In this document: piece after piece, positions 1 to 42,427 of the stretch
Numbering within the stretch: position 1 is the stretch's first letter
Layout: each line of letters begins with the position of its first letter
Virus record (IMG/VR): IMGVR_UViG_2563366875_000004
Coordinates: 1-42,427 of that record
Length of the DNA stretch: 42,427 nucleotides
Direction: 5' to 3' (one strand)
Source: a virus
Taxonomy: Duplodnaviria > Heunggongvirae > Uroviricota > Caudoviricetes
Made by a program: the position numbers and the translations under genes
Notes under the pieces: generated by a model
Told to the model about the DNA's origin: nothing
Seen by the model: the letters and a program-made list of their open reading frames with translations, nothing else
Database searches by the model: none

Positions 1-1020
1 CTACTTACTGACCACAAGCGGCAAATCCAGTGTTGGCGTGATTTTGGTTTTACGATCGTAAATCAACACCTGATTTTCTGTTTTGTGTCCACTGAAAATT
101 TGTTTGTCGCGACTGCTGCCTTCGTAATCTGAAATCCCTTTGGCTTTTATGTCATGGAAGTTGCACCCAAACGGAACGCCGGCTTTTTGCTCGGCTGCAC
201 GTTTAGCCTGATTCCACCAGTTGTTCAGCGTCTTGGCTATTACCTTCCCGCCTTTGGTTGTGTTGATCACATACTCGCATGTGCCGGAAGATACATTTCG
301 GGCTAACTGGATCGCCGTACGTAATCGCGGAGACCATTCCTTGATTTGTTTAGTGCCGGTCTTGTTTTGCTCAATGTAAATCCCTTTATCCATAATATCC
401 TGCCATTTCAGCTCGAGTACATCACCGAGCCTTGCCGCACAAAGATAGGATATCTCCATTGCAATACGTAACTGTGGAATTGCTTCCGCATATATTGCTG
501 CATACTGTTCATCGGTGATGTAAACAGTACGGGCTTTAAGTGTGAATTTTCTGACTCCTTTGCATGGATTATTTTTCACATACCCACGCTCATATCCCCA
601 TCCGTATACACGGCTCAGACTTGCCAGTTCATGGTTTGCCTGGGTCTTGCTCTCAAGTCCTCGCTTATCCATGAAAATTCTTACCTGTTCAATTTTTACA
701 TTATCAGCAAGCACTTTTCCGAATACTGCCAACAATGCCCTTTGATGTTGCCGATAATCTTTTTGGGTTCGGGGGGCCAGTTCTGTAAATGCAGGGGAGT
801 CCATAAACATGTGCCATAATTTAGCTACTGTCATTATGTTGTGGAGTTTTGCTTTTTCCAGCTCATAATTTTGCCAGACTTTAGCTACGCTGGTTTCCCG
901 CACTCTTCCGAGCCCTATAGTTCTTGTGCTTCCTTCGGGTTTCCATACGTAACTGTAACCATTCGATCTAACACGCGGTGGTAGTGCATTATCTTTTTTG
1001 TTTTTTCTTGGTCTTCCCAT
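1..1020 (-). CDS. int: Phage integrase, tyrosine recombinase family (339 aa)
   Basis: Full ORF ending at window edge; lambdoid integrase-like sequence with C-terminal His/Tyr-containing region; overlapped at its 5' end by an excisionase-like ORF as in typical xis-int pairs. Confidence 0.85.
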   Translation of the reverse strand: MGRPRKNKKDNALPPRVRSNGYSYVWKPEGSTRTIGLGRVRETSVAKVWQNYELEKAKLHNIMTVAKLWHMFMDSPAFTELAPRTQKDYRQHQRALLAVFGKVLADNVKIEQVRIFMDKRGLESKTQANHELASLSRVYGWGYERGYVKNNPCKGVRKFTLKARTVYITDEQYAAIYAEAIPQLRIAMEISYLCAARLGDVLELKWQDIMDKGIYIEQNKTGTKQIKEWSPRLRTAIQLARNVSSGTCEYVINTTKGGKVIAKTLNNWWNQAKRAAEQKAGVPFGCNFHDIKAKGISDYEGSSRDKQIFSGHKTENQVLIYDRKTKITPTLDLPLVVSK

Positions 1021-1240
1021 TGTTCAGCGCCTCAAAATCGGGTTCAGCGGAAACCAGTTCAGGTGCTTTTGGCATCGTAGTCAGTCCGTGTGGAATATCC
1101 CTGCGAAGAACTATTGGTTCGTTTTTAGGACCGATTACAAATGGGATACCGTGCAGCCTTAACTGGTGTTGCTGTTTTGTGTATCGCTCGTATTTCGTGA
1201 TCTCTTGAATCTCTGCTGGCGATAGAGTTAATTCGTACAT
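989..1240 (-). CDS. xis: Excisionase-like small DNA-binding protein (83 aa)
   Basis: Small basic ORF immediately upstream of and overlapping int start by 32 nt; position and size typical of Xis. Confidence 0.55.
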   Translation of the reverse strand: MYELTLSPAEIQEITKYERYTKQQHQLRLHGIPFVIGPKNEPIVLRRDIPHGLTTMPKAPELVSAEPDFEALNNGKTKKKQKR

Positions 1241-1306
1241 GTGGTCACGTGCCTTACAGCATGACCGCCGCCAATATAATTCGGAGACGGCGATCAGGGG
1301 TGAACA

Positions 1307-3787
1307 TTAAAAATCAACCGGATTCGGGATCAGTTTTTGTATCGTGGCTGTAACGTATTTTGCCTGGTGACGGGCATCATCCAGCGCATTGTGGCGCACG
1401 CCTTCAAATGGAATAACTGTTCTGGCATCAAAGTCGATTGTTTTTCCCAGCTCAACGATTGTGCGTACATCGCGATCGTTGTAGTAGCGCCACGGGCAGG
1501 GGATGTCCAGACGTTCGTATGAGGTGCGCAAAATTGCGTTATCGAAAGTTGCACCATTACCCCATACCTGAACGAATTTTTCATCTGAGTATTCGTTGAT
1601 GAACTCCCGAAACCGCGAAAGGGCATCCTTCAGTTTTACCTGGTCTGTTAAAATGGCAGCTCTGGCTTCACTGGACTGCTTCAGCCACCATTCGATGGTT
1701 CCACCGTCAGGAACAGCCCCTGTATTCATTGCGTCAGTCAGACTGATAACGATATAAAATACTGGCCCGATTTCCCCTGTTTGTGGGTCGAAGAAAACCG
1801 CACCAATAACCACGATGGGCGCATTGGTGTTGGTTCCCATTGTTTCAAGGTCGATCATCAGGTGGTACCACACTCTGCTGGTGGATGTGATAACGTGATG
1901 ACCGTTCACCGCAATTAAGGGATCTGCCGTCCCGCCAGTTTCATTATCGCTGGCGTGGTCCTGAGCGCTGCCAGCATTCTCCTTGTGTGGATGTTCAGCG
2001 CCTTCCATTTCCTCCGGATCATTTTCCTGAACTTCAACCTGATTCTCTTCATCGAATGTTTCCTGGTATGTTGCGTCGCCCATCACCGCGCCACAATCAG
2101 GGCAGTTGCCGCCACCGCTCTGACCGCAGGCGGTGCAGACTTTTTCCGATTCCTGTTGCGCTACTGGCTCAGGTTGTTTCGTTTCTGGCTCGTTTTGTAA
2201 CGCATTTTGGCTGTTTTGTTCCGCTTTCTGGTCGTTCTGTTCCGTTTCTTGCTGGTTCTGGTACACAGAATCGCGGGTTTCAATCCCCTTCACCCATTTC
2301 GGATCATTCGGGTCGCTAATCCCTGCAACAAATTCTCCGCGAGAGGCAGCAAGCAACTTATCGGCGTCAGGCTGGCTGATATTGGCTGCCTGCATAATTT
2401 TGTTTACTTCGTCAGCGGTAACTTTTACCGGCTCTGGTTGTGCGGTCGTGTCAGAGGCACCAGTATTTTGTTGTGAACCTGAGTACGTGCCGTTTTTACG
2501 GGCAAAATATTCTTCTTTCGTGATTTCAGTAGCCCCTGCAGCCAGCGCCTTATTCAGACCAGAAAGTTTGTTTGCACGACCATATTTTTCGCCATCCTTA
2601 TCGGTGAAGAGGAAGTAGAACGGCCCCTCACGCTCTACAGATGGTTCAGTTTCCAGCGCGCTTTCATTTTTTTTGGTATCAGATACTTCAGTTTCCACTG
2701 CATCAGTTTGTGCTGCTGACGGCTGGAGAATATCAGCAGTGTTCTGGTCTGTTTCTTCATCCTCAAACACGCCCTTTGTCGCCAGGTATTCAGTGATGTA
2801 TTTGTTCAGCGCCACGGGATCTTTGTGAATGTCGATCGGACGCTCACGGACAAGGCCAAAAATAGTCTGACGGTCGTAGCGAACGGCATCAGGTTGTTTG
2901 CGCATTGATGCGGAAATACGCTTCCAGTCTTCGCGATCTTTGTCGATAACTTCATTTTTTGCCCAGCGATGGATGCTGCCGTCAATGTTTCCGGCATTAA
3001 TATCGCCAGGCCACAGAGCGTAGGCCAGTTCTTCATCCAGCGTTTTCCATGTCTGCTTGTATTCGCGACGAATGGCGGCAGTGGCGGGGTTGATTTTTCC
3101 TGCTGAGTTTTCAGTGTGCTGCCGGTTGACTCTGGCGCGGGCAAGATCAACAACAGACGTGTATTTCCCGGTTTCTTTGCGTTCGGCTTCGCGACGTTTT
3201 TTCCAGGTGCGTAATTCTGTCTGGATCTCAGGCCATTTTGCGCCCGGCTTACATTTATGTTTAACCCACCCGATGGCGAACAGCTTTAGTTCTGAATACA
3301 TGACGTTAACTTCAGGCATTTTCATCAGTGCCTCAACGATATGCCCGTCGAATGTTGCCATGTCCTCCTGCAACAATTCCTGTGCACTAATCACCATATC
3401 AACGGTGATGTTTTCACATGTACCGAACTTAACCAGGACCGCGTTCTGTACTTCAAGGGACAGCTTGTCAAAATTGACGTTCATCGGATCGGATTCTGGT
3501 TCGACCGGAACAAAGGAAGCGGATTCCTCATCCCAGCGGTTTTCCAGCATATATTCGGTATCCCAGGAGTCGATGGCAGGGCGGGGCATGCCGGGTTTAT
3601 CCTCGCAAACAAGAAATTTATAAGCGCAGTCCTGAGCAGCCGGATATTGCTCCAGGAATTGCCAGGTAAATTTGGCTCGGGCGCGGCGTTCGTCGCCGGC
3701 TTCAATGGCAGTAGCTACAGCGACTGCACCTTCTTCCTTTATTGCCTGTTCGTCCGGAATGGCGGCGCAAATAAAGACTTTACTCAT
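1307..3787 (-). CDS. Large exonuclease-family protein (826 aa): unassigned N-terminal region, acidic/Gln-rich linker, CxxC-x7-CxxC zinc ribbon, C-terminal DnaQ-like DEDDh 3'-5' exonuclease domain
   Basis: Exo motifs visible in translation: MIDLETMG (Exo I), WGNGATFDNAIL (Exo II), HNALDDARHQA (Exo III); zinc ribbon CTACGQSGGGNCPDCG; located next to xis where lambdoid phages carry recombination genes. Confidence 0.75.
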   Translation of the reverse strand: MSKVFICAAIPDEQAIKEEGAVAVATAIEAGDERRARAKFTWQFLEQYPAAQDCAYKFLVCEDKPGMPRPAIDSWDTEYMLENRWDEESASFVPVEPESDPMNVNFDKLSLEVQNAVLVKFGTCENITVDMVISAQELLQEDMATFDGHIVEALMKMPEVNVMYSELKLFAIGWVKHKCKPGAKWPEIQTELRTWKKRREAERKETGKYTSVVDLARARVNRQHTENSAGKINPATAAIRREYKQTWKTLDEELAYALWPGDINAGNIDGSIHRWAKNEVIDKDREDWKRISASMRKQPDAVRYDRQTIFGLVRERPIDIHKDPVALNKYITEYLATKGVFEDEETDQNTADILQPSAAQTDAVETEVSDTKKNESALETEPSVEREGPFYFLFTDKDGEKYGRANKLSGLNKALAAGATEITKEEYFARKNGTYSGSQQNTGASDTTAQPEPVKVTADEVNKIMQAANISQPDADKLLAASRGEFVAGISDPNDPKWVKGIETRDSVYQNQQETEQNDQKAEQNSQNALQNEPETKQPEPVAQQESEKVCTACGQSGGGNCPDCGAVMGDATYQETFDEENQVEVQENDPEEMEGAEHPHKENAGSAQDHASDNETGGTADPLIAVNGHHVITSTSRVWYHLMIDLETMGTNTNAPIVVIGAVFFDPQTGEIGPVFYIVISLTDAMNTGAVPDGGTIEWWLKQSSEARAAILTDQVKLKDALSRFREFINEYSDEKFVQVWGNGATFDNAILRTSYERLDIPCPWRYYNDRDVRTIVELGKTIDFDARTVIPFEGVRHNALDDARHQAKYVTATIQKLIPNPVDF

Positions 3788-3867
3788 TTTGTTTTAACCT
3801 CATTACAGATTTAAGGGTGAACAAATCCCTGCCATTGCTGGCATATAAAAATGAAACCGGATATTAA

Positions 3868-4071
3868 TTACGGTGCTGTTTTAAGTCCCGCCGGGATTTC
3901 GTTATTGTCCATGTGAATAACTTTATCAACCGGATAACAGTTGCCGGGAATTTTCTGTTCCGCTGCGGCAGCCATGCATTCTTCCATTGAATCACGTATG
4001 TCAATAATAAGGTCAAGCGGCTCGCCCGTATTAAGAAAAACCGTCAGAACGAGTGCAAATGATGTATTCAT
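3868..4071 (-). CDS. Hypothetical small protein (67 aa), leftward early operon
   Basis: Internal ATG at 4069-4071 preceded by AAAGGA; ATGA overlap with stop of upstream ORF (translational coupling). Confidence 0.45.
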   Translation of the reverse strand: MNTSFALVLTVFLNTGEPLDLIIDIRDSMEECMAAAAEQKIPGNCYPVDKVIHMDNNEIPAGLKTAP

Positions 4072-4256
4072 TGCCAGTATCCTTTTTGCATCAGACGTAA
4101 ACGGGCCAGCATTGAAACAATGCATATTTGATTTAATAGCTCCCGTTCGTGTTTTCTCTTATTAATGGCATCTTCAGTAAATACAGGGTTACTGATTTTG
4201 ACACCAATTTCAAAGCAACCTTCAGACGTATTAACGTTTGGTAATAACGTTTCCAT
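4068..4256 (-). CDS. Hypothetical small protein (62 aa), leftward early operon
   Basis: ATG at 4254-4256 preceded by GAGGA at 8 nt; coupled to downstream ORF. Confidence 0.45.
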   Translation of the reverse strand: METLLPNVNTSEGCFEIGVKISNPVFTEDAINKRKHERELLNQICIVSMLARLRLMQKGYWQ

Positions 4257-4277
4257 TATCGCGTCCTCAACAATGAA

Positions 4278-4431
4278 TTTTGTGATGCGGTGCCTGGTGC
4301 CTCCAGGTGACGTTAACCAGTTAACAATTAACGCCGGATACAGAGAACCCACCCATAAGAACCAATACGGAAGTCAACTGGCCTTTTTAACTGTTCCGCG
4401 TGCGCTGAGCCGCATTCACCGCATCACAAAA
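4278..4431. repeat. Perfect 15-bp inverted repeat pair TTTTGTGATGCGGTG / CACCGCATCACAAAA separated by 124 bp
   Basis: Read directly from sequence (4278-4292 and 4417-4431); internal GTTAAC-containing sub-palindromes; lies in an ORF-free stretch. Confidence 0.6.
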
Positions 4432-4827
4432 TTCACTTTAAAAAGGGCGGACATCAGCCAGCAATGAAAACTGATGCCGCCAAAAGGTAATCAACATGGG
4501 TTGTTGCAGCGGGGTTGTCACTCAAGCGTATGGTCAACCAGACAACCCGGTGCTCCACAGGGGAGGGAGAATAGTACCCCTGCCATACTTACCGCCGCGC
4601 CATTTCGCGGATTGCCACAACCGGAAGCGTACGGTCGAATTAAATTTAACGACAAGCCTCATAGGTGAAGGCCTTCGCCGTACGCTTTCGTGTTATGCCC
4701 TGACTTTTCAGGGATATATCCTTTCAGTAAACTGTCAGTGCCGGATGCTCACCCGTGTCCGGCGCACGACCACACGTGGCAGCGTGTTGGTCTCCATTTT
4801 TAACCCAGAACCCAAATGGAGGATAAA

Positions 4828-5007
4828 ATGTCAGAACAATTTAACCCCCTGCGGAGACCTGCCTCAGCAGCACAACAAGTCGTGCTTGAAGTTGTTCGCG
4901 CGGGTAAGTTGTACGAAAAAACACAACTTTCTGAACTTTTTACACACATGCTTGACCATTACCGTGCTGAGGCGAAACGCCTGGAGCAGGAAAATAAAGC
5001 TCAATAA
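4828..5007 (+). CDS. Small hydrophilic protein (59 aa) encoded convergently to the leftward operon
   Basis: ATG at 4828 preceded by GGAGGA at optimal spacing; protein-like helical composition; strong intrinsic terminator 20 nt downstream. Confidence 0.45.
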   Translation: MSEQFNPLRRPASAAQQVVLEVVRAGKLYEKTQLSELFTHMLDHYRAEAKRLEQENKAQ

Positions 5008-5137
5008 AAGCTGCTTTAATGATCTGAGCCAGTGTGATTGCTGGCTCTTTTTGTGTTGAATCCAGGTCTGCTAATTTTTGACGAAGACAGTCTGCAGCTA
5101 TAACCTGCAAATCTGCAGGTAAATCTTTAAATTCCAT
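4940..5137 (-). CDS. Hypothetical small protein (65 aa); 3' end overlaps the plus-strand small gene and terminator antisense
   Basis: ATG at 5135-5137 preceded by GAGG; either this ORF or the convergent plus-strand ORF may be the real one in the overlap. Confidence 0.3.
   Translation of the reverse strand: MEFKDLPADLQVIAADCLRQKLADLDSTQKEPAITLAQIIKAAFIELYFPAPGVSPQHGNGQACV
5026..5052 (+). terminator. Rho-independent terminator (plus strand only)
   Basis: GAGCCAG-8 nt loop-CTGGCTC stem followed by TTTTTG; on the minus strand the hairpin is followed by no U-tract. Confidence 0.6.
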
Positions 5138-5159
5138 TATTAGCCTCGTTGGTTAGCTA

Positions 5160-5378
5160 TTAACGCGGGTATGTAATCATTCTGGCAATGCTTAATGCCG
5201 CTGCTTTTTCCAGCCTGGTTATATCTTTTTCCAGAGCGGACAGATTTTCAGCCTGCTTAGTCCTGGCTTCATTGGCCCATTTCAGATCCTGCGCTGCATT
5301 AATTTTCTGGCGCATCCACTCATAAAGTTCATCATCGGTATAGTCTGGCGCGATGATGACGGGTTCTCGTTTCTGCAT
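5160..5378 (-). CDS. Hypothetical small protein (72 aa), leftward early operon
   Basis: ATG at 5376-5378 preceded by GAGGAA. Confidence 0.5.
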   Translation of the reverse strand: MQKREPVIIAPDYTDDELYEWMRQKINAAQDLKWANEARTKQAENLSALEKDITRLEKAAALSIARMITYPR

Positions 5379-5407
5379 ACTGATTCCTCGCGGTGCTGTT
5401 TCGCTTA

Positions 5408-5536
5408 TCAGCCGTTAGATTTTGCCGAACTGGAAAGCGCCTGTTTAAACTCACTGAAGCTGAGAGCTTCTTCGCCTTCGGCAAGGCCTTCGAAGTATTC
5501 TTCGTAAGCCTTTTCCATGATTGCGTCGAAATCCAT
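5408..5536 (-). CDS. Small acidic protein (42 aa, MDFDAIMEKAYEEYFEGLAEGEEALSFSEFKQALSSSAKSNG)
   Basis: Not in the 60-aa ORF track; found by hand translation; ATG 8 nt after stop of the upstream ORF; strongly acidic composition. Confidence 0.3.
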   Translation of the reverse strand: MDFDAIMEKAYEEYFEGLAEGEEALSFSEFKQALSSSAKSNG

Positions 5537-5537
5537 A

Positions 5538-5693
5538 TCACTCACCTGAATTTCTTTCCAGCCAGCGATGCGCGCCAGATTCGGTTTTAAACGTTTTGCT
5601 TTTGGTATACGTCATCGCGGTGAATGTGCCGTCCTGGTTGGGAAACACGCCGTACACCAGAGATTCGTTGTTGCCAAGATCGATAGTATCCAT
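5538..5693 (-). CDS. Hypothetical small protein (51 aa), first ORF downstream of pL-like promoter
   Basis: Internal ATG at 5691-5693 preceded by GAGGT; the longer 82-aa form in the track has no RBS. Confidence 0.35.
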   Translation of the reverse strand: MDTIDLGNNESLVYGVFPNQDGTFTAMTYTKSKTFKTESGAHRWLERNSGE

Positions 5694-5770
5694 GCTGACC
5701 TCATTTCCCCTTAACGCCGGGGTAGCGGAACTGTTTGCTGAGAACACCGTGCGGTGTCTTGATGGATGGT

Positions 5771-5822
5771 AATTTAGTTTTCTCATGAAAATTGGTCAAG
5801 TGTTTTTGATGAGAAAACTCAA
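5771..5822 (-). promoter_or_regulatory. pL-like promoter (-35 TTGACC, 17-nt spacer, -10 TAAATT on minus strand) flanked by two operator copies
   Basis: Operators ATGAGAAAACTCAA at 5809-5822 and inverted TCATGAGAAAACTAA at 5774-5788; same 13-mer recurs between repressor and cro. Confidence 0.5.
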
Positions 5823-5885
5823 TATTTAATGCAAAATAAAGCCAATACATTGAAATGTAAGGCTTTAAAATTAGTGAAGGGGGGG

Positions 5886-6344
5886 TTATTGATGTTTGTT
5901 ACGTTTGCGAGCTTCTAGTAGCTCGGTGAATAGGCGATTAAAATTCTCAACGCGGGCACGGAGTTCGCTGATTTGTGCTTGCTGCTCTGATTTTGGAAGT
6001 GCGCGATACAATCGCAACATCTCCAACTCATCTTCCGATAAGTCTAAGGCGCTGTTGAGTGCAACTGGTGGATCTGGTGTTTTATCCTCGTCACCAAACA
6101 GTATCCAAGTTGGTGAACATTGCAATACCTCAGCCAGGCGATGCAAATTTTGCCCGCGCGGGGCTGTATGGTCGCTTTCCCATAGTGAAATTGATGAGCC
6201 AGATACGCCAGCAGCTTTGCTTAAATCGTTTTGACTTAAACCAACCTGTTTGCGTCTTTCTCTAATTCGTTGACCTAAAGTTTTCTCGTTCATATTTAGA
6301 TATCTTAATAACCCTTGACTTGAGATTCCTTGAGTGATTACCAT
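5886..6344 (-). CDS. Prophage repressor, HTH XRE/CI-type, without a LexA-like peptidase domain (152 aa; alternative start at 6293)
   Basis: HTH motif QVGLSQNDLSKAAGVSGSSISLWE; divergent from cro-like gene; C-terminal part is helical and lacks a Ser/Lys autocleavage module. Confidence 0.8.
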   Translation of the reverse strand: MVITQGISSQGLLRYLNMNEKTLGQRIRERRKQVGLSQNDLSKAAGVSGSSISLWESDHTAPRGQNLHRLAEVLQCSPTWILFGDEDKTPDPPVALNSALDLSEDELEMLRLYRALPKSEQQAQISELRARVENFNRLFTELLEARKRNKHQ

Positions 6345-6356
6345 TGAGAAAACTCA
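6315..6356 (+). promoter_or_regulatory. pR-like promoter (-35 TTGACT) with operator TGAGAAAACTCA directly downstream
   Basis: Operator 6345-6356 abuts the repressor start codon and lies upstream of the cro RBS GGAGGGG. Confidence 0.5.
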
Positions 6357-6370
6357 ACTTTGGAGGGGTG

Positions 6371-6598
6371 ATGTTTAAATCAGACGTAATTAATTTTTAT
6401 GGGACGAAAGCCAAAGTAGCGAAAGCTGCTGGTGTTGATCCATCTGCTGTTTCTCAATGGGGAGAACTGGTTCCTGAAGGTCGCGCGATGCGCCTGCAAG
6501 AGGCATCTGGCGGGGAGCTTCAGTACGACCCCAAAGTTTATGACGAATATCGTAAGGCAAAGCGGGCGGGGCGGTTGAACAATGAAAATCACCCCTGA
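6371..6598 (+). CDS. cro: Cro-like / YdaS-like HTH regulator (75 aa)
   Basis: ATG at 6371 after GGAGGGG; small HTH protein divergent from repressor; the track ORF begins at an upstream TTG. Confidence 0.75.
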   Translation: MFKSDVINFYGTKAKVAKAAGVDPSAVSQWGELVPEGRAMRLQEASGGELQYDPKVYDEYRKAKRAGRLNNENHP

Positions 6599-7133
6599 AC
6601 AGGTTTGTGAGGCTCTGGATGCCTGGGTATGCCGACCAGGAATGACACAGGAGCAGGCGACGATATTAATCACGGAAGCATTCTGGGCTCTGAAAGAACG
6701 CCCGAACATTGATGTTCAACGCGTCACGTTTGATGATGGCGCGGTTGATCAACGGGCACTGGGCGTTAACCGGGTGAAGATATTCGAACGCTGGAAAGCT
6801 ATCGACACCAGGGATAAGCGTGAAAAATTCACGGCGCTGATTCCGGCAATTATGGAGGCTATCCGGATCAGTGATTTCAGGTTGTATCGTGAAATTACTG
6901 ACGGAAAAAGCATTACGTACATGATCGCCGGGTTAAACAAAGAATATGGCGATGTGGTGGAGTCCGGGCTGCTTTTTGCGGATCCAGCTGTTGTGGAACG
7001 TGAGACTGACGAGCTTATAGAAAAAGCTATTGCTTTCAAGCATGCGTATCGTCAGCAATACCAACATTACTTTGCAGATAAACAAATATCTGTCTGGGGT
7101 TCGTATGAGTATCGATGCACTACGATGGGCTAA
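6582..7133 (+). CDS. YdaT-like protein (CII functional analogue family), 183 aa
   Basis: Follows cro with overlap; segment IFERWKAIDTRDKREKFTALIPAIMEAI resembles the conserved YdaT core as I recall it. Confidence 0.6.
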   Translation: MKITPEQVCEALDAWVCRPGMTQEQATILITEAFWALKERPNIDVQRVTFDDGAVDQRALGVNRVKIFERWKAIDTRDKREKFTALIPAIMEAIRISDFRLYREITDGKSITYMIAGLNKEYGDVVESGLLFADPAVVERETDELIEKAIAFKHAYRQQYQHYFADKQISVWGSYEYRCTTMG

Positions 7134-8145
7134 AAAGGTGAAAACCGGCAGTTCATCCAGTAAGTCAGTATTGACCTGGCTTGCTGATATGTGCGGTGCC
7201 GATTTGTGTGCATACCCGTCTGTATCTGCACTGGCAGAAGTAACGGAACTGAACAAAAAGACTGTGCAGGACAGCTTACGACACCTGATGGAGATTGGGT
7301 TAATTGTTGATACCGGTGAGAGAAAAGGCCGAACAAAGCAAATCGTGGTGTACCGACTTATCGGTGTTGAAGAAAGTGTTGCCGAGCCTGAATACACCCA
7401 AAAACGGGAGTCTTTAAAGGTGGGTAAAATTGGTGCTGTTAATAAAAACAGTACCGAAAACGGTTATGTTTCAGCACTAAACAGACCCAAAAACGGAACT
7501 CTTTTCTGCATGGAAAATAACCAAAGACACCCAATTTTTCCATCAAAGACACCCAAAAACGGATCACGGAACCCAAAGGAACCCAAAGATCTAAACCCCA
7601 CACATAACACACGCGAGAGTGCTCCGACCAGTGAGCAGGAAGTTTTGTCGTTACAGGCAGCACCCCCTGTATTCCTGGATGGCCTGAGCGAACCCATCGG
7701 AAAATTTCCGATGACCGATAGCTGGTATCCGTCACGGGATTTTCGACGACGGGCTGCGTTGTGGGGGATGGCTTTGCCGGAGACAGAATTTACACCTGCT
7801 GAACTTGCCGCCTTCCGGGACTACTGGACAGCGGAGGGGAAAGTGTTTACGCAGATTCAGTGGGAGCAGAAATTCGCCCGTCACGTAAATCACGTCAGGG
7901 CGCAGGTTAAACCAGTCAGCAAGGGGGTAAACCATGCAGCAGCACCAGGTGGCACCGCATCACGGGCAGTTCAAGAAATTCGGGCAGCACGTGAGCAGTG
8001 GGAACGTGAAAACGGATTTATCAGCGACGGAAACGGCCTGGAAGCTGTGGGAGCTCATGGGGGAGGTTTATTCGAACCGCTGGACCCAGAAGAATGGGGC
8101 CGCACCTTCGAAGCTCTGGATTGCACAGATTGGCGCGATGACTGA
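7105..8145 (+). CDS. Replication initiator, lambda O-like: N-terminal HTH replication domain plus C-terminal DnaT-like domain
   Basis: N-terminus SIDALRWAKK...LTWLADMCGADLCAYPSVSALAEVTELNKKTV fits the HTH replication-protein pattern; low-complexity linker carries iterons; start chosen at internal ATG 7105. Confidence 0.7.
   Translation: MSIDALRWAKKVKTGSSSSKSVLTWLADMCGADLCAYPSVSALAEVTELNKKTVQDSLRHLMEIGLIVDTGERKGRTKQIVVYRLIGVEESVAEPEYTQKRESLKVGKIGAVNKNSTENGYVSALNRPKNGTLFCMENNQRHPIFPSKTPKNGSRNPKEPKDLNPTHNTRESAPTSEQEVLSLQAAPPVFLDGLSEPIGKFPMTDSWYPSRDFRRRAALWGMALPETEFTPAELAAFRDYWTAEGKVFTQIQWEQKFARHVNHVRAQVKPVSKGVNHAAAPGGTASRAVQEIRAAREQWERENGFISDGNGLEAVGAHGGGLFEPLDPEEWGRTFEALDCTDWRDD
7394..7590. 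repeat. Iteron-like direct repeats (putative replication origin) inside the initiator gene
   Basis: ACCCAAAAACGG at 7396-7407, 7485-7496 and 7551-7562; degenerate copy at 7452-7463; tandem ACCCAAAG at 7571-7588; CAAAGACACCCAA twice. Confidence 0.5.
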
Positions 8146-8599
8146 GCAGCAAATCCGACAGGTCTGCCGCCAGTGCATGGACCGCTGCCGGGCGGGTGAA
8201 ACATGGCCTCCGGACCTAGCTGAGTTTGTGGCACTGATTTCGGAAAGCGGAGCCAATCCATTCGGTCTGACGGTGGATGCTGTGATGGAGGAGTACCGTC
8301 GCTGGCGCAACGAGTCCTGGCGATACGACGGGAGCGATAAATACCCGTGGTCTCAGCCTGTGCTGTATCACATTTGCCTCGAGATGCGTTCAAAGGGGAT
8401 TGAGCGGCAGATGACCGAAGGGGAGTTAAAACGGCTTGCAGAACGGCAGCTGACGAAATGGGCAAAGCATGTTAGTAACGGCCTGAGCGTTCCGCCAGTC
8501 CGGCGACAACTGGCGGCCCCCAAACGTCCTGCGGGACCAACGCCAATTGAGTTGCTGAAACAGGAATATGAACGCCGGAAAGCGGCTGGGTTTGTCTGA
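7934..8599 (+). CDS. Replication protein P-like (helicase loader); start uncertain (7934 or 8138)
   Basis: C-terminal half aligns by eye with lambda P (YPW...W motif, TEGELKRLAERQL); ATG 7934 has a GGGGG RBS but overlaps the O-like gene by 212 nt in another frame. Confidence 0.6.
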   Translation: MQQHQVAPHHGQFKKFGQHVSSGNVKTDLSATETAWKLWELMGEVYSNRWTQKNGAAPSKLWIAQIGAMTEQQIRQVCRQCMDRCRAGETWPPDLAEFVALISESGANPFGLTVDAVMEEYRRWRNESWRYDGSDKYPWSQPVLYHICLEMRSKGIERQMTEGELKRLAERQLTKWAKHVSNGLSVPPVRRQLAAPKRPAGPTPIELLKQEYERRKAAGFV

Positions 8600-8631
8600 T
8601 TTGAGAAGTAATTTTTACCGGGAGGAAATTT

Positions 8632-9402
8632 ATGGAGACTGTTTTTGACGCACTGAAAGCGATGGGAAAAGCCACGTCGGTAGAGCTGGCTGCGCGACTT
8701 GATATCAGTCGTGAAGAAGTGCTGAACGAGCTGTGGGAACTGAAAAAGGCTGGCTTCGTTGATAAAAGCGTATACACCTGGCGTGTGGCTGGCGAAGGTG
8801 AATCCGGGGTAGCCGAAGAGCAGCCAGCACAATCTGAAGCACCGGATGTGCTAACCAGGGAGGTCGAACGAAAAGTTACCGCTGACATGATGATTGAGTT
8901 TATCGGTCAGGAGGGTGCTAAAACGAGTGAGGAACTGGCGGGTAAGTTCGGTGTCAGCACTCGCAAGGTTGCTTCCACGCTGGCGGTAGTAACCGCAACG
9001 GGGCGGCTGGCACGCGTAAACCAGAACGGTAAATTTCGCTACTGCATGCCGGGCGAGAATTTACCAGTAAAGCCGAAAGTCGCATCGGTAACGGAAAATG
9101 ATGGTAAAGCCTTTCCTCAGCCAGCCGGCGTTGCGTTACCAGTACAGGAAGCTGCAACACAGGAAGATATTAAAACAGAAACTGTGGCGGACATTGTGCA
9201 GTCGTTGCCATCGTTCACCGAAACGCGAGCGGATGACCTGATTTTACCATCGCTGCATATGGCAAACCGCGAACTGCGTCGGGCGAAAAATCATGTCCAG
9301 AAGTGGGAGCGTGTCTGCGCCGCGCTGCGGGAGTTGAACAAGCATCGGGATATTGTTCGACAGATTACTGATTTTTCCCGCCGTGTTGCATCGGAAAAGT
9401 GA
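8632..9402 (+). CDS. Hypothetical protein with two tandem winged-helix-like modules (DUF1627-like)
   Basis: GGAGG RBS; internal duplication ([28 protein letters not shown] versus [32 protein letters not shown]). Confidence 0.6.
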
Positions 9403-9417
9403 TTGCCGGAGGCGCTT

Positions 9418-9822
9418 ATGGCAAAAGTATTTACACAAGAAGAGCGGGAAAAAATTAAGGGGCAGATTGTTGAACTTGTACGTCTGAGCGGTCGCGAGAC
9501 GTTACGGCAACTGGAAGCGAAAACAGGTGCGACAAGATATCTGATGAGTGTTCTCGCCAGAGAGCTGGTTGCCAGTGGCGATGTATACAATTCTGGCTAC
9601 GGGTTATTTCCGTCTGAACAGGCGCGTAAGGACTGGCAAAACGCCCGCAAAAAACTATCGAGGGCAAAGGCGAAGAAACCGGTTGTGGTTGCTCCGGACC
9701 TTATCTGGTCATTACCAGACGGAGAAATACGCCGCTACGACAGGCGTCAGAACATGATTTGCCGTGAGTGCCGGGAAAGCGAAGTTATGCAGCGTATACT
9801 AACGTTCTATTGGGGAATATAG
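9418..9822 (+). CDS. Hypothetical protein (134 aa), possible winged-helix fold
   Basis: ATG at 9418 after GGAGG; track ORF starts at an upstream TTG. Confidence 0.55.
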   Translation: MAKVFTQEEREKIKGQIVELVRLSGRETLRQLEAKTGATRYLMSVLARELVASGDVYNSGYGLFPSEQARKDWQNARKKLSRAKAKKPVVVAPDLIWSLPDGEIRRYDRRQNMICRECRESEVMQRILTFYWGI

Positions 9823-9837
9823 CCACTAAATAAGGTA

Positions 9838-10149
9838 ATGAACCAAATGAACACGGAAAAAGCGAAAACGCAGCTCAGGATAATGCTTGCCGGTCCGGCT
9901 GCGAGTTATACGACACATTCACCAGCCATAAAAAAGGTTCTTGATGAACTGGAAGCCAAAGACAAGCGCATTGCAGAACTGGAGGCAAGGGAAGTCCAGC
10001 TACCGGCTGGCTATGAACTTCGATATGGACACCCGATAAATGCTGATGAGCGCCATGTCATGATACCTAAGGAAGATGGCAGCTGGATTTATCTGGCTGA
10101 TTTAGAGCGCGCACTACGTGTTGCTGGCATTCGCATCAAAGGAGAGTGA
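9838..10149 (+). CDS. Hypothetical protein (103 aa), ends with the shared IKGE junction
   Basis: C-terminal AGIRIKGE followed by AAAGGAGAGTGA, the same junction seen again at 10986-10998. Confidence 0.5.
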   Translation: MNQMNTEKAKTQLRIMLAGPAASYTTHSPAIKKVLDELEAKDKRIAELEAREVQLPAGYELRYGHPINADERHVMIPKEDGSWIYLADLERALRVAGIRIKGE

Positions 10150-10150
10150 G

Positions 10151-10507
10151 GTGGAAATAAAACCAGAAGATGAGTTAAGTAATATTGTTTTATTTCCGGT
10201 AAAAGAAGATGACCCACGTAATCAGGTTAATTTTCTTTATGAGCCATCGGAAAGACCATATTGCCATCACGCTTCTGTCCGGGTTGATGAAAAAGAGCGT
10301 CAGGTCCGCTGTAAAATCTGCGGTGCAGTTGTGGAGCCGTTTGACTGGATGCTCTCTGTGGCGAAAAGAGAAACCAGACTGGCAGATGATGTAAGGCTAT
10401 TGCGTCAGGAGGAACGGGAAAGGCGGAAAAATATAGAAAAGCTAATTCAGATTGAGCGTAACGCAAAAGCGCGGATACGCAGAGCGACAAAATCCAGAAC
10501 TGAATAA
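10151..10507 (+). CDS. Hypothetical protein with Cys/His cluster (GTG start, about 118 aa)
   Basis: GTG after GGAG RBS embedded in the preceding gene's end; CHH...CKICG motif. Confidence 0.45.
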   Translation: MEIKPEDELSNIVLFPVKEDDPRNQVNFLYEPSERPYCHHASVRVDEKERQVRCKICGAVVEPFDWMLSVAKRETRLADDVRLLRQEERERRKNIEKLIQIERNAKARIRRATKSRTE

Positions 10508-10602
10508 TTAAATTTAGCACTGTTAAAAATTTAATCCTTAACCGGAGGGATTTCTGTACCCTCAGAACATCAGGAGGCCGCCTGAAAGGGCAGTAATGAA
10601 AA

Positions 10603-10998
10603 ATGACTGAATTAACAAAAGAGCAATTAATCGAAGAAGCTAAATTAAAAATAGCGATTGCGAAATGCCACCCTAATTCAGAGATGGCACGGGTAGAGGG
10701 TGAGTTATTCAAAATTGCACTGGCATCGCTGGAAGCGGAGCCTGTTGGTGAATTTTATGAGTATAAGCCGGGCGGCTGGTATCAGCATTCGGCTGGAGAT
10801 AAAGCGCCAAAGTGGATACAACTCTACGCTGTGCCGCCAGCGCTCGCAGCACCTGAAGGACTGGTTAAAGCAGTGCGCTTTTATGAGCAGGTTAAGCGTG
10901 AGAATCCGCCAGCTGAAACCGGAGCATGGAAAGACGCTGTTGATTGGGTGCTCAAAGAGGCTTGCCAGGCTGTAAACATTGGCATCAAAGGAGAGTGA
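10603..10998 (+). CDS. Ea22-like hypothetical protein (131 aa)
   Basis: Shares motif ALASLEAEPV with the N-terminus of the ORF at 11220 and the IKGE C-terminal junction with the ORF at 9838. Confidence 0.55.
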   Translation: MTELTKEQLIEEAKLKIAIAKCHPNSEMARVEGELFKIALASLEAEPVGEFYEYKPGGWYQHSAGDKAPKWIQLYAVPPALAAPEGLVKAVRFYEQVKRENPPAETGAWKDAVDWVLKEACQAVNIGIKGE

Positions 10999-10999
10999 T

Positions 11000-11218
11000 A
11001 TGCCTACATTATTCAGAAAAGAATATCCGCGAAAAAGTAGAGCGACAGAATTTTTGTTTCTCATTCTGTTTATCGTGTTGCTGATACCGATATCCCCGCT
11101 AATTTTTGTCTGGGCAATCGGGAAAATAATTGAGCCAGTTATTGAATTGTATACCGACGTTGTATGGGCGCCGTTCAACACACTGCACAACAAAATCAAC
11201 CCATATAAGGAAAGCTGA
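11000..11218 (+). CDS. Small single-pass membrane protein (72 aa)
   Basis: ATG after AAAGGAGAGTGA; hydrophobic stretch FLFLILFIVLLIPISPLIFVWAIG. Confidence 0.45.
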   Translation: MPTLFRKEYPRKSRATEFLFLILFIVLLIPISPLIFVWAIGKIIEPVIELYTDVVWAPFNTLHNKINPYKES

Positions 11219-11219
11219 T

Positions 11220-11753
11220 ATGACCACTATTACCAGAGAAAACGCGGAGATTAAATCATTCATCACTGGTTTCCTGAGCGACCCGGCGCACGATAACCAA
11301 TCTTCAGACAGCCTGCTTGCCAATGTGTTTCGTATCGCACTGGCATCGCTGGAAGCAGAGCCAGTGGCGTGGAAGGCAACCTTCACGCAAATTGACAATG
11401 AATATAATACGTTCACTGCTCTGTATTCTGACAAAGCAGAAGTCGAACGGTGGGGGCGACTGCATGAAATAGGTGACTTTCGGGCAGAAATAACACCGCT
11501 TTACGCAGCGCCGTCAGCGCCGGTAATTCCGGATGGTTGGATAAGCTGTAGTGAGCGAATGCCGGAAAAGAACCAGAACGTACTTATTTCGGTGAATTTC
11601 GATAGCTCTCTGGTTGAACCGCTAATATGCTCCGCACGCTATACCGGAAGCACATTCCGGCGAGGAGATGCAACGATTAAACCGGGTAATGGTATTGAGC
11701 AGGCAACTCACTGGATGCCGCTACCGGAACCACCGCAGGAGGTGAATCAATGA
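11220..11753 (+). CDS. Ea22-like N-terminus plus DUF551-like C-terminal domain protein (177 aa)
   Basis: ATG after AAGGAA; C-terminal W...MPLPEPP pattern. Confidence 0.55.
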   Translation: MTTITRENAEIKSFITGFLSDPAHDNQSSDSLLANVFRIALASLEAEPVAWKATFTQIDNEYNTFTALYSDKAEVERWGRLHEIGDFRAEITPLYAAPSAPVIPDGWISCSERMPEKNQNVLISVNFDSSLVEPLICSARYTGSTFRRGDATIKPGNGIEQATHWMPLPEPPQEVNQ

Positions 11754-11833
11754 CCAGGCCTGAAGCATTCACAACGGTAGGAATTGCAATGGCGGTGGCG
11801 CTGGTGGTGCATTCGATTTGCCGCTGGGGGTGA
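11750..11833 (+). CDS. Putative 27-aa hydrophobic peptide (MTRPEAFTTVGIAMAVALVVHSICRWG)
   Basis: ATGA overlap with stop of the preceding gene; GGAGG RBS 8 nt upstream; followed by a hairpin and U-rich tract. Confidence 0.25.
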   Translation: MTRPEAFTTVGIAMAVALVVHSICRWG

Positions 11834-11875
11834 TAAGTGGAATAGTACGGGGTATCGTGCGCCCCGCAGATTTGA

Positions 11876-12049
11876 TTATTTATTTGGGGAGATAATGTCC
11901 TGAAGCGTGACGATTACTTCTTCATCTGTATCTATATTTCGGAGTTGATATGTAATGTCGTCGTTTCTAATAATTTGCACTACAAGCCATTCTCCATTTT
12001 TTTCACGTAAGTGAACAGTACTGTTTTCCGATATACCATGAACGGTCAT
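11876..12049 (-). CDS. Hypothetical small protein (57 aa) in an AT-rich island
   Basis: Hand-translated (below track threshold); weak RBS; convergent with the early-right operon. Confidence 0.25.
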   Translation of the reverse strand: MTVHGISENSTVHLREKNGEWLVVQIIRNDDITYQLRNIDTDEEVIVTLQDIISPNK

Positions 12050-12199
12050 TTTTATACCTTTTGTGTTGTGTGAAGGAGCAGTATAGTCAGAAATGAGACA
12101 AGTGAAAGGGGATAGAAAGTAATAGTTTGTTTTTGTAGAATTGCTGCGGGTGCTTGAGGCTATCTGCCTCAGGCATGAACACCAAAAGGCAGATAGAGA

Positions 12200-12303
12200 A
12201 AAGCCCCAGTTAACATTACGCGTCCTGCAAGACGCTTAACATTAATCTGAGGCCATATCTATGCGACACATAGAGATTAGCCTCTTACGGACCGAAAGGT
12301 CAA
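12200..12303 (-). ncRNA. Sok-like antisense RNA with its promoter (approximate bounds)
   Basis: Minus-strand -35 TTGACC (12298-12303) and -10 TAATCT (12274-12279), 18-nt spacer, reading antisense across the mok start; 3' end not defined. Confidence 0.4.
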
Positions 12304-12320
12304 GGAGAAGCAGGCTATGA
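12261..12320 (+). CDS. mok-like upstream leader ORF (19 codons) coupled to hok
   Basis: ATG 12261; stop TGA overlaps the hok ATG (CTATGA). Confidence 0.3.
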   Translation: MRHIEISLLRTERSRRSRL

Positions 12321-12472
12321 AGCAGCAAAAGGCGATGTTAATCGCCCTGATCGTCATCTGTTTAACCGTCATAGTGACGGCACTGGTAACGAGGAAAGAC
12401 CTCTGCGAGGTACGAATCCGAACCGGTCAGACGGAGGTCGCTGTCTTCACAGCTTACGAACCTGAGGAGTAA
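12317..12472 (+). CDS. hok: Hok/Gef-family type I toxin (51 aa)
   Basis: MKQQKAMLIALIVICLTVIVTALVTRKDLCEVRIRTGQTEVAVFTAYEPEE closely matches Gef/HokC as recalled; GGAG RBS; mRNA 5' segment 12146-12159 is complementary to 3' segment 12522-12536 (fbi-like). Confidence 0.8.
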   Translation: MKQQKAMLIALIVICLTVIVTALVTRKDLCEVRIRTGQTEVAVFTAYEPEE

Positions 12473-12542
12473 GAGACCAGGCGAGGGAGAAATCCCTCGC
12501 CACCTCTGATGTGTCAGGCATCCTCAACGCACCCGCACTTAA

Positions 12543-12567
12543 CCCGCTTCGGCGGGTTTTTGTTTTT
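12543..12567 (+). terminator. Rho-independent terminator of the hok mRNA
   Basis: CCCGC-TTCG-GCGGG stem-loop followed by TTTTTGTTTTT. Confidence 0.6.
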
Positions 12568-12692
12568 ATTTTCAACGCGTTTGAAGTTCTGGATGGTGCC
12601 GGAATAGAATCAAAAATACTTAAGTAGCGCGCAGGGAGAAGAGGGATGGACCCCAAATGGGGGAGTGCTATTTATCTGGAAGGATTCTGTTG

Positions 12693-12953
12693 ATGAAAAT
12701 CGAAGAATTACGTGAAATTTTTAGTGAAGATGGCCTCTATACTGTGCGCGTTGAGAATGGCGCTATTGTCAGCCACTGCCGTATTAAATGTTTACAGTCT
12801 CAACAAAGGAAGAGTGGAACTGCGTTAATTCATTTGGTGGATGGGCTTGTGACGGATGGTTTTATTTTGCGTGCAAATGAATTTGTCACATCGTTGCCGT
12901 CTCTGAAAGAAGCTGGGATTAAGGCTGGTTTTTCTGCTTTTGAAGATGTGTGA
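12693..12953 (+). CDS. Hypothetical protein (86 aa), nin-like region
   Basis: ATG at 12693 after GGA; AT-rich codon usage suggests a foreign insert. Confidence 0.45.
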   Translation: MKIEELREIFSEDGLYTVRVENGAIVSHCRIKCLQSQQRKSGTALIHLVDGLVTDGFILRANEFVTSLPSLKEAGIKAGFSAFEDV

Positions 12954-13019
12954 ATTCAACTACAATTTAGCGCAGGGCTGAACCCCTGCTGAGTAACACT
13001 GTGCCACCGGAGAAAGCCG

Positions 13020-13298
13020 ATGGCGCAAAATTCCAGACTACACAATTCTGATAATTCAGCCGTCTTTGCCAGCAGGCATGGGCGGCGCTCTCATGCATTT
13101 AAATCTGACTGGTTCCAGCATGACCCCTGCACTGAAGAACAAGCTGAATGGCTAATTCAGTGCTACCGCAGACACGGATACGAGATTAAGAAAGCCCTCA
13201 GCCTCGATTATCGTCACTGGATAATCTACGTCAGGCTCCCTTATTCCGAACGCCCACCACGCCCGTCCCGCACATTCCAGCAACGGATCTGGAGGTAA
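13020..13298 (+). CDS. Hypothetical protein (92 aa), nin-like region
   Basis: GGAGAAAG RBS upstream of ATG. Confidence 0.5.
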   Translation: MAQNSRLHNSDNSAVFASRHGRRSHAFKSDWFQHDPCTEEQAEWLIQCYRRHGYEIKKALSLDYRHWIIYVRLPYSERPPRPSRTFQQRIWR

Positions 13299-13299
13299 C

Positions 13300-14349
13300 G
13301 TGCGGGTATTACTTCGACCTGTTCCGGTACCGGAACTCGGGCTGGTGGTCCTTAAGCCTGGTCGTGAATCCATGCAGGTATTTCATAACCCTCGAGTGCT
13401 GGTGGAGCCTGAACCGAAAAGCATGCGCGGTCTGCCGTCCGGAGTCGTCCCTGCCGTCCGCCAGCCGCTGGTGGAGGATAAATCATTACTGCCATTTTTC
13501 AGCAATGAGCGTGTGATTCGTGCTGCTGGCGGCGCTGGTGCACTGTCTGACTGGCTGTTGCGTCATGTCAAATCCTGCCAGTGGCCTCATGGTGACTATC
13601 ATCACAGTGAAATCGTCATACATCGTTATGGTACCGGCGCGATGGTGTTGTGCTGGCACTGCGACAACCAGCTGCGTGACCAGACTTCCGAATCACTCGG
13701 GCAACTTGCTCACCAAAACCTGTCAGCATGGATGATTGACGTCATCCGTCACGCAATGAATGGCACACAGGAGCGGGAATTATCGCTGGCTGAATTATCC
13801 TGGTGGGCAGTCTGCAATCAGGTGGCGGACGCGCTACCGGAGACAGTATTACGTCGTTCTCTGAGGTTACGTGCGGAAAAAATCCGCTCGGTGTACCGCG
13901 AAAGCGACATCATGCCGGGAGAGCAGACAGCCACCAGCATACTGAAGCAGCGCACAAAAAATATTGTGCTATCGCCTCACGCCCACCAGCAACAGAACTC
14001 ACCGCAGGAAAAGGCGGTGGTCAGCATTGCTGTTGATCCTGAGTCTCCGGAATCTTTCATGAAGCGGCCTAAACGTCGCCGTTGGGTAAATGAGAAATAC
14101 ACGCGCTGGGTGAAGACACAGCCGTGTGCGTGTTGCGGTAAGCCAGCCGACGATCCCCATCACCTGATTGGTCATGGTCAGGGCGGAATGGGGACAAAAG
14201 CCCACGATATTTTCACGCTACCGCTGTGTCGGGAGCATCACAACGAGCTTCATGCGGATCCGCTGGCGTTCGAAGAAAAGCATGGTTCCCAGGTTGATTT
14301 AATTTTTCGTTTTCTTGATCACGCCTTTGCAACCGGCGTGCTCGGGTAA
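13300..14349 (+). CDS. DUF968-family (YdfU-like) protein with C-terminal HNH-like Cys/His motif
   Basis: GTG start after GGAGG; C-terminus CACCGKPADDPHHLIGHG...CREHHNELH. Confidence 0.65.
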   Translation: MRVLLRPVPVPELGLVVLKPGRESMQVFHNPRVLVEPEPKSMRGLPSGVVPAVRQPLVEDKSLLPFFSNERVIRAAGGAGALSDWLLRHVKSCQWPHGDYHHSEIVIHRYGTGAMVLCWHCDNQLRDQTSESLGQLAHQNLSAWMIDVIRHAMNGTQERELSLAELSWWAVCNQVADALPETVLRRSLRLRAEKIRSVYRESDIMPGEQTATSILKQRTKNIVLSPHAHQQQNSPQEKAVVSIAVDPESPESFMKRPKRRRWVNEKYTRWVKTQPCACCGKPADDPHHLIGHGQGGMGTKAHDIFTLPLCREHHNELHADPLAFEEKHGSQVDLIFRFLDHAFATGVLG

Positions 14350-14361
14350 AAGAGGTTACTG

Positions 14362-14820
14362 ATGCGTATAGAGTTTGTTTTGCCTTACCCGCCGACGGTG
14401 AACACCTACTGGCGACGTCGTGGCAGCACATATTTTGTATCAAAAGCCGGTGAGCGTTATCGCCGTGATGTGGCGCTTATTGTTCGCCAGCAGCGACTGA
14501 AATTAAACCTGTCCGGAAGGCTGGCGATAAAGATTATTGCAGAGCCACCGGATAAGCGCCGTCGTGACTTGGACAATATTCTGAAAGCACCACTGGATGC
14601 ACTGACACATGCGGGGTTGCTTATCGACGACGAGCAGTTTGATGAAATCAATATTGTGCGCGGACTGCCTGTTCCTGGTGGTCGGTTGGGTGTGAAGATT
14701 TACGAAATTACAGGTGATAACGATGGCGCGAGATATTCAGCAGGTTATGGAGCGGTGGGGAGCATGGGCTGCAAACAATCACGAAGATGTGTCATGGGCG
14801 TCAATCGCTGCTGGTTTTAA
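14362..14820 (+). CDS. rusA: RusA-family Holliday junction resolvase (with C-terminal extension overlapping Q)
   Basis: N-terminal [19 protein letters not shown] and [26 protein letters not shown] are RusA hallmarks. Confidence 0.8.
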
Positions 14821-15109
14821 AGGATTAATCCCGCCGAAAGTGAAATCACGCCCTCAGTGTTCTGATGATGATGCAATGATAATTTGTGGCTGTATGGCCC
14901 GGTTGAACAAGAAAAATCAGGATTTGCACGATTTGTTGGTGGATTATTACGTAGGTGGAATGACTTTTATGGGGCTGGCACGAAAGCATGGGTGTTCGGA
15001 TACCTGTATTGGCAAGCGCCTGCAGAAAGCGGAAGGGGTTATTGATGGCATGTTGATGATGCTTGATATCCGACTGGAGATGGACCGATACGTAGAACGA
15101 ATTATGTAG
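14723..15109 (+). CDS. Short Q-like late antiterminator (QuuD-like, 128 aa)
   Basis: ATG after AGGTGA; size and position immediately upstream of a pR'-like promoter and terminator. Confidence 0.65.
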
Positions 15110-15113
15110 GCGC

Positions 15114-15143
15114 TTGACCAGACACATTGTCCGGGGCTATATT
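15114..15143 (+). promoter_or_regulatory. pR'-like late promoter (-35 TTGACC, 18-nt spacer, -10 TATATT)
   Basis: Directly after the Q stop; followed about 65 nt later by a terminator, as for lambda pR'/6S RNA/tR'. Confidence 0.4.
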
Positions 15144-15206
15144 TCCGACGCAACCGCAAAATCGGTTGTCGGGATTAGCACCCCGGATGTTTACGGAGCG
15201 ATATGA

Positions 15207-15226
15207 GACGCGCCCGCGTCTTTTTT
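15207..15226 (+). terminator. tR'-like intrinsic terminator
   Basis: GACGC-tetraloop-GCGTC followed by TTTTTT. Confidence 0.5.
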
Positions 15227-15390
15227 CATATCGTTTGCACAGTCACATTCGCGATTAATGGCGGGCTGTGTGGGGGAGCCGAAAGGCTCGCCGGTTTCCG
15301 TACCCGGTAGTGCTAACCCCGCACAGTTCGCCACCACGATGATTAGCACCTGACGGTGGCGATAATGTCCAAATGTACGGAGTTATCGTT

Positions 15391-15954
15391 ATGACCACTC
15401 AGATTTCTGTCGAAACTCTTTCCCCAATTACACACAACCAAATTCCCGTTATCACTACCGAGTTACTGGCACAGCTTTACGGTACAGATTCAGATAACAT
15501 CAAAAAGAATTATTCGCGTAACGCAGATCGTTTTTATGAAGGTAAGCACTTCTACAAAGTGATTGGTGATGAACTAAAGAATTTGCGGGTGACTTTAAGT
15601 CACTCACAAAATCCCATCTCTCCCAAAACCCGCTCGCTCATACTCTGGACAGAACGCGGAGCAGCCCGCCACGCAAAAATGCTGGAAACCGATCAGGCAT
15701 GGGAGGTATTCGAAAAACTGGAAGATTGTTATTTCAGCCGAAAACAACCAGCTGCAGCACAAAACACATCTATCGAAAATGATGGATGCGCATTACTGAT
15801 CCACTTCGATAAACACGGTCAGGTCGACTTCACGGAAAAAGTACCCGCCGATGCGATGGTATGCACTCTGGAACGGTTCAAATTTTATCTGGAACAACGC
15901 GGCTGGATCGTTGCCCGTAAAGAACAACTGGTGGAATGGTTGATGCGGTTTTAG
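15391..15954 (+). CDS. ORF6N/Rha-like DNA-binding domain protein (candidate antirepressor or regulator), 187 aa
   Basis: N-terminal pattern ITTELLAQLYGTDSDNIKKNYSRNADRFYEGKHFYKV plus LILWTERGAARHAKMLETDQAWEVFEKLE resembles ORF6N-type domains as recalled; GGAG RBS. Confidence 0.55.
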   Translation: MTTQISVETLSPITHNQIPVITTELLAQLYGTDSDNIKKNYSRNADRFYEGKHFYKVIGDELKNLRVTLSHSQNPISPKTRSLILWTERGAARHAKMLETDQAWEVFEKLEDCYFSRKQPAAAQNTSIENDGCALLIHFDKHGQVDFTEKVPADAMVCTLERFKFYLEQRGWIVARKEQLVEWLMRF

Positions 15955-15999
15955 GTGCGACAGCCCCACCATCTTTATAGTAGTGGGGCTGAAAGTTCA

Positions 16000-16545
16000 T
16001 TACTGAGTGACTTTTAGCCCACTAAATTTAAAAATATACTCTGGTTCTGTTACTTTTCCATAGAGGGTCATGCTTGATTCAAGGATGCAGTCCTTTGAAT
16101 TAGGGATAAAACGCCCTGAAAATGAAACTATATCACCAGGTTTTAATTCAGAGGCCACCGTGAAAATTTCAGAGTCAGGGCTGATAAGAGTATGATGACG
16201 AGAATCGGAAAATGCGTTATTCCAGGTTTTAACTTCAATGTCTGGTGCTATCTCCAAAGCCAACACGCCGTAACCATCACTATTGGCAGAAACAGTTTTT
16301 ACAGTACCAATCCAGTTTTTAACTTTTTTATCTTTTCTTAAGGTTGCGCAAACCGCTTTGTCTCGTTTTGCTTTTATTCCGCCCAGCTTCATGTCGTTAT
16401 CAACACCTTTAGCTGATGAAATTGCGTTTGAGACCGCCTCGATGAACTTTTCCTGCTGCTCAGGCATCTGGTAAGCAAAGGCTGGTGTCTGAAATATGGT
16501 AACCGAAAACGCTATGGTCATGATTTTTGTAAAAACACTATTCAT
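16000..16545 (-). CDS. Secreted (Sec signal peptide) protein of unknown function, 181 aa; AT-rich cargo gene
   Basis: Signal peptide MNSVFTKIMTIAFSVTIFQTPAFA with AFA cleavage motif; opposite strand to the late operon; lower GC than neighbours. Confidence 0.65.
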   Translation of the reverse strand: MNSVFTKIMTIAFSVTIFQTPAFAYQMPEQQEKFIEAVSNAISSAKGVDNDMKLGGIKAKRDKAVCATLRKDKKVKNWIGTVKTVSANSDGYGVLALEIAPDIEVKTWNNAFSDSRHHTLISPDSEIFTVASELKPGDIVSFSGRFIPNSKDCILESSMTLYGKVTEPEYIFKFSGLKVTQ

Positions 16546-16737
16546 ATTTTTCCCTAAAACAAGAAATAATGAAACAAAGAGCGCTCAAATATAAGCTTGC
16601 TTAGATTACCCATCCCTTAAACCCTTATCAACAGTATGTATTTGGGTTGTATTGTTCATCATGTGTGTTTAGGGCTTTACGATCGTAAAAAGTTGAATAT
16701 CCTGTTAAGAGTTGTTACTTCGCCACACAGCTTAAAC

Positions 16738-16759
16738 CCGCCGCCAGGCGGTTTTTTTT
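16738..16759 (+). terminator. Intrinsic terminator
   Basis: CCGCC-GCCA-GGCGG followed by T8. Confidence 0.55.
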
Positions 16760-16956
16760 GTGTCCGGAAAGTGGTGCAGTACGTTAAATGCGCATGTTGT
16801 TTTTTCTAAAATTCAGAAATAATAAAAACACATGCATATATTTACGAATATTGACATAATTTTCTATTGAAAAAAGAGCCGGCATTATTAATATCCATCT
16901 TCGGTTCCGAAGGGGATGTAAAGCGCGGTCATTTTTATTTCTCTTGAGGAACCAAT

Positions 16957-17032
<76 letters not shown>

Positions 17033-17035
17033 TAT

Positions 17036-17110
<75 letters not shown>

Positions 17111-17379
17111 GCAGAGGACGATAGATACTAGGTTGTGTTAGGCACTGACACATTTTATGTGGGGCGTTTTTCCTGACTCCTTACCTCGCCCTGTACTGTA
17201 ATGAGTGATATCGGTTGCAGCACCAGTGCCGTTTTTTACGCCACCGGAATGGTGCATTATTGGTAGAGATTTGCAATGTCTCTGGCAGGGGCCGGTGATG
17301 CATCATTCTGGTGTTGTAAATAACACCATGACATTGAGATTAATCATATATTAAGCAAAACCTGGAAACACATCCTTAA

Positions 17380-17404
17380 CCGCCTCCACCAGGCGGTTTT
17401 TTTT
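17380..17404 (+). terminator. Intrinsic terminator downstream of the tRNA pair
   Basis: CCGCCT-CCACC-AGGCGG followed by T8. Confidence 0.6.
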
Positions 17405-17731
17405 ATTCTTAATTCGAAAAAAAGAAAACACGGACACTGATAATGTCCGTGCGGCAATGCCATGTAAGTCAGCGATGAATATGGCGCAAAAAAGCGCGGC
17501 TATCGGATTAACGCCGCGGGACAAAGTCCGTGAAGAAGAATAAGTATCGATCTCCTTCCGGAGACGAGTTGATATTACTAAGCTTTAAAAATGGTTTAAA
17601 TCCTCAGATTGACCTTAATTTCCGGTAAGTCTTATTTCATTTTCTCCGCGCTACCTCCGGCGCACATCACATCAGATAACACCACACAAAAGGCATCTGC
17701 AGGTGCCTTTGACGGGGTGTTGTTTTTTTAC

Positions 17732-17754
17732 GGGCCGCTGGTGGCCCTTTTTTA
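17732..17754 (+). terminator. Intrinsic terminator immediately upstream of the holin gene
   Basis: GGGCC-GCTGGT-GGCCC followed by TTTTTTATTT; 18 nt before the holin RBS. Confidence 0.5.
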
Positions 17755-17772
17755 TTTACAGGAGAAAAAAGT

Positions 17773-18165
17773 ATGTCTGAACCCTTATCCGGTTCCGGCA
17801 CGGCTGCGGCGCTCGGCGGGGCGACGGTATTCGGGCTGTTTACCGGAACGGATTTCGGGATTGTGTTTGGTGCGTTCGCCGGGGCGTTATTTGTGGCAAC
17901 AATTCCGCAGGCGCTTTCAGCCTGGCGTGTGGCAGCGCATTTTCTGGTGTCGTTCATTATCGGCGTGCTGGGCGCAGAGGTTCTGGCATCCTGGCTGGTA
18001 AAGCATACAGAGTTTGATGGTGCACCTGTTGACGCATTGTGTGCAGTGCTGGTGTCTGTATTGTCGGTAAAAGTGCTGTCCTTTGTGCACAGGCAGGACG
18101 TTATATCACTGATGTCCTGTCTGCTCTCCCGCCTGAAGAGTGGAGGAGGCGACAATGTTAAGTAA
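17773..18165 (+). CDS. Holin-like membrane protein (130 aa)
   Basis: AGGAGAAAAAAGT RBS; multiple Gly/Ala-rich transmembrane segments; first gene of the lysis cassette. Confidence 0.6.
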   Translation: MSEPLSGSGTAAALGGATVFGLFTGTDFGIVFGAFAGALFVATIPQALSAWRVAAHFLVSFIIGVLGAEVLASWLVKHTEFDGAPVDALCAVLVSVLSVKVLSFVHRQDVISLMSCLLSRLKSGGGDNVK

Positions 18166-18430
18166 CCTTCCCGGATTGCTGAATGTGGCGTTATGCACGG
18201 TTATCGTGCTGACGCTCTTTTTTTATCGTCGCCGTGATTCCAGACATAAACCGCTGATGTCATGGCTGGCCTGGCTGCTGATGCTGCTGTATGCCTTTGC
18301 GCCCCTCAGCTATCTGTGTGGTCGCCCGTTAGCAACGGGCTGGCTGGAAGTGTTTTTTAATCTGTTGTTCTGCGTGCTGGTAATACGCGCACGCGGGAAC
18401 GTCGCAAGAATCTTTCCATTGTTGAGGTGA
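18155..18430 (+). CDS. Second lysis-cassette membrane protein (about 92 aa)
   Basis: ATG after GGAGGAGG; hydrophobic segments LLNVALCTVIVLTLFFY and LAWLLMLLYAFAPL. Confidence 0.5.
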   Translation: MLSNLPGLLNVALCTVIVLTLFFYRRRDSRHKPLMSWLAWLLMLLYAFAPLSYLCGRPLATGWLEVFFNLLFCVLVIRARGNVARIFPLLR

Positions 18431-18810
18431 ATATGTCGGGTAAATTCAGATTCAGCCGTCGCAGTGAAAAAAATCTGGAGGGCGTCAAACCACAGCTGGC
18501 TGCTGTCGTTCGCCGTGCCCTTGAGCTGACGGAGGTTGATTTCGGTATTACGGAAGGCCTGCGCAGTAAGTATCGCCAGAAACAGCTGGTCGCGGAAGGG
18601 AAAAGCCAGACTATGAACAGCCGCCACCTGACCGGTGATGCGGTGGATGTTGTGGCCTACATTGGCAGCCAGGTGTCATGGGACTGGCCTCTGTACGAGA
18701 AAATCGCGCAGGCATTTAAGCAGGCTGCCGCAGAGCTGGGAACTGCCATCGAATGGGGCGGGGACTGGAAAACACTGAAAGACGGGCCTCACTTTCAGTT
18801 GAAACGCTGA
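18427..18810 (+). CDS. Endolysin, peptidase M15 (VanY-like) family
   Basis: Motifs SRHLTGDAVD and WGGDW...GPHF typical of M15 zinc peptidase endolysins; ATG at 18427 or 18433. Confidence 0.75.
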   Translation: MNMSGKFRFSRRSEKNLEGVKPQLAAVVRRALELTEVDFGITEGLRSKYRQKQLVAEGKSQTMNSRHLTGDAVDVVAYIGSQVSWDWPLYEKIAQAFKQAAAELGTAIEWGGDWKTLKDGPHFQLKR

Positions 18811-18824
18811 TAACCAGGTGTGTT

Positions 18825-19007
18825 ATGAGCAGAAAACACTGGACACACAGAATGCCGCGAACGGCGGCGAAATGGGCACTGGTAGCGATACTGGTGCCTT
18901 TTTTATTGGTGGGATGCGTCAGCCTGGATAAGGCGCGCCAGCTTTTCGATACGGCTTCTCAGGTCTGCCAGCTTATCGATGGCGTTCGGCAGTGTCTGCA
19001 GAACTGA
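18825..19007 (+). CDS. Small lipoprotein (60 aa), o-spanin-like
   Basis: Lipobox LLVGC after a signal sequence; directly after the endolysin; no i-spanin ORF identified. Confidence 0.45.
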   Translation: MSRKHWTHRMPRTAAKWALVAILVPFLLVGCVSLDKARQLFDTASQVCQLIDGVRQCLQN

Positions 19008-19178
19008 TCACCTGTAATAGCAGAATATTTTGCTGAAAAATGAAGGGTGCGCCAGCGTCCGGAAAGCATGAAATTCTGTGTTAGTGGCTATTCAATAAAA
19101 TAAATTCTTTCTGTCGCCGCGAATACTCAAATGTTGATCAGTGCCCGGTGCGGCGACGGGCTTCGATATCAGGAGACG

Positions 19179-19478
19179 ATGATGGAAAAAACAGAAAACA
19201 AACCGATTGTAATTGGTGCTGATGCTGCTCCGTTTAAGTTTGAGTTGTCTCAACTGGTGGAGATGCGCATCAGTGATGAATGGGGTGAGGTTAAAGCCCG
19301 TGCGCAGTATGCGGATGGCGAAAACCAGTACTTGATCCACTACAAGGCAGCTGACGGTCGCGCCACGACGGAGTGGTTTGGTGAGTCAATGCTGGAAGCA
19401 ACAGAAGATGATCGTCATCCAGGTTGCCCGGTATTTGCTGGTATGGAATTACCGGAAGGTGCAGTCGTTACTGAGTAA
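19179..19478 (+). CDS. Hypothetical protein (99 aa)
   Basis: AGGAGACG RBS before ATGATG; acidic soluble protein. Confidence 0.5.
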   Translation: MMEKTENKPIVIGADAAPFKFELSQLVEMRISDEWGEVKARAQYADGENQYLIHYKAADGRATTEWFGESMLEATEDDRHPGCPVFAGMELPEGAVVTE

Positions 19479-19523
19479 CAGGCATTACAGCAGCCCTTCT
19501 GTGTGAGGGGCTGCGATAATGCT

Positions 19524-19724
19524 TTAGTTGTCTTTCATAAATCCTTTAATTGCCCATCCCACAAGCCTGGTGATGCTGTATATCAACAAGGCACATATCA
19601 GGGAAACAAGGATATCAAACAGTGAAAATCCCCGAGCCTCTGTTGATAAAAGGCCGAAAATGAACACCAGAATAGCTAACAGAATTCCTACCCGGTGAAA
19701 ACCTTTAGAAATCGTGTTTTTCAT
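19524..19724 (-). CDS. Small two-helix membrane protein (66 aa), opposite strand
   Basis: GGAGGA RBS 4 nt before ATG; two hydrophobic helices; same position as the lambda bor-type lysogenic-conversion gene. Confidence 0.5.
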   Translation of the reverse strand: MKNTISKGFHRVGILLAILVFIFGLLSTEARGFSLFDILVSLICALLIYSITRLVGWAIKGFMKDN

Positions 19725-19784
19725 TTGTCCTCCGTATTGGTTTTTTAAAGGGTGGAAATTTTAACATCAGAAGAGTGAAGTTCT

Positions 19785-20135
19785 ATGCCATCACGAATCC
19801 CCCGCGCATGCCGTAAACGTGGATGTGCAGGTACAACCACAGACAGTTCTGGTTACTGCGATAAACATCGCGGTGAAGGCTGGGTGCAGCACCAGCGCGG
19901 ACTGAGCCGCCACCAGCGCGGCTATGGCTCAAAATGGACGGTGATTCGTGCCCGTATTCTGAAGCGCGATAAAGGTCTGTGTCAGTTGTGTCTGCGTGTC
20001 GGTGTGGTGAGCGAGGCGAAAACCGTCGACCACATCATCCCGAAAGCGCATGGCGGAACAGACGCAGACAGCAACCTGCAGAGTCTGTGCTGGCCTTGCC
20101 ATAAAGAGAAAACAGCGCGCGAACGTATCAACTGA
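19785..20135 (+). CDS. HNH endonuclease (terminase-associated)
   Basis: C-x-x-C...H-x-x-x-H pattern (CQLCLR...VDHIIPKAHGGTDADSNLQSLCWPCH); immediately upstream of the terminase genes. Confidence 0.8.
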   Translation: MPSRIPRACRKRGCAGTTTDSSGYCDKHRGEGWVQHQRGLSRHQRGYGSKWTVIRARILKRDKGLCQLCLRVGVVSEAKTVDHIIPKAHGGTDADSNLQSLCWPCHKEKTARERIN

Positions 20136-20283
20136 TAACTGTTCTCGTCTGTAAGGGAGGGGCGGGTAAAATCTCTGTAACCCTGGGCGTTCGGGACCGC
20201 CCGCCAACCCTTCTTCGCATCGCCGCAGGTTCGAAAACTTTTTTTTGGGAATGTGATTAAACGATTGATAGGTAAAACCGATT

Positions 20284-20766
20284 ATGTCAGGACCCCCGAA
20301 AACCCCGCCACGCCTGCATTTGATACGAGGCAACCCCTCAAAGCGCCCCGTTAAAGACTCCAAAAAAACCGCTAAAAAGGACGAAAAAGGTCTCCCTAAA
20401 ATTCCGCAGCATTTAGGGGCGCAGGGGAAGTACTGGTTCAGGCGAATGGCGGAAGAGCTGAATGCGGAAGGGATCATTTCTCAGCTTGATGCGCGTGCAC
20501 TTGAGTTACTGGTGGAAGCCTACACCGAATACCGGCATCACTGCGAAACACTCGATGTTGAGGGGTATACCTACCGCACGGAAACGCAGAATGGCGATGT
20601 GATGATCAAGGCACATCCGGCTGCGGCGATGAAGGCGGATGCCTGGAAGCGGATCCGGGCGATGCTTGCAGAGTTTGGTATGTCACCGGCAAGCCGGGCG
20701 AAAGTAAATATCGCCGGACCGGATGATGTTGATCCGCTGGCAGAGCTTTTAAAAGCGAGAGACTGA
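20284..20766 (+). CDS. Terminase small subunit (P27-family-like)
   Basis: Basic N-terminus, helical core, ends 1 nt overlapping the large-subunit ATG. Confidence 0.65.
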   Translation: MSGPPKTPPRLHLIRGNPSKRPVKDSKKTAKKDEKGLPKIPQHLGAQGKYWFRRMAEELNAEGIISQLDARALELLVEAYTEYRHHCETLDVEGYTYRTETQNGDVMIKAHPAAAMKADAWKRIRAMLAEFGMSPASRAKVNIAGPDDVDPLAELLKARD

Positions 20767-22523
20767 TGGCAAAAGTGGCTGACGGGATCCGCTACGCCGA
20801 ACGTGTTGTTGCAGGAGAAATTGTCGCTGGCGAATTTGTCCGTCTGGCCTGCCAGCGTTTTCTTGATGATCTGAAGTACGGCGAAGAGCGGGGGATTTAT
20901 TTCAGTGAACCCCGTGCGCAGCACATCCTGAATTTCTACAAATTTGTGCCCCATGTAAAAGGGGCGCTGGCAGGTCAGCCCATTGAACTGATGGACTGGC
21001 ATGTTTTTATCCTCATTAATATTTTTGGTTTTGTCATTCCGCTGGTGAATGAAGAGACCGGGGAAGTTGTCATGCGCAGCGATGGCAGCGGACGCCCGGT
21101 GATGGTGCGCCGGTTCCGGACAGCGTACAACGAAGTCGCCCGTAAAAACGCAAAATCAACCCTGTCATCGGGTATCGGTCTGTATATGACGGGGGCAGAT
21201 GGTGAAGGCGGGGCTGAGGTGTATTCAGCCGCAACCACGCGTGACCAGGCCAGAATTGTGTTTGAAGACGCCAAAAATATGGTCAGGAAAGCCCGGTCGA
21301 CACTCGGGCGGTTGTTTGATTTCAACAAGCTGGCGATTTACCAGGAGCAGAGCGCATCAAAATTTGAACCGCTTTCCTCGGATGCAAACAACCTGGACGG
21401 TCTGAACATCCACTGCGCCATTATTGATGAGCTGCATGCACATAAAACCCGCGACGTGTGGGACGTTCTGGAAACGGCAACCGGTGCCCGTCTGCAGTCC
21501 CTGTTATTTGGTATCACCACGGCGGGCTTTAACAAGGAAGGGATTTGTTACGAGCAACGCGATTACGCCATCAAGGTATTGCGAGGCTATAACAGCGACG
21601 TGGAGGGCGCGGTAAAAGACGACTCCTACTTTGCGATTATTTACACGCTCGATGAGGGAGATGATCCGTTTGATGAAACGGTCTGGCAGAAAGCGAATCC
21701 GGGCCTGGGCATCTGTAAACGCTGGGATGATCTGCGTCGTCTGGCGAAAAAAGCGAAGGAACAGGTTTCAGCGCGGGTGAATTTTTTTACCAAACACATG
21801 AATGTGTGGGTCACTGCCGAGTCTGCCTGGATGGATATGATTAAGTGGGAGAAGTGTGAATACATCGCTCCACAGCATGAGCTGAAAACATATCCCATGT
21901 GGGTCGGCGTCGACCTTGCTCATAAGATTGATATCTGTGCGGCGGCAAAACTCTGGCGAACGGATAACGGGCATGTTCATGCCGATTTTAAATTCTGGCT
22001 TCCGGAAGGACGGCTGGAACGATGCTCACGGCAGCAGGCAGAACTTTACCGGAAGTGGGCGGAGATGGATAAGCTCATCCTGACGGATGGTGATGTTATC
22101 GATCATACTCAGATAAAAAGTGACCTGCTGGAATGGATTGGCGGTGAAAACCTGAGGGAACTGGGATTTGACCCGTGGAGCGCAATGCAGTTCAGTCTGG
22201 CGCTGGCTGAAGAAGGTATACCGCTGGTGGAAGTTCCGCAGACGGTCCGCAATCTGTCAGAGGCCATGAAGGAAACGGAATCACTGGTCTATGCCGGACG
22301 TTTCCACCACAGCAATCACCCGGTCATGAACTGGATGATGTCTAACGTTACGGTGAAACCGGACAAAAACAACAATATCTTCCCGAATAAATCCACGCCG
22401 GAAGCCAAAATCGACGGCCCTGTGGCGATGTTTACAGCAATGAGCCGGATGCTGGTCAATGGCGGTGAACCGGAGCCGGATCTGTCTGAGCATCTGGTCA
22501 GCGTTGGTATTCGCTCGCTTTAA
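20766..22523 (+). CDS. Terminase large subunit
   Basis: 585 aa; ATPase and nuclease regions ([15 protein letters not shown]); canonical position. Confidence 0.9.
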
Positions 22524-22534
22524 CCGAGGTCATT

Positions 22535-22717
22535 ATGTTTCTGATAATTCTCACGCCACTGGTGGGCGTGCTGGGGGCGCTTTTGCTGGCGTATGGCGCC
22601 TGGCTGATTTATCCCCCGGCTGGTTTTGTTGTTGCCGGGGCGCTGTGTCTGTGCTGGTCGTGGCTGGTTGCGCGTTATCTCGATCGCGGTCACCGGGTCG
22701 CCTCCGGAGGTGAGTAA
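22535..22717 (+). CDS. Small membrane protein (60 aa)
   Basis: Two hydrophobic segments; lies between terminase and portal. Confidence 0.4.
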
Positions 22718-23958
22718 TGTTTTTCCAGGGGCTTTTTCAACGCAAAAATAACACCCCCGTCACAACGCCCGGGATGCTTGCGGAAGAGCTGGGGTTGTCA
22801 TACGACACCTATACCGGAAAGCGGATCAGCAGCCAGCGGGCCATGCGGCTGACGGCGGTCTATTCCTGCGTCAGGGTGCTGGCTGAGTCTGTTGGTATGC
22901 TGCCCTGCAGTCTCTACAAAATCAGCGGCACCCTTAAAACACGGGCGGTGGATGAACGGCTGCATAAGCTGATTTCGGCAAAACCCAATGGCTACATGAC
23001 GCCGCAGGAATTCTGGGAACTGGTTATCGTCTGCCTGTGTCTGCGGGGTAATTTTTACGCCTACAAGGTAAAGGCACTGGGGGAAGTGGTGGAGCTTCTT
23101 CCGATAGAGCCGGGCTGTGTGGAGCCGAAGCTGAACAGCCAGTGGCAGCCGGTTTATCAGGTGACGTTTCCGGATGGTTCCGTGGATGTGCTGACCCAGA
23201 ATGAAATCTGGCATGTGCGTACCCTGACGCTGGATGGACTTGTCGGTCTGAATCCCATTGCATATGCGCGCGAGGCCATTTCACTGGCAGCGGCAACCGA
23301 GGAGCATGGTGCCAGATTGTTTGGCAATGGCGCGGTAACATCCGGTGTGTTGCGTACGGATCAACAACTTTCTGACCAGGCTTATGCGCGTATCAAAAAG
23401 GATTTTGAGGAACGGCATGTCGGGCTGGGAAACTCTCATCGTCCGATGATTCTGGAAATGGGGCTGGACTGGAAAACGGTGGCACTGAATGCCGAGGACA
23501 GCCAGTTCCTGGAAACCCGCAAGTTTCAGCTGGAAGAAATCTGTCGCCTGTTCCGCGTGCCGCTGCATATGGTGCAGAACACCGATCGCGCCACCTTCAA
23601 CAATATTGAAGAGCTGGGGCTTGGTTTCATTAACTATTCCCTTGTGCCGTATCTGACCCGTATTGAGCAGCGGATCAATACAGGGCTGGTCAGGGAGAGC
23701 AAGCAGGGAAAATTTTACGCCAAATTTAATGCCGGAGCATTGTTGCGTGGCGACATGAAATCCCGCTTTGAAGCGTATGCCACGGGGATCAACTGGGGGA
23801 TTTATTCCCCTAATGACTGCCGTGATCTGGAAGATATGAATCCCCGACCGGGCGGTGATGTGTATCTGACACCGATGAACATGACCACCAGTCCCTCTGC
23901 TGGCGATGACAACGGTAAGAAAAAGGAGAGTGGAGATGCAGACAAAACAGCGTCTTGA
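22717..23958 (+). CDS. Portal protein, HK97 family
   Basis: 413 aa; GGAGG RBS; position between terminase and prohead protease. Confidence 0.85.
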   Translation: MFFQGLFQRKNNTPVTTPGMLAEELGLSYDTYTGKRISSQRAMRLTAVYSCVRVLAESVGMLPCSLYKISGTLKTRAVDERLHKLISAKPNGYMTPQEFWELVIVCLCLRGNFYAYKVKALGEVVELLPIEPGCVEPKLNSQWQPVYQVTFPDGSVDVLTQNEIWHVRTLTLDGLVGLNPIAYAREAISLAAATEEHGARLFGNGAVTSGVLRTDQQLSDQAYARIKKDFEERHVGLGNSHRPMILEMGLDWKTVALNAEDSQFLETRKFQLEEICRLFRVPLHMVQNTDRATFNNIEELGLGFINYSLVPYLTRIEQRINTGLVRESKQGKFYAKFNAGALLRGDMKSRFEAYATGINWGIYSPNDCRDLEDMNPRPGGDVYLTPMNMTTSPSAGDDNGKKKESGDADKTAS

Positions 23959-24586
23959 TATACCGCTGAACCTGAAATCCGTCAGTGATTCCGGGGAATT
24001 TGAAGGTTACGGTTCTGTTTTTGGTGTTAAGGACAGCCACGATGATGTGGTGGTCCCCGGAGCCTTTACCACAACACTCCAGAAATGGAGCGAAAAAAAG
24101 GCGCTGCCTGCGTTGCTCTGGCAGCACCGCATGGATGAGCCCATCGGTGTGTACACCGAAATGAAAGAAGATGATGTCGGGCTTTATGTCAGGGGACGAT
24201 TACTCATTGATGATGATCCCCTGGCAAAACGTGCACATGCCCATATGAAGGCCGGTTCTTTAACCGGCCTTTCTATTGGCTACATCCTGAAAGACTGGGA
24301 GTACGACCGGGAAAAAGGGGTATTCCTGCTGAAAGAGATCGACCTGTGGGAGGTCAGTCTGGTGACGTTTCCTTCCAATGATGAAGCACGCATCAGCGAT
24401 GTGAAAAATGCGCTGGCGCGTGGGGAGATCCCTGATCAGAAAATTATTGAGCGGGTCCTGCGTGATGTTGGACTCTCGCGAACCCAGGCCAAAGCATTCA
24501 TGGCCGGGGGATATGGCGCTTTATCCCTGCGTGATGCTGAGGATGTGGATGCCGCACTGAATGCACTGAAAAATCTTAAATTTTAA
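23936..24586 (+). CDS. Prohead protease, HK97 family
   Basis: ATG after AAGGAG; follows portal and precedes the major capsid gene. Confidence 0.8.
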   Translation: MQTKQRLDIPLNLKSVSDSGEFEGYGSVFGVKDSHDDVVVPGAFTTTLQKWSEKKALPALLWQHRMDEPIGVYTEMKEDDVGLYVRGRLLIDDDPLAKRAHAHMKAGSLTGLSIGYILKDWEYDREKGVFLLKEIDLWEVSLVTFPSNDEARISDVKNALARGEIPDQKIIERVLRDVGLSRTQAKAFMAGGYGALSLRDAEDVDAALNALKNLKF

Positions 24587-24600
24587 CCAGGAGAAAAATA

Positions 24601-25824
24601 ATGGCTGATGTTAAAGATGTGGAACAGGTCGCGCAGGAGTTGCAGCGGAAGTTTGACGATTTTAAGGAAAAAAACGACAAACGCATTGATGCGATCGAGC
24701 AGGAAAAGGGAAAACTTGCTGGTGAAGTGGAAACCCTCAACGGAAAACTGACTGAACTGGAAAACCTGAAAAGCGATCTTGAGGCTGAGCTGGCTGAAGT
24801 TAAGCGTCCGGCAGGCGGCACGCAAAATAAAGTTGCCGGTGAACACAAAGAAGCGTTTATCGGATTTATGCGCAAGGGGCGTGAAGACGGTCTGCGTGAA
24901 CTTGAACGTAAGGCGCTTCAGGTAGGTAATGATGAAGATGGTGGTTATGCCATTCCGGAAGAACTGGATCGTACCATCCTGACGCTGCTGAAAGATGAGG
25001 TGGTGATGCGCCAGGAAGCCACTGTGATCACCCTCGGTGGCTCGGATTATAAAAAACTGGTGAATCTGGGCGGCACAACGTCCGGATGGGTGGGGGAAAC
25101 GGATGCTCGTCCGGAAACCGCCACCTCAAAACTGGGTCTGATTGAACCCTTTATGGGGGAAATCTACGGCAACCCGCAGGCCACCCAGAAAATGCTCGAT
25201 GATGCTTTCTTCAATGTGGAAGACTGGATCAACAGTGAGCTGGCGCTGGAATTTGCCGAACAGGAAGAAATTGCCTTTACCAGTGGCGACGGCAGCAAAA
25301 AACCAAAAGGTTTTCTGGCTTACGAGTCCACCGATGAAGATGACAAGACCCGTGCGTTTGGCAAACTTCAGCACATTGCTTCCGGTGCGGCTTCCGGCGT
25401 GACTGCCGATGCGATCATTAAACTGATTTACACCCTGCGCAAGGCGCACCGCAGCGGCGCGAAGTTTATGATGAACAACAGCAGCCTGTTTGCCATTCGT
25501 CTGCTGAAGGATAACGACGGAAATTATCTGTGGCGTCCGGGTATTGAGCTGGGTCAGCCTTCTTCTCTGGCAGGGTATGGCATCGTTGAGAATGAACAGA
25601 TGCCGGATATTGCTGCCGATGCAAAAGCCATTGCGTTTGGTAACTTCAAACGTGGCTATACCATCGTTGATCGCATCGGTACCCGTATCCTGCGCGATCC
25701 GTACACCAATAAACCGTTTGTGGGTTTTTATACCACCAAGCGAACCGGCGGTATGCTGGTGGATTCTCAGGCGATTAAGCTGATGAAAATTGGGGCTGCA
25801 ACCCGCCAGAAAGCCGCTGCGTAA
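24601..25824 (+). CDS. Major capsid protein, HK97 fold, with N-terminal coiled-coil delta domain
   Basis: 407 aa; N-terminal heptad-rich scaffold-like region then capsid domain. Confidence 0.85.
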   Translation: MADVKDVEQVAQELQRKFDDFKEKNDKRIDAIEQEKGKLAGEVETLNGKLTELENLKSDLEAELAEVKRPAGGTQNKVAGEHKEAFIGFMRKGREDGLRELERKALQVGNDEDGGYAIPEELDRTILTLLKDEVVMRQEATVITLGGSDYKKLVNLGGTTSGWVGETDARPETATSKLGLIEPFMGEIYGNPQATQKMLDDAFFNVEDWINSELALEFAEQEEIAFTSGDGSKKPKGFLAYESTDEDDKTRAFGKLQHIASGAASGVTADAIIKLIYTLRKAHRSGAKFMMNNSSLFAIRLLKDNDGNYLWRPGIELGQPSSLAGYGIVENEQMPDIAADAKAIAFGNFKRGYTIVDRIGTRILRDPYTNKPFVGFYTTKRTGGMLVDSQAIKLMKIGAATRQKAAA

Positions 25825-25870
25825 TGCGGTTTTTTTTGTGCCCGCGTAATTGCGGGCACAGGAGGAAAAT

Positions 25871-26194
25871 ATGCTCCTGAAAGAAGAGGAAATTAAATCT
25901 CACCTCCGGCTCGATGATGGTTTGTACAGTGACGGCGATTTTCTGAAACTGCTGGCACAGGCGGTACAGAAAAGAACAGAGACATACCTGAACAGGAAGT
26001 TGTATGCACCGGAAGAGACGATTCCGGAAGACGATCCTGACGGGATGCATCTGACTGATGATGTTCGTCTGGCAATGCTGATGCTGGTCAGTCATTTTTA
26101 TGAAAATCGCTCAACGATCACCGATGTGGAGAAGCTGGAAACGCCAATGAGTTTCAGATGGCTTGCTGGCCCTTACAGGATTGTCCCGCTATGA
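25871..26194 (+). CDS. Head-tail connector (gp6-like) protein
   Basis: ATG after GGAGG; size and position. Confidence 0.6.
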   Translation: MLLKEEEIKSHLRLDDGLYSDGDFLKLLAQAVQKRTETYLNRKLYAPEETIPEDDPDGMHLTDDVRLAMLMLVSHFYENRSTITDVEKLETPMSFRWLAGPYRIVPL

Positions 26195-26607
26195 AAATCA
26201 GGCAAAGTCAGACCAGTGCCACTTACCTTTTACCGGATCCCGGAGAGCTGAATCGCCGGATAAAGATCCGCCTTCGGGTGGATGAACCCACCGCTGATTT
26301 TGGTACGGAGCCGACATATACGGAGTCGTTTGATGTCTGGGCAAAGGTGGCTCAGCCAGGCGCTGCCGCTTATCAGGGCTCAGTGCAGACAGAAAATATC
26401 GTTACGCATTATTTTACGATCCGTTTCCGTCACGACATCACGGCAGATCATGAGGTGGTTTATTACGGTCAGGAGTACCGGATCCGGCGAATACGCGACC
26501 TGAACGGTCAGCGGCGTTTTTTATTGCTGGAATGTGAAGAACTGCGTACAGCGCGACGACGGGGTGAATGCCATGAATCAGACAGCATTTTTACACGTCG
26601 ACTTTAA
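26191..26607 (+). CDS. Head closure / head-tail adaptor protein
   Basis: ATGA overlap with previous gene; size and position. Confidence 0.55.
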   Translation: MKIRQSQTSATYLLPDPGELNRRIKIRLRVDEPTADFGTEPTYTESFDVWAKVAQPGAAAYQGSVQTENIVTHYFTIRFRHDITADHEVVYYGQEYRIRRIRDLNGQRRFLLLECEELRTARRRGECHESDSIFTRRL

Positions 26608-27097
26608 ACAACCAAAGGAGCTGGAGTTTAATCGCGCCCGTCTGCGTCGGGCATTTGTGCAGATCGGGCGCGTTTACATGCGTGACGCCAGACGTCTGGT
26701 GATTAAACGCGGGCGTTCTGGCCCGGGAGAGAACCCGGGGTATCAGACCGGGCGTCTGGCCCGCTCCATCGGTTATTACGTTCCCAAAAAAACGACGCGT
26801 CGCCCCGGACTGATGGTGAAAATTTCTCCTAACCAGAAAAACGGGCAGGGGAATCGCCGTTTCCCTGAAGGCGCACCCTATTATCCGGCATTTCTGTATT
26901 ACGGCGTTCGCCATTCAGCTTATGGAATGGATAAAAAGGATAAGCGGCAGAAGAAGCACCATTCTTCGGCTTTCCGGCTGGCCCCGCGTAATAACTTTAT
27001 GGCTGACGTTATTGAGCGGCGGCGTCACTGGACGCAGGAACTGTTGTCCCGTGAGTTGCAGCGTTCGTTACGTCCGGTAAAAAGGAAGCATAAATGA
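26573..27097 (+). CDS. HK97 gp10-like head-tail joining protein
   Basis: Basic protein at the usual position; GGGGTGA RBS. Confidence 0.55.
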   Translation: MNQTAFLHVDFKQPKELEFNRARLRRAFVQIGRVYMRDARRLVIKRGRSGPGENPGYQTGRLARSIGYYVPKKTTRRPGLMVKISPNQKNGQGNRRFPEGAPYYPAFLYYGVRHSAYGMDKKDKRQKKHHSSAFRLAPRNNFMADVIERRRHWTQELLSRELQRSLRPVKRKHK

Positions 27098-27657
27098 AAC
27101 TGACAACAATAATTGCGGCGTTGCGTGAGCGATGCCCGCGTTTTGAGAATCGTGTTGGTGGTGCGGCGCAGTTTAAGGCGATCCCTGATGCCGGAAAACT
27201 GCGTCTGCCTGCTGCCTATGTTGTCCCCTCTGACGATGCGCCGGGGGAACAAAAATCACAGACCGATTACTGGCAGGATTTGACAGAAGGCTTCTCCGTT
27301 ATTGTTGTGCTCAGCAATGAGCGTGATGAAAAAGGGCAGTGGGCAGCCTATGACGCCGTTCATGATGTCCGGAGAGAACTCTGGAAAGCCCTGCTTGGGT
27401 GGATGCCGGACCCGCAGGGGGGCGAGATTGTTTATGCCGGTGGCACCCTGCTGGATTTGAACCGTTACGAACTGTATTACCAGTTTGATTTTACGGCGAA
27501 GCATGAAATCACGGAAGAAGACACGCGACAGGCAGAGGACGTGAATGCTCTGCCGGATTTATCCCTGCTGAGTATTGATGTGGATTACATCGATCCTGGT
27601 ACTGGCCCGGATGGTGACTTTGAGCACCATCTGGAAATGCGTTTCCCTCAGAAATAA
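27094..27657 (+). CDS. Tail completion / virion protein (unknown family)
   Basis: AAGGAAG RBS; position before the sheath gene. Confidence 0.5.
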   Translation: MKLTTIIAALRERCPRFENRVGGAAQFKAIPDAGKLRLPAAYVVPSDDAPGEQKSQTDYWQDLTEGFSVIVVLSNERDEKGQWAAYDAVHDVRRELWKALLGWMPDPQGGEIVYAGGTLLDLNRYELYYQFDFTAKHEITEEDTRQAEDVNALPDLSLLSIDVDYIDPGTGPDGDFEHHLEMRFPQK

Positions 27658-27666
27658 GAGTCCCTC

Positions 27667-27831
27667 ATGTTTGTGAAACCCCTGAAAGGGCGGTCGGTTC
27701 CTGACCCTGCCCGTGGAGATCTTTTGCCTTCTGACGGGCGAAATGTGGAAGAAAACAGCTACTGGCTCCGCCGTATAGCGGCGGGTGATGTGGTACGTGT
27801 TAAACAGGATAAGGCTAAAGAATCATGACAA
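27667..27831 (+). CDS. Small protein (54 aa) preceding the sheath gene, DUF2635-like
   Basis: Hand-translated MFVKPLKGRSVPDPARGD...; stop overlaps the sheath start. Confidence 0.4.
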
Positions 27832-29321
27832 TAAGTTTTAGTGCTGTTCCGTCGAATACGCTGGTGCCGTTGTTCTACGCCGAGATGGACAATTCTGCGG
27901 CAAATACAGCGGTGACCAGCGCGCCTGCATTACTGATTGGGCATGCCAGCAACGATGCCGCCATTGAGGTTAACAGCCTGGTGCTGATGCCGTCGGCAGA
28001 TTATGCCCGTCAGATTTGTGGGGCCGGGAGCCAGCTGGCGCGTATGGTTGACGTCTACCGTCAGACAGATCCTTTCGGTGAACTGTATGTTATTGCAGTA
28101 CCGGAAGCCAAAGGGGCGGCGGCGACGGTCAGGGTGACAGTTACCGGAGAAGCAGAGGAAAGCGGCACCCTGAGTCTGTATGTCGGGCGCTCCCGTGTAC
28201 AGGTGCCTGTGGTGAATGGCGATGATGCTACTGCGGTTGCCACCGCGATTAAGGAAGCGGTAAACGGGGTTATCACCCTGCCGTTTGCGGCGTCATCTGA
28301 TGCAGGTGTGGTGACGCTGACTGCCCGCCATAAGGGGCTGTATGGTAACGAGTTGCCTGTCTGCCTGAATTATTATGGTTCTGGTGGTGGTGAGATTCTG
28401 CCTGCGGGGCTTCAGGTTGTGACGGAAGCCGGAACTGCGGGTAGTGGCGCGCCTGATCTTACTGCCGCTGTTGCTGCTATGGGCGATGAGGCATTCGACT
28501 TTATCGGTCTGCCGTTCAACGATGCCGCCTCCATCAATATGATGATGACCGAAATGAATGACAGCAGCGGTCGCTGGAGTTATGCGCGCCAGTTATACGG
28601 GCATGTCTATACCGCAAAACTGGGAACGCTGTCAGAGCTGGTTGATGCCGGAGATATGCATAATCAGCAACATATCACGCTTGCCGGTTACGAAAAAGAA
28701 ACCCAGTCGCCTGTCGATGAACTGGTTGCCAGTCGCCTTGCCCGTGAAGCGGTATTTATCCGCAATGATCCGGCCCGTCCGACACAGACGGGGGAACTGG
28801 TGGGGATGCTTCCGGCACCGAAAGGTAAGCGATTCATCATGACAGAGCAGCAGACCCTTTTATCTCACGGCGTGGCGACGGCTTATGTGGAAGGCGGCAC
28901 GTTGCGGATCCAGCGTTCCGTAACCACATACAAAAAGAATGCATATGGCGTGGTAGACAACAGCTATCTGGACAGTGAAACACTGCATACCAGCGCATAT
29001 GTTCTTCGCAAACTGAAATCGGTCATCACAGGCAAGTACGGACGCCACAAGCTGGCAAATGATGGTACCCGTTTTGGTCCTGGGCAGGCGATTGTTACTC
29101 CTGCCGTTATCAAAGGGGAGCTTCTGGCGACATATCGTCAGATGGAGCGTGCCGGTATTGTGGAAAATTACGATCTGTTTAAACAGTATCTGATAGTTGA
29201 GCGTGATGCGGATAACCCGAACCGACTGAACACGCTGTTCCCGCCGGATTATGTTAACCAGTTACGTGTCTTTGCGGTGGTTAACCAGTTCCGTCTCCAG
29301 TATTCAGAGGAGTCAGCATAA
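27825..29321 (+). CDS. Contractile tail sheath protein (Mu L-like)
   Basis: 498 aa; followed by tube, chaperone and tape measure in Mu-like order. Confidence 0.8.
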   Translation: MTISFSAVPSNTLVPLFYAEMDNSAANTAVTSAPALLIGHASNDAAIEVNSLVLMPSADYARQICGAGSQLARMVDVYRQTDPFGELYVIAVPEAKGAAATVRVTVTGEAEESGTLSLYVGRSRVQVPVVNGDDATAVATAIKEAVNGVITLPFAASSDAGVVTLTARHKGLYGNELPVCLNYYGSGGGEILPAGLQVVTEAGTAGSGAPDLTAAVAAMGDEAFDFIGLPFNDAASINMMMTEMNDSSGRWSYARQLYGHVYTAKLGTLSELVDAGDMHNQQHITLAGYEKETQSPVDELVASRLAREAVFIRNDPARPTQTGELVGMLPAPKGKRFIMTEQQTLLSHGVATAYVEGGTLRIQRSVTTYKKNAYGVVDNSYLDSETLHTSAYVLRKLKSVITGKYGRHKLANDGTRFGPGQAIVTPAVIKGELLATYRQMERAGIVENYDLFKQYLIVERDADNPNRLNTLFPPDYVNQLRVFAVVNQFRLQYSEESA

Positions 29322-29677
29322 TGGCAAAGATCGCCGGAACCTGTTTTTTTAAAGTGGATGGTCAGCAGTTATCGCTGACAGGTGGCATTGAAGTGCCGAT
29401 GAACACCAATGTCCGGGATGATGTCGTCGGCATGGCTGGTGATGTGGATTACAAGGAGACCTGGCGGTCACCTTACGTTAAGGGCACGTTTAAAGTGCCC
29501 AAAAATTTTCCGGTCGACAAAATTACCGCCTCAGACCAGATGACGATTACTGCCGAGCTGGCAAACGGCATGGTGTATGTGCTTTCGGCGGCCTGGCTGC
29601 ATGGCGAAGCAAACCATAATGCCGAAGAAGGTACGGCAGATCTTGAATTCCACGGCGAAGAGGGAGGATATCAGTAA
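29321..29677 (+). CDS. Tail tube protein (Mu M-like)
   Basis: 118 aa directly after sheath; GAGGAG RBS. Confidence 0.75.
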   Translation: MAKIAGTCFFKVDGQQLSLTGGIEVPMNTNVRDDVVGMAGDVDYKETWRSPYVKGTFKVPKNFPVDKITASDQMTITAELANGMVYVLSAAWLHGEANHNAEEGTADLEFHGEEGGYQ

Positions 29678-30006
29678 TGAGCGTGACAGAAATTGTTTTA
29701 AAAAAACCGGTGACAGCGCATAACGAAACGCTGCATGTGCTGGAGTTGCGTGAACCCACGTATGACGAAATCGAGGCCCTGGGTTTTCCTTTCATTATTT
29801 CCGGTGAGGGCAGTATTAAACTGGACAGCCAGGTGGCACTGAAATATATCCCGCTGCTGGCGGGGATCCCGCGTTCATCGGCGGCGCAGATGGCAAAACT
29901 GGATATTTTTAAGACCAGCATGCAGATCCTGCGTTTTTTTACCCAGTCGGAGACGGGAAGCACCTCCGGAAACGACTCTACAATGTTGCCTGGTTCTGGA
30001 AACTGA
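29677..30006 (+). CDS. Tail assembly chaperone (short form)
   Basis: Position between tube and tape measure. Confidence 0.65.
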   Translation: MSVTEIVLKKPVTAHNETLHVLELREPTYDEIEALGFPFIISGEGSIKLDSQVALKYIPLLAGIPRSSAAQMAKLDIFKTSMQILRFFTQSETGSTSGNDSTMLPGSGN

Positions 30007-30098
30007 ATCCACTGGAGCTGCGACGGGTGGCTATTTCGCAGTTTACAGAACTGGAAGCCGAGGCCGTCCGCATTAACGAGGAGATGAAGCATGGCTGA
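29677..30098 (+). CDS. Tail assembly chaperone, predicted -1 frameshift extended form
   Basis: Slippery run T TTT TTT at 29933-29939 in the zero frame; the -1 frame stays open to 30098, overlapping the tape measure start. Confidence 0.4.
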
Positions 30099-32040
30099 CA
30101 GTTTTCAGCTGAAGGCGATCATCACTGCCGTGGATAAGGTATCGGCACCGCTGAAGGGAATGCAGCGCCAGCTGAAAGGTTTTAAAAAGGAGTTTGCCAG
30201 CCTGTCACTGGGCGCAGCGGGTGCCGGAACCGCAGTACTGGGGGCGCTGGCGCTCCCGGTCAAATCTGCCATTGCCCTTGAATCAAAAATGGCGGATGTC
30301 CGGAAAGTGGTGGATGGTCTGGATACGCCGGAAGCGTTTAAGGCAATGACGGAACAGGTGCGCGACCTGTCAACAGAACTGCCCATGTCGGCGGAAGGTA
30401 TCGCCGAAATCGTGGCGGCGGGTGGTCAGGCTGGCATCGCCCGTGACGAGCTGATGCAGTTTACTGACGACGCCGTGAAGATGGGGGGGGCCTTTGACAC
30501 CACGGCGGAAGAATCCGGTCAGATGATGGCACAGTGGCGCACTGCCTTTAAACTGACACAGGGAGAGGTGGCAGGACTTGCGGACAAGATTAACTATCTT
30601 GGTAATACCGGTCCTGCGAGTGCGAAAAAGATTTCTGATGTTGTGACCCGTATTGGCCCTTTAGGCAGTGTTGCGGGTGTGGCCTCCGGAGAGATTGCCG
30701 CAATGGGGGCAACCATTGCCGGAATGGGGGTGGAATCAGAAATTGCTGCGACGGGGATAAAGAATTTTATGCTGTCGCTGACTGCGGGGAATTCTGCCAC
30801 CAAATCGCAGAAAAAAGCGCTTCGCCTGTTGCGCATTGACCCGAAAAAACTGGCGGCGGATATGCAGAAAGACGCCCGTGGGGCCATGCTGCACGTACTG
30901 GATTCTCTGGCGAAAGTGCCGAAAGAAAAACAGGCTGCTGTGCTTAATGCGCTGTTCGGGAAGGAGTCTCTGGGAGCCATTGCGCCGCTGCTCACGAATC
31001 TGGATTTGTTGCGAACCAATTTTAATCGTGTGGCGGATGCGCAGCAGTATGGCGGCTCAATGCAGAAAGAATATGCCGCCCGTGCCGCGACGACGGAAAA
31101 TCAGTTGTTGCTGCTGCAGAACCAGATCAATGCGATTTCTTCCACGTTGGGGGAAACCTTCCTGCCTTCAATCAATGAAGGCATAAAAGAGATGAAGCCT
31201 TTTCTGGAAGAAGTGCGCACGTTTGTCAGAGAAAATCCTGAGGTCGTAAAAACCATCGCGAAAACGGGGCTGGCACTGCTGACATTTGGTGTTGCCATTG
31301 GCTCGCTGTCGCGGATGGGAAAAATCCTTAGTGGCGTGATGAATATGACACCGGCAAAGGGACTCATTACGTTACTGGTAGCGGGGGCGTATCTCATTAT
31401 TGACAACTGGGAAACGGTCGGGCCGGTTGTGAAAAAAGTCTGGCAGGAGGTTGATCAGGTTGTCAGGGCTATGGGGGGATGGGAACAGGCAGTAAAAACA
31501 ATTGCAACGGTTTCTGCCCTGTATATTGGTGTGAAAGCGGTGGCAGCCATTCGTGCAGCAACAGTCGCCCAGAATCAATGGACAACGGCGGCAGGAAAAA
31601 CAGCGCTGAAATTAAAGGGGCTCGGAAAGATCAGCCTCATTGGGGGATTGCTTGAGCTGGGCATGATGGCGCAGGAGTTTGAAAAAGAACATCCCTGGCT
31701 TGTTAAAAATTTTGTGGCTGATGCACTGAACAGTGGATTTGGTCTGAATGATAAGTTCGACGAGTGGGGCAAACAGTTCCATGATTTTGTCTATGACATG
31801 ACCGGATGGCAGATGCCACGTGGTGATGGGTATTTATCTCCCGATAAACGCTACACCCCGAATGTATCACTGGAAAGGAATCAGCTGTTAAGCCTTTCAT
31901 CTTCACCGGCAACCCGCAGCGAACTTAAGGTGACGTTTGACAACGCGCCGCCGGGAATGCGTGTCATCGATTTGCCGAAAACAGGCGATCCCTTTATGAA
32001 AATCACCCATGACGTTGGGTATTCACCTTTCAGGCGTTAA
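30091..32040 (+). CDS. Tail tape measure protein
   Basis: 649 aa, Ala/Gly-rich helical protein with hydrophobic segment; GAGGAG RBS. Confidence 0.8.
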   Translation: MADSFQLKAIITAVDKVSAPLKGMQRQLKGFKKEFASLSLGAAGAGTAVLGALALPVKSAIALESKMADVRKVVDGLDTPEAFKAMTEQVRDLSTELPMSAEGIAEIVAAGGQAGIARDELMQFTDDAVKMGGAFDTTAEESGQMMAQWRTAFKLTQGEVAGLADKINYLGNTGPASAKKISDVVTRIGPLGSVAGVASGEIAAMGATIAGMGVESEIAATGIKNFMLSLTAGNSATKSQKKALRLLRIDPKKLAADMQKDARGAMLHVLDSLAKVPKEKQAAVLNALFGKESLGAIAPLLTNLDLLRTNFNRVADAQQYGGSMQKEYAARAATTENQLLLLQNQINAISSTLGETFLPSINEGIKEMKPFLEEVRTFVRENPEVVKTIAKTGLALLTFGVAIGSLSRMGKILSGVMNMTPAKGLITLLVAGAYLIIDNWETVGPVVKKVWQEVDQVVRAMGGWEQAVKTIATVSALYIGVKAVAAIRAATVAQNQWTTAAGKTALKLKGLGKISLIGGLLELGMMAQEFEKEHPWLVKNFVADALNSGFGLNDKFDEWGKQFHDFVYDMTGWQMPRGDGYLSPDKRYTPNVSLERNQLLSLSSSPATRSELKVTFDNAPPGMRVIDLPKTGDPFMKITHDVGYSPFRR

Positions 32041-32055
32041 CAATGGGGTATCAGA

Positions 32056-33447
32056 ATGGATTTTCCCTCCTTACCTTCTTTGTCCTCTTTGTTTTCTTCA
32101 TCTTCCGGAACGACCTGGCGCGATAATCTTTACGACGCTTCATTTCGTGGTGTTCCGTTTTCGGTGGAAAGCGATGAGGGTACGTTCGGACGCCGCGTTC
32201 AGGTCCATGAATATCCAAACCGTGACAAACCGTACACGGAAGATCTCGGGCGTGCCACGCGACGGCTGACGATTAATGCGTATCTCGTTGGTGATGATTA
32301 CGCAGAGCAGCGCGATCGGCTGATTACCGCGATTGAAACCGCCGGGCCGGGGACACTGATCCATCCGCAGTTCGGTGAAATGCAGGGCTGTATTGACGGA
32401 CAGGTGACCGTTTCTCACTCCAGCACTGAAGGCCGTATGTGCCGGGTTTCATTTCAGTTTGTTGAGAGCGGGGAACTGTCATTTCCGGTCGCCGGAGCCG
32501 CAACCGCCAGAAAACTGGAGGAGTCGTCCGGATTCCTGGATGAGCTGATTGAAGACATGTTCGGCGATTTTGATCTTGCGGGAATATCGGACTTTATTCA
32601 GAACGATGTTATTGCCCGGGCAACCGATATGCTGGGAACCGTTCAGACGGCTTTCAGAATGGTTAATTCTGCTGTTTCTGCCGGAATGAGGCTGATGCAG
32701 GGCGATTTATCCGTCATTCTGATGCCGCCATCGGTTGCCAGTGATTTTGTGCATACGTTGCAGGATACCTGGCGGGCAGGAACCAGACTGGTGGATAACA
32801 CACAGGATCTGGTGCAGTCCATAACAACAATGTCAGGCATTACGCTGGATCCAGGACTGGCACCGCGTGCGGTGTGGCCCACAGATTCCGCATCAGTTGT
32901 CAGGCAAAAACAGCAGACAAATCTGGTGGCTGCAGTCATCCGGACGACGGCAATCAGCGAGGCTGCAAGGGCGGTCACTTCACTGCCGCAACCCGGAAGT
33001 CTGGTGAAAAATCAGCAGGCGGTTGCGGCTGTTGGTGGTTCCACTGAACGTCAGTCCGATATTATTCATGTTTCTCATCCGGCACTTGACAGCGTGGCAG
33101 CCAGCACAGAACAGGATGAGACAGCGCAACCACCCACGCGGGAAAATCTCACCATCATACGCGAATCACTGAACGCGGCGATTGAACAGGAGCTCAGACG
33201 AACGACGGATGACAGGCTGTTTTTTCAGCTGACGTCATTACGTACAGAACTGAACCGGGATATTCAGGCCCGTCTGGTTCAGACGGAGGAAACCGCAGAG
33301 CGAACGCCAGCGGAAGTTCTGCCTGCGCTTGTTCTGGCTGCATCATGGTACGACGATGCGTCCCGTGAAACTGATATCCTGGATCGAAATGCCATCTCCC
33401 ATCCGGGCTTTGTTCCGGTCAGAGCATTAAGGGTACCCGTCAGATGA
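32056..33447 (+). CDS. DNA circulation protein (Mu N-like)
   Basis: N-terminal region ...FRGVPFSVESDEGTFGRRVQVHEYPNRDKPYTEDLG typical of Mu gpN-like proteins. Confidence 0.7.
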   Translation: MDFPSLPSLSSLFSSSSGTTWRDNLYDASFRGVPFSVESDEGTFGRRVQVHEYPNRDKPYTEDLGRATRRLTINAYLVGDDYAEQRDRLITAIETAGPGTLIHPQFGEMQGCIDGQVTVSHSSTEGRMCRVSFQFVESGELSFPVAGAATARKLEESSGFLDELIEDMFGDFDLAGISDFIQNDVIARATDMLGTVQTAFRMVNSAVSAGMRLMQGDLSVILMPPSVASDFVHTLQDTWRAGTRLVDNTQDLVQSITTMSGITLDPGLAPRAVWPTDSASVVRQKQQTNLVAAVIRTTAISEAARAVTSLPQPGSLVKNQQAVAAVGGSTERQSDIIHVSHPALDSVAASTEQDETAQPPTRENLTIIRESLNAAIEQELRRTTDDRLFFQLTSLRTELNRDIQARLVQTEETAERTPAEVLPALVLAASWYDDASRETDILDRNAISHPGFVPVRALRVPVR

Positions 33448-34499
33448 ATAATACCGTTTTACTTCGGGTTTCCGGTCGCGAATGGGGCGGCTGGACATCC
33501 GTCCGTATCAGTGCGGGCATTAACCGTATTGCCCGGGATTTTAATGTTGCCATTACCACCCGCTGGCCCGGCAGCCGGGATTATCAGCCCCGGATAAAAA
33601 ATGGTGAGCTGGTTGAAGTGCTTATCGGGGATGAGCCTGTGCTCACCGGATATGTGGAGGCACTACCGCTTCGTTATGACGCCAGCAGCGTCAGCATGGG
33701 AATTGTCGGGCGAAGCAAAACAGCCGATCTGGTTGACTGCTCTGCTTTGCCACTCCAGCAGAGCGGAAAAAACCTGCTCAGAATAGTCAGTGAACTGGCT
33801 GCGCCATTTGGCATCACCGTTGTTGATGCTGGCGTGCCGCAGACAGCGGTGATTGATGCCCAGCCGGAACATGGCGAAACCGTTGCCGATTGTCTTAACC
33901 GGTTACTGGGGCAGGTTCAGACGCTGGCTTATGACGATGAATGCGGGCGACTGGTTCTGGGAAAACCCGGAACAGGTAAAGCGGCGACGGCGCTGGTTCT
34001 GGGAGAGAATATTCTTTCCTGTGACACGGAAAGAAGCATCAGAGAGCGGTTTTCTGAATATCAGGTCAGTGGGCAGCGACCGGGCAACGACGATGATTTT
34101 GGTGAGGCTACCATTGCCGCAATACGACAGACTATTCAGGACAGTGGTGTGACCCGTTATCGCCCTTTGTTGATTCAGCAGTCAGGCACAGCAACGACAG
34201 CAACCTGTAAGGCCCGTTGTGAATTTGAAGCGCGCCAACGGGCTGCACTTACCCGTGAGACAACATATACAGTTCAGGGCTGGCGGCAGGGCAGTGGCGC
34301 GTTATGGCGTCCGGGGTTATCTGTCATCGTTTTCGACCCGCTGAATAATTTTGATAATGATGAACTGGTGATCGCAGAAGTCACCTATAACCAGGACGAC
34401 CGGGGCACGACGACTGAATTACGGGTTGGCCCGGCAGATGCTTATCTCCCCGAGCCTGTTACCGCCAGGAAGAAAAAAAATGTTGAGGAGGATTTCTGA
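33444..34499 (+). CDS. Baseplate hub protein (Mu P / gpD-like)
   Basis: Position and size in the Mu-like baseplate module. Confidence 0.65.
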   Translation: MNNTVLLRVSGREWGGWTSVRISAGINRIARDFNVAITTRWPGSRDYQPRIKNGELVEVLIGDEPVLTGYVEALPLRYDASSVSMGIVGRSKTADLVDCSALPLQQSGKNLLRIVSELAAPFGITVVDAGVPQTAVIDAQPEHGETVADCLNRLLGQVQTLAYDDECGRLVLGKPGTGKAATALVLGENILSCDTERSIRERFSEYQVSGQRPGNDDDFGEATIAAIRQTIQDSGVTRYRPLLIQQSGTATTATCKARCEFEARQRAALTRETTYTVQGWRQGSGALWRPGLSVIVFDPLNNFDNDELVIAEVTYNQDDRGTTTELRVGPADAYLPEPVTARKKKNVEEDF

Positions 34500-35032
34500 T
34501 GAACGGGTTTTCTCTTCGCAATCTGATTTCCCGGGCTGTCATCACGGCGGTGGATTCCGCCAGAAAGTGTCAGTCTGTAGGGTTGAAAATGATAGCCGGA
34601 GATCAGAAACAACACGTTGAACACCTTGAACCTTATGGTTTTACATCTGCCGCACAGAACGGTGCTGAGGGCGTTGCTTTATTCCCGGCGGGCGATCGTT
34701 CGCATGGTGTGGTTGTGGTCGTGGCTGACAGACGTTACCGGTTGAAAGGACTGAAACGTGGGGAAGTGGCGCTTTATGACGATCAGGGGCAATCCGTTGT
34801 CCTGACTCGTTCCGGTATTGTGGTGAACGGGGGCGGGAAGCCCATTATTTTTCAAAACGCGCCTAAAGCGCGCTTTGAAATGCCTGTCGAATCCACCGCT
34901 GATATTACTGACAATTGCGACAGTGGCGGACTCAGCATGCAGCAAATGCGGCAGACCTACAATGCCCACAAACACACCGAAAATGGTGATGGTGGTGGGA
35001 TCACTGACACGCCAGATCAACCGATGGGCTGA
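34499..35032 (+). CDS. Baseplate spike protein (gpV-like)
   Basis: 177 aa; conserved order hub-V-gp46-J. Confidence 0.65.
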   Translation: MNGFSLRNLISRAVITAVDSARKCQSVGLKMIAGDQKQHVEHLEPYGFTSAAQNGAEGVALFPAGDRSHGVVVVVADRRYRLKGLKRGEVALYDDQGQSVVLTRSGIVVNGGGKPIIFQNAPKARFEMPVESTADITDNCDSGGLSMQQMRQTYNAHKHTENGDGGGITDTPDQPMG

Positions 35033-35037
35033 AAATC

Positions 35038-35451
35038 ATGATGATTAATGTTAACGGGCGAACCGTGTCGACCGGGGCTTCGCTCGACCTTCTGACGCGT
35101 GCTGTGATTATTTCGCTTTTTACCTGGCGGCGTGCAGGGCGTGATGATGATGCACCGCAGATATTTGGATGGTGGGGGGATACCTGGCCTACGGTTCAGA
35201 ATGATCGCACGGGGTCGCGTCTGTATCTGTTGCGACGCAGCAAGCTGACAAATAAAACCCCGCAGCTTGCCAGAGATTATGCCCGTGAAGCGCTGGCGTG
35301 GATGGTGGAGGATGGTGTTGCTTCCCGTCTTGATATTAACGCTGTCAGGACCGGGACAGACTCGCTGGCACTTGCCATTACCATTTACCAGCGTGACGGC
35401 AATATTCACAACATTATTTTTGATGATATCTGGAGTGAACTGAATGGCTGA
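35038..35451 (+). CDS. Baseplate protein (Mu gp46-like)
   Basis: 137 aa; position. Confidence 0.6.
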   Translation: MMINVNGRTVSTGASLDLLTRAVIISLFTWRRAGRDDDAPQIFGWWGDTWPTVQNDRTGSRLYLLRRSKLTNKTPQLARDYAREALAWMVEDGVASRLDINAVRTGTDSLALAITIYQRDGNIHNIIFDDIWSELNG

Positions 35452-36526
35452 CAGTCAGTTTTATCGCCCCGGCCTCCCGCAACTTATTTCTATGATCCGG
35501 AGCGATTTATTAACCCGCTTTGAGCAGGATACGCTGCTTCGTCGTATGGATGCGGAAGTGTATGCCCGTGTACAGGCTGCAGCCGTACACACGTTATACG
35601 GGTATATCGATTATCTTGCCAGAAATCTGTTGCCGGACATGTGTGATGAAGACTGGCTGTACCGGCACGCCAGAATCAAACGCTGCCCGCGAAAAGATGC
35701 GGTGTCAGCCCGGGGATTTGTGCGCTGGGATGGCGTAGAGGGGACGCCGGTATTGCCAGCGGGAACGCAGATCCAGCGTGATGATCAGGTGACCTTCACC
35801 ACGACGGCGACGGTGACCGCAGCCGATGGTCTTCTCCGGGTGCCTGTTGTGGCAGATGAACCGGGGGCGGCGGGGAATACGGATGATGGTATTGCCATGC
35901 AACTGGGAACACCCGTCAGTGGTCTGCCGTCCACAGGGTACGCGGACACCATTACAGACGGTGAAGATATTGAAAATCTGGAAATATGGCGTGCCCGCGT
36001 TATGGAACGTTATTACTACATTCCACAGGGGGGCGCAGACCCTGATTATGTTATCTGGGCGAAAGAAGTTCAGGGTATTAACCGTGCATGGACTTTCAGA
36101 CACTGGAAAGGCATTGGAACGGTTGGCGTGATGGTGGCGACAAACGATCCGGAACACCCGGCCCCGGATGAAAGCGTGATTAACGCAGTCAGGGACCACA
36201 TCCTTCCTCTGGCACCTGTTGCCGGAAGCGGATTGTATGTATTCGGTGCCACAGAAAAAGTTATCCCGATGACGATTGCGTTATCGAAAGACACACCGCA
36301 AATCAGGGCGGCAATAAAATCAGAACTGAATGCGCTGATGTTTCGGGATGGTGTGCCGGAAGGGCGCATGTATCTGTCCAGGATCAGCGAGGCTATCAGT
36401 TTATCTGCAGGCGAGGTGGCCCATCGACTCATCGACCCTTCATCGGATATTGACCTGGGGGAAACTGAGCTTCCGGTACTCGGGGAGATCACATGGCAGG
36501 CTTATGACCCGGTAAGGAGTAAATAA
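35444..36526 (+). CDS. Baseplate J-like protein (Mu gp47-like)
   Basis: 360 aa; position before the YmfQ-like gene. Confidence 0.7.
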   Translation: MADSQFYRPGLPQLISMIRSDLLTRFEQDTLLRRMDAEVYARVQAAAVHTLYGYIDYLARNLLPDMCDEDWLYRHARIKRCPRKDAVSARGFVRWDGVEGTPVLPAGTQIQRDDQVTFTTTATVTAADGLLRVPVVADEPGAAGNTDDGIAMQLGTPVSGLPSTGYADTITDGEDIENLEIWRARVMERYYYIPQGGADPDYVIWAKEVQGINRAWTFRHWKGIGTVGVMVATNDPEHPAPDESVINAVRDHILPLAPVAGSGLYVFGATEKVIPMTIALSKDTPQIRAAIKSELNALMFRDGVPEGRMYLSRISEAISLSAGEVAHRLIDPSSDIDLGETELPVLGEITWQAYDPVRSK

Positions 36527-37116
36527 TGGATACGTTACAGGATGATTATACAAAATTGTTGTATGGCCTGATGCCGCCGGGACCTGCATGGTCAGATACC
36601 GACGGTGTACTTGACGGTCTGGCACCATCGCTTGTGCGTGTTCACCAGCGGGCTGATGAACTGGTGATTGAAATCGATCCCGGTCAGTCCACAGAGCTGA
36701 TTGATCGTTATGAAGAATTGTATGGTTTACCTGATTCCTGTTCCCCTGTCGGAACCCAGACATTACGCCAGCGTCAGCAACGTCTTGAAGCAAAAGCCAA
36801 TGTAGCTGGTGGCATAAATGAGCAGTTCTTCCTGGATCAGCTTGAGGCGTTGGGATATACCGGCGTGACGATCGAACAGTTCCAGCACCTGGATGCAAGC
36901 CCCGATCCGGAATGGGGAGATCGCTGGCGTTATTTCTGGCGTGTGACGTTACCAGTGGATGCTGGCGCGCAGTGGCAGACATGTACGGATGCCTGTAACA
37001 CACCGATCCGGACGTGGGGCGATACGATTGCGGAGTGCGTGATTAATAAATTATGTCCGTCGCATACCGTTGTTTTATTTTCCTATCCAGATGAGGATGA
37101 AGATGCACAGGATTGA
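36526..37116 (+). CDS. Tail protein, Mu gp48 / YmfQ-like
   Basis: AAGGAG RBS; 196 aa acidic protein preceding the fibre genes. Confidence 0.65.
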   Translation: MDTLQDDYTKLLYGLMPPGPAWSDTDGVLDGLAPSLVRVHQRADELVIEIDPGQSTELIDRYEELYGLPDSCSPVGTQTLRQRQQRLEAKANVAGGINEQFFLDQLEALGYTGVTIEQFQHLDASPDPEWGDRWRYFWRVTLPVDAGAQWQTCTDACNTPIRTWGDTIAECVINKLCPSHTVVLFSYPDEDEDAQD

Positions 37117-38113
37117 TACGCTGACAGCGGTAAAAGATAAGTTTGGCCCGGGCAAGAACGGATTTACTGACGGAAATATTCGGACGGGGCGTCTTGCCAC
37201 CTGGCTGAACAGTGCCATGTGGGATGCCATTCAGGAAGAATTGTGTGGTGTCATTGAGAAGGCCGGGATAGAGCTGAATAAAGAAGAACACGATCAGCTA
37301 TATAAAGCCATATTATTACTGGTGGGTGGTGCAATTAACGAAGAGGCATTGCTGATAAAAAATAACCTTTCGGATGTGGAAAACAAGGATAAGGCTGTTG
37401 AAAACCTCGAATTAAAACCCACGGTGGACAAGGCAAAAAATGCCGTTCAGCGTGATGGCGACACCATGACAGGAAAGCTGACGCTGCCCCAGACCTCCGG
37501 ATTTGGTGTTAACACTGACAATGCCCTGGGAGGTAACTCAATTGCTTTCGGGGATAACGATACAGGTATAAAACAAAACGGCGACGGCATTCTGGATGTT
37601 TATGCGAATGGACAGCATGTATTTCGTTTCCAGAATGGTGTGGCGATAGCGTTAAAAAATATTCAGGCCGGAGATGCTAAAAAATTCACGTTATCCAGCG
37701 CCAACAACTCCACGAAAAACGCAACGTTTAATTTATGGGGCAATTCATCCCGACCTGTAGTTGCAGAGCTTGGTGATGATTCCGGCTGGCATTTTTACAG
37801 CCAGAGAAATACCGATGGCAGTATCACATTCGCTGTAAACGGACAGATGACCCCATCAAACTATGGAAATTTCGATGCCCGTTATCAGCAGCGAAATGGC
37901 GGCGTGCAGGATGTGCGTTATGGTTCCGAAATGTATTACAACCCGGGAGGTAACGAGATAACCTGGACGTTTCGCTCACCTTCAGGCCACGGATTATCCG
38001 GTATTTATGTGCAGGATACCGGAAGAAGTTCGGCAGATAACATTGGTGGTGTGTATTACAGACCGCTTCAGAAACTGATTAATGGCACCTGGTATAACGT
38101 GGCGAGTGTTTAA
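37103..38113 (+). CDS. Short tail fibre protein (336 aa)
   Basis: Internal ATG 37103 giving N-terminus MHRIDTLTAVKDKFGPGKNGFTDGN, a conserved fibre N-terminal pattern. Confidence 0.7.
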   Translation: MHRIDTLTAVKDKFGPGKNGFTDGNIRTGRLATWLNSAMWDAIQEELCGVIEKAGIELNKEEHDQLYKAILLLVGGAINEEALLIKNNLSDVENKDKAVENLELKPTVDKAKNAVQRDGDTMTGKLTLPQTSGFGVNTDNALGGNSIAFGDNDTGIKQNGDGILDVYANGQHVFRFQNGVAIALKNIQAGDAKKFTLSSANNSTKNATFNLWGNSSRPVVAELGDDSGWHFYSQRNTDGSITFAVNGQMTPSNYGNFDARYQQRNGGVQDVRYGSEMYYNPGGNEITWTFRSPSGHGLSGIYVQDTGRSSADNIGGVYYRPLQKLINGTWYNVASV

Positions 38114-38115
38114 CA

Positions 38116-38661
38116 ATGTTGCATTTAAAAAATATTACTGCGGGTAATCCAAGAACCGCGGAGCAATATCAGCTGACAAAACAATATGGTATCACCTGGC
38201 TTTTTTCGGAAGACGACAAAAACTGGTATGAAGAGCTGAAAAATTTTGCCAGTGACACCATAAAAATGGTTTACACCGGAGACGGGCGCGTGGTGTGGGT
38301 CGGTAAGGATGTGACAGGTATTGAACCCCGTAACGCCAGTGTTATTGAAGTTCCTGATATTACCGCTAACCGCCGCATTACCGCACCGGGTTACTGGTTC
38401 TACCGCAATGATGAATTTGTTTTTGACTACAAACTTAAAGCGGAAGATGAGCGTGATGCCCTGTTAAAACAGGTCAGCATCATGACCAGCGAATGGGAAA
38501 AAGACCTGCTGCTGGGATTAATCAGTGACGAAGACAGGGAGAAGCTGAAAGCGTACCGCATTTACGCGAAATCGCTGCAGGCGATGGATTTCAGCACCAT
38601 CACTAATAAAACCTCATATAACGCTATTGAATGGCCCGCCTCTCCGGAAACCTCTTCCTGA
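38116..38661 (+). CDS. Tail fibre assembly chaperone
   Basis: 181 aa directly after the fibre gene. Confidence 0.65.
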   Translation: MLHLKNITAGNPRTAEQYQLTKQYGITWLFSEDDKNWYEELKNFASDTIKMVYTGDGRVVWVGKDVTGIEPRNASVIEVPDITANRRITAPGYWFYRNDEFVFDYKLKAEDERDALLKQVSIMTSEWEKDLLLGLISDEDREKLKAYRIYAKSLQAMDFSTITNKTSYNAIEWPASPETSS

Positions 38662-38684
38662 TTTAATTTATTGCGAGAAAAACT

Positions 38685-41600
38685 ATGTCTGTAGTGATAT
38701 CAGGTGCGCTGATTGATGGCGCAGGCATCCCCATGTCCGGATGCCACATAATTCTGAAATCCCGGGTAAACACCTCAGAGGTGGTGATGCGCACAGTTGC
38801 CGACGTGGTGACAGGAAACTGTGGCGAGTACTGTTTTAAGGCGCAGACCGGAAAATATTGCGTATATCTGAAACAGGACTGGCGCGACGAGTACTGTGTT
38901 GGCGATATTGCTGTATACGATGACTCAAAGCCTGGCACGTTGAACGATTTTCTGACCGCTCTCGATGAAGGCGACCTCAAGCCGGATGTTGTTAAACGTT
39001 TTGAGGAACTGGTGGCGCAGGCGCAGCAGAGCGCGGAAGCGGCAGCGGAAAGCGAACGACAGGCCGGGCAACATGTCGCTGATGCGCAACAAATTAAGAG
39101 CGACTGCGAGACGCTGGCGGATAACGTACAGCAGAATGCAGAAGCCGTTGCCGAAGATAAAAAGCAGGTGGCGCTCCTTGCATCATCTACCACACAGGAT
39201 GCGGCCCGCGCAGAACAGGCGGTCAAAGATGCCGATAAGATAGTCCAGAAAGCGGTCGATAAACTCGGTGAAGCCGCAACGCTGACCGGCGAGGCAAAAG
39301 CCAGCGCCGAAGCGGCAGCAAAAAGCGAACAGAACGCGAAACAGCACAGGGACGAGGCGCAACGGATAGTCGATGACCTGAAAGGAACCAACGCCAGCAC
39401 GACGCAAAAAGGTCTGGTGCAACTCTGTAGTGATACAGACAACGACAGCGAAGAACTGGCAGCCACACCAAAAGCCGTCAAAGCCGTCATGGACGAGACG
39501 AAAACAAAAGCGCCGCTGGACAGCCCGGCATTCACCGGCACGCCCACCACACCAACCCCACCGGACGATGCTGCCGGTCTGGAAACCGCGAACGCGGCAT
39601 TTGTCCGCAAACTGCTCGCTGCACTGGTTGACTCGTCACCGGAAGCCCTGGACACGCTGAACGAGCTGGCAGCGGCGCTGGGCAATGACCCGGAGTTTGC
39701 GACGACAATCATGAACGCGCTGGCAGGTAAACAACCGCTGAACGACGTGCTGACGGCAATCAGTGAACTGACGCAACGGGCAGATAATCTTCTGTGCTTT
39801 AATCAGGACGGGAATGCTTCACTGTCTCCGCTGTCAGAAAAAGCCCGGTCACTGCTGGCACAGGCCACAGTGGAAGCCATGCGTAATGAGCTTGAGCTGA
39901 AAAGCGCAGCGGTAAGGGACATACAGACAGACCTTTACGACAGCACGGAAGGTCGCGTTGCGCTGCCTGGTGCATTTGGTTACGGAATGACGGACGCCGG
40001 AGCACGTTCAGTTATTGCCAGCAATATAGCGGATATAGCCAGAACCGCTCACAACCTGCACCCGGGACGGTATTACACCTTTTCCACACAAACGGAAGAG
40101 ACGACCGGAATAACAGAAATTATCTGGCTGGATAATGGCTGGGGCGACAAAACAAGCCAGACAGCAACAAAGCTGGTTCTGTTTTTTGGAAAAGACGGAC
40201 GGATTCTCATGACCGTTCGTGGCGATAATATCTCCGCCCCGGTCACCTGGACGAATCTGACGCCACAACTGGGCAATGCAGCACAAAAAGATGCGCAGGA
40301 GAATATTTACGACCGCACCGAAGGCCGCCTGGCGATTCCTGGCATGTTCGGATTCGGGAAAATATTTTCACCTGATGATGTGGTCCGGTTTAATTCAGAA
40401 GCTGATTTATTGAGGTGGGCAAAACAGGTCACACCGGGTGAATATTTTGTAAATGGTTCCGCCGGCATTCTTCCTGGCGTCGTTTTCCGGGGAATGATTC
40501 GCATCCGCTTCCTGGAAGCTGACCGGGCTACACCGAACCCTCCATATACGGCAAAAGCCATTATTTTCTACGGTGTTAACGGTGATATTTATTATAACCG
40601 TTATTGGTCCACAGGTGATGGATTGTTAACTGGCTGGATAAACCTGAAGGTCAACGAGGCTTCACTCAGGGCACTGATTGAAACCCGCGCCCCACTGAAC
40701 AGCCCGGCACTGACCGGAACGCCGTCTACGCCAACACCGCCGGATGATGCAGCAGGTAATGAAATAGCCAATGCGGCGTTTGTCCGCAAATTGCTTGCCG
40801 CGCTGGTTGACTCATCACCGGAAACCCTGGACACGCTGAACGAGCTGGCAGCGGCGCTGGGTCATGACCCGAACTTTGCGACGACAATCACGAACGCACT
40901 GGCAGGTAAACAGCCGCTTAATGACGTGTTAACGGCGGTCAGCCAGATAACACCGGAAGAAAACACACTGCCTTATTTCAGTGAAGAGGGCCGGATTTTA
41001 CTGGCGCAGCTGTCAGAAAAAGCCCGCGCATTACTGGCACTGGACACACCTGAAGCCATGCGCACGGAGCTTGAGCTGAAAGCGGCTGCGACGATGGAAC
41101 CCCAGACCGATATCCGTGACCGCACACCTGGCAGGCTGGCAGTGTCAGGCATGTATGGATTCGGTCAGGCATTTACCAGCACTGAAGCCCTGGCATTTAA
41201 CGGACAGGCTGATTTTGCTGAATGGCTGAAAGAGGCCACCCCGGGGCGTTATGCGGTCAGTATTGCGGACTCTTCCACGCTGCTGGCTGGCACAACGAAA
41301 TTTAACGGCATCATTGATGTGATGTGGTCCCCCTTTGATAACGACGAATCAGATGCAATACGCAAATTCAAAACGTTGCTGTGTTTTAACCAGTATTACG
41401 AAGGCGAACACAATATTCATCGCCTGACTTACCGCTGGAGTGGAAATAACTGGAATGCAACAGTAAGCCCCGTCATTTACGACGGCGATTCGCTGGCCTT
41501 CCTGCTGTCCCGGACGGCGGGCAACGGCCCGTCCTCATATTACAAATATCCGGCAATTGGCTCTCTTATTCTCGCAGTCTATCAGGGAACGGCGGCTGGC

Positions 41601-41828
41601 GATAAGGCAATCAAAATTGGGCTGGGTGACATTGTACCGGGGTCGCGACTCGGTCCGGTAACTATCACCTGCTCAATTAATGATGCAGGTTCATATGTTT
41701 CCACCCCACGCGTTTCTGCCGGAGGTGCCGGGGCATTCAGCTTTCCCGGTCGCTATCAGGCGCTTTCTGGATTCAGTAATTCGTATGGCGATGAAGGCCG
41801 CATTTGTCTGTTTGTGCGCATCGAGTAA
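38685..41828 (+). CDS. Long tail fibre protein (1047 aa) with internally duplicated modules
   Basis: Conserved fibre N-terminus MSVVISGALIDGAGIP, Ala-rich coiled coil, two copies of a SPxxTGTP-TPTPPDDAAG fibre-repeat module, three DxxEGRxAxxGxxGxG-plus-beta units. Confidence 0.8.
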   Translation: MSVVISGALIDGAGIPMSGCHIILKSRVNTSEVVMRTVADVVTGNCGEYCFKAQTGKYCVYLKQDWRDEYCVGDIAVYDDSKPGTLNDFLTALDEGDLKPDVVKRFEELVAQAQQSAEAAAESERQAGQHVADAQQIKSDCETLADNVQQNAEAVAEDKKQVALLASSTTQDAARAEQAVKDADKIVQKAVDKLGEAATLTGEAKASAEAAAKSEQNAKQHRDEAQRIVDDLKGTNASTTQKGLVQLCSDTDNDSEELAATPKAVKAVMDETKTKAPLDSPAFTGTPTTPTPPDDAAGLETANAAFVRKLLAALVDSSPEALDTLNELAAALGNDPEFATTIMNALAGKQPLNDVLTAISELTQRADNLLCFNQDGNASLSPLSEKARSLLAQATVEAMRNELELKSAAVRDIQTDLYDSTEGRVALPGAFGYGMTDAGARSVIASNIADIARTAHNLHPGRYYTFSTQTEETTGITEIIWLDNGWGDKTSQTATKLVLFFGKDGRILMTVRGDNISAPVTWTNLTPQLGNAAQKDAQENIYDRTEGRLAIPGMFGFGKIFSPDDVVRFNSEADLLRWAKQVTPGEYFVNGSAGILPGVVFRGMIRIRFLEADRATPNPPYTAKAIIFYGVNGDIYYNRYWSTGDGLLTGWINLKVNEASLRALIETRAPLNSPALTGTPSTPTPPDDAAGNEIANAAFVRKLLAALVDSSPETLDTLNELAAALGHDPNFATTITNALAGKQPLNDVLTAVSQITPEENTLPYFSEEGRILLAQLSEKARALLALDTPEAMRTELELKAAATMEPQTDIRDRTPGRLAVSGMYGFGQAFTSTEALAFNGQADFAEWLKEATPGRYAVSIADSSTLLAGTTKFNGIIDVMWSPFDNDESDAIRKFKTLLCFNQYYEGEHNIHRLTYRWSGNNWNATVSPVIYDGDSLAFLLSRTAGNGPSSYYKYPAIGSLILAVYQGTAAGDKAIKIGLGDIVPGSRLGPVTITCSINDAGSYVSTPRVSAGGAGAFSFPGRYQALSGFSNSYGDEGRICLFVRIE
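39510..39775 (+). repeat. Copy 1 of an approximately 260-bp intragenic direct repeat (approximate bounds)
   Basis: Near-identical DNA stretches, e.g. GACACGCTGAACGAGCTGGCAGCGGCGCTGGG in both copies. Confidence 0.6.
40690..40955 (+). repeat. Copy 2 of the intragenic direct repeat (approximate bounds)
   Basis: As for copy 1; about 1.18 kb downstream in the same frame. Confidence 0.6.
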
Positions 41829-41842
41829 TGAGGAAATAAGAC

Positions 41843-42427
41843 ATGAAAATCAGAGCGGTAAAAGGCATCAGAAACGCGCATTATCTTGAAAATGGCGCGG
41901 TTGACTGCGAGGTGTTATTTGAAGGTGAAACGGAATTCGTCCCGTATACCGCCATGCAGGATGATACCGCAATGACAGGCCAGCGCATCTGGGAAGAGTT
42001 ACAGAGCGGCAAGTGGGGGGAAATCGCCCCATTCACCGTCACGCCTGAACTTATCGCAGCGGCAAAAGATGCCAAACGCCAGGAAATCGAAGCCTGGCGC
42101 ACAGAACAGGAGGCGCAGCCGTTCACGTTCGAATGGAACGGTCGCACCTGGAATGCTGGCCCAGACTCACTGGCCCGTCTCTATCCGGTGGTAATGGCTG
42201 CAAAATCTGATACGGCACGAACCGCCCTTGCGTGGGGCGACGCTGATAATCAACAGGTGAAACTGTCGATGCAGGAACTTGAAGAACTGGCGGCAGCAAT
42301 GGCGCAGGCACAGGTCGATCGCAATGACGAGATTTATCAGCGTCAGCGGGAGATGAAGCAAGAGCTGAATAACCTGGAGGATTTGCATTCAATCAGGAAA
42401 CTGGTCGTTAGCTCAGAAAAACCTTGA
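41843..42427 (+). CDS. Tail fibre assembly chaperone (second copy type)
   Basis: RBS GAGGAA; 194 aa; stop codon is the last three bases of the window. Confidence 0.65.
   Translation: MKIRAVKGIRNAHYLENGAVDCEVLFEGETEFVPYTAMQDDTAMTGQRIWEELQSGKWGEIAPFTVTPELIAAAKDAKRQEIEAWRTEQEAQPFTFEWNGRTWNAGPDSLARLYPVVMAAKSDTARTALAWGDADNQQVKLSMQELEELAAAMAQAQVDRNDEIYQRQREMKQELNNLEDLHSIRKLVVSSEKP

Follow-up and report, generated by a model that had tools for sequence, protein, structure and literature searches.

Two probable small genes beside the hok/sok locus of a Caudoviricetes genome: a widespread 27-codon gene for a candidate membrane microprotein and a rare convergent 57-codon gene

Organisation of the locus

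The window, that is, the complete 42,427-nt stretch of the Caudoviricetes record IMGVR_UViG_2563366875_000004, contains a DUF551-domain gene followed by a 27-aa mini-ORF, an AT-rich insertion carrying a hairpin and a 57-aa ORF on the opposite strand, and a hok/sok type I toxin-antitoxin locus (Table 1). The original prediction had described two mini-ORFs here, and both reading frames, their strands and the hairpin lie where it put them. The strong GGAGG ribosome-binding site that it assigned to the 27-aa ORF is present, and the TGA of the DUF551 gene (11751-11753) overlaps the ATG of this ORF to form the ATGA junction that it described. The 57-aa ORF does lie in an AT-rich stretch (35.6% GC, against 50.5% for the window), and the hok coding sequence (12317-12472) is separate from both mini-ORFs.

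Table 1. Features of the region around the two mini-ORFs (positions in the window)
Feature	Position	Strand	Evidence or remark
DUF551-domain gene, 177 aa	11220-11753	+	Pfam DUF551, E = 1.7e-22; DUF551 protein in the annotation of relatives
Shine-Dalgarno motif GGAGG	11738-11742	+	7 nt 5' of the mini-ORF ATG; read from sequence
27-aa mini-ORF, MTRPEAFTTVGIAMAVALVVHSICRWG	11750-11833	+	ATG at 11750, TGA at 11831-11833
AT-rich insertion, ~290 bp, 37.7% GC	11834-12130		Contains the hairpin and the 57-aa ORF together with its upstream region
GC-rich hairpin between the convergent ORFs	11847-11867		Fold; stem kept in haplotypes
57-aa ORF, MTVHGISENSTVHLREKNGEWLVVQIIRNDDITYQLRNIDTDEEVIVTLQDIISPNK	11876-12049	-	Predicted small SH3/Tudor-like beta-barrel protein
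Putative expression signals of the 57-aa ORF	12057-12107	-	Read by eye from sequence
hok/sok type I toxin-antitoxin locus	12148-12472	+	Rfam sok, 108 bits, E = 3.9e-25; hokD in the annotation of relatives

A count of ORFs of at least 20 aa gave 52 in 3 kb, and none of the mini-ORF or hairpin features exceeds chance when taken alone; the argument for their reality comes from comparison with related sequences. The conservation and selection analysis that had been proposed as a check found both frames conserved, and on the comparisons set out below each ORF is very probably a genuine gene, with strong evidence for the 27-aa one and moderate evidence for the 57-aa one.

Distribution and genomic context of the 27-codon gene

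The 27-aa family occurs in 866 (megablast) to 1,609 (blastn) of 5,426 complete E. coli genomes, with up to 6-7 copies per genome, and 94 phage and 226 plasmid records also contain it. Among the carriers are 933W, in which a copy lies just downstream of L0139, VT1/VT2-Sakai, P1-like phage-plasmids and virulent Av-05. A scan of species-representative genomes gave matches only in Escherichia and Shigella, apart from a 369-bp 'Acinetobacter' contig which is probably contamination. The K-12 check, which covered the CPS-53 region only (yfdS (DUF551)-yfdT-ypdJ-torI), revealed no mini-ORF with the W-P-E/D-A motif.

The peptide is absent from Pfam, PHROGs and NCBIfam, a full-text literature search for the peptide string gave no match, and no annotation of the gene was found in any RefSeq or phage record inspected. 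To this extent the description of the mini-ORFs as unannotated holds for the 27-aa ORF; a few submitter-annotated GenBank records list the consensus peptide as 'bacteriophage protein' or 'hypothetical protein'. The peptide did not appear in the supplements of an EHEC ribosome-profiling survey (PMC5597208), whose pipeline took only ORFs of at least 30 aa and which is thus uninformative either way. Clusters at 90% in which the family was grouped with 'DUF551' proteins of 121-185 aa suggested a fusion; the sequences themselves show none, and this clustering is therefore an artefact.

The gene has modular boundaries. Its upstream neighbours fall into 11 sequence classes that include, among others, DUF551 genes and at least four families without a Pfam match. 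The ATGA overlap and the GGAG motif are present in all of these classes, with the GGAG-type motif placed 7-10 nt before the ATG in 11 of 11 classes and in the nine phage and plasmid loci inspected. Downstream of the gene lie at least 12 unrelated sequences, many of which open with an intrinsic-terminator hairpin. The ORF adjoins hok in 60 of 133 contexts, and elsewhere it lies beside xis/int, in P1-like plasmids or in a virulent phage that lacks a nearby hok. Its neighbours include no consistently encoded partner protein.

Coding constraint and sequence features of the 27-aa ORF

Homologues retrieved with degenerate DNA patterns and tblastn comprised 133 copies, 127 of them exactly 27 aa long, with the consensus MTWPEAFTTVGIAMAVALVVYSICRWG. 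Part of this sample came from tblastn or from a pattern that fixed residues 3-12, and it is therefore biased towards protein-like conservation. The stop codon is TGA or TAA, its position is constant, and the block of homology coincides with the ORF, extending from the ATG to the stop codon. Most copies are >95% identical at the DNA level, and among closely related copies the variable columns at the three codon positions (10, 10 and 18) show a modest third-position bias. Divergent members with 59-81% amino-acid identity (933W, VT1-Sakai, Av-05, PhiR12_1 and SJ46) have the same length and preserve both the hydrophobic core and the end motifs. Three independent contrasts yielded synonymous and non-synonymous changes in equal number (30.5 each) against an expected synonymous share of 23.9%, giving a pN/pS of 0.31 in frame (P = 1.5e-5) as against 1.03 and 1.14 in the shifted frames. 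The ORF thus combines the frame-specific purifying selection and the conserved boundaries of a protein-coding gene, and a conserved RNA fold within the block was not supported (covariation term -0.16 kcal/mol).

The conserved features of the peptide are an N-terminal W-P-E/D-A, a G11-x-x-x-A15 helix-packing motif and a C-terminal Y/F-S-I-C-R-W-G. Residues 6-24 form a hydrophobic stretch with a mean Kyte-Doolittle value of 2.0-2.1, a pattern conserved in all family members. The peptide accordingly has the make-up of small single-pass membrane proteins, namely one hydrophobic stretch of ~18-20 residues with polar ends. The copy in the window carries private W3R and Y21H substitutions at otherwise conserved residues; this allele occurs in none of the 5,426 complete E. 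coli genomes, in which the best match is 97.8%, and it may be impaired.

The 57-aa ORF and the hairpin

The insertion carrying the 57-aa ORF was found in 19 of the 5,426 complete E. coli genomes, always with the ORF on the opposite strand beside hok. Most related prophages lack it, and in these the stop codon of the mini-ORF leads straight into the hok promoter region (L005, L007). For this ORF the label 'unannotated' fails in 6 of the 19 complete genomes, in which RefSeq lists a hypothetical protein (WP_157910004.1, WP_187469051.1), while PGAP omits it in the remaining 13.

The principal alternative for this ORF is a chance frame in an AT-rich non-coding spacer which would matter, if at all, through promoter or terminator signals or as an insertion remnant. 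Shuffling the insert produces a complete ORF of this length or more (≥57 aa) in 10% of cases, and simulation of 35 random substitutions leaves an ORF open in 31% of runs. Among close haplotypes the codon-position counts are flat (9, 11, 8), pN/pS ranges from 0.26 to 1.8 and conservation is as high in the flanks as in the ORF. Profile searches returned no family match, and matches outside E. coli found with phmmer to polyubiquitin and other repeat proteins (E = 4e-8 to 7e-4) were judged spurious since weak matches are summed over repeats; the omission by PGAP points the same way. Against this reading, the BLAST match to a group with 78% identity spans 11874-12051, which is the 57-aa ORF alone, and this group retains the frame, start and stop despite 35 substitutions and a one-codon deletion, while a second in-frame deletion, of two codons, is seen in the L003 copy. 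For the divergent pair, pN/pS is 0.39-0.49 in frame (P = 0.004-0.05) and 0.64-1.31 in the shifted frames. An AlphaFold model built on an alignment of seven sequences gives a compact SH3/Tudor-like barrel of medium confidence (pLDDT 72.6), which superposes on known members of that small beta-barrel fold; sequence identity to SH3/Tudor/KOW-like domains is 2-24%, and none of its residues could be assigned to ligand binding. With this evidence on both sides we regard a chance frame as unlikely, and read the ORF as a probable gene.

Upstream of the 57-aa ORF are a putative Shine-Dalgarno AAGG (12057-12060), a -10 box TATACT (12080-12085) and a weak putative -35 element TTTCAC (12102-12107) at a spacing of 16 nt. 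The CTATACT box is invariant among close haplotypes, and it recurs ~30 nt 5' of the ATG in L149/L150, a divergent group with no other similarity in the flanks. A promoter scan did not flag this putative promoter.

As predicted, the two genes converge on a hairpin, and its stem is conserved across haplotypes. CGGGG (11848-11852) pairs with CCCCG (11862-11866), giving a stem of 5-6 bp in the window. Relatives have 7 bp, with the seventh pair changing from T.G to C-G across haplotypes, and the stem is invariant where the loop varies. A U-rich tail follows on the plus strand (11868-11885). Its stability does not exceed that of shuffled sequence (z = -0.27 for the plus strand and -1.58 for the minus strand), and a consensus terminator scan did not flag it. 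It is a probable terminator of the plus-strand operon.

Proposed roles and alternative explanations

We read the product of the 27-aa ORF, from its sequence and context, as a microprotein that would span the membrane once and be synthesised through translational coupling. The ORF would be the last cistron of a rightward early accessory-gene operon, in which ribosomes finishing the DUF551 gene could restart at the overlapping ATGA, aided by the GGAGG. The resulting peptide would enter the inner membrane as a single helix, likely with the N-terminus out and the C-terminus in, given that R25 is the sole basic residue of the consensus. There it may pack against another membrane helix, either of a host inner-membrane protein or of a second copy of itself, and it would probably act in early lytic growth or prophage induction. 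The hairpin would end the rightward operon and partly stop the leftward transcript, which may start at a weak putative sigma-70 promoter of the 57-aa ORF itself, with a predicted 5' end near 12073. This ORF, within its moron-like insertion, would encode a small protein with an SH3/Tudor-like beta-barrel fold, which the prophage may express.

The resemblance of the 27-aa peptide to small membrane toxins or regulators, raised in the original prediction, stands as far as size and hydrophobicity go and does not extend to any match with Hok/Gef or another toxin family. A toxin that damages membranes in the manner of type I toxins or Kil, and that would kill or arrest the host on derepression of the early operon, in parallel to Hok, is nevertheless the best-placed rival for this ORF, albeit a doubtful one. 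Hok, Ldr and TisB are likewise small hydrophobic peptides, hok is a frequent neighbour, and an operon that gene order suggests to be silent in the lysogen would make toxicity tolerable. On the other side, a Pfam scan at E <= 1 gave no HOK_GEF (PF01848) match to the 27-aa or the 57-aa peptide, and PADLOC defence-system models matched neither peptide nor the DUF551 protein. An Rfam search at E <= 1 found sok only, at 12148-12319, and nothing over 11750-11833. The cis antisense RNA and the repression through mRNA structure that mark type I systems were thus not found for this ORF, although a novel antisense RNA is possible; its GGAGG is exposed and coupled to the upstream gene, a strong constitutive arrangement unlike that of tightly repressed type I toxins. 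The presence of the gene in P1-like plasmid prophages and in virulent Av-05, and its high copy number in some genomes, also speak against a toxin.

A further possibility is that the 84-nt block is conserved as DNA, serving as a linker or boundary for the recombination that swaps lambdoid modules, with the open frame a by-product. The block does mark mosaic junctions with unrelated sequence on either side, and the near-identity of most copies is what recent spread by recombination would produce. This explanation, however, does not account for the purifying selection in divergent copies, which is confined to the coding frame, for a length and stop position kept while the stop codon itself varies, or for the ribosome-binding site and ATGA overlap being recreated in unrelated upstream genes. 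We consider it improbable as the sole explanation; the two roles are compatible, and a conserved small gene can double as a recombination site. Least probable is that the act of translation matters rather than the peptide, with ribosomes at the stop codon modulating termination or shielding the transcript end from Rho: the hairpin starts 5-13 nt past the stop in many contexts (13 nt in the window), but the amino-acid sequence itself is under selection, the 60 contexts adjoining hok have the hok promoter directly after the ORF and no hairpin, another gene follows in P1-like plasmids, and a stop near a terminator is normal for the end of any operon.

Taken as a whole, the explanation of the locus as a coupled gene for a 27-aa membrane peptide, a moron-like 57-aa gene and a terminator between them is likely correct, and the conservation, coding constraint, modular boundaries and predicted fold on which it draws are documented here. 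We suggest more tentatively, as a possibility that falls short of an even chance, that the 27-aa peptides constitute a widespread and previously undescribed family of phage early-gene membrane microproteins which act on one host inner-membrane target to the benefit of the phage. The signature of such a family would be M-x-W-P-E/D-A ... G-x-x-x-A ... Y-S-I-C-R-W-G. If this is true, recombination has carried the family to the 3' ends of many unrelated accessory operons in Stx phages, other lambdoid prophages, P1-like plasmids and virulent Vequintavirinae, and the benefit could be, for example, superinfection exclusion, host shut-off or the control of a transporter or protease.

The placement of the mini-ORFs beside the hok locus is accurate for the window. 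As judged from sequence context, however, this adjacency is incidental and hok/sok would not be functionally tied to either, given that the 27-aa gene is found without hok nearby and the 57-aa gene persists beside a dead hok. Neither mini-gene alters the understanding of hok/sok. The 27-codon gene, carried by up to ~30% of complete E. coli genomes, often in multiple copies, and also by the reference Shiga-toxin phages 933W and Sakai, illustrates cleanly how phage annotation overlooks small proteins, and its product is a candidate for a membrane factor directed at the host in prophages of medical importance. The 57-codon gene is a further cargo, rare and moron-like.

Comparison with known systems

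The type I toxins Hok/Gef, Ldr, TisB and Ibs share with the 27-aa peptide a small size and hydrophobicity, and the peptide's gene often adjoins hok/sok. It differs from them in having no detected antisense RNA or fold-back leader, in a ribosome-binding site that is strong and coupled rather than sequestered, and in occurring also far from any hok.

The 57-aa unit resembles lambdoid morons, extra genes of deviant composition that are transcribed independently, with a promoter and terminator of their own, and are inserted between conserved genes: its ~290 bp separate genes that are adjacent in most relatives, and it has a low GC content, the opposite orientation, a putative -10 box and a flanking hairpin. 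Unlike lambdoid morons, it has a putative promoter and terminator that are weak and fail consensus scans, and its gene is unusually small and rare.

KdpF, CydX, MgtS, MgtR and AcrZ are proteins of 25-50 aa with one hydrophobic helix, often coupled at an operon boundary and routinely missed by annotation, which pack against a larger membrane protein. The 27-aa family is similar to these in size, in its single predicted helix and in its coupling, and carries a conserved G-x-x-x-A. It shows no sequence relationship to them: the match to KdpF (TIGR02115; 14.7 bits, below the cut-off of 26.85) reflects hydrophobic composition only, and that to the DUF883_C glycine zipper (PF19029) is likewise below the gathering threshold (14.3 bits against 27). 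Unlike these proteins, members of the 27-aa family are carried by phages and move between unrelated operons.

Gene content around the two small ORFs

The region is an accessory-gene stretch of a lambdoid prophage, with the gene order in its closest relative being DUF1627, DUF977, methyltransferase, several small genes, DUF551, hokD, two hypothetical genes, DUF968, RusA and antiterminator Q. The original prediction placed a 27-aa ORF (mini-ORF) behind a GGAGG motif and in ATGA overlap with the preceding gene, and a convergent 57-aa ORF beyond a hairpin; each is where it was said to be. Taken singly, neither ORF nor the hairpin exceeds chance: short ORFs are common, 52 of them reaching 20 aa or more within 3 kb, and when the AT-rich insert is shuffled, 10% of the results contain an ORF of 57 aa or longer.

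Features of the accessory region
Feature	Position	Strand	Detail
Gene 5' of the small hydrophobic ORF	10603-10998		
Small hydrophobic ORF	11001-11218	+	just 5' of DUF551 gene; 72 aa from ATG, MPTLFRKEYPRKSRATEFLFLILFIVLLIPISPLIFVWAIGKII...
DUF551 gene	11220-11753	+	Pfam E = 1.7e-22; phrog_60 match along whole product
GGAGG	11738-11742	+	7 nt 5' of mini-ORF ATG
27-aa ORF (mini-ORF)	11750-11833	+	ATG overlaps DUF551 stop as ATGA; TGA at 11831-11833
Hairpin stem	11848-11852, 11862-11866		CGGGG pairs with CCCCG; between both ORFs
57-aa ORF	11876-12049	-	GC 35.6% vs 50.5% in window
Sigma-70-like site	11945-11974	+	inside 57-aa ORF; TTGATA, 18-nt spacer, AATAAT; 10/12 matches; towards hok
hok/sok locus	12148-12472		Rfam sok 108 bits
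IsrK-like match	12481-12562	+	just 3' of hok; sub-threshold, 25.6 bits vs gathering score 50, E = 0.0066; takes in terminator 12541-12558
98-aa ORF	12657-12953	+	3' of hok; phrog_340 match E = 5.5e-24; start uncertain

The consecutive genes at 10603-10998 and 11220-11753 have a common N-terminal motif (...ALASLEAEPV...), which suggests tandem paralogous Ea22/DUF551-type modules. The counterpart by position of the small hydrophobic ORF in the relative is a 69-aa 'hypothetical protein' (WP_000951717.1). Beyond hok, the weak Rfam match to IsrK, an sRNA of Salmonella prophages, is also seen at the corresponding site of a divergent prophage (L149, 1906-1987), and the equivalent of the 98-aa ORF in relatives is an 86-90-aa hypothetical protein, with a Pfam 'Rem' match in L146.

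A mobile family of 27-codon ORFs

A blastn search with 11740-12110 as query matched 1,609 of 5,426 complete E. coli genomes. Nearly all these matches are confined to the mini-ORF, at query positions 1-90 or 11-90; a stricter megablast search with the ORF alone found 866 genomes, each carrying at most six copies. Similarity runs from the ATG to the stop codon, which may be TGA or TAA depending on the copy, and no further. At four E. coli loci opened, the annotated upstream CDS stops exactly 4 nt inside the match and the mini-ORF carries no annotation, while the gene 5' of it varies between a DUF551 protein (L006, L007), a 167-aa hypothetical (L004) and a 77-aa hypothetical (L005). When the flanks were clustered, the upstream sequences fell into 11 classes, all with a GGAG-type motif 7-10 nt before the ATGA overlap. 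Upstream partners are DUF551 proteins or belong to at least four families without a Pfam match, and the mini-ORF is thus not tied to one partner. Downstream lie more than 12 unrelated sequences: the hok promoter region follows directly in 60 copies and the next gene of P1-like plasmids in 18, and many of the remainder have a clear intrinsic-terminator hairpin at the start of the downstream sequence. That the mini-ORF lies next to hok is incidental.

The family is mobile and phage-borne, with tblastn matches in 94 phage and 226 plasmid records and pattern matches in at least 120 IMG/VR viral contigs. A degenerate pattern scan of one genome per species returned Escherichia and Shigella only, bar one 369-bp contig of 'Acinetobacter idrijaensis' (JQCU01000559.1), whose tiny size makes contamination of the assembly with E. 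coli or phage DNA probable. Two copies look dead from their sequence: in Shigella phage POCJ13 (L137, 1201-1281) codon 3 has changed from TGG to TAG, and in Klebsiella plasmid pKP12226 (L140, 1201-1275) the start has changed from ATG to ATA.

Intact copies of the mini-ORF in individual phages
Phage	Context	Peptide
933W	after L0139, just 5' of sokW/hokW	MTWPEAFANVGTVMAVVLVVYSICRWR
VT1-Sakai	after H0068, near xis/int	MNWPEAFTAVGVAIAVAFILYSLFRWG
Av-05 (virulent Vequintavirinae)	after Av05_00123	MTWPEAFTTVGVVMAVAFAVYSVCRWG
ArgO145	after 114-aa hypothetical gene	identical to consensus
PhiR12_1	after Ea22-like gene	MSWPDAIVTLGMVFAAAFVVYSICRWG
PhiR5_1	after Ea22-like gene	MSWPDAIVTLGVVFAAAFVVFSICRWG
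SJ46 (P1-like)	after gp092	24-aa form

Both ORFs had been described as unannotated. This holds for the mini-ORF in all nine phage and plasmid loci opened, but not for the 57-aa ORF, which PGAP calls a hypothetical protein in 6 of its 19 carriers among the 5,426 genomes. In a few GenBank records annotated by their submitters, the consensus peptide is entered as a 'bacteriophage protein' or 'hypothetical protein'. Pfam, PHROGs, NCBIfam and PADLOC contain no counterpart of the family, the only matches (KdpF and a glycine-zipper domain) being sub-threshold and compositional, and a ribosome-profiling survey of EHEC left out ORFs below 30 aa (PMC5597208).

Coding evidence and predicted role of the 27-aa peptide

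The proposed reading frame is conserved and under purifying selection. Exactly 27 codons are kept in 127 of 133 collected copies (consensus MTWPEAFTTVGIAMAVALVVYSICRWG), and the median pairwise ratio of non-synonymous to synonymous change (pN/pS) among seven divergent representatives is 0.39 in frame and 0.92 and 1.17 in shifted frames. Three phylogenetically independent contrasts hold 30.5 synonymous and 30.5 non-synonymous changes, with 23.9% synonymous expected by chance, giving a pN/pS of 0.31 (P = 1.5e-5) as against 1.03 and 1.14 in shifted frames. Part of the sample was retrieved with tblastn or a pattern fixing residues 3-12, both of which favour protein-like conservation; out-of-frame controls on these sequences nevertheless speak for a real signal. 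RNAalifold found no conserved structure in the mini-ORF (-6.5 kcal/mol, covariation term -0.16).

Residues 6-24 form a single strongly hydrophobic stretch (mean hydropathy 2.0-2.1), and conservation across the family covers W3-P4-E/D5-A6 at the N-terminus, G11 and A15 as a G-x-x-x-A helix-packing motif, and Y/F21, S22, R25 and W26 towards the C-terminus. An N-out, C-in topology is predicted from the positive-inside rule, since the sole basic residue of the consensus lies near the C-terminus. Our best explanation of the ORF is that it forms a terminal cistron, translated by coupling to the preceding gene, and that its product is a single-pass microprotein of the inner membrane. From the conserved residues, the G-x-x-x-A motif among them, we suggest that the peptide would pack against another membrane helix; a toxin role, in line with the resemblance drawn in the original prediction, is possible but less likely.

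The window copy departs from every other copy at two conserved positions by the non-synonymous changes W3R and Y21H; the other ~130 copies all have W3, and Y, F or I at position 21. This allele occurs in no complete E. coli genome, the best match being 97.8% identical with exactly two mismatches. The copy may be functionally impaired, and may be decaying in a cryptic prophage.

The 57-aa ORF as an insertion

In most carriers opened, the rare 57-aa ORF lies on the opposite strand, flanked by the DUF551 gene and mini-ORF on one side and by hok on the other; the divergent group has an extra 95-aa minus-strand gene between the mini-ORF and the 57-aa-type ORF. In relatives lacking the ORF the hok promoter region comes immediately after the mini-ORF stop, indicating that the 57-aa unit is an insertion of ~290 bp. 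Protein searches found relatives in E. coli only; weak phmmer matches to polyubiquitin and other repeat proteins were additive artefacts.

Close haplotypes of this ORF (88-99% identity) show no sign of coding constraint, with 9, 11 and 8 variable columns by codon position, pN/pS of 0.26-1.8 and flanks as well conserved as the ORF. The divergent group tells more, with pN/pS of 0.39-0.49 in frame (P = 0.004-0.05) vs 0.64-1.31 out of frame. In the divergent carriers L149 and L150 (78% identity) the BLAST match covers 11874-12051, the ORF only, and the flanks are unrelated bar a CTATACT box ~30 nt 5' of the ATG. Through 35 substitutions and a one-codon deletion, both retain the frame as well as the start MTVHGIS and the end TLQDI..PNK, and another carrier, L003, lacks two codons by an independent deletion. 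An open frame by itself says little, because 31% of simulations with 35 random substitutions leave the ORF open. On balance we consider, with reasonable confidence, that the ORF is probably a real gene. It is also independent of hok, as the adjacent hok of L149 is dead, having neither start codon nor sok region. We read the unit as a moron-like insertion encoding a predicted small beta-barrel protein.

In these carriers of a 56-aa form (L149 1700-1900, from E. coli C5, and L150) the degenerate hok has ATG changed to ATA and then an in-frame TAG, with no Rfam sok match beside it; taking an internal GTG as the start, PGAP still annotates a 45-aa 'Hok/Gef family protein' there. The sigma-70-like site within the window's ORF may be chance in AT-rich DNA.

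The intervening hairpin

The two ORFs do converge on a hairpin, whose GCGGGG/CCCCGC stem is invariant across all insertion haplotypes while the loop varies; a seventh stem pair changes from T.G to C-G, and in the window an A replaces the first G, giving a shorter stem. Its stability is not above that of shuffled sequence, and a terminator scan made no call there. A U-rich tail (TGATTTGATTATTTATTT) follows on the plus strand and none on the minus strand. We read the hairpin as a putative terminator of the rightward operon, which at best would halt leftward transcription weakly.

Although abundant in reference Stx phages, the 27-aa family is apparently undescribed, and both it and the 57-aa ORF are of known kinds of genetic element.

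What the first reader, a model, noticed from the sequence alone, without database searches (positions are those of the whole stretch)
12100..12567. Complete hok/sok-type type I toxin-antitoxin locus in the nin-like region
All hallmark elements can be read: a Gef/HokC-like 51-aa toxin, an upstream leader ORF whose stop overlaps the toxin ATG, a minus-strand TTGACC-18-TAATCT promoter for an antisense RNA over the leader start, 5'/3' complementarity of the mRNA ends (12146-12159 versus 12522-12536), a stable GAAA-tetraloop hairpin at 12481-12500 and a terminator. The family is known, but the intact regulatory architecture suggests it is functional, perhaps for prophage maintenance or abortive infection.
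Basis: partly seen in the sequence, partly recalled or inferred. Interest (0 to 1): 0.45.

Follow-up and report, generated by a model that had tools for sequence, protein, structure and literature searches.

The report
Intact prophage hok/sok toxin-antitoxin locus
This is a complete but ordinary copy of the well-known hok/sok killer-peptide and antisense-RNA module that most E. coli prophages carry, differing from the textbook version only in a shortened leader reading frame.

Summary

- **Toxin:** the 51-aa peptide (12317-12472) matches Pfam HOK_GEF (E 1e-23) and is 51/51 identical to E. coli K-12 HokD (RelF).
- **Leader RNA:** it matches Rfam RF01794 at 108 bits (threshold 59).
- **Regulatory elements:** the R1-type set is all there, namely tac/fbi 5'-3' pairing, ucb, dcb, mok, the sok promoter and terminator, a protective 3' hairpin and the hok terminator.
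- **Setting:** the locus sits between the replication genes and Q of a lambdoid prophage and is co-oriented with the early rightward operon.
- **Spread:** homologous DNA occurs in 4728 of 5426 complete E. coli genomes, where it is annotated hokD, MokW, hok or gef.
- **Tested relative:** hokW-sokW of Stx2 phage Sp5 is 94% identical in DNA. It has been shown to be toxic, to be repressed by sokW, and to speed lysis and phage release on induction.

The locus is therefore already known, and its interest is low. Three minor points stand out:

- mok is a 19-codon frame ending in ATGA on the hok start. This allele occurs in about 11% of related loci.
- The Sok 5' tail lies in a hypervariable segment.
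- Tyr47 lies in a TadA editing motif.

The parts
12113..12141 (+). hok promoter: weak -35-like TAGAAA (12113-12118), 17-nt spacer, -10 TAGAAT (12136-12141)
   Evidence: Consensus scan, 9 of 12 matches. Similarity to relatives begins at about 12135, so only the -10 is conserved. R1 has TATGAT at the same place.
12148..12565 (+). full-length mok-hok mRNA (predicted; 5' end GGGUGCUUGAGG by homology with R1 GGCGCUUGAGG)
   Evidence: The Rfam RF01794 model starts at 12148. Fold -175.1 kcal/mol, z = -8.85, with the 5' and 3' ends paired.
12148..12160 (+). tac element (5' end); pairs with fbi in the full-length RNA and with ucb in the 3'-truncated RNA
   Evidence: tac-fbi -21.5 kcal/mol and tac-ucb -20.3 kcal/mol. 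The truncated RNA 12148-12512 refolds into the tac/ucb hairpin.
12166..12172 (+). ucb (anti-SD) core GCCUCAG, complementary to the mok SD region CUGAGGC at 12247-12253
   Evidence: Duplex -13.6 kcal/mol. The same element is present in R1.
12197..12267 (-). Sok antisense RNA (predicted, about 71 nt): 5' tail GUCGCAUAGAUAUGG, then a long hairpin and U tract
   Evidence: Fold -32.2 kcal/mol, z = -5.5, hairpin followed by GGGGCUUUUCU. sokW is reported as 71 nt complementary to the hokW leader (PMC8621323).
12249..12252 (+). mok Shine-Dalgarno GAGG, 8 nt upstream of the mok ATG
   Evidence: Sequence. Invariant in 66 relatives.
12253..12277 (+). hypervariable segment: mok start codon and first codons, Sok 5' tail, sok promoter discriminator
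   Evidence: pi 0.28, against 0.007 in the hok CDS and 0.012 at third codon positions. 23 variants in 121 distinct loci; the window allele accounts for 13 of 121 and is the only 25-nt class in that set.
12261..12320 (+). mok leader ORF, 19 codons plus TGA overlapping the hok ATG (ATGA)
   Evidence: Translation. Relatives place the mok ATG at -57 (in frame, 70 aa), -58 (out of frame, 68-69 aa) or -56 (this short form).
12274..12303 (-). sok promoter: -35 TTGACC (12303-12298), 18-nt spacer, -10 TAATCT (12279-12274); predicted start G at 12267
   Evidence: Sequence. Positional homology with the R1 and sokW promoters. Not reported by the consensus scan.
12280..12284 (+). dcb core GCCUC, alternative partner of the mok SD
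   Evidence: Duplex -9.3 kcal/mol. TAGCCTCTTAC is conserved through to R1.
12303..12307 (+). hok Shine-Dalgarno AGGAG, 9 nt upstream of the hok ATG
   Evidence: Sequence. This is the first base of similarity to the truncated K-12 hokD locus.
12317..12472 (+). hok toxin gene, 51 aa plus stop
   Evidence: Pfam HOK_GEF E 1.2e-23. PHROG 251. 51/51 identical to K-12 HokD. 47/51 identical to HokW.
12455..12458 (+). UACG TadA-type editing motif; Tyr47 codon UAC (12455-12457) would read as Cys if A12456 is deaminated
   Evidence: Motif in frame at codon 47. Sequence identical to K-12 hokD here, whose mRNA is reported about 6% edited (PMC12214031).
12480..12501 (+). 9-bp GAAA-loop hairpin, presumed 3' end protector of the processed mRNA
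   Evidence: Folds. 99.5% paired in relatives, with GU/AU/GC variation at one pair. Compensated changes relative to hokW.
12522..12534 (+). fbi element CCUCAACGCACCC, partner of tac
12541..12568 (+). intrinsic terminator of hok mRNA (AACCCGC-TTCG-GCGGGTT plus T run)
   Evidence: Terminator scan.

Best explanation
[quoted passage not shown] It belongs to the HokD/HokW lineage that lives in the nin-like region of lambdoid prophages.

Inferred mechanism, by homology with R1 hok/sok:
1. A weak constitutive promoter makes a 0.42-kb mRNA. Its 5' end (tac) pairs with a 3' element (fbi).
2. In that closed form the mok ribosome-binding site is sequestered, and neither ribosomes nor Sok act on the RNA.
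3. Slow 3' trimming back to the GAAA hairpin removes fbi. The 5' end then folds onto ucb and the mok start region opens.
4. The short-lived roughly 71-nt Sok RNA, made from the convergent TTGACC/TAATCT promoter, pairs there and the duplex is destroyed.
5. If Sok is lacking, ribosomes translate the 19-codon mok frame through the hok SD, stop at UGA on the hok AUG, and hok is translated by coupling.
6. The 51-aa Hok peptide inserts in the inner membrane and collapses it.

Likely role in the prophage: Sok supply fails on induction, so Hok is made early and helps lysis and phage release, as shown for hokW-sokW. My own inference for how Sok is lost is that antiterminated early rightward transcription, which runs in the hok direction, collides with the sok promoter.
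For: Shown here:
- Pfam, PHROG and Rfam matches.
- Hok identical to K-12 HokD.
- All R1-type RNA elements present with favourable energies: tac-fbi -21.5, tac-ucb -20.3, ucb-SD -13.6, SD-dcb -9.3 kcal/mol.
- The full-length fold is closed by tac/fbi (z = -8.85). The truncated RNA switches to the tac/ucb hairpin.
- Sok folds as a hairpin plus U tract.
- The structure is 96.6% paired across 66 distinct relatives, with 8 pairs showing double changes against 2.6 in shuffles.
- R1 keeps the tac/fbi pairing with different bases, GGCGC/GCGCC.
- Prophage context and co-orientation with the repressor-distal early operon and Q.

From papers:
- hokW-sokW is 94% identical over 402 nt, and all four published oligos checked map to the compared allele. 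It is toxic, is neutralised by sokW expressed from its own promoter, loses sokW on RecA-dependent induction, and doubles phage release (PMC8621323).
- mok translation is needed only up to the hok initiation region, and stops after the hok start have no effect (PMC9841398).
Against: - No expression or toxicity data exist for this copy.
- The sok -10 matches the consensus at only 3 of 6 positions and the spacer is 18 nt. The validated sokW promoter is no better, at 7 of 12.
- Chromosomal hok loci of K-12 and other strains failed to give post-segregational killing (cited in bioRxiv 10.1101/2025.08.07.668861).
- The short mok frame has not been tested directly.
- The relatives are so similar that covariation support is modest.
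- The transcriptional-interference step is inference only. A weak terminator-like hairpin at 11798-11810 could limit read-through.
Confidence: 0.88

Rival explanations
1. The locus is an evolutionary relic. It is structurally intact but physiologically silent, like the chromosomal hok loci of laboratory E. coli, and is carried along passively by prophage recombination.
For: [quoted passage not shown] K-12 hokD is a truncated remnant of exactly this locus, lacking everything upstream of the hok SD. Some IMG/VR copies are similarly truncated (L035, L039 and L080).
Against: Every regulatory element is intact and nearly invariant across 66 distinct relatives. hok third-codon diversity is only 0.012. 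The module occurs in 87% of complete E. coli genomes, often in several copies. The 94%-identical hokW-sokW is active from a single-copy prophage (PMC8621323).
Confidence: 0.1
2. The selected function is prophage addiction or abortive infection and superinfection exclusion. Hok would kill cells that lose the prophage, or cells whose transcription is shut off by an infecting lytic phage. It would not be there to help the prophage's own lysis.
For: R1 hok/sok stabilises plasmids and reduces T4 plating (cited in PMC8621323). hok genes are about four-fold enriched in prophages. The mechanism, a stable toxin mRNA with a labile antisense RNA, responds to any transcription stop.
Against: Hok and its neighbours have no hit in PADLOC. 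hok is not enriched next to defence systems. The only direct prophage experiment shows a positive effect on the phage's own release. The two roles are not mutually exclusive.
Confidence: 0.3
3. The one-nt frame shift of mok (ATG at -56, stop on the hok ATG) uncouples hok translation. This allele would then make Sok but little or no Hok, acting as an antitoxin-only or 'anti-addiction' copy against related hok mRNAs.
For: Most relatives, and R1, have mok running on into hok. The window allele is a minority, 13 of 121. Premature mok stops upstream of the hok start abolish toxicity in R1.
Against: The stop lies after the hok SD and overlaps the start codon, which is the classical termination-reinitiation arrangement. 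In R1, translation only up to the hok initiation region is required. Relatives use all three mok frames (-56, -57, -58), so the frame is evidently not constrained. The allele recurs on several different flanking backgrounds, always with an intact hok identical in protein sequence.
Confidence: 0.07

Closest known systems
hokW-sokW of Stx2 prophage Sp5 (E. coli O157:H7 Sakai), PMC8621323
   Same: Same position in a lambdoid prophage and the same architecture. 94% DNA identity over the 402 nt from the -10 to fbi, and Hok 47/51 identical. Same tac, ucb, dcb, fbi and Sok hairpin.
   Different: The variable segment, and hence the Sok 5' tail, differs: GUCGCAUAGAUAUGG here against GUUCAGCAUGGAUUGAG. 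mok is in frame and 70 aa in hokW but 19 codons here. The sok promoter is TTGACC-18-TAATCT here against TTGCCT-17-TAACCT. The Hok C-terminus is TAYEPEE against VDYESEK. The sequence downstream of fbi differs.
hokD (relF) of the Qin cryptic prophage, E. coli K-12
   Same: Hok protein 51/51 identical. The CDS, 3' hairpin, fbi, terminator and the downstream rem-like gene are nearly identical. PGAP names the prophage copies hokD.
   Different: K-12 hokD has relBE in place of the promoter, tac, ucb, mok and sok, with similarity starting at the hok SD. The window copy is the intact form.
hok/sok of plasmid R1 (paradigm)
   Same: All named elements are in the same order. Both match Rfam RF01794, at 108 bits here and 87 bits for the R1-type locus. 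The mok start lies 56-57 nt upstream of hok.
   Different: About 44% protein identity according to PMC8621323. R1 sits on a plasmid and acts in plasmid stabilisation. The Sok hairpin is 21 nt longer here. mok is in frame with hok in R1. tac/fbi uses different bases.

Membership tests
[quoted passage not shown] | Small (about 50 aa) hydrophobic Hok/Gef-family toxin | tested here: met
   Pfam PF01848, 82.9 bits against a cut-off of 22. PHROG 251. Below the NCBIfam subfamily cut-off, 48.5 against 73, but 100% identical to K-12 HokD.
[quoted passage not shown] | hok mRNA leader with the conserved sequence and structure (Rfam RF01794) | tested here: met
   108.3 bits against a gathering score of 59, full-length model, 12148-12319. 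The hit is on the hok mRNA strand.
[quoted passage not shown] | Long-range 5'-3' pairing (tac/fbi) that closes the full-length mRNA | tested here: met
   14 bp with one bulge, -21.5 kcal/mol. Present in the minimum-free-energy fold. 100% paired in 66 relatives. Unique in the window.
[quoted passage not shown] | Alternative pairings tac/ucb, ucb/mok-SD and mok-SD/dcb that switch after 3' truncation | tested here: met
   Duplex energies. The truncated RNA refolds to the tac/ucb hairpin. This is prediction only.
[quoted passage not shown] | mok leader frame whose translation is coupled to hok | tested here: met
   A 19-codon ORF with an SD, whose stop overlaps the hok ATG. It differs from the canonical in-frame 70-aa Mok. 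Coupling itself was not tested.
[quoted passage not shown] | cis-encoded antisense Sok RNA with its own promoter and terminator, covering the mok start | tested here: inconclusive
   A promoter at the homologous position, plus a hairpin and U tract. The -10 is weak and was not reported by the scan. The transcript itself cannot be observed with these tools.
[quoted passage not shown] | Toxicity of Hok and its neutralisation by Sok; 3' processing of the mRNA | not testable with these tools
   Toxicity and neutralisation were shown for the 94%-identical hokW-sokW (PMC8621323); that study saw smaller hokW RNAs but left open whether they are processed forms, and none of this is shown for this copy.
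TadA-edited hok genes (hokB/C/D/E) | UACG motif placing a Tyr codon at the conserved C-terminal Cys position | tested here: met
   UUACGAA at 12453-12459, Tyr47 codon in frame. Identical to K-12 hokD, which is edited about 6% (PMC12214031). Editing here was not observed.

The most novel reading that the evidence does not exclude
The 25-28-nt hypervariable segment at the mok start, which encodes the single-stranded 5' tail of Sok, may be a specificity cassette under diversifying selection. Each co-resident prophage copy would then be controlled only by its own Sok, so induction or loss of one prophage fires only that prophage's Hok. The window's short-mok allele would be one such specificity class.
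Probability: 0.3. Interest if true: 0.45.

Novelty: already known. Interest (0 to 1): 0.15.

Why it matters
It matters little as a discovery. The module is annotated routinely, is found in most E. coli genomes, and a near-identical copy has been characterised experimentally.

Its value is as a clean, intact reference for the truncated K-12 hokD. It is also a natural variant showing that mok need only be translated as far as the hok start. The hypervariable Sok tail among otherwise near-identical copies could offer a way to study cross-talk between multiple type I TA copies in polylysogens.

Tried and rejected
- The sigma-70 consensus scan did not report the sok promoter. I kept the site on the basis of homology, not the scan.
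- Covariation analysis on 66 relatives is limited. The sequences average 96% column identity, and the structure was derived from the window itself.
- I tested whether co-resident copies carry different variable segments. All 9 pairs differ, counting copies within E. coli ECMA0423, S. flexneri SFBU1023, two Kluyvera genomes, MGYG-HGUT-00110 and two IMG genomes. Chance identity is only about 0.1, so the test has no power.
- PADLOC gave no hit for Hok or its neighbours.
- I considered that the 2-nt shorter variable segment was a private frameshift mutation. This was rejected, because the same allele recurs in 13 of 121 distinct loci.
- I did not use structure prediction or the large protein searches, because the family assignment was already unambiguous.

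Full report
**Observation**

The region was read directly and all ORFs were listed. The 51-aa ORF at 12317-12472 is MKQQKAMLIALIVICLTVIVTALVTRKDLCEVRIRTGQTEVAVFTAYEPEE. It matches Pfam HOK_GEF (E 1.2e-23, 82.9 bits against a cut-off of 22) and PHROG 251 'MokW-like host killing'. It is 51/51 identical to HokD (RelF) of E. coli K-12.

Rfam's covariance model RF01794 ('sok') matches 12148-12319 on the plus strand over its whole length, at 108.3 bits against a gathering score of 59. That model describes the hok mRNA leader strand.

The leader ORF starts at ATG 12261, has 19 codons, and ends at TGA 12318-12320, which overlaps the hok ATG as ATGA.

On the minus strand, TTGACC (12303-12298), an 18-nt spacer and TAATCT (12279-12274) are present. 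The simple consensus scan misses this site because the -10 matches only 3 of 6 positions.

The remaining elements are also in place:
- The hok promoter-like site TAGAAA-17-TAGAAT (12113-12141).
- The terminator (12541-12558 plus a T run), found by the scan.
- The 5'/3' complementarity (12146-12159 with 12522-12536).
- The GAAA hairpin (12480-12501).

**Is it more than chance?**

The fbi motif CCTCAANGCACCC is unique in the 42-kb window, with 0.23 matches expected at one mismatch or fewer. The full-length RNA 12148-12563 folds to -175.1 kcal/mol, against -122 ± 6 for shuffles (z = -8.85). In that fold the first 12 nt pair with 12522-12534.

When the RNA is cut after the GAAA hairpin (12148-12512), the 5' end instead forms a hairpin with 12165-12175. 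This is the tac/ucb switch described for R1 (PMC9841398).

Duplex energies for the four R1-type interactions are tac-fbi -21.5, tac-ucb -20.3, ucb-mok SD -13.6 and mok SD-dcb -9.3 kcal/mol.

The predicted antisense RNA (about 12267 to 12197, 71 nt) has a 5' single-stranded tail, a long hairpin and a GGGGCUUUUCU end (-32.2 kcal/mol, z = -5.5).

**Context**

The closest complete E. coli prophage (strain M9; 77% coverage, 92.9% identity), together with Pfam and PHROG scans of window ORFs, gives this gene order:
- HTH repressor, 5886-6344, minus strand.
- YdaT-like protein, 6582-7133.
- DnaT-like replication protein, 7030-8145.
- Lambda P-like protein, 7934-8599.
- DUF551 protein, 11130-11753.
- hok/sok.
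- A rem-like ORF, 12657-12953.
- DUF968 protein, 13300-14349.
- RusA, 14362-14820.
- Q-like antiterminator, 14714-15109.
- Then small RNAs, an anti-repressor, two tRNAs and the lysis genes.

The locus thus sits in the nin-like region, and hok is co-oriented with the early rightward operon.

**Relatives**

The 541-nt region has megablast matches in 4728 of 5426 complete E. coli genomes. The median is 2 places per genome and the maximum is 10. RefSeq annotates these as 'type I toxin-antitoxin system toxin HokD'. It also matches 102 phage records, annotated MokW, hok, gef or host killer.

IMG/VR holds hundreds of prophage copies that encode the identical Hok. A pattern scan of species-representative genomes finds the leader in Escherichia, Shigella, Kluyvera and Pseudocitrobacter.

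K-12 hokD aligns only from the hok SD onward. relBE replaces the promoter, tac, ucb, mok and sok. The window copy is therefore the intact form of that remnant.

The experimentally studied hokW-sokW allele was identified in Stx2 phage I by exact matches of four published oligonucleotides. It is 94% identical over 402 nt and 47/51 identical in Hok. According to PMC8621323:
- HokW is toxic.
- sokW expressed from its own promoter neutralises it.
- RNase III and Hfq contribute.
- sokW disappears on RecA-dependent induction.
- HokW then appears in the inner membrane, about an hour before the endolysin.
- Deletion of the locus delays growth arrest and halves phage release.

**Structure conservation**

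On 66 distinct full-length relatives (alignment A2), the window's fold is 96.6% paired, against about 40% when partners are slid. Eight pairs show double changes, against 2.6 in shuffles. tac/fbi is paired in every sequence.

The set is very similar (96% mean column identity), and the structure came from one of its members. This is therefore support rather than proof. The R1-type locus keeps the tac/fbi pairing with different bases (GGCGCUU/AAGCGCC, -17.2 kcal/mol).

**The mok frame**

In R1 the mok ATG lies 57 nt upstream of hok and is in frame, so Mok is an N-terminally extended Hok. Of the 81 related loci that have a recognisable mok start (80 IMG/VR loci, three reference loci and the window, minus three lacking the leader), the frames are:
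- In-frame 70-aa form: 68 loci.
- The window's -56 frame with the 19-codon ORF: 12 loci.
- The Rac record, at -58, with a 68-aa out-of-frame ORF: 1 locus.

Kluyvera copies and some E. coli copies also use -58.

In a wider sample the window allele makes up 13 of 121 distinct loci. Relative to the common alleles it has a 2-nt shorter variable segment and one extra T, which restores a 4-bp GAAA hairpin at 12290-12301.

Saturation mutagenesis of R1 showed that mok must be translated up to the hok initiation region. Stops beyond the hok start are harmless (PMC9841398). A stop overlapping the hok AUG should therefore preserve coupling. This is inference and has not been tested.

**Mechanism and role**

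The post-transcriptional circuit is inferred by homology, and every sequence element it needs is present. For the biological role, the only direct data point to help with lysis on induction.

The authors left open why sokW vanishes. hok is co-oriented with the early operon and the sok promoter faces it. I therefore suggest that antiterminated read-through interferes with sok transcription. This is speculative. A weak terminator-like hairpin at 11798-11810 lies upstream.

Addiction and abortive infection remain possible, non-exclusive roles. Hok and its neighbours have no PADLOC hit, and a recent survey found hok enriched in prophages but not near defence systems (bioRxiv 10.1101/2025.08.07.668861).

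**Side observations**

The segment 12253-12277 is hypervariable among relatives. Its pi is 0.28, against 0.012 at hok third codon positions, and 23 variants occur in 121 loci. Those relatives were selected for an identical or near-identical Hok, so the low coding diversity is partly by construction.

This segment encodes the predicted Sok 5' tail. Cognate tail-target duplexes average -27 kcal/mol, against -11 for non-cognate pairs. Co-resident copies all differ in the 9 pairs I could check, but the test lacks power.

Tyr47 (UAC, 12455-12457) lies in a UUACGAA motif identical to K-12 hokD, whose mRNA is reported to be about 6% A-to-I edited to Cys (PMC12214031).

**Verdict**

It is an already known, very common element. 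Interest is low.

Noticed in passing
window 12253-12277, and alignment A2 columns 106-131: Hypervariable 25-28-nt segment at the mok start and Sok 5' tail in otherwise near-identical loci. pi is 0.28 against 0.012 at hok third codon positions, with 23 variants in 121 loci. Predicted cognate Sok-tail duplexes average -27 kcal/mol against -11 for non-cognate pairs. It may set Sok specificity between co-resident copies.
   Followed up: partly
window 12261-12320; loci L001, L208-L233: The mok reading frame is not conserved among close relatives. The ATG lies at -57 (in frame, 70 aa), -58 (out of frame, 68-69 aa) or -56 (19 codons ending ATGA, as in the window).
   Followed up: yes
window 12453-12459: UUACGAA TadA-type editing motif with Tyr47 UAC in frame. 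It is identical to K-12 hokD, which is reported to be edited to Cys at low level. A second UACG at 12411 would be synonymous (GUA to GUG), and hokW has G at that position.
   Followed up: partly
window 15150-15338 and 15373-15954: Rfam isrK (74 bits) and C4 antisense RNA (77 bits) lie back to back just downstream of the Q-like gene and upstream of an ORF6N/anti-repressor gene. This resembles a Gifsy-1 isrK or P1 c4-ant type module.
   Followed up: no
window 16957-17110: Two phage-borne tRNA genes, tRNA-Thr(TGT) and tRNA-Gly(TCC), lie between the anti-repressor and the lysis region. The closest E. coli prophage carries tRNA-Ile and tRNA-Gly there.
   Followed up: no
window 11876-12049 (minus strand): A 57-aa ORF on the opposite strand lies between the DUF551 gene and hok. 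It has no Pfam, PHROG or PADLOC hit. This 380-nt spacer is not shared with most relatives, whose similarity starts at about 12135.
   Followed up: partly
L222 (Enterobacteriaceae MGYG-HGUT-00110) 808-1421: Two hok/sok leaders lie in tandem about 560 nt apart, with different variable segments and slightly different Hok peptides.
   Followed up: no
L215, L216, L220, L224 (MAGs labelled Collinsella, Scatousia and Haemophilus; a 431-nt Xanthomonas pisi contig): Exact E. coli-type hok/sok leaders occur on very short contigs assigned to unrelated taxa. These are most likely binning or assembly contamination.
   Followed up: no

Follow-up and report, generated by a model that had tools for sequence, protein, structure and literature searches.

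An AnrP-family ORF6N gene in an IsrK/C4-type RNA cassette of a Qin-like prophage, a candidate antirepressor gene outside the late operon

An AnrP-family gene at 15391-15954

The stretch of DNA analyzed here (42,427 nucleotides, hereafter the window) is a Qin-like lambdoid prophage. At 15391-15954 its plus strand carries an open reading frame for a 187-residue protein, here called ant, whose product a first-pass annotation made from the letters alone had described as an "ORF6N/Rha-like" candidate antirepressor. The reading frame lies exactly where it had been drawn, with a Shine-Dalgarno sequence (GGAG, 15379-15382) 8 nt 5' of the ATG; another ATG of the frame, at 15373, lacks a ribosome-binding site, and the homologs mostly begin MTTQ. 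Half of the domain label held: residues 12-97 matched the Pfam family ORF6N (PF10543) with an E-value of 1.1e-20 and a score of 74.2 bits (curated cut-off 27.8 bits), whereas Pfam gave no match to Rha (PF09669) at E≤0.01. ORF6N was the only domain that Pfam identified, the P22 antirepressor C-terminal domain (PF10548) being absent, and no NCBIfam family was matched. Over its full length the protein matched PHROG 2379, "anti-repressor" (E-value 5e-88).

A database search returned 4482 homologs at E≤1e-5, far more than chance would give, most of them labelled "ORF6N domain-containing protein" and found in E. coli, E. albertii, Salmonella and Shigella, the top match being a 99% identical protein of E. 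coli. Gifsy-1 AnrP (STM2616/SL2578) aligned over the full length of both proteins (187 vs 187 residues) with 53% identity and an E-value of 3e-63. The gene is almost certainly the AnrP-family payload of the IsrK/C4 cassette described below, and as such it is an ordinary member of an already described system. The P1-like phage RCS47 carries a gene called "ant" whose product is 76% identical over residues 18-126; it lies between pacB and c1, outside immI.

Downstream of ant, and convergent with it, is a minus-strand accessory gene (16000-16545) for a 181-residue protein with a signal-peptide-like N-terminus and no Pfam, PHROG or NCBIfam match. The two genes are separated by a GC-rich hairpin (GCCCCAC...GUGGGGC, 15963-15989) that has a T run on neither strand and was not called by our terminator scan; it may be a weak bidirectional terminator.

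IsrK and C4-type RNAs in the leader

In the 280 nt between the upstream gene, Q, and ant we found a leader on the plus strand with several recognizable elements. A promoter scan scored 10/12 for a sigma-70 promoter (TTGACC-18-TATATT, 15114-15143) that begins 5 nt past the Q stop codon and is homologous to the Gifsy-1 isrK promoter. It is followed by the small RNA IsrK at 15150-15226 (Rfam RF01394, 74.3 bits, gathering score 50), in a region that also overlaps the Rfam family RF03163, c4-a1b1, described as "a1,b1 targets of C4" (45.6 bits, gathering score 46.7). A terminator scan placed the intrinsic terminator of IsrK at 15205-15222 plus a T run. Beyond it, at 15254-15338, lies a match to the P1/P7-type C4 antisense RNA (RF01695, 77.2 bits, gathering score 45), with a predicted fold of -49 kcal/mol in the Rfam topology.

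The ORF list also includes a 31-codon reading frame (15258-15353, plus strand) that starts inside C4 and corresponds to orf45 of Gifsy-1. Its stop lies 37 nt 5' of the ant ATG, and it is therefore not coupled to ant by an AUGA overlap. Since a 45-codon upstream frame with such an overlap was present in only 5/53 unique leaders, and the AUG itself was missing in 8/53, the conserved element of the leader is the RNA.

The same promoter-IsrK-C4 leader is conserved upstream of anrP in Gifsy-1, in the so-called Actinobacillus phage pPE4, and in the nin regions of Phi24B and PhiR5_2; Gifsy-1 and the nin region of Phi24B also gave the same three Rfam matches as the window, and the Gifsy-1 "orf45" region, between isrK and anrP, itself scored 69 bits as C4. 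The first-pass annotation had held that the arrangement is not the one known from Gifsy-type phages, but Gifsy-1 has the order antQ-isrK-orf45-anrP (Hershko-Shalev et al. 2016, PMC4825925). Given the shared leader and the 53% full-length identity to AnrP, the window locus is a member of this arrangement.

The cassette lies between Q and a 933W-type pR'

The gene upstream of the leader (14714-15109, plus strand, likely start ATG 14723) encodes a Q antiterminator of the Q21/933W family (PF06530, E-value 2.5e-52), 80-83% identical in amino acids to the Q proteins of 933W and other Stx phages and unrelated to Gifsy-1 antQ. The promoter at 15114-15143 thus sits at the usual pR' position and is followed, as in lambda, by a short terminated RNA, and the first-pass annotation had taken ant to follow pR' directly and to belong to the late operon. 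Under that reading the ORF6N gene would be the first late gene, Q-dependent, and its product a late, LexA-independent antirepressor. That cassettes adjoin Q genes of three types in 52/111 loci fits such a reading, as does the IsrK hairpin-1 loop GCAAAAUC, which is nearly invariant among loci and holds a -10-like CAAAAT at +8 to +13 that might serve as a sigma-dependent pause element.

The distribution of the cassette argues otherwise. Its upstream neighbors were NinE in 36 loci, a Q82-type (Gifsy-type) antQ in 27, a third Q-like gene in 18, and Q of the window's type in 7, with others making up the remainder; the same promoter and leader also stand behind higBA, and both NinE and higBA are far from any Q. 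The Q proteins that precede the cassette belong, moreover, to unrelated families. Across 5 aligned loci behind unrelated genes the -35 and -10 were invariant, and in loci behind NinE and the three Q types the stop codon of the upstream gene adjoins the -35. The promoter at 15114-15143 is therefore part of the cassette and travels with it behind unrelated genes; it is not pR'.

A probable pR' of the 933W type was found further downstream. In Phi24B the segment directly 3' of Q is annotated as pR', qut and terminator; it is missing directly after the window Q, and its homolog is instead at 16676-16759 on the plus strand (79-80% identity over 94 nt, E-value 1e-16), with a -35 TTTACG at 16676-16681, a -10 TATCCT at 16698-16703, and a promoter-proximal terminator hairpin at 16738-16751 plus T8 called by the terminator scan. 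E. coli ECOR29 has this element starting 16 nt past the ORF6N stop codon and lacks the reverse accessory gene (16000-16545), which in the window makes up a second insertion, placed between ant and pR'. The order in the window is thus Q, the cassette with ant, the reverse gene, pR', tRNA genes and the lysis genes. We had considered that the promoter after Q might double as pR', and dropped this idea after finding the 933W-type homolog downstream.

With pR' lying downstream of it, ant is outside the late operon, and we judge it very unlikely that ant is a Q-dependent late gene. Because the cassette is inserted between Q and its cognate pR', ant comes last on the early-right transcript, preceded by a promoter of its own, that of the cassette, and by the IsrK terminator. 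Gifsy-1 is built alike: IsrJ and its promoter have homologs in Enterobacter and Klebsiella phages, where the related sequence overlaps Q82-type Q genes at their 3' end, and phage CobraSix has the order ninG-ylcG-Q-IsrJ-like-tRNA-Arg-holin with no cassette; IsrJ in Gifsy-1 plays the role of the pR' element of the window.

Pairing sites of the C4 RNA covary

The annotated P1 record served as a guide to the pairing sites: it marks a1/b1, c4 and a2/b2, placing b2 over the ribosome-binding site of icd, and in P1 C4 the joining region is a' and the hairpin-2 loop is b'. All of the corresponding sites were located on the plus strand of the window. In C4, b' is the hairpin-2 loop UCCGUAC (15297-15303) and a' is the joining region GUGCUAACC (15310-15318). 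Upstream, in IsrK, the target mimic a1 (15173-15181) lies in the hairpin-2 loop and b1 (15191-15198) in the single strand that follows hairpin 2. Downstream, a2 (GAUUAGCAC, 15341-15349), the target of a', occupies the loop of a CCACC/GGUGG hairpin, and b2 (GUACGGAG, 15375-15382), the target of the C4 hairpin-2 loop, covers the ant Shine-Dalgarno. The hairpin-1 loop of IsrK was also tried as a1 and rejected, as both the P1 annotation and the covariation described next put a1 in the hairpin-2 loop.

For the window sequence alone, RNAduplex energies were no better than those of shuffled controls, so the case for pairing rests on covariation. We scanned IMG/VR with the invariant core of C4 hairpin 1 and obtained 120 loci with 60 unique leaders. 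Among these ~120 loci the C4 hairpin-2 loop occurred in 16 variants, with complements of 5-10 nt vs a mean of 3.8 nt for non-cognate combinations. The joining region occurred in 15 variants, nearly all of them with an exact 7-nt complement and a few with 5-6 nt, vs non-cognate means of 2.7-3.6 nt; at the a2 position the 15 a' variants had an exact 7-nt complement, except for one variant with 6 nt. With few exceptions each variant had its complements at two fixed positions, one just ahead of the start codon that follows and the other within IsrK. The three-way complementarities among C4, IsrK and the sites before ant thus covary across ~120 loci, and the variant pairing sites follow the heteroimmunity logic of P1/P7 with many specificities.

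Domain structure of the ORF6N protein

No sequence relatives of the ORF6N protein were found among solved structures. In an AlphaFold model the N-domain (residues ~10-115) was predicted with pLDDT 80-92, the linker (118-130) was disordered, and the C-domain (~131-187) was poorly defined, with a beta-hairpin and two helices. The C-terminal region (122-187) also occurs behind ORF6N, Rha-like and AntA-like N-domains in other proteins, and with three such partners it behaves as a shuffled module. This region matched phrog_340, the Rem family, weakly (E-value 2.4e-5), the corresponding values for the AnrP C-domain, GfoA and K-12 Rem being 0.009, 0.23 and 4e-21. By hhalign, however, the comparison with the Rem family (phrog_340/PF27490) gave P-values of 0.014-0.026 with a shifting alignment register, and a custom HMM of the C-domain gave typical Rem proteins 0-6 bits; the AlphaFold model of Rem had a pLDDT of 49, too low for use. 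As neither hhalign nor the custom HMM reproduced the phrog_340 match, we treat it as a lead and do not claim that the C-domain is Rem-like.

In the model the N-domain is similar to DNA-binding domains of the winged-helix and MerR types, with a weak similarity to Mbp1/APSES as well, and Pfam places ORF6N among phage domains predicted to bind DNA. The protein might accordingly be a DNA-binding transcription factor that activates phage promoters or regulates host genes directly. Expression of AnrP raises antQ-operon and SL2581 mRNA and induces Gifsy-1, by a route that the accessible part of PMC4825925 does not give, and the increase in antQ-operon transcription would suit a transcription factor. 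Against this, the N-domain is shared with Phi24B Ant, which has a P22-Ant-like C-terminus, and P22 Ant acts by binding repressor (cited in PMC3064807); P1 uses the same control system for a true antirepressor; and the prophage that AnrP induces (PMC4825925) is one whose repressor is inactivated by protein antirepressors. We therefore consider a direct transcription factor unlikely and prefer an antirepressor, a role that is plausible by analogy with these systems. The accessible part of PMC4825925 describes no binding of AnrP to a repressor.

Repressor, Rem homolog and SOS input

The presumed target of any antirepressor in this prophage is the 135-residue repressor encoded on the minus strand at 5886-6293. 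Pfam identified only HTH_3 in it, with no S24 peptidase or autocleavage domain, and it matched the NCBIfam DicA model with 238 bits over 135/135 positions; an HTH-only protein with an end-to-end match to DicA bears out the first-pass view that the repressor is non-cleavable. Its identity is 57% with K-12 DicA and 28% with Gifsy-1 GfoR (E-value 2e-10). DicA, RacR and the Gifsy repressors are a non-cleavable class controlled by protein antirepressors (PMC3121763, PMC10448788), and GfoR falls with the DicA-type repressor of the window in one class of short repressors that are not cleaved (PMC3121763). The window also contains DicC, YdfX, YdfA, YdfC, DicB and a dicF-like region, and its rightward genes run hok/sok, a Rem homolog, a small ORF, DUF968 (YdfU-like), RusA and Q.

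The Rem homolog (86 residues, 12693-12953, plus strand) has 70% identity to K-12 Rem (E-value 1e-33) and matches phrog_340 with an E-value of 5e-23; our scans placed a promoter-like site at 12581-12610, after a terminator at 12541-12558. The ORF6N domain is thus not, as had been stated, the only recognizable regulator-type domain outside the immunity region, and with a Rem homolog in the same prophage the ORF6N protein is not the sole antirepressor candidate. We agree with the first-pass annotation that ant has no LexA box upstream: none (CTGT-N8-ACAG, ≤1 mismatch) occurs between 14122 and 16279. Inspection by eye of the ~130 nt 5' of the Rem homolog showed none either, and no part of the dinI-gfoA-irsA module was recovered from the window by tblastn with the DinI, GfoA and IrsA sequences. 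Antirepressor candidates thus number two in this phage, and no SOS input is apparent. Gifsy-1 offers a parallel, with both GfoA and AnrP in one prophage.

This raises the question of which candidate acts on the resident repressor. Rem relieves DicA repression, derepressing the DicA-controlled dicBp 165-fold (PMC10448788), and its homolog here lies in the Qin-like order hok - rem - DUF968 - Q; it could be the cognate DicA antirepressor, leaving the ORF6N protein to act on the repressors of other prophages or in some non-immunity role. Such a division of labor would agree with the joint presence of GfoA and AnrP in Gifsy-1, with the action of Gifsy and Fels antirepressors across prophages (PMC3121763), and with the nature of the cassette as a mobile accessory element that recombines freely. 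On the other hand AnrP alone induces its own prophage, Gifsy-1 (PMC4825925), and the weak match of the C-domain to the PHROG family of Rem would fit a shared target, although that link was not reproduced. We rate this division of labor as improbable. The preferred reading, that the ORF6N protein antagonizes the DicA-type repressor, is by analogy the somewhat better bet.

Discussion

We propose a portable cassette that carries ant as its payload and would work like the immI region of P1/P7. The cassette promoter would be constitutive, and most transcripts would end at the IsrK terminator to give a 77-nt IsrK RNA; those that read through would yield the C4-type antisense RNA and then ant. Pairing of C4 a' with a2 and of b' with b2, both just 5' of ant, would hide the ant Shine-Dalgarno; since b2 covers it, ant would be transcribed and not translated. 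Abundant IsrK, carrying copies of a1 and b1, would titrate C4 and so turn ant translation on. Ribosome-binding-site occlusion by C4, relieved by IsrK titration, is the most economical reading for the window phage. Such RNA-level control by IsrK and C4, which the first-pass annotation had overlooked, would stand in place of LexA control. The ORF6N protein would then most likely counter the resident DicA-type repressor, presumably by physical inactivation, and might also act on related repressors of other prophages, and this antagonism would trigger or reinforce induction without LexA. Taken as a whole, the explanation by an IsrK/C4-gated antirepressor cassette seems to us reasonably probable. 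The proposal that ant encodes a candidate antirepressor is thus a reasonable one, resting on full-length homology to AnrP, whereas the arguments first offered for it (position, sole candidacy and arrangement) were wrong.

In Gifsy-1 the isrK terminator is partly read through and the long mRNA is translationally silent, while IsrK supplied in trans raises anrP translation ~140-fold (PMC4825925). The two loci share the promoter, IsrK with its terminator, the C4-like region (orf45/STnc1160) and a 187-residue ORF6N protein; in both the cassette immediately follows a Q-type antiterminator gene, the repressor is short and non-cleavable, and a reverse accessory gene and tRNA genes separate the cassette from the lysis genes. 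They differ in the type of Q (Q82 in Gifsy-1, 933W/Q21 in the window), in the pairing sites (b' CGGUGAU and a' ACGCCAA in Gifsy-1, b' UCCGUAC and a' GUGCUAA in the window), in the C-domains, which are only ~30% identical, and in the dinI-gfoA-irsA module of Gifsy-1, in place of which the window has the Rem homolog. Also, orf45 is AUGA-coupled to anrP, whereas its window counterpart is a 31-codon, uncoupled ORF; as this coupling is not kept, the published mechanism cannot be transferred unchanged. An isrK G28A mutation in cis gave higher basal translation in published work, an observation that a simple decoy model does not explain.

The likeness to P1/P7 immI (c4-icd-ant1/ant2) lies in the fold of C4, in the placement of a1/b1 upstream and a2/b2 downstream in one transcript, in the overlap of b2 with the ribosome-binding site of the first frame downstream, and in the setting of specificity by two short complementary stretches. 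The window, in contrast, has no icd-like ORF before ant, and b2 is on the ribosome-binding site of ant itself; its a1/b1 segment ends in a terminator and gives a separate small RNA; it has no C1-type operator; and its protein is not homologous to Ant1/2 (BLASTP against P1 Ant1, E-value 5).

Stx-phage Ant proteins (Phi24B, 933W, Min27 and VT2-Sakai, all in the nin region) are preceded by a leader with 79% nucleotide identity to that of the window, with IsrK and C4 matches, and share the ORF6N N-terminal half (49-65% amino acid identity over residues 1-157). Their C-terminus differs in being P22-Ant-like, with similarity to the window protein stopping near residue 157, and their cassette lies between ninE and roi, not after Q. 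CI repressors of Stx phages are cleavable, and an ORF6N Ant in these phages means that its presence is not tied to non-cleavable repressors. In Phi24B ant is, as in the window, upstream of pR', and an ant knockout had pR'-lux at 27-56% of wild type during induction (PMC3064807).

GfoA, GfhA and GftA of the Gifsy phages and Rem of Qin resemble the ORF6N protein in the presumed class of target repressor and in being encoded outside the immunity region, but they are single-domain proteins of 70-90 residues. Control also differs: antirepressors of the GfoA type are under LexA in a dinI operon, and LexA-controlled antirepressors in general (GfoA/GftA, Tum, AntC) have a LexA box at the promoter, whereas there is none near ant.

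A wider scheme can be drawn, which we hold only tentatively and consider more doubtful than not. In it the IsrK/C4 RNA ratio, and not LexA, would be the switch that triggers prophages of the DicA/GfoR class, which have no direct means of sensing RecA, with at least 15-16 orthogonal pairings; the antirepressors under its control would be modular, with the small C-domain as a Rem/GfoA-like module for binding the repressor; insertion exactly between Q and pR' would have occurred repeatedly; and in Gifsy-1 orf45/STnc1160 would be C4, IsrK its decoy and IsrJ the pR' leader RNA.

The finding itself is of small weight, as the family numbers thousands in E. coli, Salmonella and relatives and the arrangement was published for Gifsy-1 in 2016. 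It does correct the transcription map of this prophage, whose pR' is at 16676 and not at 15114. Having two antirepressor candidates for a DicA-type repressor that is not cleavable, and lacking LexA input, the phage is a convenient case for SOS-blind prophage induction. Finally, the three-way covariation links IsrK of Gifsy-1 to the C4 antisense mechanism of P1/P7, and it suggests that the published Gifsy-1 mechanism can be read more simply, with C4 blocking the ribosome-binding site and IsrK serving as the decoy.

Rem homologue and the dicB-dicF region

A homologue of K-12 Rem with 70% identity is encoded on the forward strand at 12693-12953. Rem of the Qin prophage has been shown experimentally to relieve DicA repression (PMC10448788). 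The rem homologue is preceded by a terminator at 12541-12558, followed at 12581-12610 by a promoter-like site; inspection by eye of the region upstream of the gene revealed no LexA box. Directly upstream of rem there is also a hok/sok toxin-antisense module (12148-12473, forward strand; Rfam sok, 108 bits) containing the hok ORF (12318-12473), and hokD is placed likewise in Qin. On the reverse strand, 4071-4566 includes a DicB homologue (89% identity) and a dicF-like region, 82% identical to its K-12 counterpart; DicF was not among the hits when the window was scanned against Rfam at gathering score.

IsrK hairpin 1 and related database records

The loop of IsrK hairpin 1, GCAAAAUC (15156-15163), is near-invariant across the window and all related leaders, unlike the stem, which covaries. 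The loop includes a -10-like CAAAAT at +8 to +13, and a search for a partner sequence to the loop in the C4 RNA found none. Conceivable roles for the loop are Hfq binding and action as a pause element.

For some of the cassette payloads (proteins P0209, P0213, and P0215), the gene calls in the database begin with 'MVGRAGEPRGSP...', which is translated C4 RNA, and their start codons are therefore likely misannotated. These starts also reveal that C4 leaders stand before Rha-like and AntA-like genes. One other, single database protein, the 69-residue P0195, has a Rem-like start (residues 1-24) followed by a stretch similar to the C-domain motif of the cassette proteins (17 bits with our C-domain HMM); recombination or an artefact may account for it. 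The leader of PP818812 ('Actinobacillus phage vB_Apl-pPE4') has 87.6% DNA identity to that of the window, and this record holds hok/sok and enterobacterial-type lambdoid genes; its assignment to an Actinobacillus host looks doubtful.

Late promoter region and accessory gene

We compared the IsrJ small RNA region of Gifsy-1 (33406-33480, reverse strand) with CobraSix 1501-1610. Both the small RNA and its promoter share homology with sequence that adjoins Q82-type Q genes at their 3' end in cassette-free phages, and IsrJ therefore looks like the pR' leader RNA of Gifsy-1. In the window, the late promoter, qut, and first terminator (16676-16759, forward strand) are of the 933W/Phi24B type; they sit ~1.57 kb away from the Q gene because the cassette and an accessory gene are inserted between them, and this promoter would be expected to produce a short StxS-like leader RNA. 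As in Stx phages, tRNA genes (tRNA-Thr and tRNA-Gly; 16957-17110, forward strand) lie downstream of pR'. Three terminator-like hairpins precede the holin gene, which begins at 17773; two came from the terminator scan (17134-17152 and 17378-17398) and one was seen by eye (about 17732-17757).

The inserted gene is a 181-residue ORF on the reverse strand (16000-16545), convergent with ant and with a signal-peptide-like N-terminus. Pfam, PHROG, and NCBIfam searches with this ORF gave no match, and it is absent from the E. coli relative ECOR29. Its role is probably that of an accessory gene for lysogenic conversion.

Follow-up and report, generated by a model that had tools for sequence, protein, structure and literature searches.

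A predicted exported OB-fold protein encoded antisense to the late genes of an Escherichia prophage and belonging to a large family without a name in the databases

Accessory genes of prophages with a function in the cell envelope determine by which phages a lysogen can be superinfected and how far it resists host defences. The locus studied here raises the question of which such role, if any, is played by a small gene lying in reverse orientation among the late genes of a prophage. The window, i.e. the whole stretch of DNA analysed, has a length of 42,427 nt (IMG/VR record IMGVR_UViG_2563366875_000004) and represents a prophage with an integrase gene (1-1020, minus strand), a gene for a CI-type repressor (5886-6344, minus strand), replication genes, DUF968 and RusA genes, and a gene for a Q antiterminator (14714-15109, plus strand). 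Its lysis genes comprise holins (17773-18430) and an M15 endolysin (18427-18810), and its structural genes encode terminase, portal, capsid, and a contractile tail with a Mu-like tape measure, a DNA-circulation protein, and a baseplate. The host of the gene is a lambdoid-regulated, Mu-like-tailed Escherichia prophage. Q, lysis, and structural genes are all located on the plus strand, and the gene in question is antisense to them and adjoins the lysis cassette.

A sequence-only reading of this DNA had proposed a reverse-oriented gene for a secreted protein of 181 amino acids with a possible role in conversion, exclusion, or virulence in the periplasm. The following features were assigned to the gene itself:

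16000..16545, minus strand: coding sequence, stop codon included (ORF list, dN/dS against the Salmonella copy, homologues)
16551..16555, minus strand: Shine-Dalgarno sequence AGGGA, 5 nt before the ATG (sequence; partly kept in the Salmonella copy)
16474..16545, minus strand: Sec-type signal peptide, codons 1-24, with a predicted cut after A-F-A (A24/Y25) (inspection, hydropathy)
16342..16461, minus strand: predicted two-helix hairpin, codons 29-68 (helices 29-45 and 51-68), with conserved N50, M52, G55, R61, and C66 (AlphaFold model, conservation)
16009..16326, minus strand: predicted OB-fold barrel, codons 74-179 (AlphaFold model, conservation)

The proposed gene coincides exactly with an open reading frame of 181 codons in the ORF list, running from an ATG at 16545 to a TAA at 16000-16002. 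It is under purifying selection: in comparison with a 91% identical copy from Salmonella prophages, the nucleotide difference is 9.3% and dN and dS amount to 0.046 and 0.337, respectively, corresponding to a dN/dS of 0.137. Because of this ratio, of the 2,931 clusters of homologues described below, and of a confidently predicted fold, the frame is regarded as a gene and not as a chance ORF.

The base composition of the gene deviates from its surroundings, with a GC content of 39.7% and a GC3 of 36.8% compared to 50.5% GC for the whole window and 45-56% GC (GC3 0.46-0.62) for the flanking and late genes; the spacer of 410 bases upstream of the gene has a GC content of 36%. The sequence-only reading had used the low GC content as an argument for expression of the gene from the prophage. 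The observation itself stands, but the argument is weakened, since the deficit is found throughout the family: out of 133 loci, the GC content of the DNA coding for the domain is below that of the 3-kb flanks in 101 and above it in a single one (mean difference -7.3 points), chromosomal and phage copies being alike in this respect. The low GC content is therefore partly a family trait, which reflects either frequent horizontal transfer or a constraint on the composition of the family.

The surroundings of the gene contain the following elements:

15114..15954, plus strand: module following Q and convergent with the gene (sequence scans), made up of the next four elements
15114-15143, plus strand: promoter-like site after Q
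15150-15226, plus strand: isrK RNA, with a terminator at 15205-15222
15254-15338, plus strand: C4-type antisense RNA
15373-15954, plus strand: ORF6N antirepressor-like gene
15961..15991, no strand assigned: strong hairpin separating the antirepressor gene from the convergent gene under study (fold computation)
16603..16631, minus strand: candidate promoter of the gene, TTGATA-17 nt-TAATCT, 8 of 12 matches (sequence; below the threshold of the promoter scan)
16738..16759, plus strand: intrinsic terminator beyond the upstream region of the gene (stem 16738-16751 and T run)
16957..17110, plus strand: tRNA-Thr(TGT) and tRNA-Gly(TCC), beyond the upstream region and the terminator

The order antQ-isrK-orf45-anrP has been studied in the Salmonella prophage Gifsy-1 (PMC4825925), and the module following Q in the window matches this layout, although it belongs to a Mu-like-tailed prophage of Escherichia. 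Its ORF6N protein matches the PADLOC candidate family PDC-S05 (E 2.7e-8). The hairpin separating the two convergent genes has a folding energy of -21 kcal/mol (z -4.2) on the minus strand and of -18.6 kcal/mol (z -2.8) on the plus strand and lacks a U run on either; it possibly forms the 3′ end of both convergent transcripts.

Since the gene is located on the minus strand and the late genes on the plus strand, late transcription modified by Q would run antisense through it. The opposition to late transcription seen in the sequence-only reading applies to the window, where Q, lysis, and structural genes share the plus strand, but as an argument it is weakened by homologues in other phages, which lie on the strand of the tail genes with tiny gaps. 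Expression of the gene in the lysogen is plausible from the sequence: the hexamers TTGATA and TAATCT of the candidate promoter are sigma-70-like, albeit weak, and identical in the Salmonella prophage copy. In the promoter scan of the window, none was found for the gene that reached the threshold.

The block common to the window and the Salmonella prophages stops at 16742, right at the plus-strand terminator, the stem of which is kept in the Salmonella prophages despite base changes. By stopping the antirepressor transcript, this terminator may keep read-through out of the region with the tRNA and lysis genes. The tRNA pair has 98% identity to its counterpart in Escherichia phage vB_EcoM-606R7 although the flanking DNA differs, which suggests a module exchanged on its own. 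Between the tRNAs and the holin gene, about 560 bases (17111-17675) contain no ORF of more than 57 aa and harbor terminator-like hairpins on both strands (17134-17152, 17378-17398, and 17452-17428). In three closely related loci (L001, L003, and L007), a TerB-like gene and a DUF3927 gene are inserted between the positions corresponding to 17669 and 17676 of the window.

Judged by inspection of the sequence and by hydropathy, the N-terminus of the protein (MNSVFTKIMTIAFSVTIFQTPAFA/YQ) shows the n-h-c pattern of a Sec signal peptide, composed of a basic n-region, an 11-residue hydrophobic core with a Kyte-Doolittle value of 2.25, and an A-x-A site. The signal peptide already noticed in the sequence-only reading is thereby corroborated, and a reading as lipoprotein was rejected as there is no lipobox Cys. 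Export of the product by the Sec pathway is strongly supported, the 24-residue signal peptide is probably removed, and the predicted mature protein comprises 157 residues (17.3 kDa, pI 7.9). Its cysteines are confined to positions 66 and 153 and probably form a disulfide bond, going by the sequence.

The structure was modelled by AlphaFold2 on an alignment of 23 sequences, resulting in a pLDDT of 89.6 and a pTM of 0.80, with a disordered N-terminus (pLDDT of about 50 at residues 1-20). The model strongly supports a mature protein that would be soluble in the periplasm and in which the two-helix hairpin is packed on an OB-fold barrel. The predicted elements of the latter are β1 (74-87), β2 (93-100), β3 (103-106), an α-helix (126-132), β4 (139-146), and β5 (169-179), i.e. 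the five strands in the order β1-β2-β3-α-β4-β5 by which an OB fold is recognized. Invariant residues of the barrel are W78, G80, K106-T-W-N-N110, S113-D114, T119, S143-G144, E156, S158, and P168, and C153 is near-invariant. An outer-membrane β-barrel of the Lom/Ail/OmpX type would call for at least eight amphipathic strands and a terminal aromatic residue, the lack of which had been held against it from the start. It was rejected: the protein ends in the non-aromatic ...LKVTQ, and the model consists of a helical hairpin and a five-stranded OB barrel.

The usual ligand face of OB folds is formed by the β1-β2 loop, the end of β3, and the β4-β5 loop. Read from the OB topology and not from the coordinates of the model, the conserved polar positions of the protein would map to precisely these parts. 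We infer that N50, R61, N88, D90, K-T-W-N-N 106-110, S-D 113-114, E156, and S158 constitute a putative site binding a conserved envelope ligand.

The distribution of this domain goes far beyond phages. A word-indexed search with the protein returned 23 proteins, and an exhaustive profile search yielded 2,931 clusters (at 50% identity) with E<=1e-3 and 1,353 with E<=1e-30. Counting one genome per species, the family occurs in 105 species; its hosts include Alpha-, Beta-, and Gammaproteobacteria, Acidobacteria, Bacteroidales, Ignavibacteriota, and Nitrospinales as well as Actinobacteria (Knoellia, Arthrobacter, Planktophila, and a MAG of the Bifidobacteriaceae). Over 100 diverse members, invariant or nearly invariant positions are N50, M52, G55, R61, C66, W78, G80, N88, D90, G91, and G93 in the first half and T107, W108, N109, N110, S113, D114, T119, S143, G144, C153, E156, S158, and P168 in the second half. 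All of these residues are intact in the protein studied here.

A hydrophobic segment for export or anchoring precedes the domain in 157 of 164 representatives, a tally that takes in those having sequence before the domain. Many members carry a cytoplasmic zinc ribbon and a transmembrane helix. Longer architectures consist of zinc ribbon, transmembrane helix, domain, and LprI, of zinc ribbon, transmembrane helix, domain, TPR, and TonB_C, or of GYF_2 with zinc ribbon, transmembrane helix, and two copies of the domain. Rare fusions involve SPOR, Ivy, and DUF4431, while LprI is fused to a domain of this type in 11 of 100 relatives. These architectures and the N-terminal hydrophobic segments argue for an extracytoplasmic location of the domain throughout the family. 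By sequence, the protein is thus a member of a large family without a name, the domains of which are extracytoplasmic and which is not specific to phages.

Scans of the protein and its phage-borne homologues against Pfam, NCBIfam, PHROGs, and PADLOC gave no usable match, and none to a structural or housekeeping family. For the protein itself, there was no Pfam match at E<=1 and no match to a PADLOC defence family, and its best PHROGs match reached E 0.016 only, to a family without a named function; five homologues had no PHROGs match. A profile search of PDB sequences returned noise only, and a literature search by accession and keyword found no paper on the family. The gene provides access to a family which is named in no database, comprises about 2,900 clusters, and combines a confident fold with a sharply conserved putative site.

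Close copies of the gene show how it is distributed among related elements. The exact protein is present in Escherichia draft assemblies, always in the order Q, ORF6N, the gene on the opposite strand, and holins, and the 91% variant occupies the same place in prophages of Salmonella enterica. Among the complete E. coli genomes of RefSeq, 5,426 in number, none has the gene, so that a core or common prophage gene of E. coli was rejected. Phage vB_Apl-pPE4 is 87-95% identical on either side but carries other genes in place of window positions 15744-17675, and in phage vB_EcoM-606R7 the Q gene is followed straight by the near-identical tRNAs, without ORF6N or the gene in between. The gene therefore varies in presence among collinear phages, as is typical of morons. 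It also has the deviant base composition of morons, with the caveat that a GC content below that of the flanks is family-wide. Taken together, its status as a mobile phage accessory gene (‘moron’) is strongly supported.

The closest relatives of the protein (49-55% identity) are phage-borne. Most members of the family are chromosomal and occur in free-living and host-associated bacteria; the copies of Gilliamella, Polynucleobacter, and Polaromonas, for example, are chromosomal and stand alone, two of them adjoining genes for TPR proteins. Across 80 species, the gene has no conserved neighbour. The commonest neighbouring cluster, found just downstream in 8 of 80 loci, encodes a protein of about 109 aa with two transmembrane segments and without Pfam match. 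In these loci (L038, L040, L053, L075, L076, L077, L079, and L084), which belong to very different phyla, the neighbour has a length of about 96-110 aa and follows in the same orientation at a distance of about 10-40 nt; some members of the family may have it as a partner.

In phage genomes, on the other hand, the placement of the gene is non-random. Homologues occupy five or more different insertion sites in contractile-tailed phages, beside genes for tape measure, spike, hub, baseplate, or fibre. In ten loci, the homologue lies between the tape measure and the DNA-circulation protein, within a tail module of the same type as that of the window (sheath about 64-67% identical). Four or five loci show an SLT-bearing tape measure, several genes, the homologue, and a sheath initiator in this order, and another four or five a baseplate J gene, a gene of 234 aa, the homologue fused to an LprI-type domain, and a gp53-like fibre gene. 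In a Rosenbergiella prophage, the homologue is found after hub and spike with Apex motif and before the sheath initiator, and the Serratia homologue adjoins a Phage_base_V spike gene. The homologue of Komagataeibacter phage phiKM1 is located between head-tail genes and the tail sheath gene, on the opposite strand, next to a KilA-N gene and a transposase gene. The homologues in tail modules share the orientation of the tail genes in at least 20 loci of viruses or prophages, separated from them by -1 to 70 nt, and they still code for a signal peptide or anchor. The tail module of the window itself has no such insertion: its tape measure gene, with its end at 32040, is followed by the next gene from 32056 on. 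That the same phage lineage carries the gene at alternative places is again moron behaviour.

Among characterized proteins, several are comparable in kind. The BOF family (YgiW/VisP and YdeI/OmdA) likewise consists of periplasmic OB-fold proteins, and one source labels a homologue of the protein as ‘YdeI (BOF family)’. Membership in this family (PF04076) was rejected, as Pfam gave no match at E<=1 and an hhalign comparison of E. coli YgiW with the alignment of the protein and its homologues a probability of 0.3%. In contrast to BOF proteins, the protein has an additional N-terminal two-helix hairpin, a conserved pair of cysteines, and an invariant motif of its own (KTWNN..SD / E.S). Ivy, MliC/PliC, LprI, and the OB-fold potempins A and D of Tannerella are periplasmic protein inhibitors of wall-degrading or proteolytic enzymes; the protein would act as a binder in the manner of the potempins but matches none of these families in sequence. 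Membership in Ivy (PF08816), MliC/PliC (PF09864), and LprI (PF07007) was rejected for want of a profile match, LprI and Ivy being present only as separate domains fused to the domain in some relatives, and the structural scores are those of any OB fold. The best match in a library of viral structures was a ‘tRNA_anti-like’ protein (Foldseek E 1.2e-3, TM 0.34). Proteins of this group (PF12869) are also OB folds behind an N-terminal anchor, but there was no Pfam match at E<=1 and the TM-score is low.

The LprI fusions were followed with the N-domain of a Citrobacter fusion, which retrieved further secreted proteins where this N-domain is joined to either of two other C-domains without known family; none of these C-domains was recognizable as a lysozyme inhibitor, and LprI is a weak lead to the function of the protein. 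Secreted proteins of the Enterobacterales Cedecea, Kluyvera, Salmonella houtenae, and Citrobacter have this LprI-type N-domain, which matches phrog_33858, in common. In these proteins (P0182-P0196; L130 5001-5918), a low-complexity linker connects it to small C-domains of at least three kinds, including the OB domain described here; none of them is in Pfam.

The envelope morons lambda Bor and Lom, phi80 and N15 Cor, T5 Llp, HK97 gp15, T4 Sp and Imm, and P1 Sim resemble the gene in their exported accessory products, deviant composition, and variable presence. In the case of cor, llp, lom, and HK97 gene 15, the step that is blocked is that of tail genes located close by, and the homologues likewise adjoin genes for the tail tip or receptor binding. 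The protein differs from these in that PHROGs and PADLOC reveal no homology, that it is no lipoprotein, membrane, or outer-membrane protein, and that its family is mostly chromosomal.

A role in periplasmic conversion, exclusion, or virulence, as originally suggested, is plausible from the sequence. Our leading but tentative reading, to which we assign a probability of about 0.3, is superinfection exclusion that takes effect when the tail tip passes through the periplasm and is exerted by occupying an envelope ligand. In the lysogen, the protein would be made from its own weak promoter, and after induction the convergent late transcription would silence the gene. The ligand of the conserved site would most plausibly be a cell-wall glycan or a component acting on it. 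With this ligand occupied, the envelope would become refractory to the tip of a contractile tail (tape measure, spike, tail lysin) crossing the periplasm. The outcome would be superinfection exclusion as known from T4 Spackle, phi80 Cor, and T5 Llp, possibly with a side benefit against lysozyme-type enzymes.

Several lines of evidence bear on this reading. The invariance of polar and aromatic residues from Actinobacteria to Proteobacteria and the low dN/dS point to a common envelope ligand and not to a fast-evolving phage protein. A cell-wall glycan or its enzyme is the most economical ligand in view of the Trp, Asn, Asp, Glu, and Arg residues that make up the putative site and of the fusions to LprI, Ivy, SPOR, and TonB_C. 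Exclusion is favoured by the repeated capture beside genes for tape measure, spike, and baseplate, which mirrors that of cor, llp, lom, and HK97 gene 15. Against it stands that the protein has no homology to any characterized exclusion protein, lysozyme inhibitor, or defence protein. Tail modules are, moreover, also simply permissive sites for morons, and no more than about 5-7 of the insertions are independent events. The ancestral role of the family was not directed against phages, as most members are chromosomal without conserved neighbour, and homologues that are co-oriented with the late genes may act in lytic growth rather than in lysogens. It is a doubtful extension that a phage-borne member of this phylum-spanning family of extracytoplasmic OB-fold domains, with a pocket for cell-wall glycan or a wall-cleaving enzyme and repeatedly captured by temperate contractile-tailed phages beside their tape-measure and spike genes, would block the penetration of rival phages in the periplasm and so represent a new, widespread class of Spackle-like exclusion or wall shielding.

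The same evidence can be read in other ways. The family being mostly chromosomal, stand-alone, and present in free-living as well as host-associated bacteria would suit a general envelope-tolerance or fitness factor of the lysogen, a periplasmic OB binder in the manner of BOF or Ivy/MliC that is not aimed at phages and would raise tolerance to lysozyme, antimicrobial peptides, wall-degrading type VI effectors, or other envelope stress. Proteins of the VisP/YdeI type have roles in tolerance to envelope stress, and the BOF label of one homologue as well as the fusions to LprI, Ivy, SPOR, and TonB_C point in this direction. The absence of a sequence relation to BOF and of Ivy, MliC, or LprI matches speaks against such a factor, and it leaves the repeated placement beside tail-tip genes unexplained; we regard it as a possibility to be taken seriously, although not as a probable one. 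The cargo view, according to which the gene hitch-hikes without measurable effect in this host and is kept by recent transfer, draws on its rarity (draft assemblies only, none of the complete E. coli genomes), its foreign base composition, and the visibility of a weak promoter only. This is made unlikely by the purifying selection that has acted while the copies of Escherichia and Salmonella diverged by roughly 9% of their nucleotides, by the conservation of the upstream region, and by the intact family-invariant residues.

Where homologues follow tail genes so closely on the same strand that co-transcription seems apparent, a function in lytic growth suggests itself: protection of the infected cell or its debris from adsorption or injection of progeny, similar to T5 Llp, or modulation of the wall before lysis. 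The vicinity of the gene to the lysis cassette fits this idea as well. In the window, in Salmonella, and in phiKM1, by contrast, the gene is antisense to the late operon and late transcription would oppose it; chromosomal members lack a phage partner, and the protein is outside the known holin, endolysin, and spanin families. Such a lytic function is therefore improbable for the protein. Its membership in the lysis cassette was rejected on account of the wrong strand and of homologues located away from lysis genes elsewhere. Homologues flanked by tape-measure and DNA-circulation genes, by spike and sheath-initiator genes, or by baseplate J and fibre genes could also indicate a component of the virion or of tail assembly. 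We consider this hardly credible, given the signal peptides or membrane anchors of all copies, the conserved cysteine pair suited to an oxidising compartment, the tail module of the window that is complete without the protein, the mostly chromosomal occurrence in many phyla, and the lack of such a family in PHROGs.

If superinfection exclusion by a block of the tail tip, or a shield of the wall, holds true, a new and very widespread mechanism would join the short list of periplasmic exclusion systems, and a recurrent gene of tail modules without named function would be explained. If not, the protein is one more conserved exported protein without known function.

The prophage contains further elements worth mentioning. 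Phage vB_Apl-pPE4 (L122, PP818812.1, ‘Actinobacillus phage vB_Apl-pPE4’), which is labelled as a phage of A. pleuropneumoniae, shows 87-95% DNA identity to the isrK/antirepressor region after Q and to the lysis region of the window, and its host label looks doubtful because of this similarity to an Escherichia prophage. In the early-left region, a gene on the minus strand (1307-3787) encodes a protein of 826 aa, the first 640 or so residues of which are without Pfam match and the C-terminus of which is an Rv2179c-like 3′-5′ exoribonuclease domain (E 5.7e-68). In the early-right region, Rfam identifies a sok antitoxin RNA at 12148-12319 on the plus strand (108 bits), and related loci have a Hok/Gef gene at the corresponding place; the prophage thus harbors a toxin-antitoxin system of the hok/sok type.

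What the first reader, a model, noticed from the sequence alone, without database searches (positions are those of the whole stretch)
17773..19007. Lysis cassette with two membrane proteins, an M15 peptidase endolysin and a lone lipoprotein without an i-spanin
A holin-like gene is followed by a second multi-TM protein, then a VanY/M15-type endolysin, then a 60-aa lipoprotein. No Rz-like type II membrane protein is present, and the lipoprotein lacks the C-terminal TM segment of unimolecular spanins. Outer-membrane disruption may work differently here.
Basis: partly seen in the sequence, partly recalled or inferred. Interest (0 to 1): 0.4.

Follow-up and report, generated by a model that had tools for sequence, protein, structure and literature searches.

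The report
Phage lysis cassette with partnerless lipoprotein
A phiP27-like E. coli prophage ends its holin-holin-endolysin lysis cassette with a conserved 60-residue lipoprotein instead of the usual two-protein spanin, so it probably breaks the outer membrane in an undescribed single-protein way.

Summary
Window 17773-19007 holds four tightly packed genes: a Phage_holin_8 protein, a Phage_holin_3_7 protein, an M15 L-Ala-D-Glu endopeptidase close to ChiX, and a 60-aa lipoprotein (lipobox LVGC, 30-aa mature part, no C-terminal TM segment). The window is about 94% identical to Stx2e phage phiP27.

No i-spanin exists in any frame or with any start codon, and this is the only lipobox ORF in the 42-kb window. 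Kongari et al. 2018 list a phiP27 two-component spanin. Their "i-spanin" is a TTG ORF inside a roughly 470-bp insert that this window lacks, and it lies antisense to a conserved gene.

The lipoprotein family (phrog_7528, function unknown) is always the last gene of a lysis cassette, whatever the holin, endolysin or packaging module. It is under purifying selection (dN/dS about 0.2). It keeps the lipobox and two periplasmic cysteines even in distant relatives. It occurs in 357 of 5426 complete E. coli genomes.

Best reading (about 0.55): a stand-alone outer-membrane lipoprotein fills the spanin slot. It is not a member of the Rz1, u-spanin, disruptin or colicin-lysis-protein families. The mechanism is inferred, not shown.

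The parts
17732..17757 (+). Terminator-like GC-rich hairpin plus T-run, 16 nt upstream of the first holin gene. It is probably a terminator that the Q-modified late transcript reads through.
   Evidence: GGGCCGCTGGTGGCCC TTTTTTATTT. Its function is inferred from lambdoid late-operon organisation. A Q antiterminator gene lies upstream in relatives.
17773..18165 (+). Holin-family membrane protein, 130 aa, 3-4 hydrophobic segments (Phage_holin_8).
   Evidence: E 3.4e-22; phrog_198, E 2.6e-40.
18155..18430 (+). Second holin-family membrane protein, 91 aa, 3 hydrophobic segments (Phage_holin_3_7). It overlaps the first gene by 11 nt. Which of the two is the holin and which a partner or antiholin is not resolved.
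   Evidence: E 1.3e-22; phrog_217, E 6.2e-39. PGAP calls the same 276-nt gene in E. coli A8.
18433..18810 (+). Soluble endolysin: an M15 (VanY/LAS-type) L-alanyl-D-glutamate endopeptidase, 125 aa. It has no signal or SAR segment, so it depends on a holin.
   Evidence: phrog_465, E 3.2e-74; 23RI 5e-43, 8Q2G 2e-42, ChiX 5OPZ 3e-42, T5 endolysin 2MXZ 1e-23; no hydrophobic segment. The motifs SRH65LTGDAVD72 and GPHFQ are visible in the sequence.
18816..18820 (+). Shine-Dalgarno-like AGGTG, 4 nt before the lipoprotein ATG and 5 nt after the endolysin stop codon.
   Evidence: Read directly.
18825..19007 (+). 60-aa prolipoprotein (phrog_7528), the last gene of the cassette. It has a long basic n-region (residues 1-16, five K/R and two H), an h-region, lipobox LVGC with Cys31 at 18915-18917, and a 30-aa mature domain (18915-19004). 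The mature domain is predicted helical and carries invariant Cys48 (18966-18968) and Cys57 (18993-18995). Residue +2 is Val, so by the E. coli Lol rule it sorts to the outer membrane.
   Evidence: (E 3.4e-37).
18874..18909 (+). 11-bp RNA hairpin (3 G-U pairs) plus U-run inside the signal-peptide codons (W17-G30). It resembles an intrinsic terminator and is almost invariant at nucleotide level across the family.
   Evidence: reached by 1.4-2% of synonymous recodings; kept in most distant relatives, such as L101 and L104. Its role is unknown.

Best explanation
This is the complete late lysis cassette of a phiP27-like temperate phage.

Shown by homology:
- The fourth gene encodes a prolipoprotein.

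Inferred for the fourth gene:
- It is exported by Sec, lipidated and cleaved at Cys31, and sent by Lol to the inner leaflet of the outer membrane. There it displays a 29-residue amphipathic helix after the lipid-bearing Cys31.
- The helix carries two invariant cysteines (Cys48, Cys57), so it could form disulfides.
- It occupies the slot that related cassettes give to Rz/Rz1. It is the phage's outer-membrane-disruption factor and works without a dedicated phage i-spanin.

How it could act, as speculation only:
- Once the endolysin has removed the wall and turgor presses the inner membrane against the outer one, the tethered helix could destabilise or fuse the membranes.
- Alternatively, like colicin lysis proteins, it could perturb outer-membrane lipid asymmetry and activate phospholipase PldA. 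The unusually long, conserved signal peptide may contribute.
For: 1. It is the only lipobox ORF in the 42-kb window, and no type II membrane ORF exists in any frame. Any spanin-like function must therefore involve this protein alone.

2. Its position never changes. In all 89 loci where both genes could be located it follows an endolysin. This holds with an M15 or a GH108 endolysin. It holds with Phage_holin_8 plus 3_7 or a lambda-S-like holin_3_1. It holds with P27-type or Nu1/A-type packaging genes. The loci come from Escherichia, Salmonella, Citrobacter and Yersinia.

3. In 41 of those 89 loci it starts 14 nt after the endolysin stop codon. In Yersinia it overlaps the GH108 endolysin stop by 4 nt. 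All 80 nearest M15 loci carry it.

4. Distant relatives (35-47% identity) are again the gene directly after holin_3_1 plus M15, with no Rz.

5. Related cassettes put a two-component spanin in that slot. Salmonella phage Solent (endolysin 70% identical) has an i-spanin and o-spanin there. The ChiX and PepB cassettes have Rz/Rz1 (PMC10847048).

6. Purifying selection: dN/dS is 0.23 for the signal peptide and 0.18 for the mature part, with pS 0.17-0.24. It is 0.18 among the 26 distinct genes that directly abut the endolysin.

7. The lipobox, Cys48 and Cys57 are invariant across the whole family.

8. No sigma-70-like promoter lies between the holin gene and this gene, so it is co-transcribed with the lysis genes.

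9. The Rz family is present in 277 of 279 Stx phages. A separate two-member Stx2e cluster with a metallopeptidase endolysin is the likely exception (PMC8136144).
Against: - No functional test was possible.
- A 30-residue domain cannot span the periplasm. [quoted passage not shown]
- The mature domain is neutral to acidic (net charge 0 to -3). The cationic-peptide mechanism of the disruptin therefore does not apply.
- Amphipathicity is only moderate (60 of 2000 shuffles reach it).
- The structure model is weak (pLDDT 67).
- About half of the related loci carry small membrane-protein genes between the endolysin and the lipoprotein. These might be partners that this window has lost.
- About 15% of phages of Gram-negative hosts have no recognisable spanin (10.1101/515445). 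A phage without one is therefore possible, and the lipoprotein could do something else.
Confidence: 0.55

Rival explanations
1. It is a true o-spanin of a two-component spanin whose inner-membrane partner has not been recognised. The partner could be one of the holin-family proteins, a small membrane protein encoded elsewhere, or a host protein.
For: Kongari et al. 2018 filed the phiP27 homologue as an o-spanin. Like Rz1, it is a small outer-membrane lipoprotein with periplasmic cysteines at the end of a lysis cassette. In about half of the related loci, small single-TM genes sit directly upstream and overlap or abut its start. These belong to phrog_4493, phrog_1115 and phrog_4906, plus a 65-aa protein with a C-terminal TM segment. 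A few distant members give marginal hits to 'Rz-like spanin' PHROGs (E 0.0075-0.015).
Against: - No candidate partner is shared by all contexts. Holin types, endolysin types and packaging modules all change.
- The small TM genes are absent from the window and from 41 of 89 loci. The gene is under equal purifying selection in that group (dN/dS 0.18).
- Those small proteins have almost no extramembrane domain, unlike i-spanins.
- The published phiP27 i-spanin is confined to phiP27-identical loci, has no family, and is antisense to a conserved gene.
- The marginal PHROG hits cover the signal-peptide and lipobox region.
- Thirty residues are too few for half of a periplasm-spanning bridge.
Confidence: 0.17
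2. The lipoprotein does not disrupt the outer membrane. It would instead be a lysis-timing or regulatory factor, or a lysogenic-conversion or superinfection-exclusion lipoprotein (like Bor, Cor or Llp) that happens to sit at the end of the late lysis operon. The phage would then be effectively spaninless.
For: The region is an insertion hot spot for accessory genes. Inserts of 250-1070 bp occur between the endolysin and the lipoprotein, encoding for example a KilA-N protein or an HNH-like protein. Toxin genes sit beside these cassettes. Small phage lipoproteins with non-lysis roles are known (established knowledge: lambda Bor, T5 Llp, phi80 Cor). Spaninless phages exist. A terminator-like hairpin lies inside the gene.
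Against: - The gene has no promoter of its own in the scan.
- It is coupled to the endolysin gene by a 14-nt gap or a 4-nt overlap.
- It always travels with holin-endolysin modules across unrelated phage backbones and never appears elsewhere.
- It shows no match to defence-system models.
- Cor and Llp-type genes normally sit beside tail or receptor-binding genes (established knowledge), not in lysis cassettes.
Confidence: 0.2
3. The ORF is not a functional gene. It would be a by-product of a conserved terminator hairpin and neighbouring sequence.
For: The hairpin plus U-run at 18874-18909 is nearly invariant at nucleotide level. When translated it yields the hydrophobic core and lipobox region.
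Against: The ORF is intact, with the same length, in 55 of 57 distinct sequences. It has many synonymous changes and dN/dS of about 0.2 in both halves, including the mature part outside the hairpin. Cys48 and Cys57 are invariant in relatives of 35-47% identity. It has a Shine-Dalgarno sequence.
Confidence: 0.03

Closest known systems
Lambda Rz/Rz1 two-component spanin (o-spanin Rz1), and the phiP27 'separated' spanin pair listed by Kongari et al. 2018 (PMC6139136)
   Same: It is a small outer-membrane lipoprotein encoded at the distal end of a holin-endolysin cassette, with periplasmic cysteines available for disulfides. The phiP27 homologue of this very protein was catalogued there as an o-spanin with a 30-aa periplasmic part that is 83% helical.
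   Different: There is no i-spanin in the window or in most relatives. The catalogued phiP27 i-spanin is a TTG ORF in a strain-specific insert, antisense to a phrog_36812 gene. The mature domain has 30 residues, no proline and a predicted helix. Rz1 has 40 residues and is proline-rich and unstructured. There is no significant sequence similarity to any spanin family. The correct start gives 60 aa, not the 51 aa catalogued, because Met10 is Thr, Ile or Val in many homologues.
Unimolecular spanin (T1 gp11 type)
   Same: A single gene with an N-terminal lipoprotein signal occupies the spanin slot.
   Different: There is no C-terminal transmembrane segment in any family member. The mature domain is far shorter, so the protein cannot be anchored in both membranes.
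Disruptin gp28 of coliphage phiKT (10.1101/515445)
   Same: A single small, helical, amphipathic polypeptide replaces the spanin in outer-membrane disruption. It is also testable with the lambda Rz/Rz1 complementation assay.
   Different: gp28 is cationic, has no signal sequence or lipobox, and is made in the cytosol. This protein is neutral to acidic (net charge 0 to -3) and is a secreted lipoprotein.
Colicin lysis proteins, also called bacteriocin release proteins (Pfam Lysis_col PF02402)
   Same: The precursor is very small (45-52 aa against 60 aa), and the lipidated mature peptide has about 27-33 residues against 30 here. ColE1 has the identical lipobox LLVGC. It is the last gene of a damage-inducible operon. 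[quoted passage not shown]
   Different: They are not homologous. Profile comparison aligns only 17 columns of signal peptide and lipobox, and there is no significant Pfam hit. Colicin lysis peptides are Gly/Ser-rich and lack the two cysteines. Here the domain is helical with two invariant cysteines and a much longer basic n-region.
Type 10 secretion and lysis cassettes (Serratia ChiWXYZ, Yersinia entomophaga HolA-PepB-Rz-Rz1)
   Same: The endolysin is a close relative of ChiX (PDB 5OPZ, E 3e-42), and the cassette has the same holin-plus-M15 layout.
   Different: Those cassettes end with a two-component Rz/Rz1 spanin (PMC10847048). This one ends with the lone lipoprotein.

Membership tests
Two-component spanin (Rz/Rz1 type) | o-spanin: an outer-membrane lipoprotein with a lipobox and no Asp at +2 | tested here: met
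   The lipobox L-V-G-C31 follows a basic n-region and a 14-residue hydrophobic core. Residue +2 is Val. No listed family member with an intact lipobox has Asp at +2.
Two-component spanin (Rz/Rz1 type) | i-spanin: a type II inner-membrane protein (N-terminal TM segment, periplasmic domain) encoded embedded in, overlapping or next to the o-spanin gene | tested here: not met
   None was found in six frames with ATG, GTG and TTG starts and every internal start, across the whole window. None is conserved in 89 related loci. The published phiP27 candidate is absent here and probably spurious.
Two-component spanin (Rz/Rz1 type) | Periplasmic domains long enough together to bridge the periplasm | tested here: not met
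   Only 30 mature residues are available. Kongari et al. already noted phiP27 as the shortest case, with 62 residues in total including the doubtful i-spanin.
Two-component spanin (Rz/Rz1 type) | Sequence membership in a known spanin family | tested here: not met
   The only significant family is phrog_7528 (unknown function, E 3e-37). 'Rz-like spanin' PHROGs are hit only marginally (E at least 0.0075), by 1-2 of 13 members per family. There is no Pfam hit.
Unimolecular spanin (T1 gp11 type) | N-terminal lipoprotein signal plus a C-terminal transmembrane domain in one polypeptide | tested here: not met
   The hydropathy scan finds a single hydrophobic segment at residues 14-32. The C-terminus is polar in all homologues.
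Disruptin (phiKT gp28 type) | Small cationic amphipathic peptide without a signal sequence | tested here: not met
   The mature domain has net charge 0 (0 to -3 in relatives). A lipoprotein signal peptide is present.
Colicin lysis protein (Pfam PF02402 Lysis_col) | Match to the family profile over the mature peptide | tested here: not met
   No Pfam hit for the window protein. One of 13 relatives hits at E 0.072. hhalign against six verified colicin lysis proteins aligns only the signal peptide and lipobox (17 columns).
Colicin lysis protein (Pfam PF02402 Lysis_col) | [quoted passage not shown] | not testable with these tools
   This needs expression in wild-type and pldA hosts.
Bacterial lipoprotein (Lgt/Lsp/Lnt substrate) | Lipobox cysteine that is actually lipidated and cleaved | not testable with these tools
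   The sequence features fit. Globomycin or palmitate-labelling experiments are required.
Peptidase M15 (LAS) L-alanyl-D-glutamate endopeptidase endolysin | Profile match and close solved relatives with that activity | tested here: met
   Pfam Peptidase_M15_4, E 1.5e-12, above the cut-off. phrog_465, E 3e-74. PDB hits include 8Q2G 'peptidoglycan L-alanyl-D-glutamate endopeptidase' 2e-42, ChiX 3e-42 and T5 2MXZ 1e-23.
Holin families Phage_holin_8 and Phage_holin_3_7 | Profile match above the curated cut-off, with multiple TM segments | tested here: met
   79.3 bits against a cut-off of 26.4, and 80.0 bits against 25.4. Hydropathy shows 3-4 and 3 segments. Hole-forming activity was not tested.

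The most novel reading that the evidence does not exclude
The phrog_7528 lipoprotein would be a further, undescribed class of phage outer-membrane-disruption protein. Besides two-component spanins, unimolecular spanins and cationic disruptins, there would be a free-standing outer-membrane lipoprotein whose 29-residue, disulfide-capable helix following the lipid-bearing cysteine suffices to breach the outer membrane once the wall is gone. Its long conserved signal peptide might help. It could act as a tethered fusogenic or destabilising helix, or in the manner of colicin lysis proteins through PldA. It is widespread in enterobacterial prophages, including the Stx2e phage phiP27.
Probability: 0.4. 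Interest if true: 0.75.

Novelty: new variant of a known kind. Interest (0 to 1): 0.55.

Why it matters
Outer-membrane disruption is the last and least understood step of phage lysis in Gram-negative bacteria. Only three solutions are known: two-component spanins, unimolecular spanins and the phiKT disruptin. About 15% of phages have no recognised one.

This cassette offers a defined, tiny and very common candidate for a fourth solution. The gene is in 357 of 5426 complete E. coli genomes, with up to 8 copies per genome. It also occurs in Salmonella, Citrobacter, Cronobacter and Yersinia prophages, and in the Stx2e-converting phage phiP27.

The question can be tested at once with the existing lambda Rz/Rz1 complementation assay.

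The analysis also corrects a catalogue entry. The phiP27 "shortest two-component spanin" in Kongari et al. 2018 rests on an ORF that is probably not a gene.

Because Stx release follows phage lysis, the final lysis step of phiP27-type phages also bears on toxin release in porcine STEC.

Tried and rejected
- **Embedded or alternative-start i-spanin.** All frames and all ATG/GTG/TTG starts were scanned in 16500-20500 and in the whole window. Nothing credible was found.
- **The published phiP27 i-spanin.** I located it at L001 4287-4481. It is absent from the window, restricted to phiP27-identical loci, has no PHROG family, and is antisense to a phrog_36812 gene. I rejected it as a partner.
- **Homology to colicin lysis proteins.** I fetched five annotated genes from plasmids and aligned them with a sixth sequence, the ColE1 lysis protein. 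I had recalled that sequence, and it has matches of at least 99% identity in 90 plasmid records. hhalign aligns only the signal peptide. Rejected as family membership and kept only as a functional analogy.
- **Homology to o-spanin families, any Pfam family, or defence systems.** Negative or marginal.
- **Cationic antimicrobial-peptide (disruptin) mechanism.** Rejected on charge.
- **Distant relatives that might sit next to an Rz gene.** An exhaustive profile search of 1.84 billion representatives gave only 21 hits. The distant ones have the same partnerless arrangement.
- **Contrast set from the nearest M15 endolysins.** It was uninformative, because all 80 carry the lipoprotein. Contrast came instead from phage Solent.
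- **Structure prediction.** It gave only a low-confidence single helix (pLDDT 67), so no fold search was attempted.
- **Literature searches.** Searches for orphan o-spanins and for stable signal peptides returned nothing useful. The phiP27 genome paper and the Cascales colicin review are not held.
Full report
**What is there**

The interval 17773-19007 contains four co-oriented genes, packed tightly.

- 17773-18165 encodes a 130-aa protein. It matches Pfam Phage_holin_8 (E 3e-22) and phrog_198 'holin' (E 3e-40).
- 18155-18430 encodes a 91-aa protein. It matches Pfam Phage_holin_3_7 (E 1e-22) and phrog_217 'holin'. A hydropathy scan gives 3-4 and 3 hydrophobic segments for these two proteins.
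- 18433-18810 encodes a 125-aa soluble M15 peptidase (Pfam Peptidase_M15_4; phrog_465 'endolysin', E 3e-74). Its nearest solved relatives are L-alanyl-D-glutamate endopeptidases, including Serratia ChiX (5OPZ, E 3e-42) and the T5 endolysin.
- 18825-19007 encodes MSRKHWTHRMPRTAAKWALVAILVPFLLVG|CVSLDKARQLFDTASQVCQLIDGVRQCLQN. An AGGTG Shine-Dalgarno sequence precedes it, and it starts 14 nt after the endolysin stop codon. It has a basic n-region, a hydrophobic core, lipobox LVGC and a 30-residue mature part with no second hydrophobic segment.

**Origin**

The region is about 94% identical to the Stx2e-converting phage phiP27. It is 92-96% identical to prophages in many E. coli genomes. The lipoprotein gene itself is 100% identical in E. 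coli SE11. Where phiP27 has tRNA-Ile, tRNA-Arg and stx2e upstream of the holin, this window has tRNA-Thr and tRNA-Gly and no stx genes.

**Is an i-spanin hidden somewhere?**

I listed all ORFs of at least 25 aa in six frames around the cassette. I then scanned the whole 42-kb window using every in-frame ATG, GTG and TTG as a possible start.

Only one ORF has a lipoprotein signal, and it is this one. The few ORFs with one N-terminal hydrophobic segment are out-of-frame or internal readings within large genes or lie far from the cassette. None is near the lysis genes.

Kongari et al. 2018 list phiP27 as having a 'separated' two-component spanin, and note it as the shortest known at 62 periplasmic residues in total. 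Their supplement places the i-spanin at phiP27 20348-20542 and the o-spanin at 20706-20861.

Their o-spanin is the homologue of the window's lipoprotein, but started at an internal Met. That Met is Thr, Ile or Val in many homologues, so the 60-aa form is the conserved one.

Their i-spanin is a 64-codon TTG ORF inside a roughly 470-bp segment that phiP27 carries between the endolysin and the lipoprotein. The window lacks that segment. The ORF occurs only in phiP27-identical loci and matches no PHROG family. It is antisense to a 90-aa ORF that belongs to phrog_36812 and is conserved at 46% identity in another locus, where the sense ORF is not kept. I conclude that the catalogued i-spanin is probably not a gene.

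Pinto et al. 2021 found the Rz i-spanin family in 277 of 279 Stx phages. They separately describe a cluster of exactly two Stx2e phages with a metallopeptidase endolysin. One of them came from a human in Germany, as phiP27 did. The paper does not state that these two are the phages without Rz, but the counts match (PMC8136144).

**The lipoprotein family**

A word-indexed search found 158 clusters, all from Enterobacteriaceae or Yersinia. The 120 listed are 70-98% identical to the query and share the same 60-residue core, apart from differing start calls and a few truncated or extended entries. An exhaustive profile search of 1.84 billion representatives added only a handful of distant members. 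These form a second subfamily of the form '...LLVGC..EKARNWFGVAADVCDxVxKIKxRC'.

In the 13-sequence alignment spanning both subfamilies, the invariant positions are Met1, two h-region leucines, G30-C31 of the lipobox, and two further cysteines, Cys48 and Cys57. Within the main subfamily the signal peptide is as conserved as the mature part, including the n-region motif R-x-H-W-T-H-R-x-P.

On 55 distinct gene sequences, dN/dS is 0.23 for codons 2-31 and 0.18 for codons 32-60. Synonymous divergence is 0.17-0.24. This is a real protein-coding gene under purifying selection along its whole length. No Pfam, NCBIfam or PADLOC model matches it. Its PHROG, phrog_7528, has no assigned function.

**Genomic context**

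In 89 loci where both genes could be located, the lipoprotein gene always follows an endolysin gene.

- The endolysin can be M15 or GH108 with a PG_binding_3 domain.
- The holins can be Phage_holin_8 plus Phage_holin_3_7, or a lambda-S-like Phage_holin_3_1.
- The downstream packaging module can be HNH plus P27-type TerS, or Nu1/A type.

In 41 loci, including the window, the gene starts 14 nt after the endolysin stop codon. In Yersinia it overlaps the GH108 stop codon by 4 nt. The remaining loci have inserts of 250-1070 bp at that junction. All 80 nearest M15 endolysin loci in IMG/VR carry the gene.

The distant subfamily members are again placed directly after holin_3_1 plus an M15 endolysin, with no Rz-like gene.

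Phages with related endolysins but without this lipoprotein carry ordinary spanins in the same distal position. Salmonella phage Solent (endolysin 70% identical) has an annotated i-spanin and o-spanin there. The ChiX and PepB cassettes have Rz/Rz1 (PMC10847048). No sigma-70-like promoter was found between the holin gene and the lipoprotein gene.

The gene is present in 357 of 5426 complete E. coli genomes, at 555 places.

**The junction inserts**

The inserts encode varied cargo: a KilA-N protein, an HNH-like protein, a 93-aa protein of phrog_33497, and the phrog_36812 protein. Often they also encode very small single-TM proteins that end 2-5 nt before the lipoprotein start, or overlap it. These belong to phrog_4493, phrog_1115 and phrog_4906, plus a 65-aa protein with a C-terminal TM segment.

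These small proteins have almost no extramembrane domain, so they do not resemble i-spanins. They could still be accessory lysis factors. They are absent from the window. Among the 26 distinct lipoprotein genes that directly abut the endolysin gene, dN/dS is still 0.18. The lipoprotein is therefore maintained without them.

**Properties of the mature peptide**

- Residue +2 is Val. No listed member with an intact lipobox has Asp there, which by the E. coli Lol rule predicts outer-membrane sorting.
- The 29 residues after the lipid-bearing Cys31 are predicted helical. AlphaFold2 gives one helix over residues 12-59, with a mean pLDDT of only 67. Kongari's table gives 83% helix.
- The peptide is moderately amphipathic (hydrophobic moment 0.55, reached by 60 of 2000 shuffles).
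- It has net charge 0, and 0 to -3 in relatives.
- The two invariant cysteines are 8-9 residues apart. That is too far for a disulfide within one continuous helix, so they suggest inter-chain bonds or a hairpin. This point is an inference.

**Comparison with known systems**

- Two-component spanin: the lipoprotein half is met and the i-spanin half is not. Its length is inadequate for a periplasmic bridge.
- Unimolecular spanin: there is no C-terminal TM segment.
- Disruptin: the protein is not cationic, and it has a signal peptide.
- Colicin lysis proteins: the design is strikingly similar. Both are tiny lipoproteins with a mature part of about 30 residues. ColE1 has the identical LLVGC lipobox. 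Both are the last gene of an inducible operon, and the colicin proteins cause envelope permeabilisation with phospholipase A activation (PMC9517006). Profile-profile comparison with six verified sequences aligns only the signal peptide and lipobox, and there is no significant Pfam Lysis_col hit. This is an analogy, not membership.

**Most likely mechanism**

The homology results identify two holin-family membrane proteins and a holin-dependent soluble endopeptidase. They also show a lipoprotein gene co-transcribed with them, selected, and occupying the spanin slot.

It is inferred that the lipoprotein reaches the inner leaflet of the outer membrane. It would then provide the third lysis step on its own, once the wall has been degraded. 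The biophysical mode is speculative. It could be a tethered destabilising or fusogenic helix, acting when turgor presses the two membranes together. It could instead be a colicin-lysis-protein-like perturbation with PldA activation.

I put this reading at about 0.55. An unrecognised partner is at about 0.17. A non-disruptor role (regulator or conversion gene) is at about 0.2. A non-gene is at about 0.03.

**Side observation**

The codons for W17-G30 of the signal peptide form an 11-bp RNA hairpin followed by a U-run (18874-18909, -15.6 kcal/mol). The scan flags it as terminator-like. Three pairs are G-U, so the structure exists only on the sense RNA.

The 26-nt stem-loop is nearly invariant across the loci. 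The few stem changes mostly keep pairing. It is kept in most distant relatives whose mature peptides have diverged, though it is weakened in L007 and shifted in L102. Synonymous recodings of the same peptide reach its stability in only 1.4-2% of trials.

This may explain part of the unusual conservation of the h-region. It does not explain the n-region. Its function is unknown.

**Verdict**

The cassette is an ordinary holin-endolysin module ending in a conserved, partnerless lipoprotein that fits none of the known outer-membrane-disruption families. It is a new variant of a known kind, with a fair chance of being a new class. A standard complementation assay can test it directly.

Noticed in passing
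window 18874-18909 (+), inside the lipoprotein gene: An intrinsic-terminator-like RNA hairpin (11 bp, 3 G-U pairs, -15.6 kcal/mol) plus a U-run is encoded by signal-peptide codons 17-30. It is almost invariant at nucleotide level across the family and kept in most distant relatives. Synonymous recodings reach its stability in 1.4-2% of trials.
   Followed up: partly
window 17732-17757 and 17378-17408 (+): Two strong terminator-like hairpins with T-runs lie between the tRNA genes and the first holin gene. They are probably read through by Q-modified polymerase.
   Followed up: no
window 16957-17110 (+): tRNA-Thr(TGT) and tRNA-Gly(TCC) lie upstream of the lysis cassette. phiP27 has tRNA-Ile, tRNA-Arg and stx2eAB at the corresponding place. 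This window carries no stx genes there.
   Followed up: partly
L001 (phiP27, NC_003356) 4271-4543 (-) and 4287-4481 (+): The phiP27 'i-spanin' of Kongari et al. 2018 is a TTG ORF antisense to a 90-aa gene of phrog_36812. It lies in a roughly 470-bp insert found only in phiP27-identical loci. The catalogue entry is probably wrong.
   Followed up: yes
related loci L007, L008, L011, L024, L053, L058, L072 and others: the junction between endolysin and lipoprotein: The junction is an insertion hot spot (250-1070 bp). Inserts often carry very small single-TM genes (phrog_4493, phrog_1115, phrog_4906, and a 65-aa protein with a C-terminal TM segment) that end 2-5 nt before the lipoprotein ATG. In L008-type loci one of them is fused in frame with the lipoprotein (P0018, 89 aa).
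   Followed up: partly
window 19182-19478 (+): A 98-aa gene of phrog_1935 (unknown function, no TM segment) sits at a fixed distance after the lipoprotein gene. The longer ORF begins 306 nt after the lipoprotein start in many loci, whichever packaging module follows. It seems to travel with the cassette.
   Followed up: partly
window 19524-19724 (-): A 66-aa two-TM ORF on the opposite strand lies between the phrog_1935 gene and the HNH endonuclease gene. It is annotated in E. coli A8 and absent from phiP27. It has no family match.
   Followed up: no
window 16000-16545 (-): A 181-aa ORF with an apparent N-terminal signal peptide lies on the opposite strand just upstream of the tRNA genes. It may be an accessory gene.
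   Followed up: no
L012 (phage SerU-LTIIb, KU052038) 3286-5257: A related holin1-holin2-endolysin cassette is followed by the LT-IIb enterotoxin genes. It has no detectable lipoprotein homologue. Toxin genes evidently insert at the same distal junction.
   Followed up: no

What the first reader, a model, noticed from the sequence alone, without database searches (positions are those of the whole stretch)
19179..19724. Convergent gene pair between lysis and packaging genes: a 99-aa acidic protein and a reverse-strand 66-aa two-helix membrane protein
The membrane protein has the strongest RBS in the region and sits in the bor-like position, where lysogenic-conversion genes are found. The pair shares a hairpin at about 19487-19512. 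Candidate functions are superinfection exclusion or a small toxin with a partner.
Basis: inference. Interest (0 to 1): 0.45.

Follow-up and report, generated by a model that had tools for sequence, protein, structure and literature searches.

The report
Reverse-strand membrane-protein moron in P27-like prophage
Both small genes are real but unlinked. The 66-aa reverse-strand gene is a self-contained add-on cassette ("moron") encoding a two-helix inner-membrane protein from an uncatalogued family, probably made by the dormant prophage, and the 99-aa acidic protein is an unrelated late-operon accessory gene.

Summary
ORF99 (19179-19478, +; likelier start 19182) is acidic, with pI 4.5. ORF66 (19524-19724, -) is a helical-hairpin membrane protein. 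A strong hairpin (19481-19522) lies between them.

The window is a phiP27-like lambdoid prophage: Q antiterminator, two holins, M15 endolysin, HNH, P27-type terminase.

Comparative genomics splits the "pair":
- phiP27 and about 250 E. coli genomes carry ORF99 without ORF66.
- Citrobacter and several E. coli prophages carry ORF66 without ORF99.
- ORF66 also occurs without the HNH gene.
- Between the same two loci ORF99 is 92% identical and ORF66 only 66%.

ORF66 is a 262-bp insertion (19523-19784) relative to phiP27. Its GC is 39%, against 55-57% in its neighbours. It has an invariant extended -10 motif (TGnTAAAAT) and a conserved Shine-Dalgarno (SD) site, and dN/dS is 0.13-0.33. By sequence it fits the classic moron, set antisense to the Q-dependent late operon.

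It belongs to an unnamed family of at least 332 clusters with conserved cytoplasmic motifs (GFHRxG ... YxxxRxxGWxIxGF) and a variable periplasmic loop. Members sit on prophages, plasmids and variable islands.

Function is untested. A lysogen-expressed inner-membrane protection or exclusion role is the best guess. A toxin-plus-partner reading is not supported. This is a new member of a known kind, of modest interest.

The parts
19179..19478 (+). ORF99: soluble acidic protein on the late-operon strand. It is the homologue of phiP27 L33, and its probable true start is ATG 19182 (98 aa).
   Evidence: ORF list. phrog_1935 at E 1.2e-60, no Pfam match. 98% identical to phiP27 L33. pI 4.48. PGAP start in E. 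coli A8. The conserved core, aa 17-80, also occurs as a stand-alone ~58-65 aa gene in Burkholderia and P2-like phages.
19171..19175 (+). Shine-Dalgarno AGGAG for ORF99, 6 nt before ATG 19182.
   Evidence: Read from the sequence. Duplex energy -7.4 kcal/mol.
19481..19522 (.). Conserved composite hairpin (inner stem 19490-19499 / 19505-19514, outer stem about 19482-19487 / 19517-19522). It marks the end of the lysis/accessory module and is the point where the two convergent genes meet.
   Evidence: Fold energy -32.7 kcal/mol (+ strand) and -25.7 (- strand), z about -6. Present in phiP27 without ORF66, in L006, L010 and L026 without ORF99, and in L003, L027 and L028. On the + strand it is followed by TTTAGTTGTCTTT. 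There is no U-run on the - strand (sequence).
19523..19784 (-). Moron cassette: a 262-bp insertion relative to phiP27, where 19 bp (CGGTATTAAGGAGATTCCA) join the hairpin to the HNH start codon.
   Evidence: Alignment with phiP27 and E. coli A8. GC 0.389, against 0.567 for HNH and 0.552 for the endolysin. The same cassette occurs in four different neighbour contexts.
19524..19724 (-). ORF66: 66-aa helical-hairpin inner-membrane protein, predicted N-in/C-in. Conserved motifs are MKNTISKGFHRxG at the N-terminus and YxxxRxxGWxIxGF at the C-terminus.
   Evidence: ORF list. AF2 helices 2-31 and 35-65, pLDDT 78. dN/dS 0.13-0.33. Family alignments. Charge bias across 25 family members: N-terminus K+R 81 / D+E 6, loop 10/35, C-terminus 42/17.
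19728..19733 (-). Shine-Dalgarno GGAGGA for ORF66 (GGAGGAcaaATG).
   Evidence: Sequence. Duplex energy -9.5 kcal/mol. ATACGGAG/A is conserved in diverged cassettes.
19758..19785 (-). Predicted ORF66 promoter. The extended -10 is TG (19766-19765) + TAAAAT (19763-19758). A weak -35-like TAGAAC lies at 19785-19780 with a 16-nt spacer, and it overlaps the HNH start codon.
   Evidence: GATGnTA(A/G)AAT is invariant in 8 cassettes that are otherwise only 66-70% alike, including loci with no HNH gene upstream. Coordinates. The generic -35/-10 scan did not call it.
19785..20135 (+). HNH endonuclease (packaging accessory). It is a neighbour, not part of the cassette. Its ribosome-binding region now lies inside the cassette.
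   Evidence: Pfam HNH at 3e-16. SD duplex only -2.4 kcal/mol, whereas phiP27 has AAGGAG.

Best explanation
Two unrelated accessory modules sit on either side of a conserved hairpin near the right end of a phiP27-like lambdoid prophage.

(1) ORF66 cassette, 19523-19784. This is an autonomous moron. It is low-GC inserted DNA with its own extended -10 promoter and strong SD, and it is oriented against the Q-dependent late operon. It ends one base from the backbone hairpin. It encodes a 66-aa helical-hairpin inner-membrane protein. Both termini are predicted cytoplasmic and carry the family's conserved motifs (FHR near residue 10; Y49, R53, GW, GF near the C-terminus). A short, acidic, fast-evolving loop faces the periplasm.

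Inferred mechanism: the gene is transcribed constitutively from the repressed prophage. After induction it is damped by convergent, Q-antiterminated late transcription, in the 'non-contiguous operon' manner. The protein acts at the cytoplasmic membrane for the benefit of the lysogen. The most likely role is interference with genome entry or membrane steps of incoming phages, working like HK97 gp15 or T4 Imm but not homologous to them.

(2) ORF99. This is a separate, dispensable soluble protein on the late strand (phrog_1935, beta-rich core) of unknown role. It is not ORF66's partner.

Shown: both genes are real, the cassette boundaries, independent distribution, the promoter and SD footprint, purifying selection, the hairpin fold and the charge bias behind the N-in/C-in prediction, and family breadth.

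Inferred: expression in the lysogen, silencing by late transcription, and the exclusion or protection function. The confidence given here (0.6) is for the whole picture of an autonomous moron that is not a functional pair with ORF99. My own probability for the specific exclusion function is about 0.35.
For: Prophage context:
- Q antiterminator at 14714-15109.
- Holins, M15 endolysin, HNH and P27-type terS/terL, with synteny to phiP27.

Insertion and composition:
- 262 bp in the window where phiP27 has 19 bp.
- GC 0.39, against 0.55-0.57 in the neighbours.

Independence of the two genes:
- ORF99 region in 264 of 5426 complete E. coli genomes, ORF66 cassette in 17.
- ORF66 without ORF99 in L006-L013, L026 and L027.
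- ORF66 without HNH in L003 and L027.
- ORF99 92% identical and ORF66 66% identical between the window and L003.

Real gene:
- dN/dS 0.13-0.33 overall. By region it is 0.18 for each terminus and 0.48 for the loop.
- The exact sequence is on 142 contigs and a sibling on 347, including Salmonella.

Own expression signals:
- TGnTAAAAT and the SD are invariant across 8 diverged cassettes while the spacer between them diverges.
- SD duplex -9.5 kcal/mol.

Membrane hairpin and topology.

Family:
- 135 representatives at E<1e-3 in 1.84e9 proteins.
- 332 clusters, none with a Pfam domain.
- Members lie in mobile or variable DNA: IS-flanked plasmid-type regions, a phage-plasmid repressor operon, and variable islands.

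Slot is a cargo hot spot:
- An Ais-like phosphatase in L028 and a Zn-ribbon-like ORF in L005 occupy the same slot on the same reverse strand.

Precedents:
- The moron definition and the gp15 exclusion protein (PMC3594210).
- Reverse-strand defence genes upstream of the packaging module, damped by Q-dependent transcription (PMC11364771).
Against: - There are no expression data.
- The generic sigma-70 scan found no promoter here, and the -35-like hexamer is weak.
- On ORF66's own strand the hairpin has no U-run, so it is not a canonical intrinsic terminator.
- ORF66 has no detectable homology to any protein of known function. Tested and negative: Pfam, PHROGs, NCBIfam, PADLOC, PDB sequences, BFVD folds, HK97 gp15 and Bor.
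- It has no match in 50,697 sequenced phage isolates and is rare, at 0.3% of complete E. coli genomes.
- Nothing in the sequence separates an exclusion role from other membrane roles.
Confidence: 0.6

Rival explanations
1. Host-physiology lysogenic conversion. ORF66 is a small membrane protein that modulates a host envelope, transport or stress function, or a virulence-related trait, rather than phage entry.
For: Distant family members lie beside fimbrial operons and the shf-capU-virK-type locus on IS-rich plasmid-like DNA in E. coli. Carriers include ETEC/STEC and animal isolates. The same slot carries an LPS-modifying Ais-like phosphatase in L028. Other toxin cargo, LT-II and Stx2e, sits nearby in relatives. 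Bor, the positional analogue, is a serum-resistance factor (PMC3594210).
Against: No homology to any characterised small membrane regulator. Neighbours vary from locus to locus, so there is no consistent functional association.
Confidence: 0.25
2. Small membrane toxin or effector. ORF66 would be a type I toxin-like, pinholin-like or abortive-infection membrane disruptor, kept in check by antisense late or 3'-overlapping RNA, or acting as the effector of a larger system.
For: It is small, very hydrophobic and has two transmembrane helices, the size class of class II holins and pinholins. It lies next to the lysis cassette and is fully antisense to the late transcript. Some distant members sit at the 3' end of multi-gene operons in variable islands.
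Against: It has a strong SD that is only partly and weakly paired in the predicted 5' leader fold, and a constitutive-looking promoter. No conserved antisense promoter or sRNA was found. It matches no holin, toxin or PADLOC family. Neighbouring genes of distant members match no PADLOC system either. The conserved residues are cytoplasmic interface motifs rather than a pore-like pattern. It is stably carried by hundreds of isolates with an intact reading frame.
Confidence: 0.15
3. Defence plus counter-defence pair, like phi80 taiEcA/atiEcA. ORF66 would be a lysogen-expressed defence gene, and the adjacent late-strand ORF99 would be its antidote, expressed on induction to prevent self-inhibition.
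For: The architecture matches: a reverse-strand moron interrupts the Q late operon just upstream of the packaging module, next to a small late-strand gene (PMC11364771). The two genes are adjacent in two different packaging backgrounds: window, A8, tcmA_3 and PSS-15 on one side, L003 on the other.
Against: ORF66 occurs without ORF99 in at least four backgrounds, and ORF99 occurs without ORF66 in most of the 264 E. coli genomes that carry its region and in phiP27. Divergence is discordant, 92% against 66%. Neither protein matches phi80, which encodes the prototype Tai/Ati pair, or any other phage record beyond those listed, and Tai is 26 kDa. The ORF99 core occurs in unrelated phage positions, such as between terS and the adaptor gene in P2-like phages.
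Confidence: 0.08
4. ORF66 is a chance ORF in an intergenic spacer, and the conserved DNA serves only HNH expression or packaging.
For: PGAP leaves the homologue unannotated in 6 of 17 E. coli genomes. The cassette does supply the HNH translation-initiation region.
Against: dN/dS is 0.13-0.33 with near-saturated synonymous change. The frame is kept through indels in multiples of three. The cassette is conserved where no HNH gene exists. A wider protein family exists.
Confidence: 0.02

Closest known systems
Phage lambda bor (lysogenic-conversion moron downstream of Rz)
   Same: Same slot and orientation: a single small gene on the reverse strand between the lysis cassette and cos/terminase. Bor is a moron product that benefits the lysogen (PMC3594210).
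   Different: Bor is a 97-aa outer-membrane lipoprotein. ORF66 has no lipobox, is a two-helix inner-membrane protein, and shows no profile similarity (hhalign probability 0.2%).
HK97 gp15 moron (YebO-like inner-membrane superinfection-exclusion protein)
   Same: A roughly 60-aa inner-membrane protein on a promoter-gene-terminator insertion inside a late operon, absent from close relatives. It is the best functional model for what ORF66 may do (PMC3594210).
   Different: No homology (hhalign probability 3%). From its sequence, gp15 has one N-terminal hydrophobic stretch and a polar tail, and it lies on the same strand as the tail operon. ORF66 is a helical hairpin on the opposite strand, in the lysis-packaging junction.
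phi80 taiEcA/atiEcA 'non-contiguous operon' (He et al. 2024, PMC11364771)
   Same: A reverse-strand, lysogen-expressed gene interrupts the Q-dependent late operon just upstream of the packaging module, with a small late-strand neighbour. Q expression lowers the level of the reverse gene's product.
   Different: Tai is a 26-kDa protein that acts on tail assembly and binds its Ati partner. ORF66 is a 7-kDa membrane hairpin. ORF99 is not linked to it and neither protein matches phi80, which encodes the prototype Tai/Ati pair.
Class II holins / pinholins and type I membrane toxins
   Same: Similar size, hydrophobicity and, for class II holins, two transmembrane segments. ORF66 also lies close to the lysis genes.
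   Different: No match to any holin or toxin model. ORF66 is on the opposite strand to the lysis cassette, which already has two holins. It has its own constitutive-type promoter, and no antisense sRNA family was detected.

Membership tests
Moron (Juhala/Hendrix sense; Cumby et al. 2012, PMC3594210) | Extra DNA between two genes that are adjacent in a related phage | tested here: met
   262 bp (19523-19784) lie between the hairpin and the HNH start, where phiP27 has 19 bp.
Moron (Juhala/Hendrix sense; Cumby et al. 2012, PMC3594210) | GC content different from surrounding genes | tested here: met
   Cassette 0.389 and ORF66 0.398, against HNH 0.567, endolysin 0.552 and the whole window 0.505.
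Moron (Juhala/Hendrix sense; Cumby et al. 2012, PMC3594210) | Own promoter | tested here: met
   Sequence level only. The extended -10 TGnTAAAAT is invariant in 8 diverged cassettes, including those with unrelated upstream DNA. The generic scan was negative. There is no transcript evidence.
Moron (Juhala/Hendrix sense; Cumby et al. 2012, PMC3594210) | Own terminator | tested here: inconclusive
   A strong hairpin starts one base after the stop codon, but no U-run follows it on ORF66's strand. The hairpin belongs to the phage backbone.
Moron (Juhala/Hendrix sense; Cumby et al. 2012, PMC3594210) | Expressed from the repressed prophage | not testable with these tools
   Needs RNA-seq, 5'-RACE or a tagged protein in a lysogen.
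Bor family | Sequence homology to Bor, with lipoprotein signal and lipobox | tested here: not met
   hhalign probability 0.2%. The ORF66 N-terminus is MKNTISKGFHR with no lipobox Cys.
HK97 gp15 / YebO family | Sequence homology to gp15/YebO | tested here: not met
   hhalign probability 3.3%, over 11 aligned columns only.
Tai/Ati defence and counter-defence | Homology to a Tai (~26 kDa) or Ati protein | tested here: not met
   tblastn of ORF66 against all 50,697 phage records gives no match. ORF99 hits do not include phi80, which encodes the prototype TaiEcA/AtiEcA pair. Tai size is from PMC11364771.
Tai/Ati defence and counter-defence | Reverse-strand gene interrupting the Q late operon upstream of the packaging module | tested here: met
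   Q lies at 14714-15109. ORF66 is on the - strand between the lysis genes and HNH/terS.
Tai/Ati defence and counter-defence | Defence gene accompanied by its adjacent counter-defence gene | tested here: not met
   ORF66 occurs without ORF99 and ORF99 without ORF66.
Known superinfection-exclusion or defence protein families (Imm, SieB and others in Pfam; all PADLOC models) | Match to the family model | tested here: not met
   No Pfam family below E 0.05. No PADLOC model at E<=1. NCBIfam gave only sub-threshold noise.
Holins / pinholins | Match to a holin family model and location in the late-strand lysis cassette | tested here: not met
   No Pfam or PHROG holin match. The gene is on the opposite strand, and two holin genes are already present at 17773-18165 and 18140-18430.
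Type I toxin-antitoxin | Cognate antisense sRNA and translationally restrained toxin mRNA | tested here: inconclusive
   No Rfam family in 18800-20400. No antisense promoter predicted. The SD is strong and only weakly paired in the predicted leader. An unknown sRNA cannot be excluded.
phrog_1935 (ORF99) | Full-length match to the PHROG profile | tested here: met
   E 1.2e-60 over residues 2-99. The family has no known function.

The most novel reading that the evidence does not exclude
ORF66 would be the first examined member of a widespread, uncatalogued family of two-helix membrane proteins carried on mobile elements. The family has at least 332 clusters at 90% identity. Its cytoplasmic motifs GFHRxG and YxxxRxxGWxIxGF are conserved. 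Its periplasmic loop is hypervariable and in some members expands into a 50-100 aa inserted domain. On this reading the family is a new single-gene class of inner-membrane superinfection-exclusion or anti-injection proteins: the conserved cytoplasmic face docks on a host component and the variable periplasmic part sets phage specificity.
Probability: 0.25. Interest if true: 0.55.

Novelty: new member of a known kind. Interest (0 to 1): 0.3.

Why it matters
Small prophage genes like this are often missed. PGAP left this one unannotated in 6 of the 17 complete E. coli genomes that carry it. Yet morons of this type have repeatedly proved to be exclusion, defence or virulence factors.

This analysis removes a false lead, the 'toxin with partner' reading. 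It defines the exact cassette, with its promoter, SD, ORF and boundaries, ready for cloning. It also shows that the protein belongs to a broad unnamed family with a clear motif signature and a testable topology.

If a phage-exclusion phenotype were found, it would add a new single-gene membrane defence family and a variable-loop specificity model. If not, this is one more ordinary lysogenic-conversion candidate in a known cargo hot spot of Stx2e/LT-II-type prophages.

Tried and rejected
- Family libraries. Pfam, PHROGs, NCBIfam and PADLOC gave nothing for ORF66. For ORF99 the only match was phrog_1935, a family of unknown function. Scanning 25 diverse ORF66-family members gave only scattered single hits. 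Scanning 28 ORF99 homologues gave nothing.
- PDB sequence searches with both family profiles returned only noise, E >= 0.28.
- Foldseek of the ORF66 model against BFVD returned generic helical hairpins, best E 0.15. I treated this as uninformative.
- The AlphaFold2 model of ORF99 was poor (pLDDT 48, a few beta strands), so I ran no fold search on it.
- Rfam on 18800-20400 gave nothing relevant.
- The generic promoter/terminator scan called neither the conserved extended -10 nor the hairpin. I relied on phylogenetic footprinting instead.
- Literature searches by protein accession and by the GFHR motif found nothing.
- PADLOC scans of the neighbours of distant family members found no known defence system, apart from a generic HTH control protein.
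- A first dN/dS script and two coordinate slips cost.
Full report
**What the window is.** The region lies in a lambdoid, phiP27-like prophage of Escherichia. Upstream on the + strand are DUF968, RusA and a Q antiterminator (14714-15109, Phage_antitermQ 2.5e-52). Two tRNAs follow. Then come two holins (17773-18165 and 18140-18430), an M15 endolysin (18427-18810) and a 60-aa lipoprotein-like ORF (18825-19007, phrog_7528). After the finding come an HNH endonuclease (19785-20135), a P27-family small terminase (20284-20766) and the large terminase. The 801 bp around the finding match phage phiP27 at 96% over the first 523 bp only. They match E. coli A8 at 98.8% over the full length.

**The observation.**
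- ORF99 is 99 aa from ATG 19179. AGGAG at 19171-19175 fits ATG 19182 better, and PGAP uses that start.
- ORF99 is acidic: pI 4.48, with 20 D+E against 9 K+R.
- ORF66 (19524-19724, - strand) is hydrophobic and basic: GRAVY 1.04, pI 9.9.
- AlphaFold2 folds ORF66 as two long helices, residues 2-31 and 35-65, at pLDDT 78.
- The hairpin is real and bigger than noted. An inner 10-bp G+C-rich stem (19490-19514) is extended by an outer stem to 19481-19522.
- It folds at -32.7 kcal/mol on the + strand and -25.7 on the - strand. Both have z about -6, and no shuffle out of 200 did as well.
- The RBS claim is true only locally. ORF66 scores -9.5 kcal/mol, against -7.4 to -2.4 for its neighbours. The holin start at 18155 scores -12.1.

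**ORF66 is an inserted cassette.** In phiP27 the L33 gene (the ORF99 homologue) is followed by the same hairpin, then 19 bp carrying a strong SD, then the HNH start codon. In the window those 19 bp are replaced by 262 bp, 19523-19784, which hold ORF66 and its upstream region. The cassette has 39% GC, against 55-57% for the flanking genes.

I aligned the gene strand of eight cassettes whose coding parts are only about 66-70% identical. Two short blocks upstream of the start codon stay invariant:
- GATGnTA(A/G)AAT, an extended -10 promoter motif. In the window the TG is at 19766-19765 and TAAAAT at 19763-19758.
- The SD block ATACGGAG/A.

The spacer between these blocks diverges freely. The footprint also persists in loci where the DNA further upstream is unrelated and there is no HNH gene. 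A weak -35-like TAGAAC (19785-19780) abuts the HNH start codon. As a result, HNH now uses a poor SD supplied by the cassette (-2.4 kcal/mol). The generic promoter scan did not call this promoter, so the case for it rests on conservation.

**ORF66 is a real gene.** Pairwise Nei-Gojobori estimates against homologues in L003, L006 and L010 give dN/dS 0.13-0.33 with dS about 0.9-1.5. By region, dN/dS is 0.18 for the N-terminus plus first helix, 0.18 for the C-terminal motif, 0.30 for the second helix and 0.48 for the loop. Length differences are all whole codons. The exact protein is found on 142 contigs and a near-identical sibling on 347, including Salmonella. It is always labelled hypothetical.

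**The two genes are not a unit.** Five arrangements exist.
- (a) ORF99-hairpin-ORF66-HNH: the window, A8, CFIAFB20180511, tcmA_3 and PSS-15.
- (b) ORF60-hairpin-ORF66-HNH with no ORF99: Citrobacter L006-L009, E. coli L010-L013 and the ETEC1738 group.
- (c) ORF99-hairpin-ORF68, followed by a lambda-type terminase and no HNH: the LT-II prophage L003.
- (d) ORF68 with neither ORF99 nor HNH: the Sx181 group.
- (e) ORF99 alone: phiP27 and most of the 264 complete E. coli genomes that hold the ORF99 region. Only 17 of 5426 hold the ORF66 cassette.

Between the window and L003, ORF99 is 92% identical and ORF66 only 66%. The two sides of the hairpin therefore have different histories. The hairpin itself is present in every arrangement. 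It is a backbone feature marking the end of the lysis/accessory module, and modules are exchanged on either side of it.

On the late strand the hairpin is followed by a T-rich tail (TTTAGTTGTCTTT). That tail is the reverse complement of the last ORF66 codons. On ORF66's own strand no U-run follows. So the hairpin is at best a non-canonical terminator, or a 3'-end stabiliser, for ORF66.

**What ORF66 belongs to.** A single-sequence search found only nine close clusters, in Escherichia and Citrobacter. A profile search of 1.84 billion representatives found 135 proteins at E<1e-3. A second profile search of the 5.8-billion set found 332 clusters. None of them has a Pfam domain or an informative name.

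The family signature is an N-terminal (I/V)SxGFHRxG and a C-terminal YxxxRxxGW(V/I)IxGF. F9, H10, R11, G13, Y49 and W57 are invariant in 25 diverse members. Charges follow the positive-inside rule across the family:
- N-terminus: 81 K+R against 6 D+E.
- Loop: 10 K+R against 35 D+E.
- C-terminus: 42 K+R against 17 D+E.

This implies that both termini, and therefore both conserved motifs, are cytoplasmic, and that the variable loop is periplasmic. Some members carry 50-100 extra residues in the loop or long C-terminal extensions.

Distant members sit in mobile or variable DNA:
- Next to fimbrial and shf-capU-virK-type loci among IS elements.
- In a repressor-led operon of a phage-plasmid-like element.
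- In variable chromosomal islands.

No neighbour is shared between these contexts, and none matches a PADLOC system.

**What ORF66 is not.** It matches no model in Pfam, PHROGs, NCBIfam or PADLOC. It has no PDB relative. It has no significant fold match beyond generic hairpins, and no match in 50,697 phage records. Profile comparison with HK97 gp15 gives probability 3%, and with lambda Bor 0.2%.

**ORF99.** It matches phrog_1935 (unknown function) and has 79 homologous clusters in Escherichia, Shigella, Salmonella and Yersinia. Its conserved core (aa 17-80; FKFxLxQLV...GENQYLIHYKAADGRA...W..ES.L) also exists as a stand-alone 58-65 aa protein. Examples are Burkholderia phage Bcep176 and P2-like ESSI2 phages, in quite different genome positions. 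The AF2 model is beta-rich but poor, at pLDDT 48. No promoter was predicted upstream of it, so by inference it is read with the late operon. It is dispensable, being absent from arrangements (b) and (d).

**Mechanism.** The sequence-level evidence fits the original definition of a moron: extra DNA relative to relatives, deviant GC, and its own expression signals (PMC3594210). The orientation matches a recently described architecture, in which lysogen-expressed genes sit antisense inside the Q-dependent late operon just upstream of the packaging module and fall in level when Q drives late transcription through them (PMC11364771). The same slot holds other reverse-strand cargo in relatives: an Ais-like histidine phosphatase in L028 and a Zn-ribbon-like ORF in L005.

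From this I infer three things:
- ORF66 is made constitutively by the repressed prophage.
- It inserts N-in/C-in into the inner membrane.
- It serves the lysogen.

The pattern of conserved cytoplasmic motifs with a faster-evolving, length-variable periplasmic loop fits a protein with a fixed host-side contact and a variable outward-facing surface. An exclusion protein would look like this, but the pattern does not prove it. I put about 0.35 on exclusion or defence, 0.25 on another host-physiology role, 0.15 on a toxin or effector role, under 0.1 on a Tai/Ati-like pair with ORF99, and the remainder on roles not listed here.

**Verdict.** The features are real, and the 'bor-like moron' reading is well supported. 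The 'pair' and 'toxin with partner' readings are not. This is a new member of a known kind, a prophage moron encoding a small inner-membrane protein, from a family that no database has catalogued. Interest is modest (0.3) unless a phenotype is shown.

Noticed in passing
window 18825-19007 (+): A 60-aa ORF right after the endolysin has a signal peptide and lipobox (FLLVGC) and a 29-aa mature part with two further Cys. It matches phrog_7528, of unknown function. It sits where spanins are expected, but no i-spanin partner or C-terminal TM segment was seen, so the spanin equipment of P27-like phages looks atypical.
   Followed up: partly
window 19725-19787: The moron replaced the strong HNH ribosome-binding site of phiP27 (AAGGAG) with a weak one (duplex -2.4 kcal/mol). 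The -35-like element of the ORF66 promoter overlaps the HNH start codon, so cassette insertion may lower or couple HNH expression.
   Followed up: partly
window 16957-17772: tRNA-Thr (16957-17032) and tRNA-Gly (17036-17110) sit upstream of the holins. At the same position phiP27 carries ileZ, argO and stx2e. Here about 660 bp follow the tRNAs with only short overlapping ORFs and no toxin genes.
   Followed up: no
window 16000-16545 (-): A reverse-strand 181-aa ORF with no Pfam match lies between the Q/ORF6N region and the tRNAs. It is another candidate moron antisense to the late transcript.
   Followed up: no
L003 (NZ_AP019856.1) 500-1645: A related prophage carries heat-labile enterotoxin LT-II A and B genes between the second holin and the endolysin. 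It also has the ORF99 + ORF68 arrangement with a lambda-type terminase.
   Followed up: no
L028 (NZ_CP028764.1) 1710-2640: In E. coli A10 the same slot holds a reverse-strand Ais/PmrG-like histidine phosphatase, annotated as an LPS core heptose(II)-phosphate phosphatase. Next to it is a truncated 58-aa ORF66 homologue that lacks the C-terminal GW..GF motif.
   Followed up: partly
L005 (NZ_AP045174.1) 3578-3775 (-): In an Stx2e prophage without ORF66, the slot after the hairpin contains an unannotated reverse-strand 65-aa ORF with CxxC...CP zinc-ribbon-like motifs. Its Pfam hits are weak and below the curated cut-offs (DUF1451 at 0.0015, Zn_ribbon_8 at 0.0055).
   Followed up: partly
E. coli complete genomes, hits H58-H63: PGAP leaves the intact 68-aa ORF66 homologue unannotated in 6 of the 17 genomes that carry the cassette.
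   Followed up: yes
L025 (NZ_CP091020.1) 2437-2685: In STEC306-308 the prophage is cut off next to hyaA, right at the 3' end of the ORF66 gene. This gives an 82-aa variant with a replaced C-terminus. An ORF99 copy lies about 8 kb away on the other strand, suggesting a rearranged or remnant prophage.
   Followed up: no
proteins P0097, P0098, P0112, P0113, P0121, P0129, P0133, P0136: Long forms of the ORF66 family keep the N- and C-terminal motifs. They carry a 50-100 aa insert in the periplasmic loop, or 150-230 aa C-terminal extensions with further hydrophobic segments. A large 127-aa subfamily appears in metagenomes.
   Followed up: no
cluster 2: The 90%-identity cluster that holds the 98-aa ORF99 protein has a 116-aa HNH endonuclease as its representative and many HNH members. 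This looks like a clustering artefact, or is caused by fused gene calls.
   Followed up: no
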